Of a stretch of DNA of 64,000 bases, positions 1-64,000 are shown piece after piece (positions within the stretch are counted from its first letter, which is position 1; each line of letters begins with the position of its first letter). Position numbers and translations under genes: made by a program. The DNA is taken from positions 184,752 to 248,751 of the forward strand of contig CAVSLC010000002.1 of NCBI GenBank assembly GCA_963728565.1. Direction: 5' to 3'. The notes beneath the pieces were generated by a model that was not told the origin of the DNA, made no database searches, and saw only the letters and a program-made list of their open reading frames with translations. The stretch comes from an uncultured delta proteobacterium (GTDB lineage: Bacteria > Desulfobacterota > Binatia > UBA9968).

Positions 1-1563
1 AGCCCCGAATGAGCGGCTGGTCAGCAGATAAACCGGGTAGGCTTCGATCATAACAATAAGGCCGATGAAGCCGATGCTGAAGATCATGCAGATCGCGCCG
101 CCGAAGCTGGTGGGGATTTCGGCCACATGATCATAAGTAAATTTGGGATAGATTGCGCCGAGGCCAACGCAAATCGCGGTAATACCGAAGGTCATTAGAA
201 AGATCGTCACCAGCGATAAGATCATCATCCAGTTCGGTACGCCTAACATCAGATTGCTGAAAAAGACTAGTAACTCACCGAGAAAAAGAAGTGGCAATAA
301 GTTTAGCCAAAACTTACTCCAGAGCAGCGTTTTGAGCGATATCGGTGAGGTTTGTAAGAGCCAAAACGCGTTGCCTTCCAGACTTACTGCCGGGAACGCA
401 AAGCGCATGGCGACCGCGCTGAGCACGAACCCGGCCAGGGCCAAATTGACGAAGGCCACCACGGTTCTCAAAGTTCCAGCCGGCATGGGCGATCGATCGA
501 GCGGCAACACTTTGAAATTGTAGAGGTAGACGACAATGAGGGCGATCAGCAGGAATACTTGCGACCATTGGCTGCTATCACGCATGAAAGTTTTGATATC
601 CTTGATCAAAATAGCTCGCATCACTCCGGAAAATGGCCGAGTGAGTAAACTGATGAGCAGATCGAGCCATTTTAGTTTTCGCCGTCCCTGATTCGACTCT
701 TGTGCCTTTGACCAGCCGTCCAGATACACTGCGCCCGAGACCCATGACGTGACCAGCGGAAAAAACAGCCCATAGCTCGCCAGCAAGGCAAAGAAAAAGG
801 CCTGGTCTGTAGAGCGGTTAAATAGAGTTCCAGCCAAGATTTCAGCCGACCAACTGCTCGGTAAATAGGGCGAAGAAGGTGTTTCCATCGCGGTTAGGAA
901 CTGGACAAAGTGCCCGAAGCTTTCCGGCCGCACTAATCTTTCCGGCTGGGAAAACCGGAAGAGAAAATAAATCAAAATGAAGGCAAACAGGCCGACAAAA
1001 AAAAGTATATCGCGGATGCGCTTGGCGGGAAGAAAGTAGACGAATAAATGCGTAGCCAAAACCCCGAATGCCGCGGGGATGATCAAAAACAGCGGCAGAC
1101 TCAACATCAGCCATAGGTAAAAGATGACTCCGCCGCCGAAGACCGTGTTGTAGGCGCCGAAAATCGGCAAACTGAAAAATAGCACCATCCACGACGAATT
1201 AACCGTGGTCATGAGCAAACGCGAATAATAAAAATGATTGTGCGACAGCGGTGTAGAGATGATCAAGTCCAGATCGCGCGCGAGAAAAAATGCCGAGAGC
1301 GCTGTTATCAGATTGCTGAACAGAAGCATCGATAGAAAAGTCAGCAGAATGATCAACAGGAGTTGATAGGCCAGGGCAGGGCCGAGGTCATGCACGGATT
1401 GAAAATACATCAGTACGCGGCGAATTACATAGAACGTGCCGATCCAGAAACAGATCCCCAGGGTCAGGAGCGACCAGCGGCGGCCCGTCCGAGCCCGGCG
1501 CCGATGAAAGTCGTTTTGCCATGCCAACCACTTGGGCGAGAGAAGTAGCAGAATCGTGCTCAA
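1..1563 (-). CDS. Putative ABC exporter permease (runs off the left edge)
   Basis: Read by hand at both ends: TTG at 1563 overlaps the ATPase stop and reads MSTILLLSPKWLAW...LLIILLTFLSMLLFSNLITALSAFFLARDLDL; the same frame is open at positions 1-60; many hydrophobic segments. Confidence 0.8.
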   Translation of the reverse strand, partial: MSTILLLLSPKWLAWQNDFHRRRARTGRRWSLLTLGICFWIGTFYVIRRVLMYFQSVHDLGPALAYQLLLIILLTFLSMLLFSNLITALSAFFLARDLDLIISTPLSHNHFYYSRLLMTTVNSSWMVLFFSLPIFGAYNTVFGGGVIFYLWLMLSLPLFLIIPAAFGVLATHLFVYFLPAKRIRDILFFVGLFAFILIYFLFRFSQPERLVRPESFGHFVQFLTAMETPSSPYLPSSWSAEILAGTLFNRSTDQAFFFALLASYGLFFPLVTSWVSGAVYLDGWSKAQESNQGRRKLKWLDLLISLLTRPFSGVMRAILIKDIKTFMRDSSQWSQVFLLIALIVVYLYNFKVLPLDRSPMPAGTLRTVVAFVNLALAGFVLSAVAMRFAFPAVSLEGNAFWLLQTSPISLKTLLWSKFWLNLLPLLFLGELLVFFSNLMLGVPNWMMILSLVTIFLMTFGITAICVGLGAIYPKFTYDHVAEIPTSFGGAICMIFSIGFIGLIVMIEAYPVYLLTSRSFGA

Positions 1564-2318
1564 ACCGGCCGCTCCCGAGGCAATGCTAAGTCGGCCTGCT
1601 GCTGGGTTAACTCAAGAAAAACATCTTCCAAATTACTGTCGTGACCCCGAGTGAGTCGGTAAATGTCCGCCATGGTCCCACTGGCGATCAGATGGCCCTT
1701 CTGAATAATTCCGATTCGGTGGCATACTTCCTCGGCCACGCTGATGCTATGGGTCGATAAGAAAACCGTCGTACCGTTTTTCGCCAACGAACGAAATAGG
1801 TCCTTAAGGGTGCGCGCACCCTTGGGATCCAAGCCGACCATCGGCTCATCGACAATGAGAATGCGCGGCTCATGGACAAGCGCCGCGCACAACACCAGGC
1901 GCTGTTTCATGCCGTGGGAAAACCCTTCCACTAACTCGTCCTGCCAATCGGCTAATTCGAAATATTCCAAGAGCTCGTCAATCCTGTGTTTCAATCGAGC
2001 CGATTCCATTCGGTGTAGCTTAGCGACAAACGTAAGGAATTCTTTGCCGCTGAGTTTCTCATAAATAAACGGGCGATCGGGGATGAATCCGGCGATAGCT
2101 TTGGCTTGCTGCGGCTCGTGTTCGACATCGTGCCCGCCGAGAATCACTCGGCCCGAGCTCGCTCTCAAGATCCCCATCATTACTCGGATGGTCGTGGTCT
2201 TGCCCGCGCCGTTGGGGCCCAGGAAGCCAAATATTTCTCCCGGGGCAACTTCGATGTTGAGATTATCTACAGCAGCCAGGCGGCCGTACTGTTTGCGTAA
2301 ATTGATTATGCGAATCAT
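1560..2318 (-). CDS. ABC transporter ATP-binding protein
   Basis: Walker A GPNGAGKTT, signature FSHGMKQR, Walker B ILIVDEP; start taken at MIRIINLRK. Confidence 0.95.
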   Translation of the reverse strand: MIRIINLRKQYGRLAAVDNLNIEVAPGEIFGFLGPNGAGKTTTIRVMMGILRASSGRVILGGHDVEHEPQQAKAIAGFIPDRPFIYEKLSGKEFLTFVAKLHRMESARLKHRIDELLEYFELADWQDELVEGFSHGMKQRLVLCAALVHEPRILIVDEPMVGLDPKGARTLKDLFRSLAKNGTTVFLSTHSISVAEEVCHRIGIIQKGHLIASGTMADIYRLTRGHDSNLEDVFLELTQQQADLALPRERPV

Positions 2319-2439
2319 AGCGAGGGAGTCTGCTCTATTTAACGCGTCCAAGCCCCCGGCCGCTAAAGATCCAAGGCAGATAACTCGGCTAGGAATTATC
2401 CGCGCCACCCGGGTTGCTAGAGTCCGTCGATTTAGTGAA

Positions 2440-3903
2440 TTATTCCTGTTCCAGAACTTCTATTCTCAGATTGCCGATCAATTTAAGCATATCCAACTGC
2501 CGGTCGATTTCGCCTTCGATGAATTTGACGTGAGTGACATCGGCGGGAAACTGATCGAGCACCGAGTCCAAGGAGATCCATTTGCCAAGCCAAACTTCGG
2601 ACCAGGCGTGATAATAAAATGCGCCGCGCAGATAGACCAACCCAACTACGGTTCTGGCGGGAATGCCCGCGGCGCGAGCGAGCGCGTTGAACAGCACAGT
2701 ATGTTCGTTGCAATCCCCCTTTTTGGTTTGCAGCACTTGGAGAGCGTTAGGGATACTGATAGTCGGCTGCTTTTCGATTTCGTTGTAGACCCAATTTTTC
2801 AGGCGCACGACCGCTCTGTGCGCATCTGTTTCCGCGCCGAGGATTTGCATGGCACGATCGCGGATCGATGGATGATCGCTTTGCAGAAATGGAGTGGGGT
2901 TCAAGAATGAGCCGAAGCGGCGATCTTTTAGCGGGATCTTGTAAGTGTCGGACGGGCTAACCTGCTCTCGCTCTATGCGCAAGACATCCTCGCTAAACTT
3001 CTGGCGTTCACCATGCAATGCGAATTCTACCAAGTTCAGGCCGCTTAATCTTAGTCGAAGCTTACTTCTACTTTGCGGCTGGAGAATCGATTCGCCGACC
3101 GCGATCGAAGCGCGTGCAATCAGGTCCAAAGGAACGGCGGGCGAATCAGCGAAGCTTTTTACCTGTGGCGGAGCTTCCCGTCGGAGAGCAAATCCGCCAG
3201 GGCTTTCCTCCTTCAGCGTGCGGCCATTTCCATCGATCCACGAAACCACCGAAATCCCTTTGAACCGTTGCCGCAATCTGATCGCCGGCACTTTTTGATC
3301 GCCGACGAGGATGTGCTCGCGAGCTTCGATGACCACCGAAGTGATTTGATCGGCAAGAGTCGCAGGATCGAAGATTGTAAAGAAATGTTCTTTGCCGGGC
3401 TCCAACTGCTGGGTTGCGACTAAAGGTTTCAAAGCCGCGGCTAAGTAGGGCGGTTGCGTCAGTGCGATAATCTGCTTCGACGTATGGCCGGCCGACTCAA
3501 TTTCGAGGTGTAATTGACCCGGAATAACCTTGCCCCGGGATTGAAAACGGACATCGTTTGACAGCAGCTCAAAATCGAAATCTTTAAGCACCCATTCTTT
3601 ATCCACAGCCATGGCCAGCCGCGTCGAAGCCCGCTGAGTCGTTCCTAATAGATTCAAGCGCAGCAGCGATTCATCGCGCAGCTGATATCCGTTCTGGCTC
3701 GGCTCAATGCTTTGTGAAGTGAAGCCGATTTTCTCGCCCTGATAGTAGACTCCCCACCATTCCTGAGTCGCTTCCGTAAGAGTTTCCGTCGCGCTGACGA
3801 AAAGCGGAGGCGGCGGCGCCCAGAGCTGGCGTTTGATGAGTAGGACGTTCATCACGCACCAGAACACAACGACAGCGAGGCCAATGGATTGTTTCACGAT
3901 CAT
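2440..3903 (-). CDS. Membrane-anchored transglutaminase-like domain protein
   Basis: N-terminal hydrophobic anchor; GDCNEH...YYHAWSEVWLGKWISLD gives the Cys-His-Asp triad. Confidence 0.85.
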   Translation of the reverse strand: MIVKQSIGLAVVVFWCVMNVLLIKRQLWAPPPPLFVSATETLTEATQEWWGVYYQGEKIGFTSQSIEPSQNGYQLRDESLLRLNLLGTTQRASTRLAMAVDKEWVLKDFDFELLSNDVRFQSRGKVIPGQLHLEIESAGHTSKQIIALTQPPYLAAALKPLVATQQLEPGKEHFFTIFDPATLADQITSVVIEAREHILVGDQKVPAIRLRQRFKGISVVSWIDGNGRTLKEESPGGFALRREAPPQVKSFADSPAVPLDLIARASIAVGESILQPQSRSKLRLRLSGLNLVEFALHGERQKFSEDVLRIEREQVSPSDTYKIPLKDRRFGSFLNPTPFLQSDHPSIRDRAMQILGAETDAHRAVVRLKNWVYNEIEKQPTISIPNALQVLQTKKGDCNEHTVLFNALARAAGIPARTVVGLVYLRGAFYYHAWSEVWLGKWISLDSVLDQFPADVTHVKFIEGEIDRQLDMLKLIGNLRIEVLEQE

Positions 3904-3963
3904 GCGGTAGAACACGGCTATGGTAAATGCAAAGGCAGATCAGTTCAAACTAAATGCCAGCAG

Positions 3964-4444
3964 ATGTCGAAATCAAATCCTCGGGAACTGAGATTCGCCG
4001 CCGACGTCATGCTTGGCAGGCTTGCGAAATGGCTCAGGGTGCTAGGACTAGATGTGCTTTATGGACGACATCTCTCAGGCGCCGGTTTGGTCCATGCGGC
4101 ACGCCAAGAAAATCAGAATCATTCTCACCCGGGACCGCCGTTTACGTACTCAACCGCAGGACTCTCTGTTGATACAAAGCGATGACTTTCGCGAACAGCT
4201 GCGTCAGGTCGTCAGCACGTTTCATCTGGCTCGAACCAACGATCTTTTCAGGCGATGTCTTATCTGCAATTCTTCGCTGCAGCCGCGTCCGAAAACTTCC
4301 GTCAAACAGGCGGTCCCCGAATATGTTTTTTCAACTCAGGAACAATTTTTTTGGTGTGCCAATTGCCGCCGTATCTACTGGCCCGCGACTCATCACCAAA
4401 AAATGCTGCAGGAAATAAAAAAATTGCAATTGGAGTGGTCTTAG
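3964..4444 (+). CDS. Mut7-C RNase (PIN-like + Zn ribbon) family protein, one frameshift near 4112
   Basis: FAADVMLGRLAKWLRVLG joined to ILTRDRRL...RCLICN...FWCANCRRIYWPATH across two overlapping ORFs. Confidence 0.85.
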
Positions 4445-4641
4445 CTGATGAACTAAGCCCGCGAAAGCTCGCCACGCTCCGTTTGCCATGCCCAGGATCG
4501 TTTCCCCTGCCTGGAATTTGCTGGATTCGTGTGCTAATTAATTGATCTGTTCATCCCTTGGCTGAACCGGTCCGAACTGCTCGCGACTCGATACGGTGGT
4601 GGCGATGTTATCGGCGCGGGCGGATCGAAAGTAGTCTATAT

Positions 4642-4717
4642 TCCCCGGTAGCTCAGTCGGTAGAGCAGTTGGCTGTTAACCAATTGGTCGGGGGTTCGAG
4701 TCCCTCCCGGGGAGCCA
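4642..4717 (+). tRNA. tRNA-Asn (GTT)
   Basis: TCCCCGG/CCGGGGA acceptor stem, D arm AGCTCAGTCGGTAGAGC, anticodon loop CTGTTAA, T loop GGTTCGAGTCC, encoded CCA. Confidence 0.97.
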
Positions 4718-4734
4718 GCTTTAGACCACAAGAG

Positions 4735-4766
4735 AAAGGCCCTTCGACAATATCGAGGGGCCTTTT
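4735..4766 (+). terminator. Probable intrinsic terminator after tRNA-Asn
   Basis: AAAGGCCCTTCGA-caata-TCGAGGGGCCTTTT stem-loop. Confidence 0.7.
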
Positions 4767-4929
4767 GCGTGTGCGGCTTTGGGATTCGGTGAAGAACTCG
4801 CCAGTCCTCTCAACCCGAGGCGGGCTCGCCTTGCGCAATCAAAGGCGGTAATTTTTATACGATACTCGATCATACGTGAGTAACGGATGTAACTGAGTGA
4901 GCAAACGTAGGGGAAAGTATTGTCTGAAT

Positions 4930-5496
4930 TCAGGTAAGTTTTTCGATCACCGCGGCAAGTAGCTCTGGCGAGATCGGCTTGGCTAAAAACTCCGCGATTC
5001 CCGCTTCCGCGGCTTGTGCAAGGATCTCGTCGCTCTCCCAGCCGGAACATGCAACGATCGGGATGTCTTTCGTCTGAGAATTCTCCTTTATCCTTTTGGC
5101 GGTTTCCAAACCGCTGGAGTCAGGTAGCGAAAGATCCATCACGATCAAATCGGGATTCTCGATCAGGCTCATTCTAATTCCGGCGCGGCCATCGGCTGCT
5201 TCGCATGTTTTATAACCTAGATGACGTAAGGTGATTGTGAGCACCCGCCGAACGTCAGCCTGATCCTCGATGATCAGGATCTTCTTGCGAGCAATCGATG
5301 CACTTGCCTCTCTTCCACTAGCCTGCGTGCAGGTTCCTTGGCGTTGGTGCTCGACACATTCAGGACAGAATTCATCCATCGGAGGAGCACCGTGGTCGTG
5401 TTTGTCGAAATCTGTAACCGGCCAATTCGGACAATTTGAACAGAAATGCCAAAGATCCGTGTTGTGCGTCTTGCGGTAAGAAATTTTCGTTGCCAC
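4930..5496 (-). CDS. Response regulator with an N-terminal Cys/His-rich domain
   Basis: REC domain (ILIIED, LIVMD, FLAKP) preceded by WHFCSNC...W...CPEC...C. Confidence 0.85.
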   Translation of the reverse strand: MATKISYRKTHNTDLWHFCSNCPNWPVTDFDKHDHGAPPMDEFCPECVEHQRQGTCTQASGREASASIARKKILIIEDQADVRRVLTITLRHLGYKTCEAADGRAGIRMSLIENPDLIVMDLSLPDSSGLETAKRIKENSQTKDIPIVACSGWESDEILAQAAEAGIAEFLAKPISPELLAAVIEKLT

Positions 5497-5554
5497 GGGC
5501 CGCGGGACTGCAAATGTCGTTCCGGCCGCTTTGGCAATTCTTGTCTAGAAATTT

Positions 5555-6227
5555 CCGCTGCACGACATTTGCGATGGCGGTTGGTGAGAGGTGTAAATGA
5601 CTGTAACGATCAAGCAACGCTTGAACAGGGCAGTGTCATGTTGTCTTCATAGCAAGCTCAAACTGGCAACCTGAGTTTAATAGCAGCTTTTTTGTTGCAG
5701 CCGGTATTTACAACGCAGCCGGTCATACGTTATTAACTTCAGCCACCGACTACCGCATGAATCGAGACTCAATTCCGAACGACGTTAAGCAGTTTATTTT
5801 GGAGAGAATCGAATCGGTCGCTTATCTGGAGGCGTTACTGCTTCTTCGCAGCAAACGAGATGCACTATGGAGTTGTGAGGCTGTGGCCAATCGCCTCTAC
5901 ATCGATCAGAAACAAACGGCCGAATTACTGGCACGCCTCGATGCAGATGGTTTTGTAACCTCAGCGGGGGCGGAGGACCCGGTGTACCGATACCAGCCGC
6001 ATACCGCTCATCTACAACAGATGATCGACTCTTTAGCGGAATTCTACGGCAAGCATCTTGTTCCGATCACAAACCTGATTCACGCCAAGCCGAAAAACAG
6101 AGTTCAAGAATTCGCCGATGCTTTTAGCTTGTATCTTGTTTTATTACCGCAGCCGTACATTTGCTCTGGCGGTGTGTGTGGGGTGTAACGGACTGTAGCC
6201 AGCAATAAACGGGTGTCATGTTGTCTT
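5555..6227. repeat. Two imperfect direct copies of an ~85-90 bp element (5555-5647 and 6147-6227)
   Basis: Exact GTGTCATGTTGTCTT at 5633 and 6213, plus shared ACATTTGC..TGGCGGT and GGTGTAA..GACTGTA blocks in the same order. Confidence 0.7.
5757..6188 (+). CDS. Conserved hypothetical protein (winged-helix-like); C-terminus possibly replaced
   Basis: IPxDVKQFILERIESVAYLEALLLL...VQEFADAF; sequence after FADAF reads into the repeat copy. Confidence 0.65.
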   Translation: MNRDSIPNDVKQFILERIESVAYLEALLLLRSKRDALWSCEAVANRLYIDQKQTAELLARLDADGFVTSAGAEDPVYRYQPHTAHLQQMIDSLAEFYGKHLVPITNLIHAKPKNRVQEFADAFSLYLVLLPQPYICSGGVCGV

Positions 6228-6327
6228 AGATGCAGTTTTGTGACGGCGCCGAAGGAGAACCGGGTATACTCGCCTTCGAGAAAATTATTGCAGTTGCTGA
6301 ATGCACCTGAATTTCTGAGATATGCCG

Positions 6328-8445
6328 TCAGGAATGATTTTTAGCAGTCTTGGGGAATGAAGCGGAATGACTCGTCGATGGAGTGTCTCCAACAAATTTC
6401 ACGCCTTTACTTTTGATGGCGCTGTCGATTTTTTCTAACACTTCGTCGAGCTGATACGGTTTCATAATAACACCGCTCAGTTCCTGCTTAGCCAGTTCCG
6501 TCTCCAGCTGAGAGGCGATAAACCCGGTGGCGAAAATCGCCTTAATGTCAGGATCAACTTCTTTCATCTTTCGATAAGCTTCCCACCCGTTTAGCTTCGG
6601 CAATCCAAAATCAAGGATTACTGCCGCGATCTCTTGCTTATGCAGATTGTGCATATCGACAGCTTCAGCGCCATCCGCCGCGGTTAACACTCTGTACCCC
6701 GCTCGCTGCAGATGTATCTGCATCAAGCGCAGCTGGTGCACCTCGTCGTCAACGAAAAGAATCATTTCACCGTTGGCCACCAGCCCGTCAATTTTCCTGC
6801 GCGGCGGTTCCGCTCGGGGATCGCTTGATTCGACCTGATCTTTGGGGATGGGAAGAAAAAGCCGAAAGCTTGCGCCGCGACCGGGCTCGCTTTCGACGTC
6901 GATAATACCGCCGTGTTTACCGACGATCCCATAGACCACCGCAAGGCCCAATCCCGTTCCTTCTCCCTGCCGTTTGGTCGTAAAGAACGGCTCAAAAATA
7001 CGACTTTTGGTTGACATGCTCATGCCTATGCCGGTGTCTTTGACGGTGACGCAGCAGTACAGTTCCTCTTTCACTTCTTGAGAAATCTTGCGCAGCTCGG
7101 CTCCGTCAACTATTTCGGTGGCAACGATCAGCTTTCCACCATTCGGCATGGCGTCGCGCGCATTGAGGCAAAGGTTGAAAACCGCCTGATGAATTTGGTG
7201 AGGGTCGGCCATGATCGACGGCAAGTTCGGTTGTAGATTCCAGATGACCTCGATCTGTTTAGGAAAGGTATCATTGATAATCCCTTGAAGCTTCTGCAAC
7301 ACACTTGTCACTCTGACCGGTTCAAACTTGGTTTCGGCCTTGCGCGCCATGGCTAGGAGCTGCCGGACTAAAGAAACGCCGCGTTCGACGGTTTCTATAA
7401 TCACTTCTACATGCTCGGAGTTTCTGTCCTTGCCGTCGCTATTCTGCAAAATCAGATTGGCGTACCCGGAGATGATGTTGAGAATGTTGTTAATGTCGTG
7501 GGCAATTCCACCGGCCAAAGTGCCGATGCTTTCCATTTTCTGCACTTGGAGAAGCTGCTCTTGGAGCTTTTCCCGTTCACCGATGGTGTGGGCTAATTCA
7601 GCCGCCTTTTCGACATATCGTTCTTCGAGATCGGAGTTGAGTCGTTTAAGCTGTTCTTCGGTCTTCTTGCGGGCAGTGATGTCACGGAAAATGGCCGAAA
7701 AGCCGACGAGCTCCCCGTGATCATCGACCAGCGAGGTGACCACAACATTAGCCCAAAAGCGCGAGCCATCCTTGCGCAGGCGCCAGCCCTCGTCTTCATA
7801 GCGTCCCGCCCCAGCCGAGTCCTTCAGTGCCTGGCCAGGCAAGCCCTTTTCCTCGTCTTCCGGCGTGTAGAAAGCGCCGAACAATTTGCCAATGGCTTCA
7901 TGCTGGCTCCAACCGACAATCCGCTCGGCGCCCAAATTCCAGGTTGAGACCCGGCCGCTCGGATCCATCATGAAAATCGCGTAATCCTGCAAGCTTTCGA
8001 CCACCATTCGAAAGCGCTCTTCGCTTTGCCGGATTGCTTGTAGTTTTAGCTGCTCGTTCTTATGAAACAGGTCGACGAAAACCGAAACCTTGGCCTGAAG
8101 AATTTGCGGCACAACCGGTTTGAAAAGGTAATCAACGGCCCCGCTGGCGGCTCCTCGAAAAACGTCCGATTCCAGGGTATCGATGGCAGAGATAAAAATA
8201 ATTGGGGTGTAGCGAAACCTTTCTCTCTGTCGAATCAACGCGGCGGTCTCAAAGCCGTCCATCACCGGCAGGCGGACGTCCATAAGGATCAGCGCAAAGT
8301 CCTCTCGTAACAACAGGCGGAGCGCCTCCGTGCCCGAAGAAGCCGTTGAGATGTTTCGCCCCGGCCCCGCGAGAAGCGCCTCCATGGCCGCGAGCGTCTT
8401 TACATCATCGTCAACTACTAGGATGTTCGCCGTTGCTGCGTTCAT
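6328..8445 (-). CDS. Hybrid sensor kinase REC-PAS-HisKA-HATPase-REC
   Basis: ILVVDD REC, PAS ([12 protein letters not shown]), GIAHDINN H-box, NARDAM, GTGLGL, C-terminal REC. Confidence 0.93.
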
Positions 8446-11400
8446 AACCGACTCCGGAATGTGTCTGCTTGCCGAAAAGCCATATGCGTAGTAGTCCGAG
8501 CAGCTCCTCCGTATTGACCGGCTTGGCGATATAGTCCGAAGCGCCTGCTTCCAGGCATTTTTCGCGGTCACCCTTCATGGCCTTAGCCGTCAGCGCGAGA
8601 ATGGGTAATAGCTTGTGTTTTGTGCTTTTCCGGATCAGGCTTATGGTTTCATAGCCATCCATGTCCGGCATCATGATGTCCATTAGCACGGCGTCAATCA
8701 CTTCCTCTCGGTCGAGAAGCGAAATCGCCTCTTTACCGGTTTCCGCGCTGATGACACGCACACCGTGCTGTTCGAGTAAGCTGGTCAAGGCGAAAATATT
8801 GCGCACGTCATCATCCACGACCAGCACTGTCTTACCCCTGAGCGCCTCGTCGCTATGGCGCAGTCGTTCGAGCATTTGTTGTTTGGCAGGAGCGAGTTCG
8901 GTTGTTAACAGGTGCAGGAACAAGGATGTTTCATCGAGCAAACGCTCGGGAGATTGGACACCCTTGATGACCACACTCTCGGCCAGTTGTGCCAGCTGCA
9001 GTTCATCTTGCTCGGTCAAGTCTTTGCCCGTAAAAACGACGATCGGCAAATCTTGCAGATCGCGTTGACGCCGAATGCGCTCGAGCAAATCGAAGCCGGT
9101 TATGTCCGGCAGCTTCAGGTCGAGAACCATGCAGTCAAACTTCTTTGAGCGCAAAATGTTCCAAGCCTCGCCGCCGGTGTGCGCCGTAGTGATCTCGACC
9201 TTTTCGTGGGAGAGCAGTTCAACGATGCTCTGCCTTTCCACCGCGTCGTCTTCGACGATCAAGAGCTCCTTGCGCTCTGCCCTGGCATAGCCCAATACGC
9301 GGTCAATGGCGATCTCCAATTCGCCGCTAGTGGCCGGTTTGATCAGATAAGAGAAGGCGCCGTGACCCAGCCCCTGTATGCGCTCTTCTTCGACGCTGAC
9401 GATTTGCACCGGAATGTGGCGCGTAGTGGAGTCTTGTTTTAGGTTGCTCAACACGGTCCATCCGAGCATGTCAGGCAGGAAGATATCCAATAGGATGGCG
9501 ACGGGATTGAATTCGCGCGCCAGATTGTGGGCGATCGAACCCTTGTTGGTAACCACGGCTTTGAAGCCTCGCTCGCGCACCAAGTCCAATAACAGTCCGG
9601 CGAAGCGAGGATCATCTTCAACAATAAGGACAACCGCGTCCTTCGGTAGAATCGTTTCGCGATCGTCGGCGATCTCTTCAGGCTTGAGCGAATGCTGCAC
9701 CACCAGGGGAGCCGGATTAAATGTCGTCCATCTCGATGAGAAGTCGCCGGAGGCCGAGGCAAAGTAGTCTTCCGGCAGATAGAGCGTGAAGTTGCTGCCT
9801 TCATTAACGTTGCTGACAAGCCGGATCTCTCCGCCCAACAACGTCGCAAGCTCTCGGCTGATGGCCAGCCCAAGACCGGTGCCGCCGTAGCGGCGGCTGG
9901 TCCCAGCATCGGCTTGGTGGAAAGCCTCGAAAATGATTCTCTGCTTGTCGGTCGGGATGCCGATACCGGTGTCGCTGACCTCAAAAGCGATCACTCTCGA
10001 ACTATTTTTGAGTATCGGGTGTTCCGCGCTCCAGCCCGCCTCAGCGATTCTCATTCGGAAGACGACGCTTCCATGCGTCGTAAATTTGAACGCGTTGGAG
10101 AGCAGATTTTTCAGCACCTGCTGGAGTCGCTTTAGATCGGTGGTCATGCCTTGCGGCAGGTCGATGTGCGTTTCAATCTTAAAAGTAAGATGTCGCGCTT
10201 CCGCCACATGGCGGAAGCTTCGTTCCACCGCTTCCTGCACTTTGCTGAAGAGAACCTCCTCAGGTTCCACGGTGACGGTACCGGATTCGATCTTAGAGAG
10301 ATCGAGAATGTCGCTGATCAAGTTCAGCAGGTCGCCGCCGGAGGCGTGGATGTTACGGGCAAACTCAACCTGTTTTGTGGTGAGATTCCGGTCCGGATTG
10401 GATGTCAGCTGCTGCGCCAGGATGAGGATTGAATTGAGCGGGGTGCGCAATTCGTGCGACATGTTGGCGAGAAATTCCGACTTATATTTTGACGCCAGAG
10501 CCAATTCGGCGGCCTTCTCTTCAAGAGCGTGGCGCGCCTGTTCGATCTCCTGATTTTTGCGCTCCACTTCGGCGTTCTGTTCGGCGAGCTGTTGAGCTTT
10601 GGTTGCCAGCTCTTCATTGGTTTGCTGCAGTTCCTTCTGCTGCGTTTGTAGTTCGCCGGCAAGTTTCTGGGACTGCTGCAAGAGACCTTCGGTTTGCATC
10701 GTTGCCTCGATGGTATTGAGGACGATACCGATGCTCTCGGTAAGCTGGGCAAGAAAGGTCAAATGGGTTGATGTGAATTCAGCCAGTGAGGCCAACTCGA
10801 TGACAGCTTTGGTCTCTGCCTCGAACAGAACCGGCAGCACGATCAGGTTGCGCGGGCAGGCTCGGCCCAAGCCGGAAGTAATTTGCACATAATCGGATGG
10901 GACTTCGGAGAGCAAAATGCGCCGTTTCTCGATGGCGCATTGACCCACCAGGCCGACGCCGATGGGCAGTTCCGCTGCCGCACTCTGAGTCGCTTCGCGC
11001 GCATAGCTGGCGAGCATTTTCAGCCGCGAGTCACCATTGCTTCCCTCGATCTGATAAATTGCGCCGTACTGCGCGCTTACCAGCGGCGCAAGCTCCGAAA
11101 GCAGCATTTGGCCCACAGTCGTAAGATCGCGCTGGCCTTGCATCATGCGAGTGAATTTGGCGAGATTGGTCTTGAGCCAGTCCTGCTCGGTGTTCTGCTC
11201 AGTTGTCGCGCGGAGGTTCTGGATCATCGCATTGATGTTGTCTTTGAGCTCGGCAACCTCACCTCGCGCCGCAACCTGGATCGAACGGGTAAGGTCACCT
11301 TTGGTAACCGCGGTCGCGACATCGGCGATCGCACGCACCTGAGTGGTAAGGTTGGCGGCCAACAAGTTAACGTTATCGGTTAAATCCTTCCAAATGCCTG

Positions 11401-14400
11401 CAGCGCCCGGCACGTTGGCCTGCCCGCCCAAGCGGCCTTCAACCCCGACCTCGCGAGCAACGGTCGTTACCTGCTCTGCAAAGATGGCCAAAGTATCAGT
11501 CATGTTGTTGATCGTTTCCGCCAACGCGGCAACTTCACCTTTAGCTTCGACAGTAAGCTTTTCTTTGAGGCTGCCGTTAGCGACGGCGGTAACAACCTTG
11601 ACGATACCGCGCACCTGGGCGGTGAGGTTTGCGGCCATGACATTAACGTTATCCGTCAGGTCCTTCCAGGTACCGGCAACACCGGGAACCAAGGCCTGCC
11701 CGCCCAGCTTTCCTTCGGTGCCGACCTCGCGCGCGACACGGGTGACTTCGGCGGCGAAGCTGCGCAATTGATCGACCATCGTATTGATGGCTTCCTTAAG
11801 CTGTAGAATTTCGCCTTGCACGTCGACAGTGATCTTTTTGGACAAGTCGCCGTTGGCGACGGCGATGGTGACGTCGGCGATATTCCTCACTTGCGCCGTC
11901 AGATTGCCAGCCATGAAATTGACGCTGTCGGTCAGGTCCTTCCAGGTGCCGGCAACACCGGGAACCAAGGCCTGGCCGCCCAGCTTGCCGTCCGTGCCGA
12001 CCTCGCGCGCCACACGGGTGACCTCGGCGGCAAAGGCGTTTAGCTGATCGACCATGGTGTTGATGGCTTCTTTGAGCTGCAGGATTTCGCCGCGCACATC
12101 GACGGTAATCTTCTTGGATAGGTCGCCGTTAGCGACTGCAATGGTGACGTCGGCGATGTTGCGCACCTGAGCGGTCAGGTTGCCGGCCATGAAATTGACG
12201 CTGTCGGTCAAATCTTTCCAGACACCACTGACACCGCGAACCTGCGCCTGACCTCCCAACTTACCCTCGGTGCCGACCTCCCGCGCCACCCGGGTGACCT
12301 CGGCGGCAAAGGCGTTTAACTGATCGACCATCGTGTTAATGGTGTCTTTGAGCTGCAGGATTTCACCTTTGACATCGACGGTGATTTTCCTGGACAAGTC
12401 GCCGTTGGCCACGGCGATGGTAACATCGGCGATATTTCGCACTTGAGAGGTTAAGTTGCTCGCCATCGCATTGACACTGTCGGTCAAATCTTTCCAGGTG
12501 CCGGCGACTCCGGGAACGACCGCTTGGCCGCCCAACTTGCCGTCAGTGCCGACCTCGCGCGCCACCCGGGTGACTTCGGCGGCAAAGGCGTTTAACTGAT
12601 CGACCATGGTGTTGATGGCCTCTTTAAGCTGGAGAATCTCACCATGAACATCGACGGTAATTTTTTGGATAAGTCGCCGTTGGCCACGGCGATGGTGACA
12701 TCGGCAATGTTGCGCACCTGCGCCGTTAGGTTGCCGGCCATGAAATTGACGCTGTCGGTCAAATCTTTCCAAGTGCCGGCGACTCCGGGAACGACCGCTT
12801 GGCCGCCCAACTTGCCGTCAGTGCCGACCTCGCGGGCCACCCGGGTGACTTCGGCGGCAAAGGCGTTTAACTGATCGACCATGGTGTTGATGGCCTCTTT
12901 AAGCTGGAGAATCTCACCATGAACATCGACGGTAATTTTCTTGGATAAGTCGCCGTTGGCGACGGCAATGGTGACATCGGCGATATTTCGCACCTGCGCC
13001 GTCAAGTTGCCGGCCATGATGTTGACGTTCTCAGTAAGATCTTTCCAAACACCGCTGACATCTCGAACCTGAGCTTGGCCGCCCAACTTACCTTCGGTGC
13101 CGACCTCACGCGCCACCCGGGTGACTTCGGCGGCAAAGCTGCGCAACTGGTCGACCATGGTATTGATGGCTTCTTTGAGCTGGAGAATTTCGCCGCGCAC
13201 ATCGACGGTGATCTTCTTGGACAGGTCGCCGTTGGCGACGGCGATGGTAACGTCCGCGATATTTCGAACCTGGTCGGTGAGATTGCCGGCCATCAAGTTG
13301 ACGCTGTCGGTCAGGTCTTTCCAGGTGCCGGCAACTCCGGGAACGACGGCCTGTCCGCCCAGTTTGCCTTCGGTGCCGACCTCACGCGCCACCCGGGTGA
13401 CTTCGGCGGCAAAGCTGCGCAACTGGTCGACCATGGTATTGATCGTGTCTTTAAGTTGCAGTATTTCGCCTTTGACATCGACGGTGATTTTTCTCGATAA
13501 ATCTCCGTTGGCCACGGCAATGGTGACATCGGCGATATTTCGCACCTGGGATGTCAAATTGCTGGCCATTGCATTGACGCTGTCGGTCAAATCTTTCCAG
13601 GTGCCGGCGACTCCGGGAACGACGGCCTGGCCGCCCAGTTTGCCATCGGTGCCGACCTCGCGCGCCACCCGCGTCACCTCGGCGGCAAAGCTTCTGAGTT
13701 GATCCACCATGGTGTTGATGGTGTCTTTGAGCTGCAGGATTTCGCCGCGCACATCGACGGTAATTTTTCTGGAAAGGTCGCCGTTGGCCACGGCAATGGT
13801 GACGTCGGCGATATTGCGTACCTGCGCCGTCAAATTACCCGCCATCATGTTCACGCTCTCGGTTAAATCTTTCCAAACCCCGCTGACATCTCGAACCTGG
13901 GCTTGGCCTCCGAGTTTGCCTTCAGTACCCACCTCACGCGCTACACGCGTCACCTCCTCGGCAAAACCATCGAGCTGTTTAACCATCGCGTTAACCATTT
14001 TCGCGGTGCGAAGAAATTCCCCTCTCAGCGGCTGGCCTTCGGCGTCCAATGCGACGGTCTGGGTTAGATCGCCCTTGGCTACCGCTCCAATAACCCGTGC
14101 CATTTCCGTAGTTGGACGGACCAGATCATCTATCAAATGGTTCACCGCATTGACCCTGCTCCTCCAGGAACCCGATGCTCCTGGAAGCACCGCCCGTTGT
14201 GACAGCCGCCCCTCTTTGCCGACAACCCGGCTGACTCGCTCCATTTCTTTGGTGCTATCCGACATCATCTCGATGATGTCATTGATGGTATCGGCGATCT
14301 TGCCATCAACGCCGGTCCAGCTGCCGGGAAGCCTCGCGCTAAAGTCGCCCTTCTTCACTGAGGTAAGCACCTGCAGCAGCAGTTTCGAATCCAGCAGGTG

Positions 14401-14435
14401 GCTTTCATCCGAGGAACGATTCTTTTAGCCATCAT
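8411..14435 (-). CDS. Poly-HAMP (about 11 units) GAF hybrid histidine kinase with three REC domains; frameshifts near 14423 and 12663
   Basis: Repeated 92-aa [18 protein letters not shown]...WKDLTD units, [15 protein letters not shown], three REC domains; RBS AGGAG and ATG at 14435. Confidence 0.9.
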
Positions 14436-14930
14436 CGGTCTCCTAGAGGTATGGCGCGCCGATAGATAATTGAGACGTCAAGCAGGCGGAATTTGGGCAG
14501 AGGACAATTCTGAAATGCTCGTTTTCGGCAACGCCGTTTCTGTTAAAACGAAAAGTCCTGATTTCGAAGCAAACGGTGAAAAGCGAGGATATTGTACTTA
14601 GAAAGCCGATGCAACGATTAATCGCGCCATCGGCTACAGTTTACGGGGCCCTAGCATGATCGAGCCCCATTCATTGATTCTCGCTTAAGGCGGCAAAACT
14701 GCTCAAATGCAAACCTACTGCACTCGTCCTAGTGCTTTTTCAATACATCGCTAAGGCCGTAAGTTTGCGTTTACATAGTTGCAGATCGAGCTGTTTTCCC
14801 CTACATTCGCTCAATAACCCACGCCCCTCAGTCAGCTAATCTTTTTTTAAGCCTAGGCAAGTTCATCAGCGGCGGCCGTGCGGAATATTTTTAAGATCTA
14901 TCATTTCGTTGAGAAGATGGAGGTAGCTTG

Positions 14931-17156
14931 ATGGCAGCGTCGAAGCAGGTTGTAGGCAATCCAACACCGAGGGTGGAGGGCGAGCTAAAAGTCAGCGGCA
15001 AGGCCAAGTATGCGGTCGATGTAACCCTACCGGGAATGTTGTGGGGCAAGCTCTATAGAAGCCCGATCGCATCCGGGAAGATAAAAAGGATTGATGTCAG
15101 CAAGGCCGAAGCGCTGCCCGGTGTGCACGCGGTGGTGACGGGAGAAGATTGTACCGGACTGCGGATCGGCCGCCGGCTCTACGATATGCCGATCTTGGCA
15201 GACGGCGAAGTGAGATTCATCGGCGAGAAAGTTGCCGCGGTGGCGGCAGATAATGAGAGCATCGCCGAGGAGGCGCTCAATCTCATCGAAGTCGAATTCG
15301 AAGAAACCGAGCCGCTTTTGGATCCGCTCGAGGCCATGAAGCCCGGCGCAAAGTTATTGCACCCGGATGTCATGAACTACAAAGGTCTGCCTAAGGCGCT
15401 GGAGGCGCCGTCCAATGAGTTCGTTTATGTTACCTGGGGCAAGGGCGACCCCGAGGAGGGTTTCCGCCAGGCGGACCTCATCGTCGAGAACACATTTACC
15501 ACTCCGGTGGTGCATCAGAGTTACATCGAGCCCCATTCCTGCGTGGTGAGCGCGGCGACCGACGGTTCGGCGGAGTTCTGGTCGTGCAGCAAGGTGCCCT
15601 ACGGCGTGCGCGAACAGGTCGCCAATGCGCTCAAACTGCCGCCAGAGAAACTCAACTTTAACCCCGTCTACATCGGCGGTGACTTCGGCGGCAAGGGCGA
15701 TTTCATGGATCTTGCCGTGGTCTATCTTTTGTCCAAGAAAGCCGGACGGCCAGTGAAATTGGTGATGGACTATGAAGAAGAATTCGTCGCCGGCAATCCA
15801 CGTCACGCTTCGATCATCCACGTCAAAACCGGCGTAAAGAAAGACGGCACTCTGGTCGCGCACCGCATGAGCTTCATCTTCGACAGCGGCGCCTACGGCG
15901 CGTTCAAGCCCAATGCGTTTCTCAACGGGCCGCACCTGTCGGCCGGGCCGTACAATATTCCTCATGTCTTTATCGAGGAGCATATGGTCTACACCAACAA
16001 GATCCCCTGCGGCCATATGCGCTCGCCCGGCGATCCCCAGGGATTCTTTGCAAACGAGAGCCAGATGGACATAATCGCGAAACGGTTGGGCATGGACCCG
16101 ATCAAGCTGCGCCAGAAAAACTTCATGCACGACGGCGACATCGATCCCACTGGGGAGGAGTATAGCTATATCAAGACCGACGAGACCCTTAGAAAAGCGC
16201 TGGACGATTCCGGCTACGAGAAACCCAAGGCGAAAAACGTCGGGCGCGGCATCGCGTTGGTGCAGTGGACCCCTGCCGGTGGGACGGGTACCGTCGCCAT
16301 TTCGCTGGATGAAAAAGGCATCGCTACGATTTCCTCCGCCATGGCGGACCAAGGAGCTGGAACCTACACCGTGCTGAGCGAAATCGTTGCTGAAGAGCTC
16401 AAAATCCCACTCAGCCAGGTCAAGGCTCAGCAACTGGACACGCAGACCGGCGTGAAGGATACCGGCGTCGGCGGCAGCCGCGCGACGCGAGTTTATGGCA
16501 CCGCGGGCTACCAAGCGGCTTTGAAGGCCGTGGATGCGATTAAGCAAGCGGCGGCAAGTCAGATGGGCGTAGCGGCCGATCAAATCACGCTTGCGAAGGG
16601 GGCGGCGCTGCACCCGCGCATGGAAAGGCGACTCACGTACGGCGAAATTGTCAAAGCCAACGGCGCGCCGATCGCGGTGGATGCCACGTTTAACGACACC
16701 AAAAAGATTCACGCCGCTTCCATGTGCGTGCAGGTCGCGGAAGTGGAAGTCGACCCGGAAACCGGACGGGTTGATCTCAGAAAATTCACTTCGACGCATA
16801 ACACCGGCACGGTGCTCAACCCGCTGATGCACCAGGGGCAGATCGAGGGCGCAAGCATGACCGGCATCGGGTACACGCTGATGGAAGAAGTCGTCATTAG
16901 CGACGGCAAAGTCGCAACGACTCACTTCGGCGAGTACAAGATCCCGACGATTAAGGACGTTCCGGTATTCAAAGGCTCGGTGACCGAAGCGCCGCACGGA
17001 GCTGGGCCCTACGACAGCATGCCGATCGGCGAGACGGGCAATATCCCGACGGCTGCGGCCATCGCCAACGCCGTTGAAGATGCTTGCGGCGTGCGCATCA
17101 AGAGTCTGCCGATTACCGCGGAAAAGATTTACGAAGCACTGCACGGCGGTAAGTAG
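14931..17156 (+). CDS. Xanthine dehydrogenase family molybdopterin-binding subunit
   Basis: GKAKYAVD, IGGDFGGK, MRSPG, GQIEG, IGE..NIPT motifs. Confidence 0.92.
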   Translation: MAASKQVVGNPTPRVEGELKVSGKAKYAVDVTLPGMLWGKLYRSPIASGKIKRIDVSKAEALPGVHAVVTGEDCTGLRIGRRLYDMPILADGEVRFIGEKVAAVAADNESIAEEALNLIEVEFEETEPLLDPLEAMKPGAKLLHPDVMNYKGLPKALEAPSNEFVYVTWGKGDPEEGFRQADLIVENTFTTPVVHQSYIEPHSCVVSAATDGSAEFWSCSKVPYGVREQVANALKLPPEKLNFNPVYIGGDFGGKGDFMDLAVVYLLSKKAGRPVKLVMDYEEEFVAGNPRHASIIHVKTGVKKDGTLVAHRMSFIFDSGAYGAFKPNAFLNGPHLSAGPYNIPHVFIEEHMVYTNKIPCGHMRSPGDPQGFFANESQMDIIAKRLGMDPIKLRQKNFMHDGDIDPTGEEYSYIKTDETLRKALDDSGYEKPKAKNVGRGIALVQWTPAGGTGTVAISLDEKGIATISSAMADQGAGTYTVLSEIVAEELKIPLSQVKAQQLDTQTGVKDTGVGGSRATRVYGTAGYQAALKAVDAIKQAAASQMGVAADQITLAKGAALHPRMERRLTYGEIVKANGAPIAVDATFNDTKKIHAASMCVQVAEVEVDPETGRVDLRKFTSTHNTGTVLNPLMHQGQIEGASMTGIGYTLMEEVVISDGKVATTHFGEYKIPTIKDVPVFKGSVTEAPHGAGPYDSMPIGETGNIPTAAAIANAVEDACGVRIKSLPITAEKIYEALHGGK

Positions 17157-17474
17157 TTCGATAGGGTTCCGGGAACGTTTAAGTTAGCGGGGGGTTGTTT
17201 ACCAGTGAAGAGGGCGCCCGCGCTCGCCCCGCATTGTGCTTGGTTACCAGCTCTATGTGAATACGGCTAAACTCAGCCTCGGCATGTTCGTGCTCGTGTT
17301 CTGTTTCCGGAAGTAGGACTCTTCTACCAGGGGAATGTCCAAAGTCACGGACATGCCTGTTTTCCGGACACGATACTGGCTGTATCTTTTCCGCTTTATC
17401 CTTCTGCCTTAATCCCCTTGTCAGGAGTTTTTTTGTCACATAAGATCGGCGCTGATTTCGCTTGAGGAGCAAGA

Positions 17475-17933
17475 ATGATTTTTGAAGGAAAGATCGATCT
17501 TGATGTGCCTGCGGCCAAGACGTGGGACTTTCTGATCGACATCAATAAATTCTCATCGTGCCTGCCTGGCCTGCAGGAGGTCAAACAAATCGATGACAAA
17601 ACCTTTGACGGGGTTATCGCCGCCAATGTTGGCCCGATCTCGGGCAAGTTTTCTTTTCGTGCAATGATTGTTGAAAGTAAACCACCGGAACAAATGGTGG
17701 TGAAGACCGAGGGAACGGATTCCGTGACCAAGAGCACGGTCAATGCGGATATGCTCGTGGATCTGCAAGAGCCTGCCGCCAATGAGACGATGATGAACTA
17801 CCGTGCCGACATCAAGATCAAAGGACGGCTCGGAATTCTCGGTGATATGGTGCTGCGCGCCACGGCGACATTAATTTTGCAAGAGTTTACCAAGCGCTTA
17901 CGCCAGGGCCTGGGCGCGACAGCCAAAGCGTGA
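17475..17933 (+). CDS. CoxG/SRPBCC family protein
   Basis: WDFLID...CLPG, VGPISGKF, GRLGILG; adjacent to the Mo subunit. Confidence 0.85.
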   Translation: MIFEGKIDLDVPAAKTWDFLIDINKFSSCLPGLQEVKQIDDKTFDGVIAANVGPISGKFSFRAMIVESKPPEQMVVKTEGTDSVTKSTVNADMLVDLQEPAANETMMNYRADIKIKGRLGILGDMVLRATATLILQEFTKRLRQGLGATAKA

Positions 17934-17957
17934 GCGCGCGACGGAGGAAGAGTTTCG

Positions 17958-19470
17958 ATGGCAGATAAGTATGACGTTATTATCGTCGGGGGAGGCTCCG
18001 CCGGACTCGTGGCCGCCAACCGGCTTACAGAAGACCCGAGTCGCAAAGTCTTGTTGCTCGAAGCCGGGCCTGACCCGCAGCCATTGCCCGAGCTTGTTGC
18101 CGAGGCTTCGAATCAGACTCGCTTGTTACTTGAATCAGAATACGTCGCGATGTTTCCGACCCAACGGCATCTCGACGGCAGCACTTATTATGCCCTTGCC
18201 GGCCGCATCATGGGCGGCGGCTCTTCGGTAAACGTGATGTCGGTGCTGCGCCCGCAGCGCTATGATCTTGATCAATGGGTGCAGGCCGGCAATCCCGATT
18301 GGTCCTACCAAACCTGCTTGCCATTTATGAAACGCATCGAGTCGGACCAAGATTTTCCCGATAGTCCGATTCACGGTAACGATGGGCCGCTCTACGTCAA
18401 GCGGCATTATACTCTCGACATGCCGGCGTCGCCGCCGGTGCGCGCATTCATTGACGCCGCTTATAGTATGGGCTTGCCGAGATGTCCCGATCTCAACGTG
18501 CCGGAGCCGTACGGTGTTTGCGCTTCGCCGTACAATATCAAGAACGGCAAACGCCAATCGACGACGATAGCCTATCTCGACCCGGTACGCGGCCGGCCCA
18601 ATTTGACGATTATCGCTGAGGCCACGGTCCACTCTCTGCAGCTCTCTGGCAAAAAAGCCGAAGGCGTGCGTTATGAGAAGAACGGCCAGATGCACTCCGT
18701 GTATGGGCGGGCAAATTTTGCTCACTGCCGGAGTGTATGGTTCGCCGCAGATACTGATGCTTTCGGGAATCGGTCAAAGTGACCAGTTAAAAAAACATGG
18801 CATTCCGGTGGTCCATGAGCTGAAAGGAATCGGCGAAAACTATCAAGACCATCCGGTGGTGTTTATGACTTTCGAAGGGCCCAGAGAGTCGAAGGAGGAC
18901 TGGGTTGTGCCGCGCTTCCGCCTGATCATTCGTAAGAACCCCATCAGTGAGGCGGCCAATTTTCACATCAACATGCGGCCGCCGACGGAGGTGAGCGGTC
19001 TTAAGCGCATGATGCCGGTCTCGGCGCACTTGCTCGAGCAGCGAAATCGCGGCCGGGTTTTTCTGCAGAGCGCGGATCCTCAGGAGCAGCTCGGCATTGA
19101 TTCCTGCATGCTCGAACATCCCGAAGATTTAAAAGCAATGATCGAAGCCATGCAGTTCATCGATGAGCTCGTGCACAAGGAGGAGACCAGAGAGTTTTAC
19201 GGTCCTTTGATTCAACCGGGTCCCGGCGAAGATTGGGGCAAATTCGCGCGGACGACCTATGACAGCTATCATCACGGCGTCGGCACCTGTAAGATGGGAC
19301 CGGCGTCCGACAGCATGGCGGTGGTCGATCAAAGGTTGCGGGTTCATGGGATTGCCAATCTTTGGGTTGGAGACGCTTCGATTATGCCGGTAGTGAGTCG
19401 GGCCAATACGAATTTAACCTCGATCATGATCGGCGAGCGCTTGGCGGATTTTGTGCAGGAAGTGGCTTAA
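17958..19470 (+). CDS. GMC oxidoreductase (choline dehydrogenase-like), frameshift near 18705
   Basis: GGGSAG, GRIMGGGSSVN, SPQILMLSGIG, HHGVGTCKMG, ANTN. Confidence 0.9.
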
Positions 19471-19484
19471 AGAAGAAAGACCTG

Positions 19485-19583
19485 GTTCAAAACGTTCAAG
19501 CCGTTCAAAACGTTCAAATCGTTTCAGATCAAAATCTGTTCCGAACATTTTGAACGGCTGGAACTGCTTGAACGGTTTGAACG
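19485..19583. repeat. Tandem-unit palindrome A (GTTCAA x4 / TTGAAC x4, 9-bp period)
   Basis: gttcaaaac gttcaagcc gttcaaaac gttcaaatc ... ttgaacggc tggaactgc ttgaacggt ttgaacg. Confidence 0.9.
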
Positions 19584-19610
19584 CGCGTTAGCGCTCTCCT
19601 GGGAGGCTCC

Positions 19611-20120
19611 ATGGCCGATTACCCGTTGACGGCTGCAGCAATCAGCAGCGAGATTAAACGCGCCGGCATTCACTTCGTCGTCGCCTTGCCGGACCGTGTC
19701 ACCAGTCAACATCTTCTCAAAGGCATGCTGAGCGACGGCGACTTTCATGTCGTTCAGGTATGCAAGGAAGACGAAGGCGTCTCGGTGTGCAGCGGGCTTT
19801 ACGCCGCGGGCAAGCGTGCGGTTCTGATGATGCAATATACGGGTTTACTCGATTCGATCAACTCGATCCGCGGCATCGGCGTCGAAGGGCGATTTCCGGT
19901 CTGCATGGTTGTCGGGCTACTCGGCAAAGAACCGGACGTGGCGCCGACCAATTCCAAGAAGTATGGAGTGAAGATCATCGAACCGATCCTTGACGTGATG
20001 GGAATCGAACACCACCTCGTTGAACGTGACGCCGACGCGAAAAAAATCGGCTCGGCCATCGACAAAGCTTTCGCTGAATCGTTTCCTGTAGCTGTGCTAA
20101 TCGGAAGGGAGCCCCGCTAG
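19611..20120 (+). CDS. ThDP-dependent decarboxylase alpha subunit (ComD/phosphonopyruvate decarboxylase-like)
   Basis: VVALPD, KEDEGVSVCSG, MMQYTG. Confidence 0.8.
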   Translation: MADYPLTAAAISSEIKRAGIHFVVALPDRVTSQHLLKGMLSDGDFHVVQVCKEDEGVSVCSGLYAAGKRAVLMMQYTGLLDSINSIRGIGVEGRFPVCMVVGLLGKEPDVAPTNSKKYGVKIIEPILDVMGIEHHLVERDADAKKIGSAIDKAFAESFPVAVLIGREPR

Positions 20121-20122
20121 CG

Positions 20123-20689
20123 ATGATGAAACGCGATGAAATGCTCAAAGTCTTCGCACGTCAACGAAAAGATGAGATCGTTGTGGCGGTTTACATGGCG
20201 GCGCAAGAGATTACGCATATTGCGCCCAATGATCTTAATTACACATTCACCGGCGCGATGGGGCAGGGTTCATCCCATGCCCTCGGTTTGGCCCTCGGGC
20301 GCCCGGACCGCCGCGTCATCGTTTTCGACGGAGACGGCAGTTTGCTGATGAATCTTGGCAGCTTGGTCACCATCGCCAACCAAGCGCCAAAGAATCTAGT
20401 TCATTGCCTTTGCGAAAACGGCACCTACGAAACCAACGGCGCCGTGCCGATACCGCGCGCCGGACAAATTCGATTTACCGATCTTGCCAAAACCGCAGGA
20501 TACCGAAACACCTACGAACTGGCCGATATTGCCGACTGGGAACGCGAGTTGCCGCGCATTCTAAAGGAAGACGGGCCGATCTTTGTCGATCTGAAAGTCG
20601 AACCCGGCGAAGCATATCCCGAGAATTTCCCGCGGCTTTACAGCCACGAGCATCGTGAAAAATTTCGCCGCGCGCTCGCAGCCAGCTGA
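20123..20689 (+). CDS. ThDP-dependent decarboxylase beta subunit (ComE-like)
   Basis: GAMG, GDGSLLMNLGSL...ENG ThDP-binding motif. Confidence 0.85.
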   Translation: MMKRDEMLKVFARQRKDEIVVAVYMAAQEITHIAPNDLNYTFTGAMGQGSSHALGLALGRPDRRVIVFDGDGSLLMNLGSLVTIANQAPKNLVHCLCENGTYETNGAVPIPRAGQIRFTDLAKTAGYRNTYELADIADWERELPRILKEDGPIFVDLKVEPGEAYPENFPRLYSHEHREKFRRALAAS

Positions 20690-20970
20690 AAGACCCCCGT
20701 TCCGTGGCTCCATCGCTTGGCTCTGGCTGCGTCTTGGGCTCAGAGCTTAGAGCCGATTCTACGCACACGATCACGGGAACCGCACGATGCTTTGGAAATC
20801 CGAGCCGCCAGTAAAAAGAATCTACAGAAATTTCTTTAGAGAACGCTTGACCTTCAAGCATCTGTAAACGAGTCTATCAAGAGGCTCGGCCCCGACGCCC
20901 AGCTCGAGTGATTTAAACTGCCTTCACTCTCATCAAAGCGTGCTTCCGTTGTTGCGAGTTTCACCTGGTT

Positions 20971-21846
20971 ATGACTTCCGACGCCACGGCGCAACTGCTG
21001 GCTTTGATCACCTCAGTCCTATACGCATCCGCGCTTGTGTCGGCGCGCGCCGGCCTGCGCTTTTCAACCCCGACGACGGTGACCCTGTTTTCGATTCTCA
21101 TGCAGAACCTGCTGCTATGGTCGGCAGTCTATGCCAGCGGCGGCGTGCATGCGGTGCCGTTAGCCGGAATTCTTTTGTTTACTGTGGTAGGAATTTTTCA
21201 GCTGGGTGTTCGACTTCTTGCTTATACCGGCGTGGAAAAGATTGGCGCATCGCGCAGCAGCGCGCTCCAGTCGATCAGCCCGTTAGTCAGCGCCATTATT
21301 GCGGTGACAATTCTCGGGGAAGAACCCTCTCTGTTGATCGTTTTGGGTACGGTCCTGGTGGTTGGCGGCATCGTTCTGGTTTCCTGGAAACCGGAACAAC
21401 AGCTGGCGGCATTTCGCCGATGGCACCTATTGCTGCCGCTCGGAGCCGCTTTTCTGACCGGCATGAACCATCCGATTCGTCGTTACGTTCTCGCCATGGC
21501 GAACGAGCCGCTGTTTTTTTCCGCTCTTATGGGCACTGTCTCTCTAGCTGGATTTTTGATCTACCTTGCGGCTTCGCCGCGGTCACAGAAGCTGGTCTGG
21601 GACCGCAGGTCTTTTTGGCCGTTTATTGGCACCGGCTTATTCGAAACCTTTTCAATTCTTTTTATCATAACAGCCATCAGTATGGGTCGGGTTGTGGTGG
21701 TAGCGCCGATCGCTGCCAGTTATCCAATCTGGGCGCTCATTGAAGCACGAATTTTTCTGCGGCAGATCGAACCGATTAATCTTAAAACTCTCCTCGGTAT
21801 ATTGAGCGTCGTTGCCGGCAATGCGGCGATCCATCTGGGCAGATGA
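20971..21846 (+). CDS. EamA/DMT family transporter
   Basis: About 10 TM segments with an internal duplication, ILGE motif. Confidence 0.85.
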   Translation: MTSDATAQLLALITSVLYASALVSARAGLRFSTPTTVTLFSILMQNLLLWSAVYASGGVHAVPLAGILLFTVVGIFQLGVRLLAYTGVEKIGASRSSALQSISPLVSAIIAVTILGEEPSLLIVLGTVLVVGGIVLVSWKPEQQLAAFRRWHLLLPLGAAFLTGMNHPIRRYVLAMANEPLFFSALMGTVSLAGFLIYLAASPRSQKLVWDRRSFWPFIGTGLFETFSILFIITAISMGRVVVVAPIAASYPIWALIEARIFLRQIEPINLKTLLGILSVVAGNAAIHLGR

Positions 21847-21906
21847 GTTTATACTTGTGAGTCCGATCAGTGTCGCATATGATCCGGCACGACGGGAGGT
21901 GCTGCC

Positions 21907-22533
21907 GTGAAACTCTTCGATATCTCTCTTAGCCTTTCGCCTCAGACGATTCATTGGGTCACCGGAACCCCGCTGCAATTAATCGAGCGCAAGCGTATGA
22001 GCCGCGGTGACACGAACAATTCATCGTCGATCCATACCAGCGTGCATGCCGGGACCCATGTCGACGCGCCTTTCCATTTCGTACCCGAGGGCGTCACGAT
22101 CGAATCGCTGCCGCTGGATCTTTTCATTGGACCCGCCAGGGTTTGTGAGCTCCAACCCGGCAGTCATATAACAGCAGCCGATATCAACAAACTCGCGATA
22201 CAAGGCGAGGATCGAGTCTTGTTCAAAACGCGCAACTCGCAGTTGCTGCACAAAGGCGTCTATGATGCGAGTTTCGCCGCATTTTCAGTTGACGGCGCGA
22301 AGGCATTGGTCGATGCCGGCGTTCGTCTCGTCGGTCTCGACTATCTTTCAGCGGCTCATGCCGATGAACAGGTTCCGGTTCATCGAGCATTCCTCGATTA
22401 CGGAGTAGTGCTTCTCGAGGGCGTCGATTTATCGCAGGTTCCGTCGGGCCGGTATGAGCTGATTTGCCCACCGGTGAAACTCGCGGGATCGGACGGCGCG
22501 CCCTGCCGCGCGATCCTCAGAGAACTGAATTGA
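21907..22533 (+). CDS. Cyclase family (kynurenine formamidase-like) metal hydrolase
   Basis: HAGTHVDAPFHF, VGLDYLS, HRAFL, DGAPCRA. Confidence 0.9.
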   Translation: MKLFDISLSLSPQTIHWVTGTPLQLIERKRMSRGDTNNSSSIHTSVHAGTHVDAPFHFVPEGVTIESLPLDLFIGPARVCELQPGSHITAADINKLAIQGEDRVLFKTRNSQLLHKGVYDASFAAFSVDGAKALVDAGVRLVGLDYLSAAHADEQVPVHRAFLDYGVVLLEGVDLSQVPSGRYELICPPVKLAGSDGAPCRAILRELN

Positions 22534-22615
22534 CAAAACGCCCTGGTAGTTCAAGTCGCGGCTCGACGGTGCGCGCAGGATTTTCCGTTAATACTCCTGA
22601 TCGCTTTAAAAAATT

Positions 22616-23473
22616 ATGACCAATGCCCAACCAGCGGTAATCGTTCATGGCGGCGCCGGTCCGATCCGGGACGATTCGCTGCCAGAGCGGCTCGACGGAT
22701 GCAAAGCAGCGGCGCTGGCGGCCTGGGATATTCTGGCGCAGAACGGATCGGCACTGGACGCGGCCGAAGCCGCGGTGATGGTTCTCGAAGATAATCCGCT
22801 CTTCAATGCCGGTACTGGTTCGACGCTCAATCAAATTGGCAATGTGGAGATGGATGCGGCGATCATGGACGGCGATTCGTTGCGTGTTGGTGCTGTGGCA
22901 GCCGTACAACGAATCAAGAACCCCATCAAGCTGGCGCGTCGGGTCATGGAGGATGGCCGGCAGGTGATCCTGGCGGGCGAGGGCGCGCTCATGTTTGCGC
23001 GGGAAATTGGCTTTCCGGAATGTTCTCCAGCATCGCTGATTGTCGAACACGAGAGAAAACGTTGGGCAGAGAAGCACGGTACGGTGGGGTGCGTGGTGTT
23101 GGACGCTAACGGAAAGATCGCCGTGGCGACTTCCACCGGCGGGATTTTCAATAAGCTGCCGGGTCGCATCGGCGATTCGCCCTTGCCCGGCTGCGGAACA
23201 TATGCCGACCATCGGGGTGGTGTCTCCTGCACGGGATTGGGCGAAGCGATTATTCGCGTTGTCCTAGGCAAGACTGCCATTGACTTTCTCGCCGAAGGCA
23301 TCGACCCAAATGCGGCCGCGCGTAAGTCTCTGGAACTGTTGGAGGCGAAAACACGAGCCCAAGCCGGCCTGATCATGATCGATTGCCACGGACGAATTGG
23401 TTACGCTCGCAACACGACCCATATGCCTGTGTGCTTTATCAGAGATAACCAGAGCATAGCGCTTGACAGTTGA
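22616..23473 (+). CDS. iaaA: Isoaspartyl peptidase/L-asparaginase (Ntn hydrolase)
   Basis: VHGGAG, FNAGTG, GTVG nucleophile, ATSTGG, GRIGDSP. Confidence 0.9.
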   Translation: MTNAQPAVIVHGGAGPIRDDSLPERLDGCKAAALAAWDILAQNGSALDAAEAAVMVLEDNPLFNAGTGSTLNQIGNVEMDAAIMDGDSLRVGAVAAVQRIKNPIKLARRVMEDGRQVILAGEGALMFAREIGFPECSPASLIVEHERKRWAEKHGTVGCVVLDANGKIAVATSTGGIFNKLPGRIGDSPLPGCGTYADHRGGVSCTGLGEAIIRVVLGKTAIDFLAEGIDPNAAARKSLELLEAKTRAQAGLIMIDCHGRIGYARNTTHMPVCFIRDNQSIALDS

Positions 23474-23695
23474 GTACGAGGTTTGCCTGAATCCGCACCA
23501 CCTTGCGCAATCCGTAGGCTGGTTGGTTTAGCTGGAAACTCATGGTCATCGATTTCGAGCATCATTAGATTTGCGCCGAGCTCGGGCGTTCGCATCGCGC
23601 TTTAAAATGTGTTCTGGTGCGGCGAGCCCGGATTCGGCGTCGAAATTGATTCATCGGAGGCTGTCCTCCGACCTGAGCAAGTTAAAGAGAGTTTC

Positions 23696-24679
23696 ATGTA
23701 CAAAGTTTTTCGCGCCAAGATGGTCATCACACTCGCCATCCTGATTGTGATTAGCTCATTGGCTTCACCGGGCGGTGCGGCGTCGAGCGCGACCCATGTA
23801 AGCATTCATGTTCCATCGAGGAGTCTGTCGATCATGCCGTACTATTTCGGCAAGGATAAAGGATTCTTCGCAGCGGAGCAGATCGAGCCGCAGTTGATCG
23901 TCATGGCGCCGCCCACCGCCATCGCTGCTTTGGTCGCCGGTGAATTGGACTTCTCCGCGACCTTGGGCGCCGCGACCTCTGCCATCATGCGTGGGTTGCC
24001 GCTTAGGAGAGTGTTTTACGTGCAGCACGATCCAAGCCACGCGCTGATCGCGCAACCTGAAATTAAAAGCGTGCAAGAATTGATCGGAAAAGTGGTTGCG
24101 GTTACGGCTCTGACCGATGCTGTGGGAATGTCTGCGGCGCTGGTGCTAAAAGGCAATGGCATTGATCCGGGACGGGTGACGCTTCTGGCGACGCAAGTGA
24201 CCGACAACGCCTACAAGGCGTTAACCTCGCGCAGAGTCGCCGCCACCCTGATGGCACCGCCGTACATCGAAGAATTGGAAGCGAAGGGCTACCGGCGACT
24301 GGCTGAAGCGAGAACCTATGCGCCGCTTAGCTTCATCGGTCTTGTCGCATCCATTGATTCACTGACAAAAGATCCGACCAAAGCTTATGGGCTGATCGCC
24401 GGCTTGCACCGTACTTTGGTTTACCTGCACAACCCGGCTAACCGGCATGAGGTTATTCAATACATTGCCGGTTTTCACAAAATCGATTTGCCGCTGGCAG
24501 AAAAGGCTTTTGCGACGCAGATGCAATCCTACAGCAAGGATGGCACTAAACCGCGCGCCGCTGTTGAGCGCGAGATTGATGTCTACCGGGACACTTTAAA
24601 AATCGTCAAGCCGTTTACGCCTGATGACCTGGAAGATATGAGCCTATTAAGGAAAGTACAAAGAGCGGCGAAAGGGTAA
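23696..24679 (+). CDS. ABC substrate-binding protein, NMT1/SsuA-like
   Basis: Signal peptide, KGFF..E, AIAALVAGELDF, IKSVQELIGK. Confidence 0.85.
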   Translation: MYKVFRAKMVITLAILIVISSLASPGGAASSATHVSIHVPSRSLSIMPYYFGKDKGFFAAEQIEPQLIVMAPPTAIAALVAGELDFSATLGAATSAIMRGLPLRRVFYVQHDPSHALIAQPEIKSVQELIGKVVAVTALTDAVGMSAALVLKGNGIDPGRVTLLATQVTDNAYKALTSRRVAATLMAPPYIEELEAKGYRRLAEARTYAPLSFIGLVASIDSLTKDPTKAYGLIAGLHRTLVYLHNPANRHEVIQYIAGFHKIDLPLAEKAFATQMQSYSKDGTKPRAAVEREIDVYRDTLKIVKPFTPDDLEDMSLLRKVQRAAKG

Positions 24680-24772
24680 AGCCGTGCTCGTGAGACGTGT
24701 CAAGAAAAGCTAAAATCTTGACAGCGAAGCTCTGCTCCAGCCAATTAGAGCGCACTTGTTCGATACCGGCCA

Positions 24773-25027
24773 TTAGCCTCTTTGGGCGAGCTTGATCGCC
24801 TGCTCTATGTGCGGGATTACCTCGGGGCAGCATTGCCGGGCTGTCTCTAAAAAGATTCGCGCTTGGTCCTCGTTACAAACGATCGTGTAGCCGGCAAACA
24901 GCACCCCCTCGATGGCATGATCAAGTCGTCTGGCATTGTCAATGAGATCACGTACCGGAGAGTCGATAGGGTAGGAGTTACGCAATCGCTTATATTGCGC
25001 CGGAGCCATTTTAATATGTATTTCCAT
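24773..25027 (-). CDS. Small hypothetical protein (C...CPE family)
   Basis: RBS GAGG; 84 aa; similar to 55404-55643. Confidence 0.65.
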   Translation of the reverse strand: MEIHIKMAPAQYKRLRNSYPIDSPVRDLIDNARRLDHAIEGVLFAGYTIVCNEDQARIFLETARQCCPEVIPHIEQAIKLAQRG

Positions 25028-25086
25028 GGCGCTACCTCATCGATCGTCCTATTCAGAACTGAACCACAAACAAGTCTCCCACTCAA

Positions 25087-26130
25087 TCACTCAGACAGCT
25101 TCTTCACACGTTCGATGACTTCCTGCGGTTGATTCATGACCTCGCGAATCTGCGTTTCGACTTCCGCGCCGGCAAGAGTTTCCAAATCGAGGCGGCTCTT
25201 CTTGGCTTCTTGAACGACCTCCGGCTCGGCGAAGGCTTTGAGATAGGCTTCACGCAGAACTTTGATGCGCTCCGGCGGAATGCCCGGCGTACCAATGAGC
25301 GGTCGCCCCAAAGTCGCGGAGACGAGCATCACGCGTGCGACATTACGGCTGAGTGCAGGCGTTTTCTTTTTGTCCATCAATTCGGACAATGTCGGCGCAT
25401 CCGGCAGCCGCCAGTCTTTTTTGGCGCCGGTTTGTACTATGTGCCTGTCGAAGCCGGACTTGTGCCAGGTGAAATACGGCTCCCGGGCAAAGTGGGTTGT
25501 AATGCCGGTGCCCCGACAATGGATCTCGCCTTTTTCAATTGCCAGGTCAATCTCAACGCCCCCGGGATAGCCTCTAACGTTGTTGAACTTGGCGCCGAGG
25601 GTTTCTTCAAGAATATTGACCATGATTGTCGTCAAGTCCGATGTTCCGGTTGCGCCGCATTTGGCAGGCTCGCTGATGTTGAGAATGTCGTCAATCGATT
25701 TCCACTGTGAGTCGGCTTTCATGTAAAGCACCAAGTCCCTTTGATCCACGCTACCAAGCCACGCCAATTTAGTGACATCGAAGGTGGCTTCTTTTCGTCC
25801 CAACATCTGATCGAGATAGATGCCGCTCCCGGGCATGCCGAGGGTCAAACCATCAGGCTTGGCGACGCTATAAACATAATTGGTCGCCGTCAGCGAACCG
25901 GCGCCGGGCATGTTCTGGACAATGATATTCGGGTTTCCAGGAATGTACTTGGGCATATGGCGGGAGAGAATGCGCGCGTACTGATCGTAAAGGCCGCCCG
26001 CGGTAAAACCAACGATGATGCGGATGGTCTTATCCTTGTAGAATGGCGTTGCTTGAGCTTGTGCCGCGCTCCCCCAGAATAAAGAGATCAAACCGAACAG
26101 CGCCGCAGCGATGATATCTTTAATCCTCAT
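25087..26130 (-). CDS. Tripartite tricarboxylate transporter substrate-binding protein (TctC/Bug)
   Basis: GFTAGGLYD, VQNMPGAG, KPDGLT, GYPGG. Confidence 0.9.
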   Translation of the reverse strand: MRIKDIIAAALFGLISLFWGSAAQAQATPFYKDKTIRIIVGFTAGGLYDQYARILSRHMPKYIPGNPNIIVQNMPGAGSLTATNYVYSVAKPDGLTLGMPGSGIYLDQMLGRKEATFDVTKLAWLGSVDQRDLVLYMKADSQWKSIDDILNISEPAKCGATGTSDLTTIMVNILEETLGAKFNNVRGYPGGVEIDLAIEKGEIHCRGTGITTHFAREPYFTWHKSGFDRHIVQTGAKKDWRLPDAPTLSELMDKKKTPALSRNVARVMLVSATLGRPLIGTPGIPPERIKVLREAYLKAFAEPEVVQEAKKSRLDLETLAGAEVETQIREVMNQPQEVIERVKKLSE

Positions 26131-26231
26131 GCACCCTCCTGTTGAGAACTGCTTATAGGCAATCCGCAAAGCTTGTGCAATAAGTTGATTTTCGTTGACA
26201 ACACCGATTGGGTAAACGTAATCTGATCGTG

Positions 26232-26954
26232 ATGCTTGAGGCAATGCCTGAGATGACCGCTATTCCGGCAAGCTTCTTTTTAATGGGAAGCGATCCCGGA
26301 CCGGAAAATGAAATGCCGCGCCATCGGGTTTGGCTCGATTCATTCGCGATTGCAAAGGTTCCGGTCACCAACAGAGAATACAGAATCTATGTTGAGGAGC
26401 GCCAGGCTGTGGCTGCGCCGTTTTGGTCGGAGCCGATGTTTGCGGATTCCGAGCAGCCGGTTGTCGGCGTCAGCTGGCATGATGCGGTAGCCTACTGCGC
26501 TTGGTTGGGCGCGCGGACCGGCAAAGCTTTCCGGCTGCCGAGCGAAGCCGAATGGGAAAAGGCGGCGCGTGGTCGGCGCCAAGACGCACTCTATCCTTGG
26601 GGGGATGAACCACCTTGCCAAAGAGCATATTCCGGTTACGATACAATGACCGGCGGACCGCAGCGAATCGGCATGAACGAGCCCAACGATTTTGGATTAT
26701 ACGACATGAGCGAAGGCGTTCATGAGTGGTGCAGCGACTATTATGATTATCGCTATTACAGCTATTCTCCTGACAGGAATCCCCAGGGGCCGCTCTCAGG
26801 GTTAAGGCGCGCATCACGGGGCGGTTCATGGCGTCATCGAATCAAGTTTAGCCGGTGTGCGGCGCGCAGCTCTCTGCCGCCAAGTTTTCGTTACGCCGAT
26901 TACGGCTTCCGTTTGGCGTTGACCCTGACGCCGCTGCTAGCGGATAATCTATGA
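26232..26954 (+). CDS. FGE-sulfatase (SUMF1) domain protein
   Basis: FLMGS, PVVGVSWHDA, RLPSEAEWEKAARG, RGGSW, GFRL; the FGE catalytic Cys pair is not evident; start uncertain. Confidence 0.88.
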   Translation: MLEAMPEMTAIPASFFLMGSDPGPENEMPRHRVWLDSFAIAKVPVTNREYRIYVEERQAVAAPFWSEPMFADSEQPVVGVSWHDAVAYCAWLGARTGKAFRLPSEAEWEKAARGRRQDALYPWGDEPPCQRAYSGYDTMTGGPQRIGMNEPNDFGLYDMSEGVHEWCSDYYDYRYYSYSPDRNPQGPLSGLRRASRGGSWRHRIKFSRCAARSSLPPSFRYADYGFRLALTLTPLLADNL

Positions 26955-28334
26955 ACCGTTCCGCGGCAACATTATTTTCTGCGCTCATCGTAATCTTCCT
27001 CGCTGGCGTGCAATTCCACGCGAATCGACGTCGGTCGAGGATCCTTCACAAGCCAATCACACGAGACTATCCGAGAATTCAGTGAGCCTCGCATTTCGTT
27101 CGAGGATCGAACTGAAGAGCTGGTTGGCCATGCAGAGAGACTCATAGCCAAGAATGAAAAAGAAGGCGCCGTACTGGATCAGCGATGGTATACGTTTAAA
27201 CGCTTTGGGCAATATCAAGACACGATCTTTAGCGCATCGCAGATCGTATTTTACGGCGGCCTCGAAGATGATGTTCGAGCAAACTTGCCAAAGCACTACG
27301 AATCTGTTGTTCCGTTGGAGAAAGATCAAGAGCCCGGCGAAATTCGATTATTTTCCGCAAAGCACGCACCTGCACAACATGATCTTATTGTCATTGGGCA
27401 GAATGGCAGAGAGGTCGCTCTAAAGACAATCATTCGCCTGATCTACCTCGCCAGTTTTGCCGATAGCGAGCGCCAACGGAAATATCGCGACAAGCTACAC
27501 TCGTTCAAAAAATCCCTCAAGGTGTTCATGTCTTCACGAAGCGCTCGGCAAGAATACATTGATTTTTTTGCTAAGCACGGCGTTAGCAGTCCCGACACGG
27601 TGATGATTGGATTTATTGGAGACACTCGCTCTCTGTTAAAGGCCGAAGGGATTCACGATCCGGAACTCTATTCAGATGAATCGCTGCGGATAAATTGGTT
27701 CAAAAACGCCAATGGTAGGAAGGTTCTGCTGGTTTCGATCGACCACAACCGAATATATGCCAGCAGATCAGGCGAATTGATCGAGGCGATTCTTGCAATC
27801 TCCGGGACGAGTCCGCCGACGATCGTTTTTCTTGGCAGTGCAGGAGCCATAGAAGATCCGAGTATTGTCGGTCGAATAGTCACTCCTACGATGGTGCTGA
27901 ACGGAGATCCCTTCCCTGCTGTCCAGCGAAAGGGTGTTTTAGTACATCTGATTCAAAACAAAGCGGTGGCGCAAGGCAGGATTAAAACGGCCCATGCATC
28001 GGTCGAAAATGTAGTTGTCGAGACAACTCAGTGGGCCGAGGGAATGAAAAGGGATCGAGTGAGAACTGTTGACCAGGAGCTGTTTCATATTATGAAGGCG
28101 GTCAACTCAAGAGACCGCACTCAGAAGGCCGATATATATGTAGGAATTTTAGTGACAGATAACGTTTCTTCCAATGCCGATGCAAATACGGATATGACGC
28201 TGGAGCACGCTGAAGAAGCGATTGCGAAGACCGCTAGTACCCGAAGAGAGTTCCTGAGAAGCATTTTAACCGAGCTCCGATTGTTAAAGCGAAATGACAT
28301 CAAGAGTCCTCAGCAAAGGGCGATAGGCTACTAA
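26951..28334 (+). CDS. Putative lipoprotein with a nucleoside-phosphorylase-like C-terminal domain (N-terminal frameshifts)
   Basis: The ORF frame is open upstream of 27285 to about 26995; a hydrophobic IVIFLAG-C lipobox is recoverable with indels; IVFLGSAGAI, VDQE, ILVTDN. Confidence 0.5.
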
Positions 28335-28532
28335 ACCGATAACGTGACAATGTGGACGCCAGCGGTTACGGCTGGATAGACTGCCTCGCGCGGCAGTATG
28401 GTAGAGCCAGCCTAACGAAAAATTTTTGGAGCATAAGTTCTGATACTTTGCGGTATGGCATCAAAGCGAAACGAACTAAGCTCTCCCCGTAGGTATGAGT
28501 AAGGTGCAATTCCCAGAGCAGTTTTGCTGCGG

Positions 28533-29621
28533 CTATTTTTCTTCGAATTCTCTTAGCGCGTCCCAACGCGGTTCCAATCCTAAACCGGATGTTTCCGGCA
28601 GCATAACCCAGCCTTGATCCGGGGCTGGCGGCTCTTTGTAGATCTTGTCGCCGATACCCCACATTTCAAGATGAAACTCGACACGCCAGCCGTTCGACAT
28701 CGCCGCCTGCAGATGCATGTTGTGGTGCGGCCAACCACCGCCGTTAGCGATGGGCAAATTAAACGCTTGTGCCAGCGCAGCGACCTTCACTGCTTCAGTA
28801 TAACCGCCCACCGAACAAACGTTGGGCTGCGCGATGTCGACACCACGATTGACAATCAGTTCTCGATGACGATATCGATGACCTTCGTTTTGTCCGGCAG
28901 CGATCGGGATCGATGTATGCCGGCGCAAGTCGGCGAGCAGCAGGGCATCATTCTGATAAACCGGTTCTTCAAACCAGGTGATGTTATAGGGCTCAACCAG
29001 CTTGCAAAGCTCGAGCGCGCGATTCAATGAAAAAAGATAATTGGCATCGATCATCAATTCCACTTCATCTCCAACCGCTTGACGCACAGCGCGCACGCGC
29101 GCCGCATCGACACCGGGATTTTCGGGATCGACGGCAACGACCATTTTGAGTCGCTTCTCCCCTTGGGCAACTACCCGCTTGGCCACCTCGATCAACTGTT
29201 CTGTGCTGTATTGCTTCAGGCCGAAAGTTACGTACGACTGCACTGGATTACGGGCGCCGCCAAGCAAGCGCCAGACCGGCTCGTTATACTTTTTCCCTTT
29301 GATGTCCCAAAGGGCAATGTCGATGGCGCTTACTGCCGAGCTCCACATGCCGGTTTGTCCGCGTGGATTGAAAGCGGTGTAGAGCTGATGCCAAACGCGT
29401 TCGGTTTCCAATGGATTCTTGTCGCGCAGGAATGGCGCGAGCTCGCGATTGACGAATTCTCTAAGCCCAAATCGTTGCGCGCCGCGCGTAAGACCATAAC
29501 CGGTTATGCCCTCGTCGGTTTCGATCGTGGCGAAAAGCACCGAGGTAGTGATTTTCTCCGACAGCAGCGGCACTTCGACAGGAACTCGATGTAACGTTGC
29601 TTTGACCTCGGTGATTCTCAG
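28533..29621 (-). CDS. Mandelate racemase/muconate lactonizing enzyme family
   Basis: DIALWDIKGK, KxK-like RLKM, MIDAN, WFEEP; the frame extends to CTG-RITEVKA at 29621. Confidence 0.9.
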   Translation of the reverse strand: MRITEVKATLHRVPVEVPLLSEKITTSVLFATIETDEGITGYGLTRGAQRFGLREFVNRELAPFLRDKNPLETERVWHQLYTAFNPRGQTGMWSSAVSAIDIALWDIKGKKYNEPVWRLLGGARNPVQSYVTFGLKQYSTEQLIEVAKRVVAQGEKRLKMVVAVDPENPGVDAARVRAVRQAVGDEVELMIDANYLFSLNRALELCKLVEPYNITWFEEPVYQNDALLLADLRRHTSIPIAAGQNEGHRYRHRELIVNRGVDIAQPNVCSVGGYTEAVKVAALAQAFNLPIANGGGWPHHNMHLQAAMSNGWRVEFHLEMWGIGDKIYKEPPAPDQGWVMLPETSGLGLEPRWDALREFEEK

Positions 29622-30091
29622 ATCGTGCCTCGAATGTGTCGGTTAATCCGTGAAAGAAAAAGTTCTTCGTGAAATCCGCTCTCAATACAATGACGGTTCG
29701 TCATGGTTAGCGGTACAGCGCCGTTCATCGGTTGTCAAATGTGAATCGCGATCCCGAGATTGATAAACATATCGCTCGCGCACACGGGGCTCCTGCTATT
29801 CCGCAAGACTTCGATTTTGATTGGTTCAATCCTGTCGATGAGAAATTTCCAAGATTAGAGCCGCTCAGCGCCGCCGGTCCTGTGTACAAATCTAGCTTGC
29901 CGGCGACATTTGTGGAGCGTCTGGCAAACTTGCGAGCGCCACGTTTTTCGAACAGCTTAAGCGGGCTTGTCTGAGCTTTCTCTAAGTAACGCGACCTCAC
30001 GCTCCCGAAAGTCTTTGTGCGTGCCTCAGCCGAGCCGAGTCCGCGAACGGTGTGGCGTCCCGGGACGCCCAACTGTCCTGCAATTGACAGC

Positions 30092-30106
30092 TGGCACCTC
30101 CATTGC
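30092..30106 (+). promoter_or_regulatory. Sigma-54 -24/-12 promoter
   Basis: TGGCAC-CTCCA-TTGC matches TGGCAC-N5-TTGC, about 80 bp upstream of the bactofilin gene. Confidence 0.65.
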
Positions 30107-30183
30107 GTCGGTTTGGAAAAGTTTTGGCTCCAAACTTCAGTTCATAATTGTCGTGCGCTGTCATCAAACATTAAGGAGGTTCT

Positions 30184-30687
30184 ATGGCACTTTGGAATCA
30201 ACCCATGCAAGAGGATAACGGTGAGAAGCCGCATGTCGAGCACACTCCGCCCATCGCCCCGGTAACCCCGAGCCATGCGCCGCGTGAACATACCTCCAAG
30301 GATCGTCGCGAATCCGTATTTGGACCCGGCGTTGCGATCGAGGGAAAGATCGAAGGTGATGCCGACCTGCGCATTGCCGGCAAGTTCAAAGGCGATATTC
30401 AAGTCAAAGGCGACGTGAATATCGAAAGGGGCGCGCATCTGTCGGCGAAAATCAGCGCGGTAACCGTTACCATAGCCGGCGAGGTGGAAGGCAATGTGGT
30501 CGCTAGCGCGCAGGTGAAGCTGCTGGAATCCGGTCAGCTAATCGGCGACCTGAAAGCGACCACGTTAACCGTGGCAGCCGGTTCGCGGATGCGCGGCCAT
30601 GTAGAATTCGGCTGGAGCGAAGCACAGGCGGCAAAGTTTGTTAATGGCCGAGCTCATGAGAACGCAAAAAATGGAACCAATCAATGA
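30184..30687 (+). CDS. Bactofilin (polymer-forming cytoskeletal protein)
   Basis: IEGKIEG..DLRIAGKFKGDI...IAGEVEGNV...L.GDL beta-helix; strong RBS AAGGAGG. Confidence 0.9.
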   Translation: MALWNQPMQEDNGEKPHVEHTPPIAPVTPSHAPREHTSKDRRESVFGPGVAIEGKIEGDADLRIAGKFKGDIQVKGDVNIERGAHLSAKISAVTVTIAGEVEGNVVASAQVKLLESGQLIGDLKATTLTVAAGSRMRGHVEFGWSEAQAAKFVNGRAHENAKNGTNQ

Positions 30688-31040
30688 AAGCGGGACGTCT
30701 CTCAGCTGCGGGAGAATCCCGCAGCTGCCCGCATTGCAAAGCTACGATCCTGAAAAGTTCGGTGTCGTGCCCGCTTTGCCGACACGTCCTCAAGTTCGGC
30801 TCCGCCGCTGCAGAAGCATCTTCCAATCCTACGGAGTGCCCGCTTTCAGTCGAAGGTACGATCAATCACCCAGGCTCAGGCGAGGCGCTTGAATACTTCA
30901 TCTTGATGGAAGTTCGTGATGAATCCGGCAAATTGATTTCCCGGCAGAGTCTCGGTGTCGGAGCGATCGATAAGGCGCAAAAACGCATCTTTACTCTGAG
31001 GGTGGAGATGTCTTCGACAGGCATGCCGCCGCCCGCGTGA
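30684..31040 (+). CDS. Hypothetical zinc-ribbon protein
   Basis: CPHC...CPLC; ATGA overlap with the bactofilin gene. Confidence 0.7.
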   Translation: MKAGRLSAAGESRSCPHCKATILKSSVSCPLCRHVLKFGSAAAEASSNPTECPLSVEGTINHPGSGEALEYFILMEVRDESGKLISRQSLGVGAIDKAQKRIFTLRVEMSSTGMPPPA

Positions 31041-31139
31041 CAACGAGAGATCTCTCGGTGCTCGACTACGCTACCACGACAATCTGAAGTTCGTTCGAAC
31101 TATTGAGCGGCCTTGGAAGCGGATTGGTTTACGGCCGGC

Positions 31140-32114
31140 TCACGCGGCCGATGCGATTCGCTTTATTGGTAGCTGTTCTGCAAGATCGTAAGCTTTAGCC
31201 GGTACCGGCTTTAAGTCCCAGATCAGTCCAACCCACGACATAAGCTTCAAAACATAGTACGTGAGGTCGATTTCCCACCAGTAGAATCCCTGTCGGGTAC
31301 AACCCATATGCTGATGATGGTTGTTGTGCCAACCTTCTCCAAGTGTAATCAATGCTAGTAGGAAGTTATTTCGGCTTTGATCTTTGGTGTCGTATCGACG
31401 GCTGCCAATCAGATGCGCGATGGAATTGATGCTGGCGGTGGCATGAAACAACACCGTGGTGCTTACCACGAATCCCCAAACGAACAATTGAAGGCCAGTG
31501 ACACCCAGGGAGGGGGCTGATCGCTCCAGCCAAGCGCCGGTTATGTAGAGAGCGAATCCCAACGCAAATGGAACCGCTTTGTCGTAACGATTCAACCAGA
31601 CCAGTTCAGGAAACCGCGCAAAGTCCTGGATCCGTTTGTATTGAGTCGCATAGTAGCGGTTGCACATGAACCAGCCAGCGTGCGAGCGGAGAAAACCATA
31701 CTGAATCGGAGAGTGTGGATCGGCTTGCAAATCTGACTCGCGATGATGGTTCCTATGATGCGCCGCCCACCAAAGAGGGCCCCGTTGCGCCGACGAGGCA
31801 CCGAGAACAGCAAACGCGAACTGCGCCCAACGCGAAGTGCGAAAAGTTCTATGTGCGAAATAGCGGTGGTAAATGCCGGTTATGGCGAACATTCGAACCA
31901 GGTACATGACGACCGCGGTTTGCACCGCAACAGAACTCCAGCCGACCCAGAACACCGCCAAACAACCAAAGTGTAAGATAACAAACGGCAGGGTTCGGAG
32001 CCAGTTGATTCGGTCGACATCGCCACCATCGTTAACCTCAGCTGGGCCGAAATGCTCAGAATCAAACCACTGGACGAACGTGCGAGCTACATGAGTTAAG
32101 TCTGACGTTTTCAT
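31140..32114 (-). CDS. Acyl-CoA delta-9 desaturase
   Basis: His boxes HRYFAH, HRNHH, HNNHH; GEGW. Confidence 0.93.
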   Translation of the reverse strand: MKTSDLTHVARTFVQWFDSEHFGPAEVNDGGDVDRINWLRTLPFVILHFGCLAVFWVGWSSVAVQTAVVMYLVRMFAITGIYHRYFAHRTFRTSRWAQFAFAVLGASSAQRGPLWWAAHHRNHHRESDLQADPHSPIQYGFLRSHAGWFMCNRYYATQYKRIQDFARFPELVWLNRYDKAVPFALGFALYITGAWLERSAPSLGVTGLQLFVWGFVVSTTVLFHATASINSIAHLIGSRRYDTKDQSRNNFLLALITLGEGWHNNHHQHMGCTRQGFYWWEIDLTYYVLKLMSWVGLIWDLKPVPAKAYDLAEQLPIKRIASAA

Positions 32115-32662
32115 GAATCGAATATTTTTAGCATGAGCCGGTGAAAGCTTCAATCTTTTGCCCGGAAAATGACGCATTGTTGTGGAAATTTCGGAGACTG
32201 CGGAGTATCTTTCCGACGCGTTGTGATGTCAAATTTGGCAGTCGCTGGGATTGGCACTCAGTTTCGATCTCTTTGACGATGAAGTTGGCGCTTGCCAACG
32301 CCGCGAGGCACCGCGCTTTCGGCTCGCCGTGCCGGTGCGGCGGTTAGTTGATAGATTTGCTTTCAACTGGGGATCGATCCGCGAGAGTCGATTCCGGCAG
32401 CAGGGTAGCGACTAAGGTTTCAAGCGCTGGTATGTCGAACGAGGCATGGCGCCCGAGCAGTTGGAAAAGCAAGTGCCCGCCGGGAGACGGCGCTTTGAAA
32501 ACTCGCGCGAAAATAAACTGGCCTCGTCTCAGCGGCTGGCCAGTGTCAATTAGTAGATCAGCTAATTAATTAGCGATAGATTTCTTGACGGGTCGGTTTG
32601 CGGCGGTGTAGTTGTGATCTGCCTGGTCTTAGGTGAAGTACATCGATTTCAAGGAGGCGTAA

Positions 32663-33037
32663 ATGCGTGTACTCAAAATTGCCGAGTTACCGGAAAAGCC
32701 GATGAACGCAGCGACACCTGTCCCGGGATGGTCGGGAGGAGAGGTGAGCCGCACGCGTCAAGCAATTATTGGCGAAGCTGATTCCGACAATTTTCGATGT
32801 AACGTCGTGAACTTCCGGCAGGGCGCTACCACCGGGTGGCACACTCATGATTGCGATCAGATTCTGGTGGTAACTGCGGGACGGGGTTCGATAGCAAACG
32901 AAAAAGAGCAGCGTGAGATCACCGTTGGTGATGTCGTGCACATCACGGCGGGTGAACGGCACTGGCATGGCGCCACGGCAGATACACCGATGTCACATAT
33001 TACGGTCACGACAGCCGGCAGTCAGTCCAAACATTGA
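32663..33037 (+). CDS. Cupin domain protein
   Basis: WHTH..DQIL, GDVV.I.AGERHWHGA. Confidence 0.88.
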   Translation: MRVLKIAELPEKPMNAATPVPGWSGGEVSRTRQAIIGEADSDNFRCNVVNFRQGATTGWHTHDCDQILVVTAGRGSIANEKEQREITVGDVVHITAGERHWHGATADTPMSHITVTTAGSQSKH

Positions 33038-33243
33038 TTCGGCTGCATCGCACGGATGCGCTGAATACGATCACGTTGATTGCGAGCGCGCGCATTATCC
33101 AGACTGGACAGTTTCCGATCGCGGTAAAACTGCTGCCTCAGCGGAGCTGACGTTACGCCACCAACGGAAATATTTCTTGTCCCGGAGTGTTTGCAGCGAT
33201 TGGATCGCTCTTAGAACCTGGCAGCCGTTCTGTTTGATCTTGT

Positions 33244-34464
33244 TTGATAGTGAATTTGCTTCCCCGGCCTTATCACGTGCCTCTTGCCGCTCCGTTCTGG
33301 AGTGGCGCGACCTTCCGGGCAATCGTTCGTTGCCTTCTCTCGGGCCAGGTTATCGTCGGGCCGGACCTTGCCGAGCTGAAATCTTGGATCACGCAAGAAG
33401 TAGACGTCCAAAATGCCATTCTGTGCGGCTCCGGTAGCCTCGCCCTCGAACTTGCGTTGCGATCCTGTGACGTGAAATCGGGCGATGAAGTGGTGGTTCC
33501 GGCGTTTTGCTGCACAAGCATTATCTCACCTATCTTAGCAGTCGGCGCCTACCCCGTGCTGGCCGATGTCGGAGATGACCTCAATCTCACGGCAGCGACG
33601 GTCGAGCCGGCATTGAGTAAAAGGACCCGAGCGATTATCGTGCCGCATCTTTTTGGTAATCCTGTGGAAATAGATTCCATTATCGATCTGACACGCGGAC
33701 GAGACATCCGGGTCATCGACGACGCCGCCCAGGCGCTGGGCGCGAGCTTAGATGGCCGGAAGCTAGGGACGTTCGGCGATGCTGGGATTTTAAGTTTCGG
33801 CAACGAGAAGATTTGCTCTGGCCTCGGTGGCGGGGTGTTTGTCTCGCGACACGGAGAAGTCCTTGAACGCGGTGCTGAATTCGCTTTAGCTGCAGCCGAT
33901 TTTTCTGCCGCGCTGCGAAATCTTTCATCGTCGCTGATCTGGCATCGGTGGAGGCGCTGGTCGGTTCCGCTCCATGAAGCTTTATCCGATGCGGCAGCTA
34001 CAGATCATCAGTCATTGCCGGCGCAGTATCGAAAAGAATCCATGTCCAATCTCAACGCCGCGGTCGCTTTGAGTCTGATAAAAAGCTTGCAAGACAATTT
34101 AGTCGCGCGCCGATTGCGCGTTCGCGCCTATCAAGGATTGCTGGGAAATGAACCTTTGATATTGGTGCCGCACCGAGCAGGCTCTGCCTGCCTAACCCAA
34201 GTCATTCGAATCAGGCCTAAATATCCGGGCCACGATCCAGCCTCAGATCTGATTGCCTCCCTCCGCGGCGCCGGTTTCGAAGTTCAAGGTAGTTATATCC
34301 CGATCCACCTGCTGGAGCCTTACCGGCAGGTGGCGGTGCGATCCTTTCCTCATGCTGAGAAAATCTGGGCGAATCTGATTGAGCTGCCTTGCGAGCCCGA
34401 CGTCAGCTTGGAACACGTAGAGCGAATCGCTTCGATCGTGAAGCAAACGATCAGGTGTTCATGA
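33244..34464 (+). CDS. DegT/DnrJ/EryC1/StrS family PLP aminotransferase
   Basis: GDEVVVPAF, PHLFG, IDDAAQALG, SFGNEK. Confidence 0.88.
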   Translation: MIVNLLPRPYHVPLAAPFWSGATFRAIVRCLLSGQVIVGPDLAELKSWITQEVDVQNAILCGSGSLALELALRSCDVKSGDEVVVPAFCCTSIISPILAVGAYPVLADVGDDLNLTAATVEPALSKRTRAIIVPHLFGNPVEIDSIIDLTRGRDIRVIDDAAQALGASLDGRKLGTFGDAGILSFGNEKICSGLGGGVFVSRHGEVLERGAEFALAAADFSAALRNLSSSLIWHRWRRWSVPLHEALSDAAATDHQSLPAQYRKESMSNLNAAVALSLIKSLQDNLVARRLRVRAYQGLLGNEPLILVPHRAGSACLTQVIRIRPKYPGHDPASDLIASLRGAGFEVQGSYIPIHLLEPYRQVAVRSFPHAEKIWANLIELPCEPDVSLEHVERIASIVKQTIRCS

Positions 34465-34542
34465 TGGGAGACGACTGGAAGATTTCGTTGACAAAATGCG
34501 CCCGAGGCTTCTAGAGTCGGGTTCATCGAAGTTACGGAGGCG

Positions 34543-35274
34543 ATGACCATGGCAGACTACATCCTTAAGCAAAGAGACGCGGACGTGACCACCCTTATCT
34601 TGAACCGGCCTGATATCGGCAACCGGCAGGACGATGCGACTTTGGCTCAGCTGGCTCAGATGATCGACAGTGCCGCGAAGGAGTCGCGGCTGATCTTATT
34701 TAAAGGCGCGGGCGAGGACTTTTGCCTGGGCCGAGAAGCGATGGGCAAACCCGGTCCGGCGCTTGAAGCTTATCAGATGCGCGAGAGAGCCGATACGATC
34801 TTCGATTTGTACGACGCGTTTCGGCGTTCTAAAGTGCCGATCATCGGCGTTATTCAAGGCCGCGCCGCAGGATTGGGCTGTGCGCTGGCGGCTTTATGCG
34901 ATATTACCATTGCCAGCGACAAGGCTCGATTTCAGCTACCGGAGATGGCGCACAATATCATGCCGACGATCGCGATGTCGGGGCTCGTCGACCGCGTGCC
35001 GCGCAAAGCGGCGACTTACCTGATCTATTCAACCCAGGAGATCGATGCCAATAAGGCCCTTATGTTCGGCATCGTCAGCGATGTCGTGCCGGCCGCGGAA
35101 CTCGATGCGGCAGTGGGCAAATTACTGGAGCGGCTGAAGCAGACGCCGCTCCCCGCTTTGATGGCGGTCAAAGAGTATGGCCGATCTGCTTTCAATATGA
35201 ATACCCAGGCGGCCACTGACTTCGCCCGCAATCTTCACGCTACGATTAATACCTTTTCGGGAATGAAGCCGTAA
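34543..35274 (+). CDS. Enoyl-CoA hydratase/isomerase family protein
   Basis: LNRP, FCLG, GRAAGLG, CDI..A...ARFQLPE. Confidence 0.88.
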   Translation: MTMADYILKQRDADVTTLILNRPDIGNRQDDATLAQLAQMIDSAAKESRLILFKGAGEDFCLGREAMGKPGPALEAYQMRERADTIFDLYDAFRRSKVPIIGVIQGRAAGLGCALAALCDITIASDKARFQLPEMAHNIMPTIAMSGLVDRVPRKAATYLIYSTQEIDANKALMFGIVSDVVPAAELDAAVGKLLERLKQTPLPALMAVKEYGRSAFNMNTQAATDFARNLHATINTFSGMKP

Positions 35275-35482
35275 CCCCAGACGGCTGATAAGGCACGGGT
35301 TCGGAACCTTGTCCGGCAACTCAGAGCTCTCATGATGAGAGTCGTTTACGGGCTCAAGCACGCGTGCACTCCGGCGACGCAACCAACAATCTCATCATGT
35401 CACCTAAGCAGAAACAAATTCTTCATTTGACACATCGTCCCGCCATCAAATATTCTCGCGCAGCTCTCGCGCAGGAGGTTTT

Positions 35483-36544
35483 GTGAAGCGTCCTAGTCCA
35501 AAAGTTTTCCCAGTGCTTGTTCTAACCGCCGTCGTTGGCGGCGCTGCCACTGTTTGATTCTGCTCTGTATTGGCACAAGCTGATTTTTACAAAGGCAAAA
35601 CCATCCGCATCATGGTCGGATCGACGCCGGGAAGTTTTTATGACCTGTGGGGACGCCTGCTCGCGCGCTATTGGGGCAAACAGATTCCCGGTAATCCTGA
35701 AGTGATCGTGCAAAACATGCCGGGCGCTGGTTCTTTAACCGCGACTAACTATGTGTATGCGGTGGCTAAACCGGATGGGTTAACCATGGTGTTGCCGAAT
35801 AACAGCATCTACATCGAGCAACTGGTCGAGCGCAAGGAAGTGCAGTTCGACTTGCGAAAGTTTCACTGGATTGGTTCGGCATCGCAGGATTCTATCATTT
35901 TCTACATGCGCGCCGACACGCCGTTCAAGACCATCGGCGATATTGTCAAAGCCAAACAGCCGCCCAGTTGCGGCGGTTCCGGTACAACAAGTTCCGATTA
36001 CTTGGTTGCAAAAATTCTGGAACTAACTCTAGGCGCGAACATCAATTCGGTCTTAGGCTATCCGGGCGGCAATGAGGCGGATTTGGCGGTGGAGAAAGGT
36101 GAGATCGTTTGCCGCGCCCATACCTTAGCGGCCCATTTCGGCCGCGAGCCCTTCAATAGCTGGCACAAGAAGGGTTTCGACCGCCACTTACTGCAAACCG
36201 GACGCAAACGGGATCCGCGCGCCGCGGAAGCGCCGACGATCTACGAGATCCTCGAGGAATTTAAAGTTCCTGGCAACAATCGCCGCATCGTCCAAGCCAT
36301 GTTGTCCGGCGGTGAGTTCGGCCGGCCGTTCTTGGTGACACCGGGCACGCCGCCGGAGCGGGTGAAGATTCTCCGTGAATCTTTCGTCAAGGCCTTGAAA
36401 GATCCAGAACTTTTAGACGATGCCAAAAAAGCCAAGATGGAAGTCGATTATACCTCCGGCGAGGAATTGGAAGCTTTGATCAAGGAAGTGTTGGATCAAC
36501 CGCCCGAAATCGTGCAGCAGGTAAGAAAATTTATGGCCAAGTAA
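35483..36544 (+). CDS. TctC/Bug substrate-binding protein (signal-peptide region disrupted)
   Basis: RBS AGGAGG and GTG at 35483; FYKGKTI, VQNMPGAG; paralog of 25087-26130. Confidence 0.88.
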
Positions 36545-36587
36545 TCCCGGCAAAGCAGAGGTGCGTGACGAAAAGATCGGAGGTGTC

Positions 36588-37946
36588 ATGGACGCGACGG
36601 CGAGAATTGCCCGGTTCGTAGTCGAGACTGAATTCCAAAAGATTCCGTCGGAAGCGATTAAGATGGCGAAAACAGCGGTGCTCGATTGTCTTGGGGTGGC
36701 ATTGGCGGGCAGCAAAGAATCGAGCGCCAGGATCTGCGCCGAAATCGCCCGCCAGGAGCGCGCAAAAGAAGAGTCCAGCGTCATCGGACAGGGATTTAAA
36801 TCATCGGCAATGCATGCGGCTTTTGCCAATGGCACAGCCGCGCACGCGCTCGATTTCGATCACAGTTTTACGCTGATGGGCCAACCCACGGCGCCGATCA
36901 TTCCGGCGATTATCTCCTTGGGAGAATCGCTTGGCAGCAGCGGCCGGCGCTGCCTCGAGGCTTACGTCGCGGGTTTCGAGACGATTACGAAGTTAGTAAT
37001 GTCGCTCCGGCAACGCTCCGAAGACGGCTGGCATCCGCCGTCAAGCTTCGGTTCGTTCGGCGCCGGCGTGGCCTGCGCGAAACTGCAGGGACTGAGCCAA
37101 ACTCAAGTAGAAACGACGCTCGGCACAGCGGCATCGATGGCCAGCGGCCTGGTGTGTAATTTCGGCACGATGTCTAAACCGTTGCACGTCGGCCTTGGTG
37201 CGAGAAATGGAGTGGTGGCAGCCAAGCTGGCGCAATCCGGTTTCACCGCCAACAGGCAGGCAATTGAAGGTGGACTGGGCTTTTATGAGGTGTTTTATCC
37301 CGGAGCAGAGCCGGACAAGCGCCCGCTCCAAGAGTTGGGGACAGCCTACGAATTGATCAACAGCGGCATCAGGATCAAGCCTTACCCGTGCGGCGGCCTG
37401 ACGCATCCCGCCATCGACGGCGTGCTCGAGTTCAAGACCAAGCATGGGATCACGGCTGAGATGATCGAGTCCATCGATGTCGGCGTGGCGCGGCATACGT
37501 TTGAAAGAATTGTGTTTCGCGTCCCTGAAAACGGCTTGCAGGGCAAATTTTCCATGCCTTATCTGTTGGCCCGCGCAATCATCGATGGAAGGCTCTTCCT
37601 GGACGCATTTACCGATGCGGCAGTTCGGGATGACAATGTCTTGCGTCTGGCTGAGAAGATTCAGATGCGCCTCGACCCCGATCTTCAACCGACTGCTCTA
37701 GGCAGCCGTCCGTGCAAAGTCACGATTCGTCTGCTCGACGGCCGAAGCTTTTCCCGGCAGATCGATTACGCCAAAGGCAGCCGCGAAGCTCCCATGACTG
37801 CCGAAGAACTTAAACAGAAATTTGTTGGTTGCGCGCGCCAAGCTCTCGATGACAGTGCCATTGAAGGCATCATAGAGTATGTCGAGCATTTGGAAACTTT
37901 GGAAGATATCCGGCCGCTGTGCCGGTTACTAATGGGACCAAACTGA
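36588..37946 (+). CDS. MmgE/PrpD family protein
   Basis: AAFANGTAAHALDFD, GWH, KPLH, IKPYPC, KFSMPY. Confidence 0.92.
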   Translation: MDATARIARFVVETEFQKIPSEAIKMAKTAVLDCLGVALAGSKESSARICAEIARQERAKEESSVIGQGFKSSAMHAAFANGTAAHALDFDHSFTLMGQPTAPIIPAIISLGESLGSSGRRCLEAYVAGFETITKLVMSLRQRSEDGWHPPSSFGSFGAGVACAKLQGLSQTQVETTLGTAASMASGLVCNFGTMSKPLHVGLGARNGVVAAKLAQSGFTANRQAIEGGLGFYEVFYPGAEPDKRPLQELGTAYELINSGIRIKPYPCGGLTHPAIDGVLEFKTKHGITAEMIESIDVGVARHTFERIVFRVPENGLQGKFSMPYLLARAIIDGRLFLDAFTDAAVRDDNVLRLAEKIQMRLDPDLQPTALGSRPCKVTIRLLDGRSFSRQIDYAKGSREAPMTAEELKQKFVGCARQALDDSAIEGIIEYVEHLETLEDIRPLCRLLMGPN

Positions 37947-38060
37947 TCTTAGGCTCGAAACTCGTGAAAGTGCAGCGCTAACCGGCACCGATTTGACAGC
38001 CTCTTTCTCGTGGTGGTATGAGCGGCTAGATTTGGCGCATTAACAAAAGGGGAGAAGAGT

Positions 38061-38489
38061 ATGGCGTATACCATAAAGAAAGTAGATGTATGGGCCGGGG
38101 AGATCGCCGATCGTCCCGGTGGGCTAGGCGCGACGGTAGAGGCGTTGAGCAACGCGGGTGCCAACTTAGAATTCCTTGTTTCGCGTCGTGCTCCGGATCG
38201 GCCGGGAACCGGGGTTGTTTTTCTAACTCCGGTAAAAGGAACAAAGCAGAAGAATGCGGCTCAGAGCGCGGGCTTGAGCACTACCGACAGCCTGCATTCA
38301 GTTCGGGTTGAAGGTCCGGACAAACCCGGCTTGGGAACGAAGTTGACTCGGGCGCTGAGCGACGCAGGTATAAACCTGCGCGGTGTCTCGGCCGCTGCGC
38401 TTGGACGGCGTATGGTGACTTATCTCGCGTTCGACAACGCAAGCGATGCGGAGAACGCGATGCGCGCTTTAAAGAGGGCGCTGAAGTAA
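38061..38489 (+). CDS. Tandem ACT domain protein
   Basis: DRPGGL...AGANLE and DKPGLG...AGINL. Confidence 0.85.
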   Translation: MAYTIKKVDVWAGEIADRPGGLGATVEALSNAGANLEFLVSRRAPDRPGTGVVFLTPVKGTKQKNAAQSAGLSTTDSLHSVRVEGPDKPGLGTKLTRALSDAGINLRGVSAAALGRRMVTYLAFDNASDAENAMRALKRALK

Positions 38490-38517
38490 TTTCAGCGAGC
38501 AATCGCCAGCCAGTTGG

Positions 38518-39162
38518 CTAGCGATTGCTGATCGACGAGACTTGGAAGTTATCCCGATTAACGAACTCTCCCTCCAATCTTACGCTGTCGCCATTACGTA
38601 GACGGCGAAATGCATCCACGTCGGATGTCCTCGCATTGAAAGGCAGAGCGACACTGATGACGCCGCGGTCCCGGGTTCTTACATCGAAGATGCCGCGATC
38701 GTAATCGATTCTATCGACCGTTCCTTCGAGCACTTCGCCCCTGGTGAGACCAGTCCCGGGCCGCGGGGAAGTTGATGTCGCGCGCGCTTGGACTGGCTGC
38801 TGGACGCGAATCGTGTCGATAGTATTGTCGCGACCGAAAGTTTGGAAGGCGATGATATCGCCGGCCTCGAGATTTTCGACAGAATAGTCCCGGCCTTGAT
38901 AGGTGACTCTCGTTCTAGAGGGGTCGTATCTCAATACTCGGGTGCGATTATCATCGGCTCGAACCTGGATTTCATTTCGGTTCGGGGTAACCTGGACCAC
39001 CTCCGCTCTCATTTCACCAGCCTGTAGAGTGGTGTCCGGCCCGGGCACGCTCTCGCCGCGCCGCGTCTCGTGCAATGTCGGTCCGGCCACACATCCGAGC
39101 AGCAGCGTCAATCCCATTGCCAATCCTAGTTTGAGCGCGCAAAAACGTTTGAACAGTGTCAT
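38518..39162 (-). CDS. Putative lipoprotein with two small beta-barrel repeats
   Basis: LLLGC lipobox; repeated LxxGD motifs; RBS AGGAGG. Confidence 0.7.
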   Translation of the reverse strand: MTLFKRFCALKLGLAMGLTLLLGCVAGPTLHETRRGESVPGPDTTLQAGEMRAEVVQVTPNRNEIQVRADDNRTRVLRYDPSRTRVTYQGRDYSVENLEAGDIIAFQTFGRDNTIDTIRVQQPVQARATSTSPRPGTGLTRGEVLEGTVDRIDYDRGIFDVRTRDRGVISVALPFNARTSDVDAFRRLRNGDSVRLEGEFVNRDNFQVSSISNR

Positions 39163-39201
39163 GGCGTACCTCCTGCAGTAGCTTCTGCCATTGGCTCTAA
39201 C

Positions 39202-39216
39202 ACAAAGTCTGTGCCA
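39202..39216 (-). promoter_or_regulatory. Possible sigma-54 promoter
   Basis: TGGCAC-AGACT-TTGT (one mismatch) upstream of the lipoprotein gene. Confidence 0.35.
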
Positions 39217-39415
39217 AGGAGTCAAGTCCGCGAGAACTACTTGGGAGTTTGTTAAACAGATGAAGGAGAGAAAACCGTGTACCGAGGGCGACACATTTAG
39301 TTTAGGAGCCTGTCCCAGGTCGGAGTGTAAAGATTCAGACGAGTTTCGATAGCAGCAGCAATCAACGCGATAGATACCACCACCGAGTTTAGTTCCGGGT
39401 GCGTGATACTCGGTT

Positions 39416-40879
39416 CTATAATGCTGAGTTTTTATGTAAACGCACCGACACGTCACCGCGCTTAAGCGATATGCTGGAGCGATTGGTCGTTCTGGTAAGC
39501 TCTTCGAGCAAGTGTAATAGCGGATTTCCCCCGTTGGCGTAAAGCCGGGCAGGCCCAGCCGCGCGCATAGAATCGACGTCTTCCTTGCTGGTGAAAAAGC
39601 GCAACAAAACTTCCTCATCGGATACGCTTGATCCGCCGAATTTTCGCCGCAACTCTTGTAGCGGCATTTGCGGCGGTTCACGTCTGGCGATTTCCTTGGC
39701 GCGGCGGCGGCTGAGAACTTTGTCCTTAACATTGGGATCCATCATTGCGCCGCCTTCTTTTCCCCAGACTCCCAAGGCGTACTCGATGGTCTGATCCGTC
39801 ACTTCCTTGTAACGCTCGCCAACGATTACATTGATGGCGGCTTGGCTGCCGACAAACTGGGACAAGGGCGTGACCATGATCGGATAGCCAAATTCTGCCC
39901 GCACCTGAGCCGCTTCATCGAGGGTTCGCTCGAGTTTGTCCTCCATCCCGACTCGCCCTAGCTGGTGACGCAGATTTGAAATCATGCCGCCGGGAATTTG
40001 GTGGATGTACTGAGCGTAGTCATATTCCGGCGGCTTACCGATGGTCAATTTCTCTCGCTTGGCGATGGCGGTGAAATGAGCCGCCACGGGGCGAATAGGT
40101 TCTTCATCGATTACCGGCGCATAGCCCATCGCCCTAGCGTTTTTGGCAACGTTGAAAATTGACGGGTTCGAAGAACCGTCGGCCAGCGGAGGGATTGCCG
40201 TGTTAATCGATGTCATACCGGCCTGGATCGCTTCGAGACAACAGAGAGAGCCCAGTCCCGTGGTACAATGCGTGTGTAACTCGGCGATGGTGCCGTTCGC
40301 GCTTTGGAGAACCGCCCGCGCCAGGGTGCGCGTACGCTCCGGTGTCAGGATTCCGCCGGGATCTTTCAAACACACTCTGAACACGTTCAGTTTCAGCGCT
40401 TCGCGGGTTTTTTGCGCATAATATTCATCGGTATGCCGCGGCGAAATCGTATAGATCAGATTGATGATCGGTTCGAGTCCCGCGGCCCGCGCTTGTTCCA
40501 CCCGCCAATGCCAATCGGCCGGGTCATTCCACGAATCGGAGATGCGCACCTGCTTAATTCCTATATCCGCCATGCAGCGATCGTAGAGTTGATGAATGGC
40601 ATGCGGGTAAATGGCGAAGCCGCTGCGAGTGCCGTGAATGACTCGAAGCGGGGTTTTCTTGATCCGAGCTAAAACCAGCCGGTAACGCTCCCAGGGATCT
40701 TCACGCAGCTCTCGGACGCACTTCGGCAACTCCACGGGACCGCCAAGCTCGATCGCCTCGAAGCCGGCATTATCGATCTGCTCGGCGACCGGAACAATCA
40801 TTCCTGTGCGCATGCCATAAGCCCAAAGGCTTTGCTGGCCGTCGCGCAGTGTCGTATCGACAAAATGAATATCTTTCAT
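39416..40879 (-). CDS. Pyruvate carboxylase B/oxaloacetate decarboxylase alpha-like carboxyltransferase (no biotinyl domain)
   Basis: DTTLRDGQQSL, CLKDPGG, HTHCTTG, HQIPGGM, PIMVTPLSQ. Confidence 0.88.
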   Translation of the reverse strand: MKDIHFVDTTLRDGQQSLWAYGMRTGMIVPVAEQIDNAGFEAIELGGPVELPKCVRELREDPWERYRLVLARIKKTPLRVIHGTRSGFAIYPHAIHQLYDRCMADIGIKQVRISDSWNDPADWHWRVEQARAAGLEPIINLIYTISPRHTDEYYAQKTREALKLNVFRVCLKDPGGILTPERTRTLARAVLQSANGTIAELHTHCTTGLGSLCCLEAIQAGMTSINTAIPPLADGSSNPSIFNVAKNARAMGYAPVIDEEPIRPVAAHFTAIAKREKLTIGKPPEYDYAQYIHQIPGGMISNLRHQLGRVGMEDKLERTLDEAAQVRAEFGYPIMVTPLSQFVGSQAAINVIVGERYKEVTDQTIEYALGVWGKEGGAMMDPNVKDKVLSRRRAKEIARREPPQMPLQELRRKFGGSSVSDEEVLLRFFTSKEDVDSMRAAGPARLYANGGNPLLHLLEELTRTTNRSSISLKRGDVSVRLHKNSAL

Positions 40880-41289
40880 GCAAACGATACTAAACGGTCT
40901 TCGATGCCGAACCAAGAGGTTGTCTGCCGTTCAGCTTTTGAACGACAATGGCTGAAAGCTTTCCGAGCAGCGAAGTCATTTAGAGCAGCAATGGGAAAAA
41001 TCCGATTCCGCCTCTACGGAAGACCTGCGCTTGGCGTTGCGGCGGTACCGGTCGTTTTTTGACCGGCTGCTATCGATCTAGACAAGCGAATAGCGGCACG
41101 GTACCTTGCAGCTGGAATCCCAACTTACCCGAGTTCGACGTAGGTTGCGGTGACAGTTCGGCAGCGTGACGGAGATCATGATGGCAATGGGCGTTGATGG
41201 AGAAGAGGGTCGACAAGAAAGCGAAAAAGGCGAGCAGCGTTTCTGAAGATTGAGAATTGGAGTAAGATGTTCCAGCTCAGAAACTTCCG

Positions 41290-41598
41290 TTAGAGCCTCT
41301 CGATCGAGCTTGCCCGGATCACCAGTTCGATTTGCCTGAAGCGCTGTTCCAGATCTGTTCGGTATTCACCCCACCACCGCCGGTTTAGTTCATCGGTCAT
41401 CACTTCAAAGATAACCACCTCATCGCGATTGATGGCGTTCTCAGCTATCCGCCAGAACCCTTGAGCCGGTGAACGCAGAAAAGCCGTGACCCCACCGAAA
41501 TGCTCGGTCAGCTCTTGCCGCACACAATCGAAAGCCTCAGGCGGAAATCGGGCGTTCAAATTATCGTATAGCGGTAAGAGTAGTTGAACGAGGTACAT
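41290..41598 (-). CDS. Conserved hypothetical protein
   Basis: MYLVQLLLPLYDN...FGGVTAF.RSPA.G.W. Confidence 0.7.
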   Translation of the reverse strand: MYLVQLLLPLYDNLNARFPPEAFDCVRQELTEHFGGVTAFLRSPAQGFWRIAENAINRDEVVIFEVMTDELNRRWWGEYRTDLEQRFRQIELVIRASSIERL

Positions 41599-41616
41599 GG
41601 CCATGCTCGTTGGTGT

Positions 41617-42279
41617 TCAGTGACCGTGGCGTTCGATTATCGCGAGCGCGGCGCGGCAGCAGAGAATGTCTTGTTCCGGGCGGCTCCCACCCGCCACACC
41701 GACTGCGCCAACGATGGTCACGCCATCAATGATCGGAATAGCTCCTCCCACCGGCATGATGCGACCGCGATGGGACATCGTCAGGCTGCGAAATCGCGCC
41801 TGACGTGCTTGGGGCGCCAGCTCGGCGGTGGCGACGTGAAAGGCGGCGGCGGTATATGCTTTGTTAAAGGCGAGTTCCGCCGTCATCGGTTCGGCAGTAT
41901 CCATTCGCCCCACGGCAATCGGCCCGCCCGCTTCATCGACCACAGCGGCTGTCACCGCCATCCCCATGATCTGGGCGTAGTCGTGCGCCGCCCGGATCAT
42001 CTGCCAAGCGGTCTCGAAGGAGACCGGGCCGGCGGCTGCCTTGTTTTTGCGAAAGAAGGCGGCGTTGACCTCAATAGCAGCTTGGTGCTCGACCGGAATA
42101 TCGATGTCCTTGAAGATTGCGTCCACCGGGCAGACGATTTCGCACTGCTCGCAGTCGATACACACTTCAGGATCGATGTAGAATTGGGGCGCGCCCGGTG
42201 TCGTATGGATGCAGGCAACCGGACAGACATCGACGCAGGCTCCGTCATTGGTGCACAGGCTGGTGATCACGTAGGGCAT
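41617..42279 (-). CDS. 7Fe-type ferredoxin fused to a GlcG/HbpS heme-binding domain
   Basis: MPYVITSLC..DGACVDVCPV..CIDCEQCEIVCPV, then AVVDEAG..RMD..KAYTA..GGAIPI..GAVGVAG. Confidence 0.88.
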   Translation of the reverse strand: MPYVITSLCTNDGACVDVCPVACIHTTPGAPQFYIDPEVCIDCEQCEIVCPVDAIFKDIDIPVEHQAAIEVNAAFFRKNKAAAGPVSFETAWQMIRAAHDYAQIMGMAVTAAVVDEAGGPIAVGRMDTAEPMTAELAFNKAYTAAAFHVATAELAPQARQARFRSLTMSHRGRIMPVGGAIPIIDGVTIVGAVGVAGGSRPEQDILCCRAALAIIERHGH

Positions 42280-42304
42280 TCCGATCGCTCCTTCGTCGCG
42301 AGCA

Positions 42305-42392
42305 GTTTCGATTGTTCCAATGGTTCCAACGGTTAGAATCGTTATGGCTTAAACCACCTGGAACAATTGGAACGTATGGAACGATTTGAACG
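42305..42392. repeat. Tandem-unit palindrome B (GTTCCA/TGGAAC, 9-bp period)
   Basis: gtttcgatt gttccaatg gttccaacg gttagaatc ... tggaacaat tggaacgta tggaacgat ttgaacg. Confidence 0.85.
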
Positions 42393-42395
42393 AGT

Positions 42396-43023
42396 TCATC
42401 TTTGTATGCCATCCGGTGCCAGAGGCAGATCCGTCAGGATAATATCTGCCACATGAACATCGGCGCCGTACTGAGGAGTTACTAATCGGCCGTGGCCGTT
42501 GATCTCGCCCAAACCGGCCACGGCGGCAAGCTTCTCGCCGCTAGCTTCCGGCGCGACCTTGGCGCGAAACCCGAGCTCCCTGATCCACGCGCTCAGCACG
42601 AAAGTTATGAACAGCCCGTTCTGCACCGGCACTTGCCCGCCAATGCCGGATGCGGTGCGTGGATCGTACTCAGCGCGAACGACGCAGACGACTCCGAACG
42701 GATATTCTTCTTCGATCTTACCATCCGCGGCTGGCGGGTAAGGCGAGGGTGATGGATTGTTCTCCGGTAATTTTACGATACCCACCAGATTCGCGCCGAA
42801 GTACTGCGCCATTCCCTTGACATGGCTTGAGGTAATCTCCGGTGTGTGGATATCGGCCTTGGTCGGAAAAACATTGCCGGGCGGAGCGTTGCGGATCAAC
42901 TCGGTCACTGTGTTGGCGAGATCGGCCGGCGGCGTGTTTATAAAGAAATCCCAGTATGGATCGGTCTTGTGAGGACCTCTTTTCAGCCCGCGGCACTTTG
43001 AAGGGACCCAATCGAAAGGTCAC
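42396..43023 (-). CDS. Stand-alone RdhA-like cobalamin-domain paralog lacking Fe-S motifs (frameshift near the 5' end)
   Basis: HVKGMAQYFGANLVGI, IRELGF, AGLGE, YG..ILTDLPL colinear with the upstream gene; GTG overlaps its TAG. Confidence 0.8.
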
Positions 43024-44348
43024 TAGGCATCCCGCTTGACGAACCGGTTGGTGTTCTCTTTTAGTGGCGCGTAGTAACCGAGGTTGCCGGCCACTTCTTT
43101 TGCCGGCCCTTTTCCCTCATGCGATGCGTTGCAGCCGGCAACGGTGCACGCCTGATCTCCCGGCTTGATACCGGAATCGTAGCCGAGCCAGCGCACGCGC
43201 TTGGTACGCGCGACTCCCCAGAAGCGGTCATCGATCCATTTGAGCGCGTGAACCAGAGCCGGCCGCGCCGGGATCGGACAGGTGCGCAACGACCATGTAG
43301 CGAGGCTGTGCCACCAGACATTGGGTTTGGTAAACGGGCAAACGGCAGCGCAGGTCAGGCAGCTGCCCCAGTAATCGTGGACATACGGCCGCAACTTGTA
43401 GCAGGTGAGCCAATTAATTTTGTACTTTTCGATGCCGTTGTGAACGACCTTATCGCCGAACGGAATGCTGTTGGTGGGACAAGTGTTAGCGCATTTGCGG
43501 CAAATTTTACAAAAATCTTCGACGGCGTTATCGACCGGCTGATCCGCTACCAGAGGAAGATCGGTCATGATCGGATCGGGCATGTGGATGCGCGCGCCGT
43601 AAGTTTTGTTTATGACCAGCCCGTTTCTCCCGAGTTCGCCGACTCCCGAAGCGACGCCGGCGGCCTGCGGCGTACAGACGCCGCGCAATGCCGTGTAGCC
43701 CAGCTCTTTGATGTAGCCCTCCAGAGCTTTCAGAATCATGTTGCCTTTGATTTGCGAGACGTGATACGCGGCATCGCCGATCAAGTGACGATGCGCCTGA
43801 AGCTTGTCGTAATCCCAGGCAGTGGTGGCGACGATGATATAGGGGAATTTTTTCACAAGATCCGCCGGGGAAGTTTCCTGATAGGCGTCCTCTGCCGTGC
43901 CGTCTTGAACGTAGCGGCTGCCGGCGTACAGGAAGGATGGATGCGCTTGGGCAATCGCGACAACGTCGGCGCCCATATAATGCGCCACCGCTTTGATGTG
44001 GCGCGACATCGCCGCCGCATCCGGCACCTCTATTTTTCTCGGATTGACCTTGCCCTTGGTGGCCTGGTTGATGATGGTGCTGAGAAAATGGCGGCGGTCG
44101 GCAAAATGGTTTGGCGCCGAAACCCGGGTCAGAGGATCCTTGGAGACGGTGTTGTGATACCAGTTGAAAAGAGGCTTGCCCAATTCGCCGCGCTGATTTT
44201 TCGGATGCGGCGACTGATTCATGTCGACATTTACCACCGGTCCAACGATGCGGACCGAGCGGCCGAGGTAGGGTGGAGGCGGGATATTTGCCTGACCATT
44301 TGTGCTCTCGGTGGATTGTTCAGCGGGCTTTTGTAATGTCACAGCCAT
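43023..44348 (-). CDS. Reductive dehalogenase-like B12/2x[4Fe-4S] protein, no Tat signal
   Basis: IKAVAHYMGADVV, GVGELGRNG, TDLPL..D.P, FCKICRKCANTCP, C-x13-CLTCAAVCPFTK. Confidence 0.88.
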   Translation of the reverse strand: MAVTLQKPAEQSTESTNGQANIPPPPYLGRSVRIVGPVVNVDMNQSPHPKNQRGELGKPLFNWYHNTVSKDPLTRVSAPNHFADRRHFLSTIINQATKGKVNPRKIEVPDAAAMSRHIKAVAHYMGADVVAIAQAHPSFLYAGSRYVQDGTAEDAYQETSPADLVKKFPYIIVATTAWDYDKLQAHRHLIGDAAYHVSQIKGNMILKALEGYIKELGYTALRGVCTPQAAGVASGVGELGRNGLVINKTYGARIHMPDPIMTDLPLVADQPVDNAVEDFCKICRKCANTCPTNSIPFGDKVVHNGIEKYKINWLTCYKLRPYVHDYWGSCLTCAAVCPFTKPNVWWHSLATWSLRTCPIPARPALVHALKWIDDRFWGVARTKRVRWLGYDSGIKPGDQACTVAGCNASHEGKGPAKEVAGNLGYYAPLKENTNRFVKRDA

Positions 44349-44367
44349 GATGCCTCCGTGTAAAGAG

Positions 44368-44459
44368 GTTCAACAGTTCAAACGTTCAACAGTTCAAGGT
44401 CAGAGGTCGTAGTGTTTCCGGCTGACGTTGAACTTTTGAACCATTGAACGGTTGAACGG
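44368..44459. repeat. Tandem-unit palindrome C (GTTCAA/TTGAAC, 8-bp period)
   Basis: gttcaaca gttcaaac gttcaaca gttcaagg ... ttgaactt ttgaacca ttgaacgg ttgaacgg. Confidence 0.9.
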
Positions 44460-44468
44460 CATTGTTGT

Positions 44469-44867
44469 TTATTGGTACGACGCCAACGCCACTTCAGCGC
44501 AGCGTTGGTCCTGATCTTCGGTGCCGCCGGCCACCGCCACCGCGCCGACAACCGCGCCGCCTTCGACAATTGGCAGCGCGCCCGCGCCCGGCATGATGCG
44601 TCCGTTGCTTGACACGACCAGGCTCTGAAACCATGTTTGGCCGGCGACTCCGGCCAGCTCCTTGGTGGGTTGCTGAAAACTGGCGGCGGTGTAGGCCTTG
44701 TTCAGGGCGATTTCTACGGTAATCGGACGGGCCCGGTCCATTCTGCCCAGCGCAATCATTCGGCCACTCTGATCAACCACTACCGCTGTTACCGCGATGT
44801 CCAACTGCGTTGCCTGCGTATGCGCGTTGCGCACCATTTGAATTGCTTTTTCTCCGGGGATGGCCAT
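44469..44867 (-). CDS. GlcG/HbpS family heme-binding protein
   Basis: VVVDQSG..RMD..ALNKAYTAA..GALPI..GAVAVAGG..QD. Confidence 0.9.
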   Translation of the reverse strand: MAIPGEKAIQMVRNAHTQATQLDIAVTAVVVDQSGRMIALGRMDRARPITVEIALNKAYTAASFQQPTKELAGVAGQTWFQSLVVSSNGRIMPGAGALPIVEGGAVVGAVAVAGGTEDQDQRCAEVALASYQ

Positions 44868-44878
44868 CGTCGTTCGTG

Positions 44879-44989
44879 AACCTCCTGGGTCCAAAATGCC
44901 GTTCTTGATGTAACTGTTATCCAGGTAATAAGCAGGGCGATTACGGTACATTAACCTCCTGGGTGCCAAAATGCCTCCTAATGTAACAG
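44879..44989 (-). promoter_or_regulatory. Duplicated leader/RBS block
   Basis: AACCTCCTGGGT(G)CCAAAATGCC...ATGTAAC at 44879 and 44953; each contains AGGAGG on the minus strand. Confidence 0.7.
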
Positions 44990-45091
44990 CAACAGGTACG
45001 TAACAGTCAAGTTCTTTCAAATCTGCTGAGAAAAAGCTACTCGGGCGCTCCGCCTACACCGCAAACACTTCGAGGATTCGTCACTGATGCT

Positions 45092-46621
45092 TCAGTCGGA
45101 TTTGCCGGAATTCGCGATTGCAAGTTCCGGCCGATCCGGTGCCGGCCAGTCCAAATGGAATAATCTGCCGCGCGGCTGATCGGTGCGTTCGTAGGTGTGC
45201 GCGCCGAAGTAATCTCGCTGCGCTTGGAGTAAATTGGCCGGCAGCTGTGCCGACCGGTAGCCATCGTAATACGCCAGCGCCGACATGAATGCGGGAACGG
45301 CAATGCCCGCTTGCGCGGCTATCGCGACCACGGAACGCCAGCGCGACTGAGTTTTCTGAATCTGCTCCTTGAAGTACGGATCGAGCAGCAAATTCACCAG
45401 TCGCGGCTCGCGCCTATACGCATCGGTGATCTTTTGCAGGAAACGCGCGCGAATGATGCAGCCGCCACGCCAGATAGCGGCGATGGAGGCGAAATCGAAC
45501 TTCCACTTGTATTCGCTCTCGGCCGCGCGCATGAGCTGAAAGCCTTGCGCATAAGCGCAGATTTTCGAACAGTAGAGCGCATCGCGAACCGAATCGATCA
45601 GTTCCTCGCGGTTGCCGGTATAGCTGTATTCCGGGCCAATTAATTGTTTGGATGCTTCCACTCGCTCATCTTTGAGCGCGCTCAGATTGCGCGCGAAGAC
45701 CGCCTCGGCGATCGCATTGGCCGGAATTCCCATATCCAGTGCGTTGACACTGGTCCATTTGCCGGTCCCTTTCTGCTGGGCGGTGTCGAGAATATGGTCG
45801 ACGAGAAATGAATCCGGCTTCTGCGGATCCCGCTGCTTTAGAATGTCCGCGGTGATTTCGATCAAGTAAGAATCGAGATCCCCTTCGTTCCAACGCGCGA
45901 AAGTTTGCGAGAGCTCATCGGGCTCGGCGCCAAGCAGGTTGCGCATCAGGAAGTAAGCCTCGGAGATCAACTGCATGTCGATGTACTCGATGCCGTTGTG
46001 GATCATTTTGACGTAGTGGCCGGCGCCGTTCTCGCCGATGTAGGCCGTGCAAGGGATTCCACCTACTACAGGTTGGCCTGGCTTGGCGGTTTCAATCGCT
46101 TTGCCGGTTTCGGGATCAACCTTGGCGGCGATGGCTTTCCAGATCGGCTCGAGATGCTGCCATGCTTGCGCATCGCCGCCGGGCATCAAGGATGGGCCGA
46201 AGCGCGCGCCGATTTCACCGCCGGAAACTCCGGAGCCGAAGAAGCGACAATGACCGGCATAGTCTTTCTCGCGCCGGATGGTGTCGGTCCACAGGCTGTT
46301 GCCGCAATCGATTACGAGGTCGTCCTTTTCCAGCCCGTCATCCATGAGCTGTCGGGTCACGGTATCGACGGCTGGGCCTGCTTTAACGAGAATGATGATC
46401 TTGCGCGGCTTCTTGATCGCCGCCAGCAGCTCAGGCAACGTCGCGCATCCAATCAGACCGCCCGGAGTGTCAGGGTTGGCCGCAATGAAGTCTTTCATCA
46501 CCTGTGTCGTGCGATTGTAGACAGCGACTCTAAAGCCATGATCCGCAATGTTCAGGGCCAGGTTTTCGCCCATAACTGCCAAGCCGATCAGGCCGATATC
46601 CGCCAGCTTCTCAGTAGCCAT
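45092..46621 (-). CDS. gnd: 6-phosphogluconate dehydrogenase (decarboxylating)
   Basis: [45 protein letters not shown]. Confidence 0.97.
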
Positions 46622-46833
46622 GCTCTGATCTCCTTTTCGGGGACTTTGAGGATCGCGCCGGTGTGTGATGCCTGTGAGGAGTCTAACAGCCGGCGGTAAA
46701 AACAAAAGCGCCCCGGGCGACAATCACGTTCCAGTGGATCGTCGCGCGGAGCGGCACCACGCTCATAGAAAAATCTTGACCTAAAGACCCGCATGTCATA
46801 GGTAACATTCGACCAAGCTCAAAGGAGTTTTAA

Positions 46834-47704
46834 ATGCAAACTGACCGGTATGACTATTCGCCGATTATCGGCCGCGCGCCGATTCACTGGCCGAATAAAG
46901 CCAGAGTCGCGCTGATGATCGCGCCCAATATCGAGTTCTTTCACGTCGACAAAGTTATTCCCGGCGCTTCCAGCTCTCAGTTGCCGGACGTCACCGGTTA
47001 TGCGTTGCGGGATTACGGTTCGCGCATCGGTGTGTTTCGCATGATGGAAGTGCTGGACAAGCACGGCATCCGCGCTACGGTGCTGTTGAACTCTGATGTT
47101 TGCGCCCATCATCCGGCAATCATCGAGGAGGGCAATAAACGCGGCTGGGAGTGGCTCGGCCACGGTGTTACCAACAATATCCGGATGAACCAATACCCGG
47201 CCGAGGAGGAGCGCGCAGTGATTCGGCAGATTAAAGAAACCATTGCCGGTTCAACCGGAAAAGCGCCGCGCGGCTGGTTAGGCCCGGGTGGGGGCGACGA
47301 GAGTCCGCATACTCTGGACCATCTGGCGGCCGAAGGGTTCGACTACGTTTGCGATTGGGGTTGTGACGATCAGCCAGTGCCGATGCGCGTGAAATCGGGG
47401 CGCATGATCGGCATTCCTTACCAGCAGGGGCTCAACGATATTCGGGTCATTTTTCAGGGCGGTCACACGCCCAAAGATTGGTTGCAAATGGTCTGCGATC
47501 AGTTCGATACCTTGTATGCCGAAGGCGCATCGCAGCCTCGGGTCATGACCATTCCGTTGCATCCCTTTGTGATCGGCCTGGCGTTCCGCATCAAGTATCT
47601 CGATAAGGCGCTCGAATATATCTGCGCTCATGAGGGTGTGTGGAAAGCCACGGGCGCGCGAGATTGCGGATCATTTTTACGCCAATTTCTATCAGAAGCC
47701 ATAA
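46834..47704 (+). CDS. Polysaccharide deacetylase family (PuuE-like) hydrolase; frameshift near 47658
   Basis: WPNKARVA, DYGSRIG, GHG, PRGWLGP, LHPF; the alternative frame ends EIADHFYANFYQKP*. Confidence 0.85.
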
Positions 47705-47718
47705 TTCCGGAGGCAGTC

Positions 47719-48716
47719 ATGAATTTGATATCAACGCTGAGATTCCTCGGGTTTTTATTGGCGCTTGCCGGTTTAAGCCTCCAAAGCGCCGATGCTGCCG
47801 ACCGGGTGATTATCGGTAACGTCTCGCGCACCGTCGAGCAGCTGCCCAACTATGCGGCCACGGACAAAGGCTTCTTTGCTCAAGGAAGGGATTCAGGGCG
47901 ATGTCGTTTTAATCGGCTCGACAGATACCTTGATCCAGGCTCTGATTGCCGGGCAAGTAAATGTTGCCATCGTCGATCCGACGCCGGCGATCAATGCGGT
48001 GGAACGCGGGAGCGTCGTTAAAGATCATCGGCGGCACCGTGCCGATCGCCGCCTACACCCTGGTTGGCTGTCCCAAATACAAATCCATCAAGGAGCTCAA
48101 AGGAACCAGTATCGGGGTGGTGAGCCTGGTGTCGGGCAGCACAATATTTCTGCGCGAGATGCTCAAGAAGGAAGGCCTGGAGATCAACAAGGATTACTCG
48201 ATTATTCAGGGCGGCCCAACGACCCAGCGCCTGGCCAGCTTGAAGGGATGCAATACCTCGGCGACAATGGTTCTCGGCGGCGATTTGCCGCGAGCTCGCG
48301 AGCTTGGCTTCACCGAAATCGCGCGCCTGCACGATTACATTCCCAATCTGCAGTTTCATAGTTTGATCGTCGATAGCAAATGGGCCGAAGCCAATAGCCA
48401 GCTCACCGTCCGTTATCTCAAAGCCATGGTTCGAGCGATGCAGTGGTCGCATGCCAATAAAGAAGAGGCGGCAAAACTGGTAACCCAGCGCACCGGGATC
48501 CCTCTCAAGTACACGCGCGAAAACGTCGATGAATATCTTTCACAGGGAATTATCAGCCGGGATGGTTCGGTCAATCGAGAAGGGTTTCAGCGCTTGATCG
48601 ATCTCATGGGCGAGCGCCTCTTCAAGCAACGTCCTTATCCCGGACCGGAAAAGTACCTCGATATGAGTTATTTGCGTCGCGCCCACCAGGAGCTGGGGCT
48701 AACCACGGAACGGTGA
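47719..48716 (+). CDS. NMT1/SsuA-like ABC substrate-binding protein; two frameshifts
   Basis: Signal peptide, DKGFF.KEG, QALIAG, KSIKELKG spread over three frames. Confidence 0.8.
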
Positions 48717-48749
48717 TACAAGATCTGAATGAAGCCGGGAGTGGATGCT

Positions 48750-49748
48750 TTATCTTTCTTTAGCTTTGTACAGCCCATCAATGTAGCCGCTTTGATCGAG
48801 TTCTTTGATGAAGCGCGCATCGACAAAGTCATCCGGCTTGGCGCTCTTCGCTTTCGGATTTTCTTCCGCTAACAAGTCCAAAGCCATTTGCAATCCCGGG
48901 ATCGACGGATATTGCTTACGCGAGAACTTATTGTCCGGAATGGCGCCGTCGTAGGTTTTCCCTAGGATGTCGCGATCTTTTATTGATCGTAAATATTTGG
49001 CCAGTACTTTGATGCCGGTTTCGCGATCCGTCTTCATCAAATGAATCGCTTCGACGTGCGACTTAACATAACGGCGCACCGTTTCCGGATTGTCGCGAAC
49101 GAAACCGCGGGTGGTCGCCACTCCGACATGGACGAATGGCAGGCCCAGATCAGCGACGTCGGCAAGCAGATTGAATCCTTCAGCTTGCGCGGCAAAGTTC
49201 TGTGGCGGGCTAAAGAGCGTCGCCTGGATTTTGCCGGCACGAAGGCTGGCGATCCTTTCGGTCGTTCCGCCGACCACGAGCAACGAGACGTCTTTCTGCG
49301 CGACTCCCATTTTCTGCAAGGCGAAACGGGTGGCAGTGGGATTGGCGCCCCTAAAGGCCGAAAGACCTACCGTAGCGCCTTTGAGTTGCAGCGCGGTTTT
49401 TATTTCAGGACGGCTCACAAGCGCAAAGTCCAAGGTCGACATGCCGCCCGCAACGTACACTGCGTTCGAGCCGCGCAGCGCGCTTTCGACCACCACCGGT
49501 CCCGAAGCGAGAACAAACTGAAGCTCGCCGGACAACAAAGCCATCACCCCTACCGACGCGTGAACGCGAACCGCCTGCACCTCGAGCCCATTGCGCGCGA
49601 AAATACCTGTATCTTTGGCAATCCACAGCGGCAGAACGGCAGCCGAATCAGAGACGTAGGAAGTGGTAATCTTGGTAATCTGAGGAGACGCTTCAGTGGC
49701 CACGAAGCCAAAACTGACGATCGCGACCAGCAGCTTAAAAATTTTCAT
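48750..49748 (-). CDS. NMT1/SsuA-like ABC substrate-binding protein
   Basis: PLWIAKDTGIFARNGL, ALLSGELQF, LKG. Confidence 0.88.
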   Translation of the reverse strand: MKIFKLLVAIVSFGFVATEASPQITKITTSYVSDSAAVLPLWIAKDTGIFARNGLEVQAVRVHASVGVMALLSGELQFVLASGPVVVESALRGSNAVYVAGGMSTLDFALVSRPEIKTALQLKGATVGLSAFRGANPTATRFALQKMGVAQKDVSLLVVGGTTERIASLRAGKIQATLFSPPQNFAAQAEGFNLLADVADLGLPFVHVGVATTRGFVRDNPETVRRYVKSHVEAIHLMKTDRETGIKVLAKYLRSIKDRDILGKTYDGAIPDNKFSRKQYPSIPGLQMALDLLAEENPKAKSAKPDDFVDARFIKELDQSGYIDGLYKAKER

Positions 49749-49865
49749 CGTGCGAGCTCCCATGAGGCAAGCACGTTATTCGAAACTTGATTCAGGCGTC
49801 AAGTGAAAGCGGCACTTGGAAGCGCTTACCGAAGAAGACAGCGAGCTGAGGAATTCAGAAAACGG

Positions 49866-50863
49866 TTAGGAGAGATTCTTATTGCCATCCAGCATCGCTG
49901 CCTGGCGCAGCAAATCAGCCCGCCGCTCGTTTTCTTGAAGCTCACGGTCAAGCGTGCTGATCGCCTCTGTCTGCTCAAGATCGCTGGCGTGTTGCGCCAG
50001 GTGCTTGAGCAGTCTAATCCGTTCTTCCACGGCGCGAATGGCAGTCCAGACGGACTCTTCGACGGAATCAGTTAGCTCAGCTAGGAGGCTGGCGCTCCCA
50101 AAGCTGTGTCCGGTGTGGCAGCGAAAACGCTGCAGGTTGCCGTTGGTTAACTGGATTAGGGAACCGTGACAATCCGGGCAGGTGAACTCCGAGACTACTC
50201 CAAGCTGTCTTACATCTAAATCCGCCGCATCCCCGCCCAACGCTATCTTGGTCTCGATCTCCAAATCCTTCGACACGGAGTCCTTCTTTCCTCGACCGCT
50301 TGTTGAGTGAGTGCGACTAAAAGCGGCGGAATCTCCGATACCGCGAGACAGTGATCGACCTGGACATTAGCCAGCGCGCTCGCCGGCATCGACGACTGTT
50401 CCGCCTCGGCCGGATCTTGCACCACCGCAATGCCGCCGCGGTCTTTGATGGCCCAGAGCCCGGCGGTGCCGTCATCTAGCGCGCCGCTAAGGACAACGCC
50501 GACGACACGAGATCCGTAAGCGTAGGCAGCGGACCTAAACAGCGGGTCGATCGCAGGTCGAAATCGATTTTCTTTGGGTCCCTTAGTGAGCCGGATTCGA
50601 CCGATTCGAGCAACAGATGATGATCCGGCGGGGCTACATAGAATCTTCCCCATCTCTATCGACTCGCCGTCGGCAGGATGCTTAGCCTTTAGTTTGCCGG
50701 CTCGATTCAGAATCTCAGGTAACATCGAGGTCGAGTAGGGAGAGAGATGCCAGACGATGAAAACCGCCGCATTCAGTTGCTCGGGCAGCTGCTTGATGAT
50801 GCGGTTAAATGCCGATAGTCCACCGGCGGAAGCTCCCATGACAATGATATCGCGATTCGGCAC
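49866..50863 (-). CDS. cheB: Stand-alone CheB methylesterase with a C-terminal CPxC/CHxGH domain; frameshifts
   Basis: GASAGG, VWH, RPAIDPLFRSAA, GALDDG; FTCPDCHG..RFRCHTGH in the second frame. Confidence 0.85.
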
Positions 50864-50969
50864 AAGACTCTCCTTCGGCTTAAACAGCGCGGATGCCTGG
50901 CGGGCATCTGCATTCAGCTAAACAAAAAAAACGGCAATTCGCGAGGATAGCTGTTGTCCGTGCAGGCTT

Positions 50970-51440
50970 TCAGGGCAGCATCAACGTCTTGAGCAGGCAG
51001 CGGCGATGAGACTCCGCTGGGCGAGTGCTAAAGCTAGCCTTCGGCCACTCACATCCATGCTCGATCACCCCGTGAAGCGTCGCCAGCAATTCATTGAGCT
51101 TGTACGGTTTCTCGATGAAGTATTCGACACCGGCCTCATGCATCCTGCTCTTTACGTCGGGGTCCAGGTAACCGCTGGCGACGATAACGCAGACATCGGG
51201 GTTTTGCTGTTTCAAATTCTTGAACACTTCCCAACCCGAGAGCTTGGGCAGTCCGAGATCCAGTAAGACCACGCTGATCTCCAATTTGTGATCGCGGTAG
51301 ATGTCCACCGCTTCCTGACCATCAGCCGCCAGCAGCACCGACGTATCATCCGTGCAGAGAATTCTCTCGAGCAACCGGCGCATGAGACGTTCGTCTTCCA
51401 CCACAAGAATAGTGCGGGAGTGGTTATCGCCAGGTTGCAT
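50970..51440 (-). CDS. Single-domain response regulator
   Basis: ILVVED, VLLD, IEKP. Confidence 0.88.
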   Translation of the reverse strand: MQPGDNHSRTILVVEDERLMRRLLERILCTDDTSVLLAADGQEAVDIYRDHKLEISVVLLDLGLPKLSGWEVFKNLKQQNPDVCVIVASGYLDPDVKSRMHEAGVEYFIEKPYKLNELLATLHGVIEHGCEWPKASFSTRPAESHRRCLLKTLMLP

Positions 51441-51453
51441 CCCGATCAATCCT

Positions 51454-54400
51454 TCAATCAGTAGGTCCCATAACCGGTAAATAAATTTGAAAAGACGTTC
51501 CCGCGCCGGGCTTACTCGTCACCTGGATGGAACCTTTGTGGTGCTTGAGAATTCCATATACGACGGCTAGACCCAAGCCGGTTCCCCGGCCAGCGCCCTT
51601 GGTGGTGAAGAAAGGCTCAAAAATCCGACCCAGGACCTTTTCATCTATTCCCTCGCCGGTATCGTTGACGTCAATGCGCACATATTGTTCGGCCGTGACC
51701 TCCTCGGAGCTAGGCACGGCATTACGCACGGCATTACGATTGACCAGCGAGGTCTTCAGAGTAAGAGTGCCGCCACTAGGCATCGCGTCGCGCGCGTTCA
51801 GGCAAAGATTTAACAGAGCTTGAAAAATCTGATTGCGGTCGGCCAAGAGCGGCGGGATCTGCCGGCTTAATTCGAGCTTGATTTCGATCGTTTGCGGCGA
51901 GGACTTGCCGAACAACTGCGCCAGCTTCCTCGACCAGACTATCAATGTTTACCAGCTCGAACTTAGGTTCTGTTTTGCGCGCTAATGTTAGTAGCTGCTG
52001 GACTATGGTCGCGCCTCGTGTGGTGCTGTCAAGAATCGCCGAAACACTTTCCGTGACCAGTTCATCGGCGATCTTGGAATCTCGCAAGACGAAAGCGTAT
52101 CCCTGCACGATATTTAAAATGTTGTTGAAGTCGTGCGCGATCCCCGCCGCCAGGGTGCCAAGGCTTTCCATCTTCTGCGCCTGGCGAAGCTCGCCTTCGA
52201 GCCATAGTCGCTCTGCTTCGGCTTGTCTGCGCCCGGTGATGTCCTCAATCGCCAGCAGTATCGAGTTGCCATCGTCACCGTGATCGCTGGAGAGCTTGCG
52301 GGCGTTCAGAGACATAATCTTGCGGCCGATGCCAGGAAAGTCGTGCTCCACCTCAAAGTTATCGATGTGCGAGTCGCGGCTGACGATAACCTCCAACAGC
52401 TCGCGTAATCTGGGAATTTTCCATTGACCGCTTCCCAGATCGTAGATGAGCCGATGTTCAGTCTCAGACGGCGATACCTGGAAAGTCCGGTAAAAGGCAC
52501 GGTTGGCGGAGATCACTTTCAGCTGCGCGTCGAGCACAAGCAGGGAAATAGGCACCGTCTGAATGATGTTGTCGGTATAATCACGGGCCCGACGCATCGC
52601 CTCTTCCGATTGCTTGAGGCGGGTCACGTCGGTGAACGTGAAGACCACGCCGTCGATGACGTCGTTCAGGGTGCGATAGGGAACGCAGCGCATCATGTAC
52701 CACGACCCGTTTGCGACCGCGACCTCCTGCTCGTAAGTCGCCAAATTCTTGAGCACGGCGTCGGCCACGCTGGTCAGACTCACGTTGACGAGCTGATTTG
52801 CGATATCCTTGATCGGACGGCCGACATCCAGGCTCAGTAAGTTCATCAGCCGTGTTGCCGAAGCGGTGAAACGGCGGATGCAGAATCCCCGGTCCAAAAA
52901 TAACGTCGCGACATCCGAGCTGTTTAAAAAATTCGCCAGATCGTCGTTGGCCTTGCTAAGGTCTTCGAGTTTTTCGTTGAGCTGGTTGTTGACGGTGATT
53001 AATTCCTCATTGACCGATTGCAATTCTTCCTTGGAGGTTTCCAGCTCTTCATTCGTGGCCTGTAACTCCTCGTTGGTCGCCAGCACTTCCTCGTTGGCGG
53101 CGGTGAATTCTTCATGCGTCACCTGATAAGTTTCGATGGCCGTTTGAAGGTCCTGTTTTAACCTATCGTTCTCGGCCTCCAGCTGGGTCGCGATGTCGCC
53201 ATCCTGAGGTTTGGATTCCTGACGTGCCACAGGCTCGGACCTAGGCTGCGGCTGCGCCGGCTGGAAGATGACCGCGATCAGGCGCTTGCGCGAGATCGGA
53301 TCTTTGACCGGCTTGACGGTAATCTTAACTATCTCGGCAGGATCGTTGCGGTTAATCTCGCGAAGTTGCAAGGTGACGTTTACATCTTCGCGCTCGGCAC
53401 GATCGACGGCGAGACGCAGCGCAACGGCATGGTCCTTTTCGATCATGCTAAAAAGATTAAGGGTGGCGTCGCCGGGTGGGTGCGACAGATACTTATCCGT
53501 CGCGCCATAAAAGTGAAGGATCTCGCCGGTTGGCCTGATCAGGACCATGCTTGCATTGAAGTGATCCAGGAGCACCTGCTGGTTCAAGTCGGCGAGTTTG
53601 ATCGGATGCTGCTCTTCCGATTTGATCGCATGGGTCGCTGTTCTCGTAGGAAAGCTACGAAAGGGAACAGCCACCGACGGGCGCCGCTGAAAGATGCGCC
53701 AGCTTCGTGAGACCGGCTCGAACAGATCGCTTTGATCGATGCTGGTATCGGCTTTTCCTAAAAACAGATAGCGGTCCGGTTTCAAAGCGAAGCCGAAGAG
53801 GTTGAGAATTTTTTGTTGGACCTCCGGCTCTATGTAGATCATCAAGTTGCGACAACTGATCAAGTCCATTCGCAGGAACGGCGGATCTTGAATCACGTTG
53901 TGTTCGGCAAAGGTCACGCATTCGCGGATTCTTGGCTCGATCTGGTAGATGCTGTCCCTTTTGATAAAAAACCGCGCCAGGCGCTCCTCGCTGACGTCGC
54001 CGGCGATGCTTTGCGGATAATCCCTTCGCGCGCGGATTTAAGTGCATCGCTGTCGATGTCGGACGCGAACATCTGCAGGCTCAGATTTTTTCTCGCCGCG
54101 GCCATTTCCTCCATCACTAAAATCGCGATGGAATAAGCCTCCTCGCCGGTGGCGCAGCCGGCAATCCAGGCGCGCAGAGGACTTGCGCGGTTACTTTCCT
54201 GGACCAGCGGTCTGATGACTTTCTCGCGCAGCTCGTCGAACGCCTCCGGGTCGCGGAAGAAACTGGTCACGCCGATCAGCATGTCTTTGGCAAGCTGTGC
54301 CAGCTCGGCGGGATTATCCCTGAGAAAAGCATAATAAGCGGATATGTCCTGGATACGATTGACACCCATGCGGCGCTCGATGCGGCGCCGGACGGTAGTC

Positions 54401-55083
54401 TTTTTGTAACAGCGGAAATCGCTCTTGGTTTCGTTGACCAGCAGCTCCAGAATGGCGTCGATGCCATCACTGATCGTCTGCGGTGGCGCTCCATCGTGAT
54501 CGGCAACTTGGCGCACATACTGAAGCAGCTTGGCGGGAATTTCCTGAACCGGCAAAACAAAATCCACCAGGCCGGTGGCGATGGCGCTCTCGATCATGGA
54601 ATCAAACTGGGCGCTCTCCGGATTCTGTACGATCACCAGACCGCCGGCGCCGCGTATTTCTCTAATCCCGAGAGTTCCATCCGAGCCGCCGCCTGAGAGC
54701 AGGACGGCAATAGCGTCGGCGCCATGGTCATGAGCCAGGGAGCGAAAGAAAAAATCAATGGGCAGTCGCAAGCCATCCCGTTTGATCGGCTCGCTCAGCC
54801 GCAGCACGCCGTCGTCTAGAGAAATATACTTGTTGGGCGGGATGGTATAAACGCAGTTGGCCTGGACCGGCGCTCGATCCCTTGCTTCGATCACCTTCAT
54901 CCCTGTTTGGCGCGCCAAGACTTCGGACATGTAGCTGACGTGGTTAGGATCGAGGTGCTGTACGACCACGAAGGCAAGTCCGGTTTCGGCACCGGCTCCC
55001 GTAAAGAATTCTTTGAGCGGATCCATAGCGCCCGCTGAAGCGCCGATGCCGACTACTCTGGGATTTCGTCCGGGATCACTCAT
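51454..55083 (-). CDS. CheB-CheR-PAS histidine kinase fusion; frameshifts near 54015 and 51930
   Basis: GASAG/QHL/SDG, GVTSFFRD, GCATGEEAYS, SCRNL, NEELQ coiled coil, PAS, AHDFNN, GTGLGL. Confidence 0.88.
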
Positions 55084-55403
55084 ACATAGACGAATCCTAT
55101 CGCGCACAAACTAATCGTCAAGTAGGTATTTTTCATAATTCTTCTCGCAATAGCAGACTTTTCCAGGATCCGTCTAGCGTGTTTTACCTCTTTAGCTGTA
55201 ACTAAGAGAGCAGCGTTGGTGAGCTAGGTCTCGGCAATAGCCGTGACGATCTCGTGACCTTTACTGCCCCAAGGTAGGCGGGCGTGGTGGCGATTAGGCT
55301 CGGAACTCCAATGCCACAATCACCGGAGTACGCGACTGTGTTTACGTCCTCAAGCGGCATATTCGGTGAGTAGCAGGAAGGCTCAGATGATGAGTTAACG
55401 GCG

Positions 55404-55643
55404 TCAGTTGAGGATGGTCATCGACTTTCGGATGTCCGGAACCGCCTCGGGACACAGCTCGTGTGCAAGTTGAAGAAGTCGTACAACGTCGAGCGCATTG
55501 CATATCACCTGCCATGTTGATTTTGCTCCTGCGGAAGAAATCGGTAGGGCTCGGGTTAACGCAGAATGCACAGAAGAATTTGCTAATGCGTTTTCCACTA
55601 AACACTGATAGTCCTCTTCCTGAAGGTAAACCTGGATTGCCAC
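55404..55643 (-). CDS. Small hypothetical protein (C...CPE family)
   Basis: 79 aa; similar to 24773-25027. Confidence 0.55.
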   Translation of the reverse strand: MAIQVYLQEEDYQCLVENALANSSVHSALTRALPISSAGAKSTWQVICNALDVVRLLQLAHELCPEAVPDIRKSMTILN

Positions 55644-56025
55644 CGCCGCAGCTTAACTTGCCGCAGAATAATAGCAAGAGGAAAACCACAAGCGCTTAAA
55701 CTTGAACACGCTCATCGTTGTAACATCGCTTCATTCCGAGTCTCACATGTTTGATGACTCTGTTCTACAGGGCTAGTTGTGGCCGACGAGTACGGTAGCA
55801 ACTCCAATGATCGCTTTGATTAATAGCAGCTCGATTTGTAAAGTGTCGTTCGCCCTTCTGGTGCATTAGCCGAATCAAGTTTTCTCAAACATTTATTGAC
55901 ACGTCTGTTGAGGCTTTGCTAAATCTTCAATCGCCCGTTCTTGAGCCTGCCTCTAGCCTCACGATCTCTCTACTGAGCTTCCGAACGGCCTGAACTCTTA
56001 CGCACGATTCTTGGGGGATCGGGCA

Positions 56026-56397
56026 ATGAGCAAGAAAATTCTGGTGGTTGAGGATGAACTGGATAACCTGAAACTCGTAAGTCACTTCCTGAATCAGGCA
56101 GGCTACGAAGTCTCTGGGGCAAAAGACGGTGTTGAAGCTATGGAGCTGTTGGGGCACTCTCGATTCGATCTTGTGCTTTCCGATCTTAGAATGCCGGGTA
56201 TGGATGGTGTAACCCTTGCTTCGCACATTGTCTCCAGCGACCCAACCACTCCTATTCTCCTGATGACGGCTTACTACTTCGATAGTCGTGCAGACATCTT
56301 GGAACTGGGCGTCCGATGCCTGAGGAAGCCGTTTTCGCCCGACGAGTTGCTATCGGAAATTCAGAAGGTGATCGGCGAAGAGCAAGCCGAGTTCTGA
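56026..56397 (+). CDS. Single-domain response regulator
   Basis: ILVVED, VLSDLRMPGMDG, LRKPF. Confidence 0.9.
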   Translation: MSKKILVVEDELDNLKLVSHFLNQAGYEVSGAKDGVEAMELLGHSRFDLVLSDLRMPGMDGVTLASHIVSSDPTTPILLMTAYYFDSRADILELGVRCLRKPFSPDELLSEIQKVIGEEQAEF

Positions 56398-56420
56398 CTG
56401 TCATACTCTCGCGATGCCCG

Positions 56421-56810
56421 TCAATCATGAGTCGTGTTTATTCGACCCTGCTGGACAAGAGCGTTGATTTTTTTGTGCAGTTCCTGAAGCTTGAACGGTT
56501 TGACTATGTAATCGTTGCATCCCACTCCCATGCAGTTTTGTCGGTCTTGTCGCCGAAATGCTGCGGTCACAGCTATAATCGGCACTTCTTTGGTCTCGGG
56601 GTTTGATCGCAGTATTTCCGTCATCTGTAGGCCATCCATCTCAGGCATCATCAAGTCAATCATAATTAGGTCGGCCTTTTCCTTAAGCGCGGTCTCGACG
56701 CCCTCCTTACCGTTTCTTGCTGTGATAGCAGCAAAGCCCCAGGATTGGATTTGTAGCCGCAGGGCTTCACGCATGCCAGGATGATCTTCGACAATCAAGA
56801 TCTTCTTCAT
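56421..56810 (-). CDS. Single-domain response regulator (DivK-like)
   Basis: ILIVED, IDLMMPEMDG, YIVKPF. Confidence 0.9.
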   Translation of the reverse strand: MKKILIVEDHPGMREALRLQIQSWGFAAITARNGKEGVETALKEKADLIMIDLMMPEMDGLQMTEILRSNPETKEVPIIAVTAAFRRQDRQNCMGVGCNDYIVKPFKLQELHKKINALVQQGRINTTHD

Positions 56811-56842
56811 CGACGTAACTAGCTTCGACTTAGAGCCTTGAT

Positions 56843-57979
56843 CTACTTAGTACCGTCTAGCGGAAGTGAGACTATGAACACAGTGCCTTTTTCAAGCTCA
56901 GTAACATGATGCACGCTTCCGTGGTGCTCGCTTATAATCTGCTCGACGATAGGAAGCCCCAACCCGGTACCTTCGGGCTTGGTGGTTTTGAACAGCTGAA
57001 AGACGTTGAGCCCTTCAGGAATGCCCGTCCCGGTGTCGGCAATTTCTATGATCACACGGTCGGCTCTCTGGTAACCCCGGCACCTCAGGCTGCCGCCCTG
57101 GGGCATCGCTTCAACGGCGTTCTTGCAGAGATTTAGAATAACCTGCTTGATCTTCTCTCGATCAACTGGGATCAATGGCAAATTGGTATCAAATTCGAGC
57201 TCGACGTTAATGCCACAATCTTCATAGTGTGAGATCGCAGGAGCGAGAACCTCCTGAAAAAGTTGTCGCACATCCGTCATTTCAATGTTTATGCCTTGAG
57301 GTTTGGCAAACGAACGATAGTCATTGAGTAATGTAGTCAGCCGCTGGAGTTCTTGACGCGACATTTCAAGTGTTTCTTCGACCACTGGATCAGCCGACCC
57401 GGCGAGAAACTTACTAATAATTTGAAGTGAAGTTGAAAGACCATTTAAAGGATTGCCGATCTCATGCGCAAAAACAGCGGCTGTGGTTCCCAAGGCGGCT
57501 AGTCGTTCATGCTCACGAAGTTTTTGCTCCGCCTCTTTGCGTTCGGTAATGTCGCGGACAACCTTGGTGAATCCATACAACTCTCCGCCATTATTGTAGA
57601 GCGCGGTGATCAATATATTGGCCCAAAATACCGAGCCGTTCTTTCGGACCCGCAAGTTTTCTTCTTCAAAGGTTCCCGCGGCTGCCGCTAGTTCTAATAT
57701 TTTTTTCGGCTTACCGTCCTCACGGTCCTGTGCGGTAAAGAAACATGAAAAGTGCTTTCCAACGATTTCGTCGGTTCGATAGCCTTTGATACGTTGTGCC
57801 CCGGAGTTCCAGGTGATAACGATACCCTTCGGACTCAGCATGTAAATGGCGTAATCTTTGACACCTTCCACTAGCAACCGAAATTGTTCCTCGCTATGTT
57901 GGAGCTTTTCTAAGTTGCTTTCGCTGTCGGCCATTTCGGTTTCCAAGTCCCGATTCATCTCTTCTGGTTGCCTGTTCAT
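56843..57979 (-). CDS. PAS sensor histidine kinase
   Basis: PAS, AHEIGNPL, NAVEAM, GTGLGL. Confidence 0.92.
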   Translation of the reverse strand: MNRQPEEMNRDLETEMADSESNLEKLQHSEEQFRLLVEGVKDYAIYMLSPKGIVITWNSGAQRIKGYRTDEIVGKHFSCFFTAQDREDGKPKKILELAAAAGTFEEENLRVRKNGSVFWANILITALYNNGGELYGFTKVVRDITERKEAEQKLREHERLAALGTTAAVFAHEIGNPLNGLSTSLQIISKFLAGSADPVVEETLEMSRQELQRLTTLLNDYRSFAKPQGINIEMTDVRQLFQEVLAPAISHYEDCGINVELEFDTNLPLIPVDREKIKQVILNLCKNAVEAMPQGGSLRCRGYQRADRVIIEIADTGTGIPEGLNVFQLFKTTKPEGTGLGLPIVEQIISEHHGSVHHVTELEKGTVFIVSLPLDGTK

Positions 57980-58319
57980 CCCATCTCCTTTTTTCTGAGG
58001 CTATAACCGATGCGGACCGGCCCATGAGGAGACTGCTGCGCCAGTGTAGTGGCCAACGAAACGCGGTTTATGCATCGTAACAGCCAACGAGCGCATAACG
58101 TGCATTGTCAGGCGTGGAGCCCTGAGGAACGCCCTGCCGCGGAGTCTAGACCCAAGATGGTCATGCCGCAACCGGCATTGTTAGACTGCACCTGAGAGCC
58201 AAGCGATCGACTCCGCGATAGTTGCAAGTGACACTACCCCAGTGTTCCTGGCAACCGACCCGTTGAGGGTGCCTTAGTGCTCGGTCACAGCTGGCGCGTC
58301 GCTTATTTCTTGCCGGTGG

Positions 58320-58394
58320 CGCGGCTGCAAGGGCGAGCTTGGTCTGCTCGGCGACATCACGCTCTTCAGAAGCATAGGATAGGAAGATGATCAC
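58320..58394 (-). pseudogene. 5' remnant of a TIR-domain gene
   Basis: MIIFLSYASEERDVAEQTKLAL matches the first strand and helix of TIR, then similarity stops. Confidence 0.55.
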
Positions 58395-59027
58395 GGCTTA
58401 CCCCTGCTGCGCGGAACACAGACAGCGAATTTACTTCCATTGGTGAGCACCTTGATGGACGAGCGGAAGCAAAGCCTATGCAAATTTTTCTATTTGATCA
58501 ATGCTCAGATCGGCGATGTTCAGTCAAACCGAATCGGGCAAGAACCGGCGCCTCAAAAGCGAACAACACGCATGATCAAACAACGTTGTCCTCACTGCGC
58601 AGCGAGGGCGCGCGGTTAGTAGCGCAAGGGCTATGGGTGAATCACCGACAGGAATTTAAAAAACCTTACAAATGGCGAAGAGACATAGGGGCTTCAGTTG
58701 ACGAATAAGGATTACATCGCGCACGTTAAGGTTTCGAATACAGGCTAGAGGGACGGGTCTTAAACGAAACAGATGACCTGACTACTGATCATGTTTGCTT
58801 AGTTTCTGAACTTCTCTTTTTAAAAGAGAACGGTCGATCTGAATTACATGCCTTCAGCGTAGCGCTACTTTACTCATGCGCTCCTCCGTCCTGGGCGACG
58901 ATCGTTATTCTGAAACCACCCTGAACATTTGTAAAAGACCAAGAGATCTTAGAAGTCGATCATGTCCACCAGCTAAATCACCTATAAAAGCGAGTCAACC
59001 GTTATCCTGATGGCGTCAATTAATGTC

Positions 59028-60710
59028 TCAGGGGGCGCCAATCTCAAAACCGTAATCGCCGGTGGCAGGGTTCCGGGTATTGCCGATCGTCAGAGTGTAA
59101 GTGCCGCCTTTGCTCAGCGTCTGAACGCCGCGCTCACCGCAAGCAAGACAACTGTTAAACAGCTCCATGCCGTTGTCATCGGCTAAGCGCCAGTTTATGT
59201 ATTCCATTCCCTTGCCGCGTTCTGTTATCCGAAAGGAGACTTTTTGGCCCGGCGTGGCACTGAATACATAAACGTCCTCCGTTCCCGGAGTTTCAATTGT
59301 TCCGGCTCCGGCAGCCGGCATACCGGGCCTGATTCGGTCGCCTACCTTTATCGAGAATTGCTTTGACAAAGGCACATCGTAGAGTTGCAGCCGATACGTG
59401 CCAGTAGCCGGATTACTCTCATGGCCTACTATGAGGCTATAGGTTCCGCCTTTAGTGAGGGTCTGAACTCCAGGTTCGCCGCAGCCCAGGCATGTGTCGA
59501 ACACCACCATGCCGGTGCTATCGGTCAACTGCCATTTAATATAGGACATGCCGGCGCTGTGCTCCCAGTGTCGGAAATAGACCTTTTGCCGCTGCCTTGC
59601 ATCGAATGTGTAGATATCCTGGGCGCCGGGACTTTCGATAATCCCCGCTCCCGGGTCCGGTACATCCTCCTTGATCTGCTCGCCGATCTTTATCGAGAAC
59701 TGATTAGGCGGCGGCACGTCGAACAGCTGAATCTGATAAGTTCCGGTGGCCGGATTTTTGTCGTTGCCGATCGTCAGTGTGTAGGTGCCGCCCTTGGTAA
59801 GAGCTCGCACTCCCGGTTCGGAACATCCCAAGCAAGCGTTGAATATCTCGGTGCCGTCCGTATCGGTCAATTTCCAATTGATATAGTCCATTCCGGTGCT
59901 GCGGCCGAGCACGCGGAAATAAACTCTTTGCCTGGAAGCAGCCTTAAATACATAAACATCCTGTCCATACGGCGTCTCGATAATGCCGGCGCCAGGTCCT
60001 GGAACGCCATCGGCAATCTTGTCACCAATCTTGATCGAAAAGGCGCCATGCGGCGCGGTTGATTTCGCCGTCGCGGCGGAGAATTCCGGTGCAGGCTCGG
60101 GTGACCCGGCCGGCTGTGTAGCGGGCGCGGAAGCGCTGCCAGACCCGGACGATATTTGCTGCGGCGGGTCAGCCTGCCGAACAAGATTTCTCACGGTCAG
60201 GGCGCCCGCGATGACCAGCAAAGCAACCGCAGCGGCAATGATCCAACGGCCCGTAGGCATTCGCCGTCCGGCCGACTTGTTCGTCTGGCTTGCGCCTTGT
60301 GACGGAAGTGGGCGCGCTGGCTCTCTAGCCAGCTGTTCGATGGCCTTAATCAGCCTGCTGAACTCGGGATCGGAATCGTCGCCGCGCCAGTTCATGAGCA
60401 TTGCCGTTTGGATGCGTTTAAACTCGAACGGAATGGCGATGTCCTCAATCAACACCGGAAGCAGACAATCTCGATCGGCGGCCGCCGCCGCTTCGGTCTT
60501 CACCCATCTCGAGCGCACCGATTGATTCGACCACAAGACGATCACGCAGCGCGCCGCATTCAACTCTTCCTCGATTACCTGATCGAATGCTTTACCTAGC
60601 GGAATCTCCCGGTCCCACCAGACCGACCAGCCGCGCGATTCCAAAGCGTCGGCAAATTTCTGCGCAATCGCCCGATCGGCGCTGTCATAGCTGATAAAGA
60701 TGTCATTCAT
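59028..60710 (-). CDS. TIR domain - TM helix - three 114-aa PPC-like repeats
   Basis: DIFISY..D..A, WWD, SRWVKTE; WIIAAAVALLVIAGAL; repeats start at aa 224, 338 and 452. Confidence 0.9.
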   Translation of the reverse strand: MNDIFISYDSADRAIAQKFADALESRGWSVWWDREIPLGKAFDQVIEEELNAARCVIVLWSNQSVRSRWVKTEAAAAADRDCLLPVLIEDIAIPFEFKRIQTAMLMNWRGDDSDPEFSRLIKAIEQLAREPARPLPSQGASQTNKSAGRRMPTGRWIIAAAVALLVIAGALTVRNLVRQADPPQQISSGSGSASAPATQPAGSPEPAPEFSAATAKSTAPHGAFSIKIGDKIADGVPGPGAGIIETPYGQDVYVFKAASRQRVYFRVLGRSTGMDYINWKLTDTDGTEIFNACLGCSEPGVRALTKGGTYTLTIGNDKNPATGTYQIQLFDVPPPNQFSIKIGEQIKEDVPDPGAGIIESPGAQDIYTFDARQRQKVYFRHWEHSAGMSYIKWQLTDSTGMVVFDTCLGCGEPGVQTLTKGGTYSLIVGHESNPATGTYRLQLYDVPLSKQFSIKVGDRIRPGMPAAGAGTIETPGTEDVYVFSATPGQKVSFRITERGKGMEYINWRLADDNGMELFNSCLACGERGVQTLSKGGTYTLTIGNTRNPATGDYGFEIGAP

Positions 60711-60899
60711 GAGGGTTACGGCGGAGTGAATCTGACATTAAGTGAAAATAGTATCGATACGGGGGCCGATCGAACGTCGGCGCCGGTGAGAAATCTACTC
60801 TGCGCTCGTTCTCTTGTAAAGCGTTTTTGCCAGGGGAGTCAGCTCGAGAATATGGCAGGTCGATGAAAATAGCGATGCGTCATTCTGTTCATCGTGGAA

Positions 60900-61871
60900 T
60901 CATAATTCGGCAACGTACGTCGCCATGCGCTGGCGAATTTTTTCAGCGGGAAGCTGGCCCATGCCGGCTTGCATATTATCGACTAAATGTTGAACTTTGC
61001 TGGTCGCCGGTATTGCGCACGTGACGGCCGGATGGGAGACGACAAACTTAAGAAAAAATTGCGCCCAACTTGCGCAACCGATCTCCTCGGCAAAGGCCGG
61101 CAGCGGCTTGCCTCTGACTTTGCTAAACAGTTGCGCTTGGGCAAACGGACGGTTAACCAGCACTGCGACACCTCGATCGCCTGCCAGCGGCAAAAGCCGT
61201 TGCTCGGCTTCGCGCTCCGTAATCGAATAATTTAGCTGAACGAAATCGAGTTCCTCGCTTTCGAGTACACGGGCAAGTTGGTCGTAAGCGCTGGCGGTGT
61301 AGTGTGTCATCCCGATGTAGCGAATTCTCCCTTCTGTTTTCCACTGGCGCAGAGTGGTCAAATGGGTGCGCCAATCGACTAGGTTGTGAATTTGCATCAG
61401 GTCGATGGGCTTGGCGCGCAAACGCCGGATGGATTCTTCCATCTGCCGGATGCCTGCCTGGCGGCCGCTGGTCCAAACCTTGGTCGCGACAAAGAGCTTA
61501 CCGTCGAGCTTCAATTCGGTGGCGAGATCTCCGACAACGCTTTCGGATCGCCCGTACATGGGCGAGGAGTCGATCACCGTGCCGCCCAACCGGACAAATT
61601 CGCGCAAAACCTCGCGCAAGGGCGCGCGTTCGGATTGCGCCGATCCGACATCGAAAGTCTGCCAAGTGCCGAGACCGATGACCGGCAGCGATTCGCCCGT
61701 GCGCGAAATCGGTTTGGTTAATATCGGGTTAGATGAAGTGGCTGCTGCCATGTCCGCACCTCCCGCGCTGATAAAGATTCCGGCGCCGACAGCGAGCCGC
61801 AGCAACTCGCGACGGGAAATGGCTAACCTGTCTGTGACGTCCGGCTGTGCCGTTTGCTTGTCGGTTATCAT
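60900..61871 (-). CDS. Aldo/keto reductase with a twin-arginine-like leader
   Basis: SRRELL; IGLGTW, IDSSPMYG, ATKVW, IPAT. Confidence 0.9.
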   Translation of the reverse strand: MITDKQTAQPDVTDRLAISRRELLRLAVGAGIFISAGGADMAAATSSNPILTKPISRTGESLPVIGLGTWQTFDVGSAQSERAPLREVLREFVRLGGTVIDSSPMYGRSESVVGDLATELKLDGKLFVATKVWTSGRQAGIRQMEESIRRLRAKPIDLMQIHNLVDWRTHLTTLRQWKTEGRIRYIGMTHYTASAYDQLARVLESEELDFVQLNYSITEREAEQRLLPLAGDRGVAVLVNRPFAQAQLFSKVRGKPLPAFAEEIGCASWAQFFLKFVVSHPAVTCAIPATSKVQHLVDNMQAGMGQLPAEKIRQRMATYVAEL

Positions 61872-62047
61872 GATTGAAGTCATTGTAGCGTACGATACGA
61901 ACGAAACTAGAGAACGCCTGAACTGTGTAGCGTCACTTTCTGTCGAGCGAAAAATCACCTGGCGGCGGAAGCCTCTCGTGGGCATTTCGAGCAAAGAATT
62001 GGCGATGGCGGATGACGATGAGCGTTTACAATTCCAGCAGCCTAACT

Positions 62048-62917
62048 TCAGATCCCCATCTTGTCTTCTGGTTTGCGCGCTATGGGATCCTTGAGTCTGG
62101 GTATGCCGCGCCAATCGCCCGCCATCCAAAACTCGGTGAGGCTGCCGAAAGTTGCCAGAGCTATGCTTAGGATGAGAATGAAATACCACAAACCATCACT
62201 CACTGCGCCCATTAGTTCCATCAAACCCGCGACCACCTTAGCGGTACCGCCTCCGAGCACGGCGCCGATGGTTAGGCGGACGGCAGTTTGAACGCCATAG
62301 TTGGTCGAGCAGATTCCCCAAAGCGCGCCGATAAAGAAGGCGAGAAACGGCGCTAAGAAAATCGCGAAGATCGGCCCGGCCTCGGCACCCTGGGTCGACG
62401 CCTCCTCGAGCTTCTCGAACTCGGTGCTGCCATCCATTTTGACTTCTCCTCGGATGGTTCTGAATACAAGGAAGACCGCCGAATGAATTCCCAGATCCGG
62501 ACGCATGCCGCTAAAGTACAAATCGACATGCTTCTGCAGTTTCTCTCGCGCCGTGGTTTCGGGAAACAACTCTTTTAGCTCCGTGCCGATTTGCAAACCG
62601 ACCGCATGTTCCTTACGGGCGACAATCAGCAAAATCGTTTTTTTCAGATCCAATTCTCCCAGAGGTAAACTGTGGAAAGCCCTTTCACCGAAGCTTTCGG
62701 GGTCTTCACCCTCGAGACTTTGTAGCGTGATGACGACCACGCTATGGCCGCTCCGGGCCTTGAAACGCTTCATGCGCTTTTCGAGATCTTGATAGCTGGG
62801 CTCGGGCATCATGCCGGCCAGATCATTGATGGTATCGTTCAGAGGAGGAAGCTCGACGGCGCTTAACGGAGAATGAAACGGCAAGCTTAAGAAAGCGACC
62901 AAGAACAGCAGAAGCAT
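62048..62917 (-). CDS. TPM domain membrane protein
   Basis: Signal peptide, INDLAGMM, VVVITLQSLEG, ILLIVA, C-terminal TM helices. Confidence 0.8.
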   Translation of the reverse strand: MLLLFLVAFLSLPFHSPLSAVELPPLNDTINDLAGMMPEPSYQDLEKRMKRFKARSGHSVVVITLQSLEGEDPESFGERAFHSLPLGELDLKKTILLIVARKEHAVGLQIGTELKELFPETTAREKLQKHVDLYFSGMRPDLGIHSAVFLVFRTIRGEVKMDGSTEFEKLEEASTQGAEAGPIFAIFLAPFLAFFIGALWGICSTNYGVQTAVRLTIGAVLGGGTAKVVAGLMELMGAVSDGLWYFILILSIALATFGSLTEFWMAGDWRGIPRLKDPIARKPEDKMGI

Positions 62918-63694
62918 CACAGGCCGCCGACCGATTGCCGGGCGCGTTCGTCCAGCATCTTCATCTGTGCTTCGCTTAGTGGAAAGCCGAACTGTTCGTT
63001 GCGCATCCGCAGACGTTGGCGCGAGACTTCGCAAATAATTCGCGCGGCGCGCCGGAATGAGGCTTGATCTTTGACCAGGGTAGCCAATGAGCGGCCACCG
63101 CTGTCTTTGTGTTCCAGCTCATCCTCGAGAATTTCACGAAATACCGCGGCGATTTTTTCTTCTATGCCGCGTTTTTCAGCCTGCCGCAGACTTGATACAA
63201 GGCGCCGCCACCGCCTTCCGTCAGGGTGATGGCGGCGCGTTCCAGTTCCTCATTTTCCGGCACATCTCCTTTGACGTCACCTTCGCTGACCCGTGTAAAA
63301 GTCCGGCGTAGGTCTTCGAATAGCCGCCCCGCACCCGGGCCAATTTGCGGTCCTGCGGCAGCCATGTGAGATCGCGCGGCTTGATTTTCTTGCCGCTGAT
63401 TTCCTCGAGCAGGTCCATGACCAAACGCGCATGCTTGGTCTCGTAGGCGAGTTTTTCCGTCAATTCGGTATAGTCGTGGCGAGCGATGCCGTTATCGATA
63501 TTCGAATAGAGTTGGGTCAAGGCGTCCAAAATCGGCTTGATCGCCGAGTACTCTTTGAACCCTTGCGCTTTGAGCCAACGCAGGTGGTCTTGTTTCCGTC
63601 TCGGCACGGCGAAAAACGCGCCGACGACCTCGGCTTCAGCCGCGCCATAAGCCAACGCCAGCTTAGTCAGCTGTTGCGCCAATCGATTTGACAT
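62917..63694 (-). CDS. Ferritin-like diiron-carboxylate protein; frameshifts near 63265 and 63172
   Basis: FKE..YETKH..TEGG..DELEH ligand pattern; the third frame ends ...SVGGL* overlapping the TPM ATG. Confidence 0.7.
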
Positions 63695-63710
63695 TAGATT
63701 GTTTTCGCTC

Positions 63711-64000
63711 TCACTTAGGCGGCACCGGCATGGTATGACCGCACTTTGTGCACGTCCTGAGCCTTCCGTCATCGTAAAACTTTGATCGATGCGAGACCGG
63801 ATCCTGGCGGTAATCGCCGACTTCAACGGCGACGTGGTAAATCTTCTCGCCGCAGTTGTCGCAATATCCAGGTAAAGTAATCTTGTTCGCCGCTTTTGCG
63901 CTTGCTTTAAAAACGATAAACCAGGAATTTTCCTCAACCCGCGGCGAGTGCGGCACGCCGCCCGGACAAAGCAGCATCTGGCCGGCTTTGATGACCGCGG
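63711..64000 (-). CDS. 3-hydroxyanthranilate 3,4-dioxygenase-like protein, C-terminal part
   Basis: GQMLLCPGGVPHSPR, YCDNC, FYDD..LRTCTKCG (cupin plus rubredoxin-like site). Confidence 0.75.
   Translation of the reverse strand, partial: AVIKAGQMLLCPGGVPHSPRVEENSWFIVFKASAKAANKITLPGYCDNCGEKIYHVAVEVGDYRQDPVSHRSKFYDDGRLRTCTKCGHTMPVPPK

Follow-up and report, generated by a model that had tools for sequence, protein, structure and literature searches.

A conserved four-gene operon probably encoding a cytoplasmic, multi-subunit class-III cobalamin enzyme of the RdhA/QueG superfamily

In the window—that is, the whole 64,000-nucleotide stretch of DNA that was analyzed—positions 41617–44867 are occupied by four co-oriented minus-strand open reading frames, designated G1, G2, G3, and G4 in that order:

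G1: 44469–44867, minus strand, 132 aa from an ATG; free DUF336/HbpS-like (GlcG-type) protein.
G2: 43023–44348, minus strand, 441 aa; putative soluble RdhA-like catalytic subunit, in which the corrinoid core has a nitroreductase fold and is accompanied by two [4Fe-4S] motifs.
G3: 42396–42908, minus strand, 170 aa, GTG start; truncated RdhA core copy that lacks Fe-S motifs.
G4: 41617–42279, minus strand, 220 aa; fusion of a 7Fe-type ferredoxin (residues 1 to ~60) and a DUF336/HbpS-like domain (residues 87–213).

The frame of G1 is open as far as 45020, and its homologues begin at the ATG. The four genes are separated by gaps of 120, 114, and 116 nt, and RdhB is absent beside G2, the neighbors of which are G1 and G3; gaps of 114–120 nt are too short to hold rdhB, so that none lies between the genes. 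A Pfam scan of flanking genes, which comprise gnd, PrpD, and genes for a deacetylase, a carboxylase, and an ACT protein, revealed neither an NAD(P)H:ferredoxin reductase nor a 2Fe-2S module. Furthermore, no Tat leader is present on G2, with the N-terminus containing neither an RR motif nor a hydrophobic stretch, and the Tat motif is also absent from the family representatives P0121 and P0124. Thus, the initial annotation—which had described four co-oriented genes and a B12-domain-type enzyme with two 4Fe-4S motifs, and had noted no Tat leader, RdhB, or NAD(P)H reductase/2Fe-2S module nearby—was confirmed by the open reading frames, the family matches, the invariant cysteines, the N-terminus, the gaps, and the flank scan. 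Its description of the system as "self-contained" holds insofar as the set has its own ferredoxin, but is too strong in that no reductase to load this ferredoxin is present. Overall, G1–G4 are proposed, with a probability of roughly 0.6, to make up a single conserved operon encoding a cytoplasmic multi-subunit class-III cobalamin enzyme of the RdhA/QueG superfamily, with G2 being the catalytic subunit and G3, G4, and G1 its partners.

Full-length G2 is encoded in 77 of 80 related loci, and the motif AHRHx[IV]GDxxY was observed in all 77 of these. The four-gene synteny that the initial annotation had suggested searching for was indeed recovered: of the 64 loci whose downstream sequence extends for 1500 nt or more, 63 encode G3 and 61 encode both G3 and G4, and of the 72 loci whose upstream flank extends for 700 nt or more, 56 encode G1. 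The 16 loci missing G1 are Dehalococcoidia-type, suggesting that G1 is dispensable for the core. In a sample of 151 genomes drawn from the class and representing 74 genera, the same seven genomes (five genera, own genome counted) hold G2, G4, G3, and G1, side by side on a single contig. The conservation of the gene order in dozens of loci indicates that the arrangement is more than chance. The dN/dS values of 0–0.26 across G1–G4 (0–0.08 for G1 and 0.10–0.26 for G3) are indicative of purifying selection, with dS being saturated in the comparisons with loci L005, L012, and L014. In addition, contigs of four soil RNA libraries from four studies span all four genes at 90–99% identity, some bridging the G1–G2 and G2–G3 junctions, and give a hint of expression, given that RNA libraries can contain DNA and that a two-gene contig is not proof of a single transcript. 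No publication on the operon was found in the searchable literature, from which the arrangement is likewise absent, in agreement with its having gone unrecognized among described rdh clusters when the sequence was initially annotated.

The G2 sequence matches the RDH model TIGR02486 at 142.8 bits, under the cut-off of 160.35, and has no match to the Pfam Dehalogenase model at E ≤ 0.01. The profile of the G2 family was found to match PceA (2.3e-38), NpRdhA (1.7e-34), and QueG (3.9e-11), with NpRdhA also being the best single-sequence PDB match of G2 (4.6e-27), and a Foldseek search placed RdhA structures on top (E 5e-15 to 1e-13); modeling of G2 by itself with AF2 gave a poor result (pLDDT 59.7). 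C-terminal to the core lie the motifs CxxCxxCxxxCP and C...CxxCxxxCP, which correspond to two [4Fe-4S] motifs; the residues C280, C283, C286, C290, C316, C330, C333, and C337 are retained without exception across 33 orthologues, and Fer4_7 was matched in Pfam at 1.2e-7. When placed on an RdhA/QueG tree, a check proposed earlier, the G2 family forms its own clade (SH-aLRT 100) inside the RdhA radiation, not nested in QueG. The sister sequence P0128 joins this clade at 99, and the two group at a support of 86 with the clade holding P0266, an NpRdhA-like protein scoring 654 bits to 4ras (NpRdhA). By these comparisons, G2 is a cytoplasmic RdhA-type protein that is distant from QueG and has its closest relatives in the NpRdhA lineage of catabolic enzymes, and we infer from its fold and motifs that it binds a corrinoid.

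That G2 might instead be a second epoxyqueuosine reductase (QueG isozyme), or a respiratory RdhA without its partners, with G3 as a decaying remnant, is very improbable. Weak similarity to QueG does exist (51 bits to the TIGR00276 model; E 1.6e-9 to the QueG structure 5d6s), and a relative is entered as "QueG" in one database source, but the score is far under the cut-off of 200, a true QueG is encoded elsewhere in the genome (C23:134358–135275, 376.5 bits against the same cut-off), and QueG forms a distant outgroup on a long branch of the tree. QueG (5D08, 5D6S) shares with G2 the class-III cobalamin superfamily and a cytoplasmic location, and differs in being without G1/G3/G4-type partners. 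The respiratory assignment was rejected given the missing Tat motif and the gaps too short for RdhB, and the decaying remnant given that G3 is intact in nearly all loci (63/64) and has a dN/dS of 0.10–0.26.

Catabolic RdhAs, namely NpRdhA (4RAS, 6ZXU–6ZY1), BhbA, and JtRdhA, resemble G2 in being soluble, in lacking a Tat leader and RdhB, and in containing a nitroreductase-type corrinoid core with two [4Fe-4S] motifs. Catabolic RdhAs carry a fused N-terminal vestigial core domain and are thereby monomeric (Fisher et al., 2023; PMC10463259); a catalytic core paired with a vestigial Fe-S-less core copy is thus common to both systems, with the vestigial core fused N-terminally in the catabolic enzymes and encoded by the separate downstream gene G3 here, where G2 is single-core. 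Self-sufficient catabolic RdhAs also have an NAD(P)H reductase module, either fused or linked, which is found neither in G2 nor in the scanned flanks. Unlike the NpRdhA type, G2 is partnered by DUF336 proteins and by a ferredoxin of the 7Fe type. Respiratory RdhAs (Sulfurospirillum PceA, 4UQU; RDH complex, 8Q4H) share the fold and the Fe-S motifs with G2, and the predicted G2:G3 contact recalls the PceA dimer as described in PMC10463259; in contrast to these proteins, G2 is without a Tat leader and RdhB and, instead of homodimerizing, is predicted to join a degenerate partner in a heteromer. Chloroflexota and Desulfobacterota encode "simplified cytosolic" RdhA-like proteins that are, in the portion of the report available, similar to G2 in size (~395–440 aa), in having no fused vestigial domain, and in occurring in uncultured lineages (Han et al., 2025; PMC12219181). 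That portion of the main text mentions no trans vestigial domain, DUF336 partners, or altered motif, and its supplementary tables may list neighboring genes.

G3 has no Pfam match, but matches TIGR02486 at 2.3e-15, and ends at TDLPLAPDG, the boundary preceding the Fe-S domain in G2. Comparison of the G2 and G3 families by hhalign gave a probability of 99.8 with 24% identity, with residues 1–169 of G3 corresponding to residues 89–272 of G2 and the HRH segment of G2 being deleted in G3. The AF2 model of G3 (pLDDT 84.4) was aligned by VIA-align with Z values of 15.2 to NpRdhA, 14.0 to PceA, ~13 to the QueG cores, and then ~8 to CblD/CblC. G3 is closest to the core of G2 itself (88–100 bits, versus 21.6 bits for the NpRdhA-type N-domain), and its origin is therefore probably independent of that domain. 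The predicted G2:G3 complex scored 0.87, versus 0.40 for the best control. Among solved complexes, 58 of 80 attain this mark, compared with 2 of 110 mismatched pairs, a calibration that holds only roughly, as own alignments were used; the score of the complex may stem from model memory of PceA dimers and the NpRdhA fold. The prediction runs agreed in at least 96% of contacts, with a partner pLDDT of at least 81, and the predicted interface runs via the long core helix in a dimer-like contact. Thus, the term "Fe-S-less paralog" in the initial annotation is borne out with respect to RdhA-core homology, but the preferred reading of G3 is that of a vestigial core domain provided in trans (cf. NpRdhA), a pseudo-dimer partner of G2 for which homology is shown and binding is predicted. 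An analogy may be drawn to CblC–CblD (MMACHC–MMADHC), in which an active B12-binding nitroreductase-fold protein has a related partner, CblD being a non-catalytic homologue of CblC; these proteins differ in having 10–14% identity to G3, in functioning in eukaryotic trafficking, and in being without Fe-S clusters, so that this is analogy, not membership.

The motif AHRHxIGDxxYH of the G2 family (H186–H196) lies at what appears to be a rebuilt active site. In the profile alignment, Tyr246 of PceA and Y426 of NpRdhA both align to Q199 of G2, a variable position (Q/S/A/L/T/G), and K488 of NpRdhA and Arg305 of PceA align to H255, likewise variable (H/N/Q), so that neither canonical residue of either enzyme is conserved; the overall identity between NpRdhA and G2 is ~24–30%. 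The loss of the canonical RdhA Tyr and its Lys/Arg partner had been missed in the initial annotation. The NpRdhA substrate-contact residues A419, S422, and M423 are replaced by the invariant D192, Y195, and H196, which adjoin the invariant H186-R187-H188, and R552 of NpRdhA corresponds to the invariant R320, with the polar or basic invariant pocket residues comprising H186, R187, H188, D192, Y195, H196, R253, and R320. The invariant Y195 lies four residues, or one helical turn, before the canonical Tyr position. According to Halliwell et al. (2020; PMC7565698), the Tyr acts in RdhA as the proton donor together with its Lys/Arg partner, and the K488Q variant of NpRdhA is inactive. With both canonical residues lost, dehalogenation by the textbook mechanism is not assured for G2, which may be no dehalogenase. 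The rebuilt pocket suggests that the natural substrate is probably polar or anionic, rather than an NpRdhA-type halophenol; it may be either halogenated or not.

It is conceivable, though doubtful, that G2 is an ordinary catabolic reductive dehalogenase acting on natural soil or marine organohalides in the manner of NpRdhA, BhbA, and JtRdhA, with G1, G3, and G4 being accessory proteins (ferredoxin, chaperones). The nearest solved and phylogenetic relatives of G2 are indeed catabolic and respiratory RdhAs, the R552 equivalent is retained, Y195 sits only one turn off the canonical position, and databases already label the family "reductive dehalogenase." However, the canonical Tyr and Lys/Arg positions vary in the family, with the K488Q variant of NpRdhA being inactive; the pocket positions are now taken by charged or polar invariant residues; G2 falls under the RDH cut-off; and aromatic-catabolism genes are not consistently linked among the 80 loci, in which even the commonest extra neighbor, an NMT1-type binding protein, is limited to 19.

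The remodeled, strongly polar and basic invariant pocket and the missing dehalogenase dyad would also suit a non-dehalogenase class-III cobalamin enzyme that reduces, for example, an epoxide or another C–O, C–N, or C–S bond of a polar metabolite, as QueG does with epoxyqueuosine, a reading that is put forward only tentatively. The very high conservation over distant lineages, despite saturated dS, suits a defined natural substrate, and QueG provides a precedent in the superfamily for non-halide chemistry (PMC7585037). Against this, no substrate is positively supported, and the family nests within RdhAs rather than beside QueG; the patchy spread (7 of 151 class genomes) speaks against a housekeeping role.

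With respect to the remaining two proteins, G1 and the C-terminal domain of G4 (87–213) match the HbpS-like family PF03928 (4.3e-28, 98.3 bits, and 7.2e-30, 104.1 bits, respectively; cut-off 25) and are ~55% identical to each other. The N-terminus of G4 matches Fer4 at 3.9e-13, and scores 74 bits against FdxA_Actino (cut-off 125) and 48.2 bits against FdxA_fam (cut-off 65). Its invariant cysteines 9, 15, 19, 23, 40, 43, 46, and 50 follow the pattern C9, C15, C19-P ... C40xxC43xxC46xxxC50-P, in which the first CxxCxxC is without the middle Cys, presumably as in 7Fe ferredoxins containing [3Fe-4S] and [4Fe-4S] clusters. Of the four genes, G1 shows the highest conservation, with a mean column identity of 87% and invariant H16 and C123 in 18 orthologues. 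Its best solved relative is Klebsiella OrfY (2a2l, 7.8e-23), followed by NahX, PduOC, EfgA, and HbpS. The PF03928 fold is thus common to G1, G4, and the DUF336 proteins found by B12 enzymes (PduO C-terminal domain, 5CX7; OrfY, 2A2L), as well as HbpS and EfgA. According to PMC4923194, heme is bound by PduOC, whereas HbpS, which serves as an accessory protein in redox sensing, binds both heme and aquocobalamin. The heme ligand His18 of PduOC (5cx7) is not conserved in G1, where it aligns to Ile9; G1 has its own invariant His16 and Cys123. A description of DUF336 fused to ferredoxin or linked to an RdhA-type enzyme was not found in the literature. Handling of a tetrapyrrole or corrinoid by the DUF336 domains of G1 and G4 is thus a guess by analogy.

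The DUF336 relatives also include the formaldehyde sensor EfgA and proteins without an assigned role, and G1 and G4 could accordingly be sensors or regulators of redox state, heme, or aldehyde, like HbpS or EfgA, rather than subunits or corrinoid handlers. This appears unlikely: the role of HbpS (PMC4923194) and the missing PduOC heme ligand would be in keeping with it, but the ferredoxin fusion, the strict co-occurrence and adjacency with G2 and G3, and the extreme conservation of G1 (87%; dN/dS ≤ 0.08) are more in line with a partner that has a structural or catalytic function. Moreover, the related loci have no conserved kinase or transcription factor nearby, and the closest solved relative of G1 is OrfY of the B12-linked dha cluster.

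In the proposed multi-subunit enzyme, electrons would pass via the two [4Fe-4S] clusters of G2 to the corrinoid in the nitroreductase-type core. G3, a degenerate core without the Fe-S domain or the active-site motif, would pack helix to helix on the G2 core. The result would be a pseudo-dimer formed in trans, equivalent to what NpRdhA achieves through its fused vestigial domain and PceA through homodimerization. The ferredoxin of G4, reduced by a housekeeping reductase encoded elsewhere, would be the immediate electron donor or re-activator of G2. The DUF336 domain of G4 and its paralogue G1 may tether the ferredoxin to the enzyme and/or hold, protect, or deliver the corrinoid, a role suggested by comparison with PduO-C and OrfY, which belong to B12-dependent pdu/dha systems. 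The expected chemistry would be a reductive cleavage with transfer of two electrons, driven by cob(I)/cob(II).

A more far-reaching possibility, advanced with considerable reserve, is that the G2/G3/G4(/G1) heteromer is not a dehalogenase, and that its His/Arg/Asp/Tyr-lined pocket reduces a polar natural metabolite, with the DUF336 proteins serving as the long-sought dedicated corrinoid chaperone or reductive re-activator. If true, this would represent a functionally new kind of class-III cobalamin enzyme and the first defined biochemical role of the DUF336 fold beside B12 enzymes (PduO-C, OrfY). The four-gene set is kept in many uncultured soil and marine bacteria, and is seemingly unstudied.

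Four ORFs were called head to tail on the minus strand of the window, separated by spacers of 120, 114, and 116 nt:

44469-44867 (-): G1, a free HbpS-like/DUF336 protein, 132 aa counted from the ATG that is the start in all homologues
43023-44348 (-): G2, an RdhA-like enzyme, 441 aa
42396-42908 (-): G3, an Fe-S-less copy of the RdhA core, 170 aa
41617-42279 (-): G4, a ferredoxin-DUF336 fusion, 220 aa

In Pfam, G1 (4.3e-28) and residues 87-213 of G4 (7.2e-30) match the HbpS-like/DUF336 family PF03928, and the N-terminal ~55 residues of G4 are matched by models of 4Fe-4S ferredoxins, whereas G2 hits Fe-S dicluster models only and G3 has no Pfam match. Among NCBIfam models, TIGR02486 ("reductive dehalogenase") scores 142.8 bits on G2, below its cut-off of 160.35, and its middle part is matched by G3 at 2.3e-15; the ferredoxin of G4 is nearest to FdxA-type 7Fe ferredoxins (74 bits, below the cut-off). 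The N-terminus of G2 carries neither an RR motif nor a hydrophobic stretch, the spacers between the four genes are too short for rdhB, and no ferredoxin reductase was found among the scanned flanking genes (gnd, a polysaccharide deacetylase, a carboxylase subunit, an ACT protein, and PrpD). The initial annotation had described a four-gene cobalamin redox operon with these genes and motifs and with no Tat leader, RdhB, or reductase nearby, and the gene calls and the Pfam and NCBIfam scans bore this out wherever it was checkable. A respiratory RdhA was rejected as the identity of G2, given the missing Tat leader and the lack of space for RdhB.

The gene immediately upstream of G1, with the same orientation, is gnd (45092-46723, -; NADP-dependent 6-phosphogluconate dehydrogenase, 679 bits), an adjacency seen in five close loci only (L001-L003, L007, and L014); gnd is an NADPH source and not a conserved partner. 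A 104-aa ORF (41290-41604, -) begins 12 nt past the G4 stop on the same strand and matches no Pfam or NCBIfam model; it lies outside the conserved set because it is confined to the closest loci L001 and L003 (95-96% identity), with pieces in L005. No cobalamin riboswitch or other Rfam family was found at 30000-56000, and scans for promoters (six promoter-like sites against 2.0 expected, none upstream of G1) and terminators (four terminator-like sites against 5.1 expected) were uninformative.

The solved proteins closest to G2 are the catabolic soluble NpRdhA (4.6e-27) and the respiratory PceA, with the epoxyqueuosine reductase QueG far behind. A 33-sequence family profile separated them in the same way (PceA, 2.3e-38; NpRdhA, 1.7e-34; QueG, 3.9e-11), and Foldseek likewise placed RdhA structures ahead of QueG, although the AF2 model of G2 alone that it used was poor to mediocre (pLDDT 59.7). 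An exhaustive search of 1.84 billion representatives returned 2089 relatives, 55 of them at E<=1e-30, with a sharp fall in score from representatives within the family (518 bits, 54% identity) to P0128 (260 bits, 39%), the next full-length protein outside the family, and then to ordinary RdhAs at ~30-36% identity. A quick maximum-likelihood tree was built from 103 rows, comprising the window, 14 family loci, 87 representatives of at least 340 aa, and the QueG of the window's own genome as outgroup; representatives below 340 aa (61) and the family fragments P0123 and P0149 were left out. In this tree, whose support values are SH-aLRT only and whose outgroup branch is long, the G2 family forms one clade (support 100, stem 0.69) with P0128 as its sister (99), and the two stand beside P0141/P0148 and a clade containing the NpRdhA-like P0266 (654 bits to 4ras) with a support of 86. 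A search for the locus of P0128 found nothing. The possibility that G2 is a QueG isozyme was rejected from this placement, from its score of only 51 bits against the QueG model (cut-off 200), and from the presence of a genuine QueG in the same genome (contig C23:134358-135275, 376.5 bits), in which no other RDH-like gene was found.

Within the RdhA fold, the active site of G2 departs from that of the characterized enzymes. In NpRdhA, Y426, whose counterpart in PceA is Y246, donates the proton and is paired in a dyad with K488; the substrate hydroxyl is held by K488, R552, and S422, the pocket is lined by A419 and M423, and the K488Q variant is inactive (Halliwell et al., 2020; PMC7565698). A profile alignment that is gap-free over this helix and anchored on the conserved ELGY motif, read together with family conservation data, gave the following correspondences.

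Active-site positions of NpRdhA and PceA, their equivalents in G2, and conservation in the G2 family
NpRdhA Y426 / PceA Y246: G2 Q199, variable (Q/S/A/L/T/G)
NpRdhA K488 / PceA R305: G2 H255, variable (H/N/Q)
NpRdhA R552: G2 R320, invariant
NpRdhA A419: G2 D192, invariant
NpRdhA S422: G2 Y195, invariant
NpRdhA M423: G2 H196, invariant

A single-sequence alignment of G2 shifts this region by a gap, and the profile alignment was trusted over it because PceA and NpRdhA agree in the latter. An invariant H186-R187-H188 precedes D192/Y195/H196, and the resulting motif AHRHx[IV]GDxxY occurs in 77/77 full-length family members and is missing from the sister P0128. The mapped replacements thus indicate a pocket rebuilt as a polar, largely basic site, in which Y195, located a helical turn away from the canonical Tyr, could act as proton donor.

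The second unusual component is G3, residues 1-169 of which align to G2 89-272 in profile-profile comparison (probability 99.8, 24% identity). G3 lacks the HRH segment, has other residues in place of D192 and Y195, and ends at TDLPLAPDG, exactly where the Fe-S domain of G2 starts. When the AF2 model of G3 (pLDDT 84.4) was compared with solved structures, its best fits were to the corrinoid cores of NpRdhA (Z 15.2; other chains align 340-505), PceA (Z 14.0, 126-322), and QueG (Z about 13), with CblD, CblC, and nitroreductases fitting less closely (Z 7-8.6). Catabolic RdhAs contain a vestigial, cobalamin-free duplicate of the core, which touches the real core as the monomers of respiratory RdhAs touch each other (Fisher et al., 2023; PMC10463259). 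The predicted G2:G3 complex scored 0.87 (0.88, 0.87, and 0.87) against 0.40 for the best control, a mark that 58/80 solved complexes and 2/110 mismatched pairs attained, in a calibration that is only rough because custom alignments were used. The runs agreed in at least 96% of contacts, with a partner pLDDT of at least 81, and in the predicted interface the long core helix of G2 (193-212) lies against its G3 counterpart (96-113), with G2 72-96 and 388-410 also taking part. Since solved structures hold similar contacts, the score may reflect likeness rather than binding.

A direct relationship of G3 to the vestigial N-domain of NpRdhA was not supported: G2-family cores are the best matches of the G3 profile (88-100 bits), which gives only 21.6 bits on the N-domain of P0266. 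Furthermore, in P0141 (603 aa) a complete RdhA is preceded by a fused Fe-S-less core of its own. The vestigial partner therefore seems to have had repeated origins, and in the G2 family it is encoded by its own gene. P0140 (685 aa) contains two CxxCxxCxxxCP motifs and two core matches; P0141 and P0140 suggest that core duplication is recurrent in soluble RdhAs.

G4 has eight invariant cysteines, with the first cluster motif lacking its middle Cys, which we take to be the pattern of 7Fe ferredoxins, so that a [3Fe-4S]+[4Fe-4S] pair would be expected. An origin of this ferredoxin as the split-off Fe-S domain of a former RdhA paralogue was not supported, the best matches being FdxA-type and RDH proteins being absent among the matches listed. 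The C-terminal DUF336 domain of G4 is ~55% identical to G1, which itself shows 87% mean column identity with H16 and C123 invariant. The nearest solved relative of G1 is Klebsiella OrfY (2a2l), followed by NahX, PduO-C, EfgA, and HbpS. OrfY is part of a B12-linked cluster, HbpS binds both heme and aquocobalamin, and PduO-C is a heme-binding domain required for full B12-dependent propanediol utilization (PMC4923194). In G1, the aligned position of the PduO-C heme ligand His18 is occupied by Ile9, so the binding mode of PduO-C is not conserved. A role of the DUF336 domains in corrinoid handling or re-activation, or simply in ferredoxin tethering, is plausible but unproven. The window's genome has six DUF336 genes in all, four of them outside the operon:

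C5:206022-206909: two HbpS-like/DUF336 genes in tandem
C10:240044-240430: one HbpS-like/DUF336 gene
C11:189639-190028: one HbpS-like/DUF336 gene

A genome-collection scan with G2 yielded 101 relatives, of which 80 loci were kept and examined by tblastn and ORF calling. All 80 come from metagenome-assembled genomes, with no cultured host among them; their record titles name Binatia, "delta proteobacteria," Rokubacteria/Methylomirabilota, Acidobacteria-type genomes, Chloroflexota, Eremiobacterota, and Dehalococcoidia/SAR202, labels that are only as good as the bins, since binning can misplace contigs. Full-length G2 is present in 77 of the 80. Where at least 1500 nt of downstream flank is available, G3 was found in 63/64 loci and G3 with G4 in 61/64; where at least 700 nt of upstream flank is available, G1 was found in 56/72, the 16 loci without it being the most divergent (<=60% identity, mostly Dehalococcoidia). 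These counts indicate a G2-G3-G4 core to which G1 was added in soil clades. Among the exceptions, L054 has a G4-like gene upstream of G2 (L054 1-1949) and no G3 or G4 was found downstream, while L020 and L026 contain G3 as longer ORFs (197 and 179 aa, respectively) with no detectable G4. The initial annotation had allowed that the enzyme might nest in QueG or that homologues might not keep the neighborhood; given the tree, the separate QueG, and the synteny, neither is the case.

All four genes are adjacent on one contig in 7 of 151 genomes sampled from the window's class (its own included; 5/74 genera), a co-occurrence that is not a statistical test because those genomes are related. Clustering of the flanking ORFs of the 80 loci revealed no further consistently linked neighbor, the commonest cluster being an NMT1/THI5-like binding protein (19/80). 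Apparent G3-G4 fusions in Dehalococcoidia (414-aa frames, L074 and L079) were discarded, as translation shows an in-frame stop between the two genes. In two Dehalococcoidia chromosomes, two tandem full-length G2 copies, ~52% identical to that of the window, precede a single G3 and G4 (L068 5944-8663; L069 6001-8730). The plasmid collection contains no family member, its best matches being other RdhAs with no more than 29% identity.

The C-terminal tail of G2 (residues ~383-441; window 43023-43200) contains a Cx4Cx3H motif that co-occurs with G1: both are present in 55 loci and neither in 12, with the motif alone in four and G1 alone in one. The motif may be a docking site for G1 or a metal site, but the pairing comes down essentially to a single difference between clades and is at most a hint.

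Strong purifying selection acts on all four genes, with dN/dS values of 0-0.08 (G1), 0.05-0.09 (G2), 0.10-0.26 (G3), and 0.05-0.10 (G4). Against three relatives whose proteins remain 80-96% identical, synonymous sites have reached saturation, so the high identity reflects constraint and not only recent transfer. The operon is apparently expressed: contigs from four soil RNA libraries (four studies), belonging to relatives, cover all four genes at 90-99% identity, and single contigs span the G1-G2 and G2-G3 junctions, with DNA carry-over possible. The G3-G4 junction is not clearly bridged among the contigs listed, which proves nothing either way. With respect to corrinoid supply, no cobS or cbiB was found in the window's own assembly (4.5 Mb, 80.55% complete), a result that does not prove absence; a B12-dependent QueG is nonetheless present, and the organism, an uncultured soil bacterium, may import corrinoids.

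Databases automatically label the G2 family "reductive dehalogenase." Full-text literature searches found no paper that joins that term with HbpS or Binatia, or DUF336 with dehalogenase, and among the papers listed by broader searches none describes the G1-G4 operon. RdhA-like proteins that lack the vestigial domain have been defined as "simplified cytosolic," a heading under which the G2 family would fall; the passages concerned are silent on a trans partner and on DUF336 proteins (Han et al., 2025; PMC12219181).

Overall, the operon is a real, conserved, and uncharacterized variant of the RdhA-type B12 enzymes, with a new subunit make-up and a rebuilt active site. To our knowledge, no B12 enzymes other than those of the RdhA type cleave carbon-halogen bonds, and we know of very few soluble members of that type that have been characterized. 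The G2 clade is widespread in uncultured soil and ocean lineages, and its function may be wrongly assigned in current surveys of metagenomes that include it under "reductive dehalogenase," since the textbook catalytic residues are absent. As all four proteins are small and soluble, these hypotheses are directly testable by co-expression. That the vestigial subunit is a separate protein suggests more than one origin for the pseudo-dimer arrangement, and the ferredoxin-DUF336 fusion offers a handle both on the electron donor of cytoplasmic RdhAs and on the role of DUF336 proteins beside B12 enzymes.
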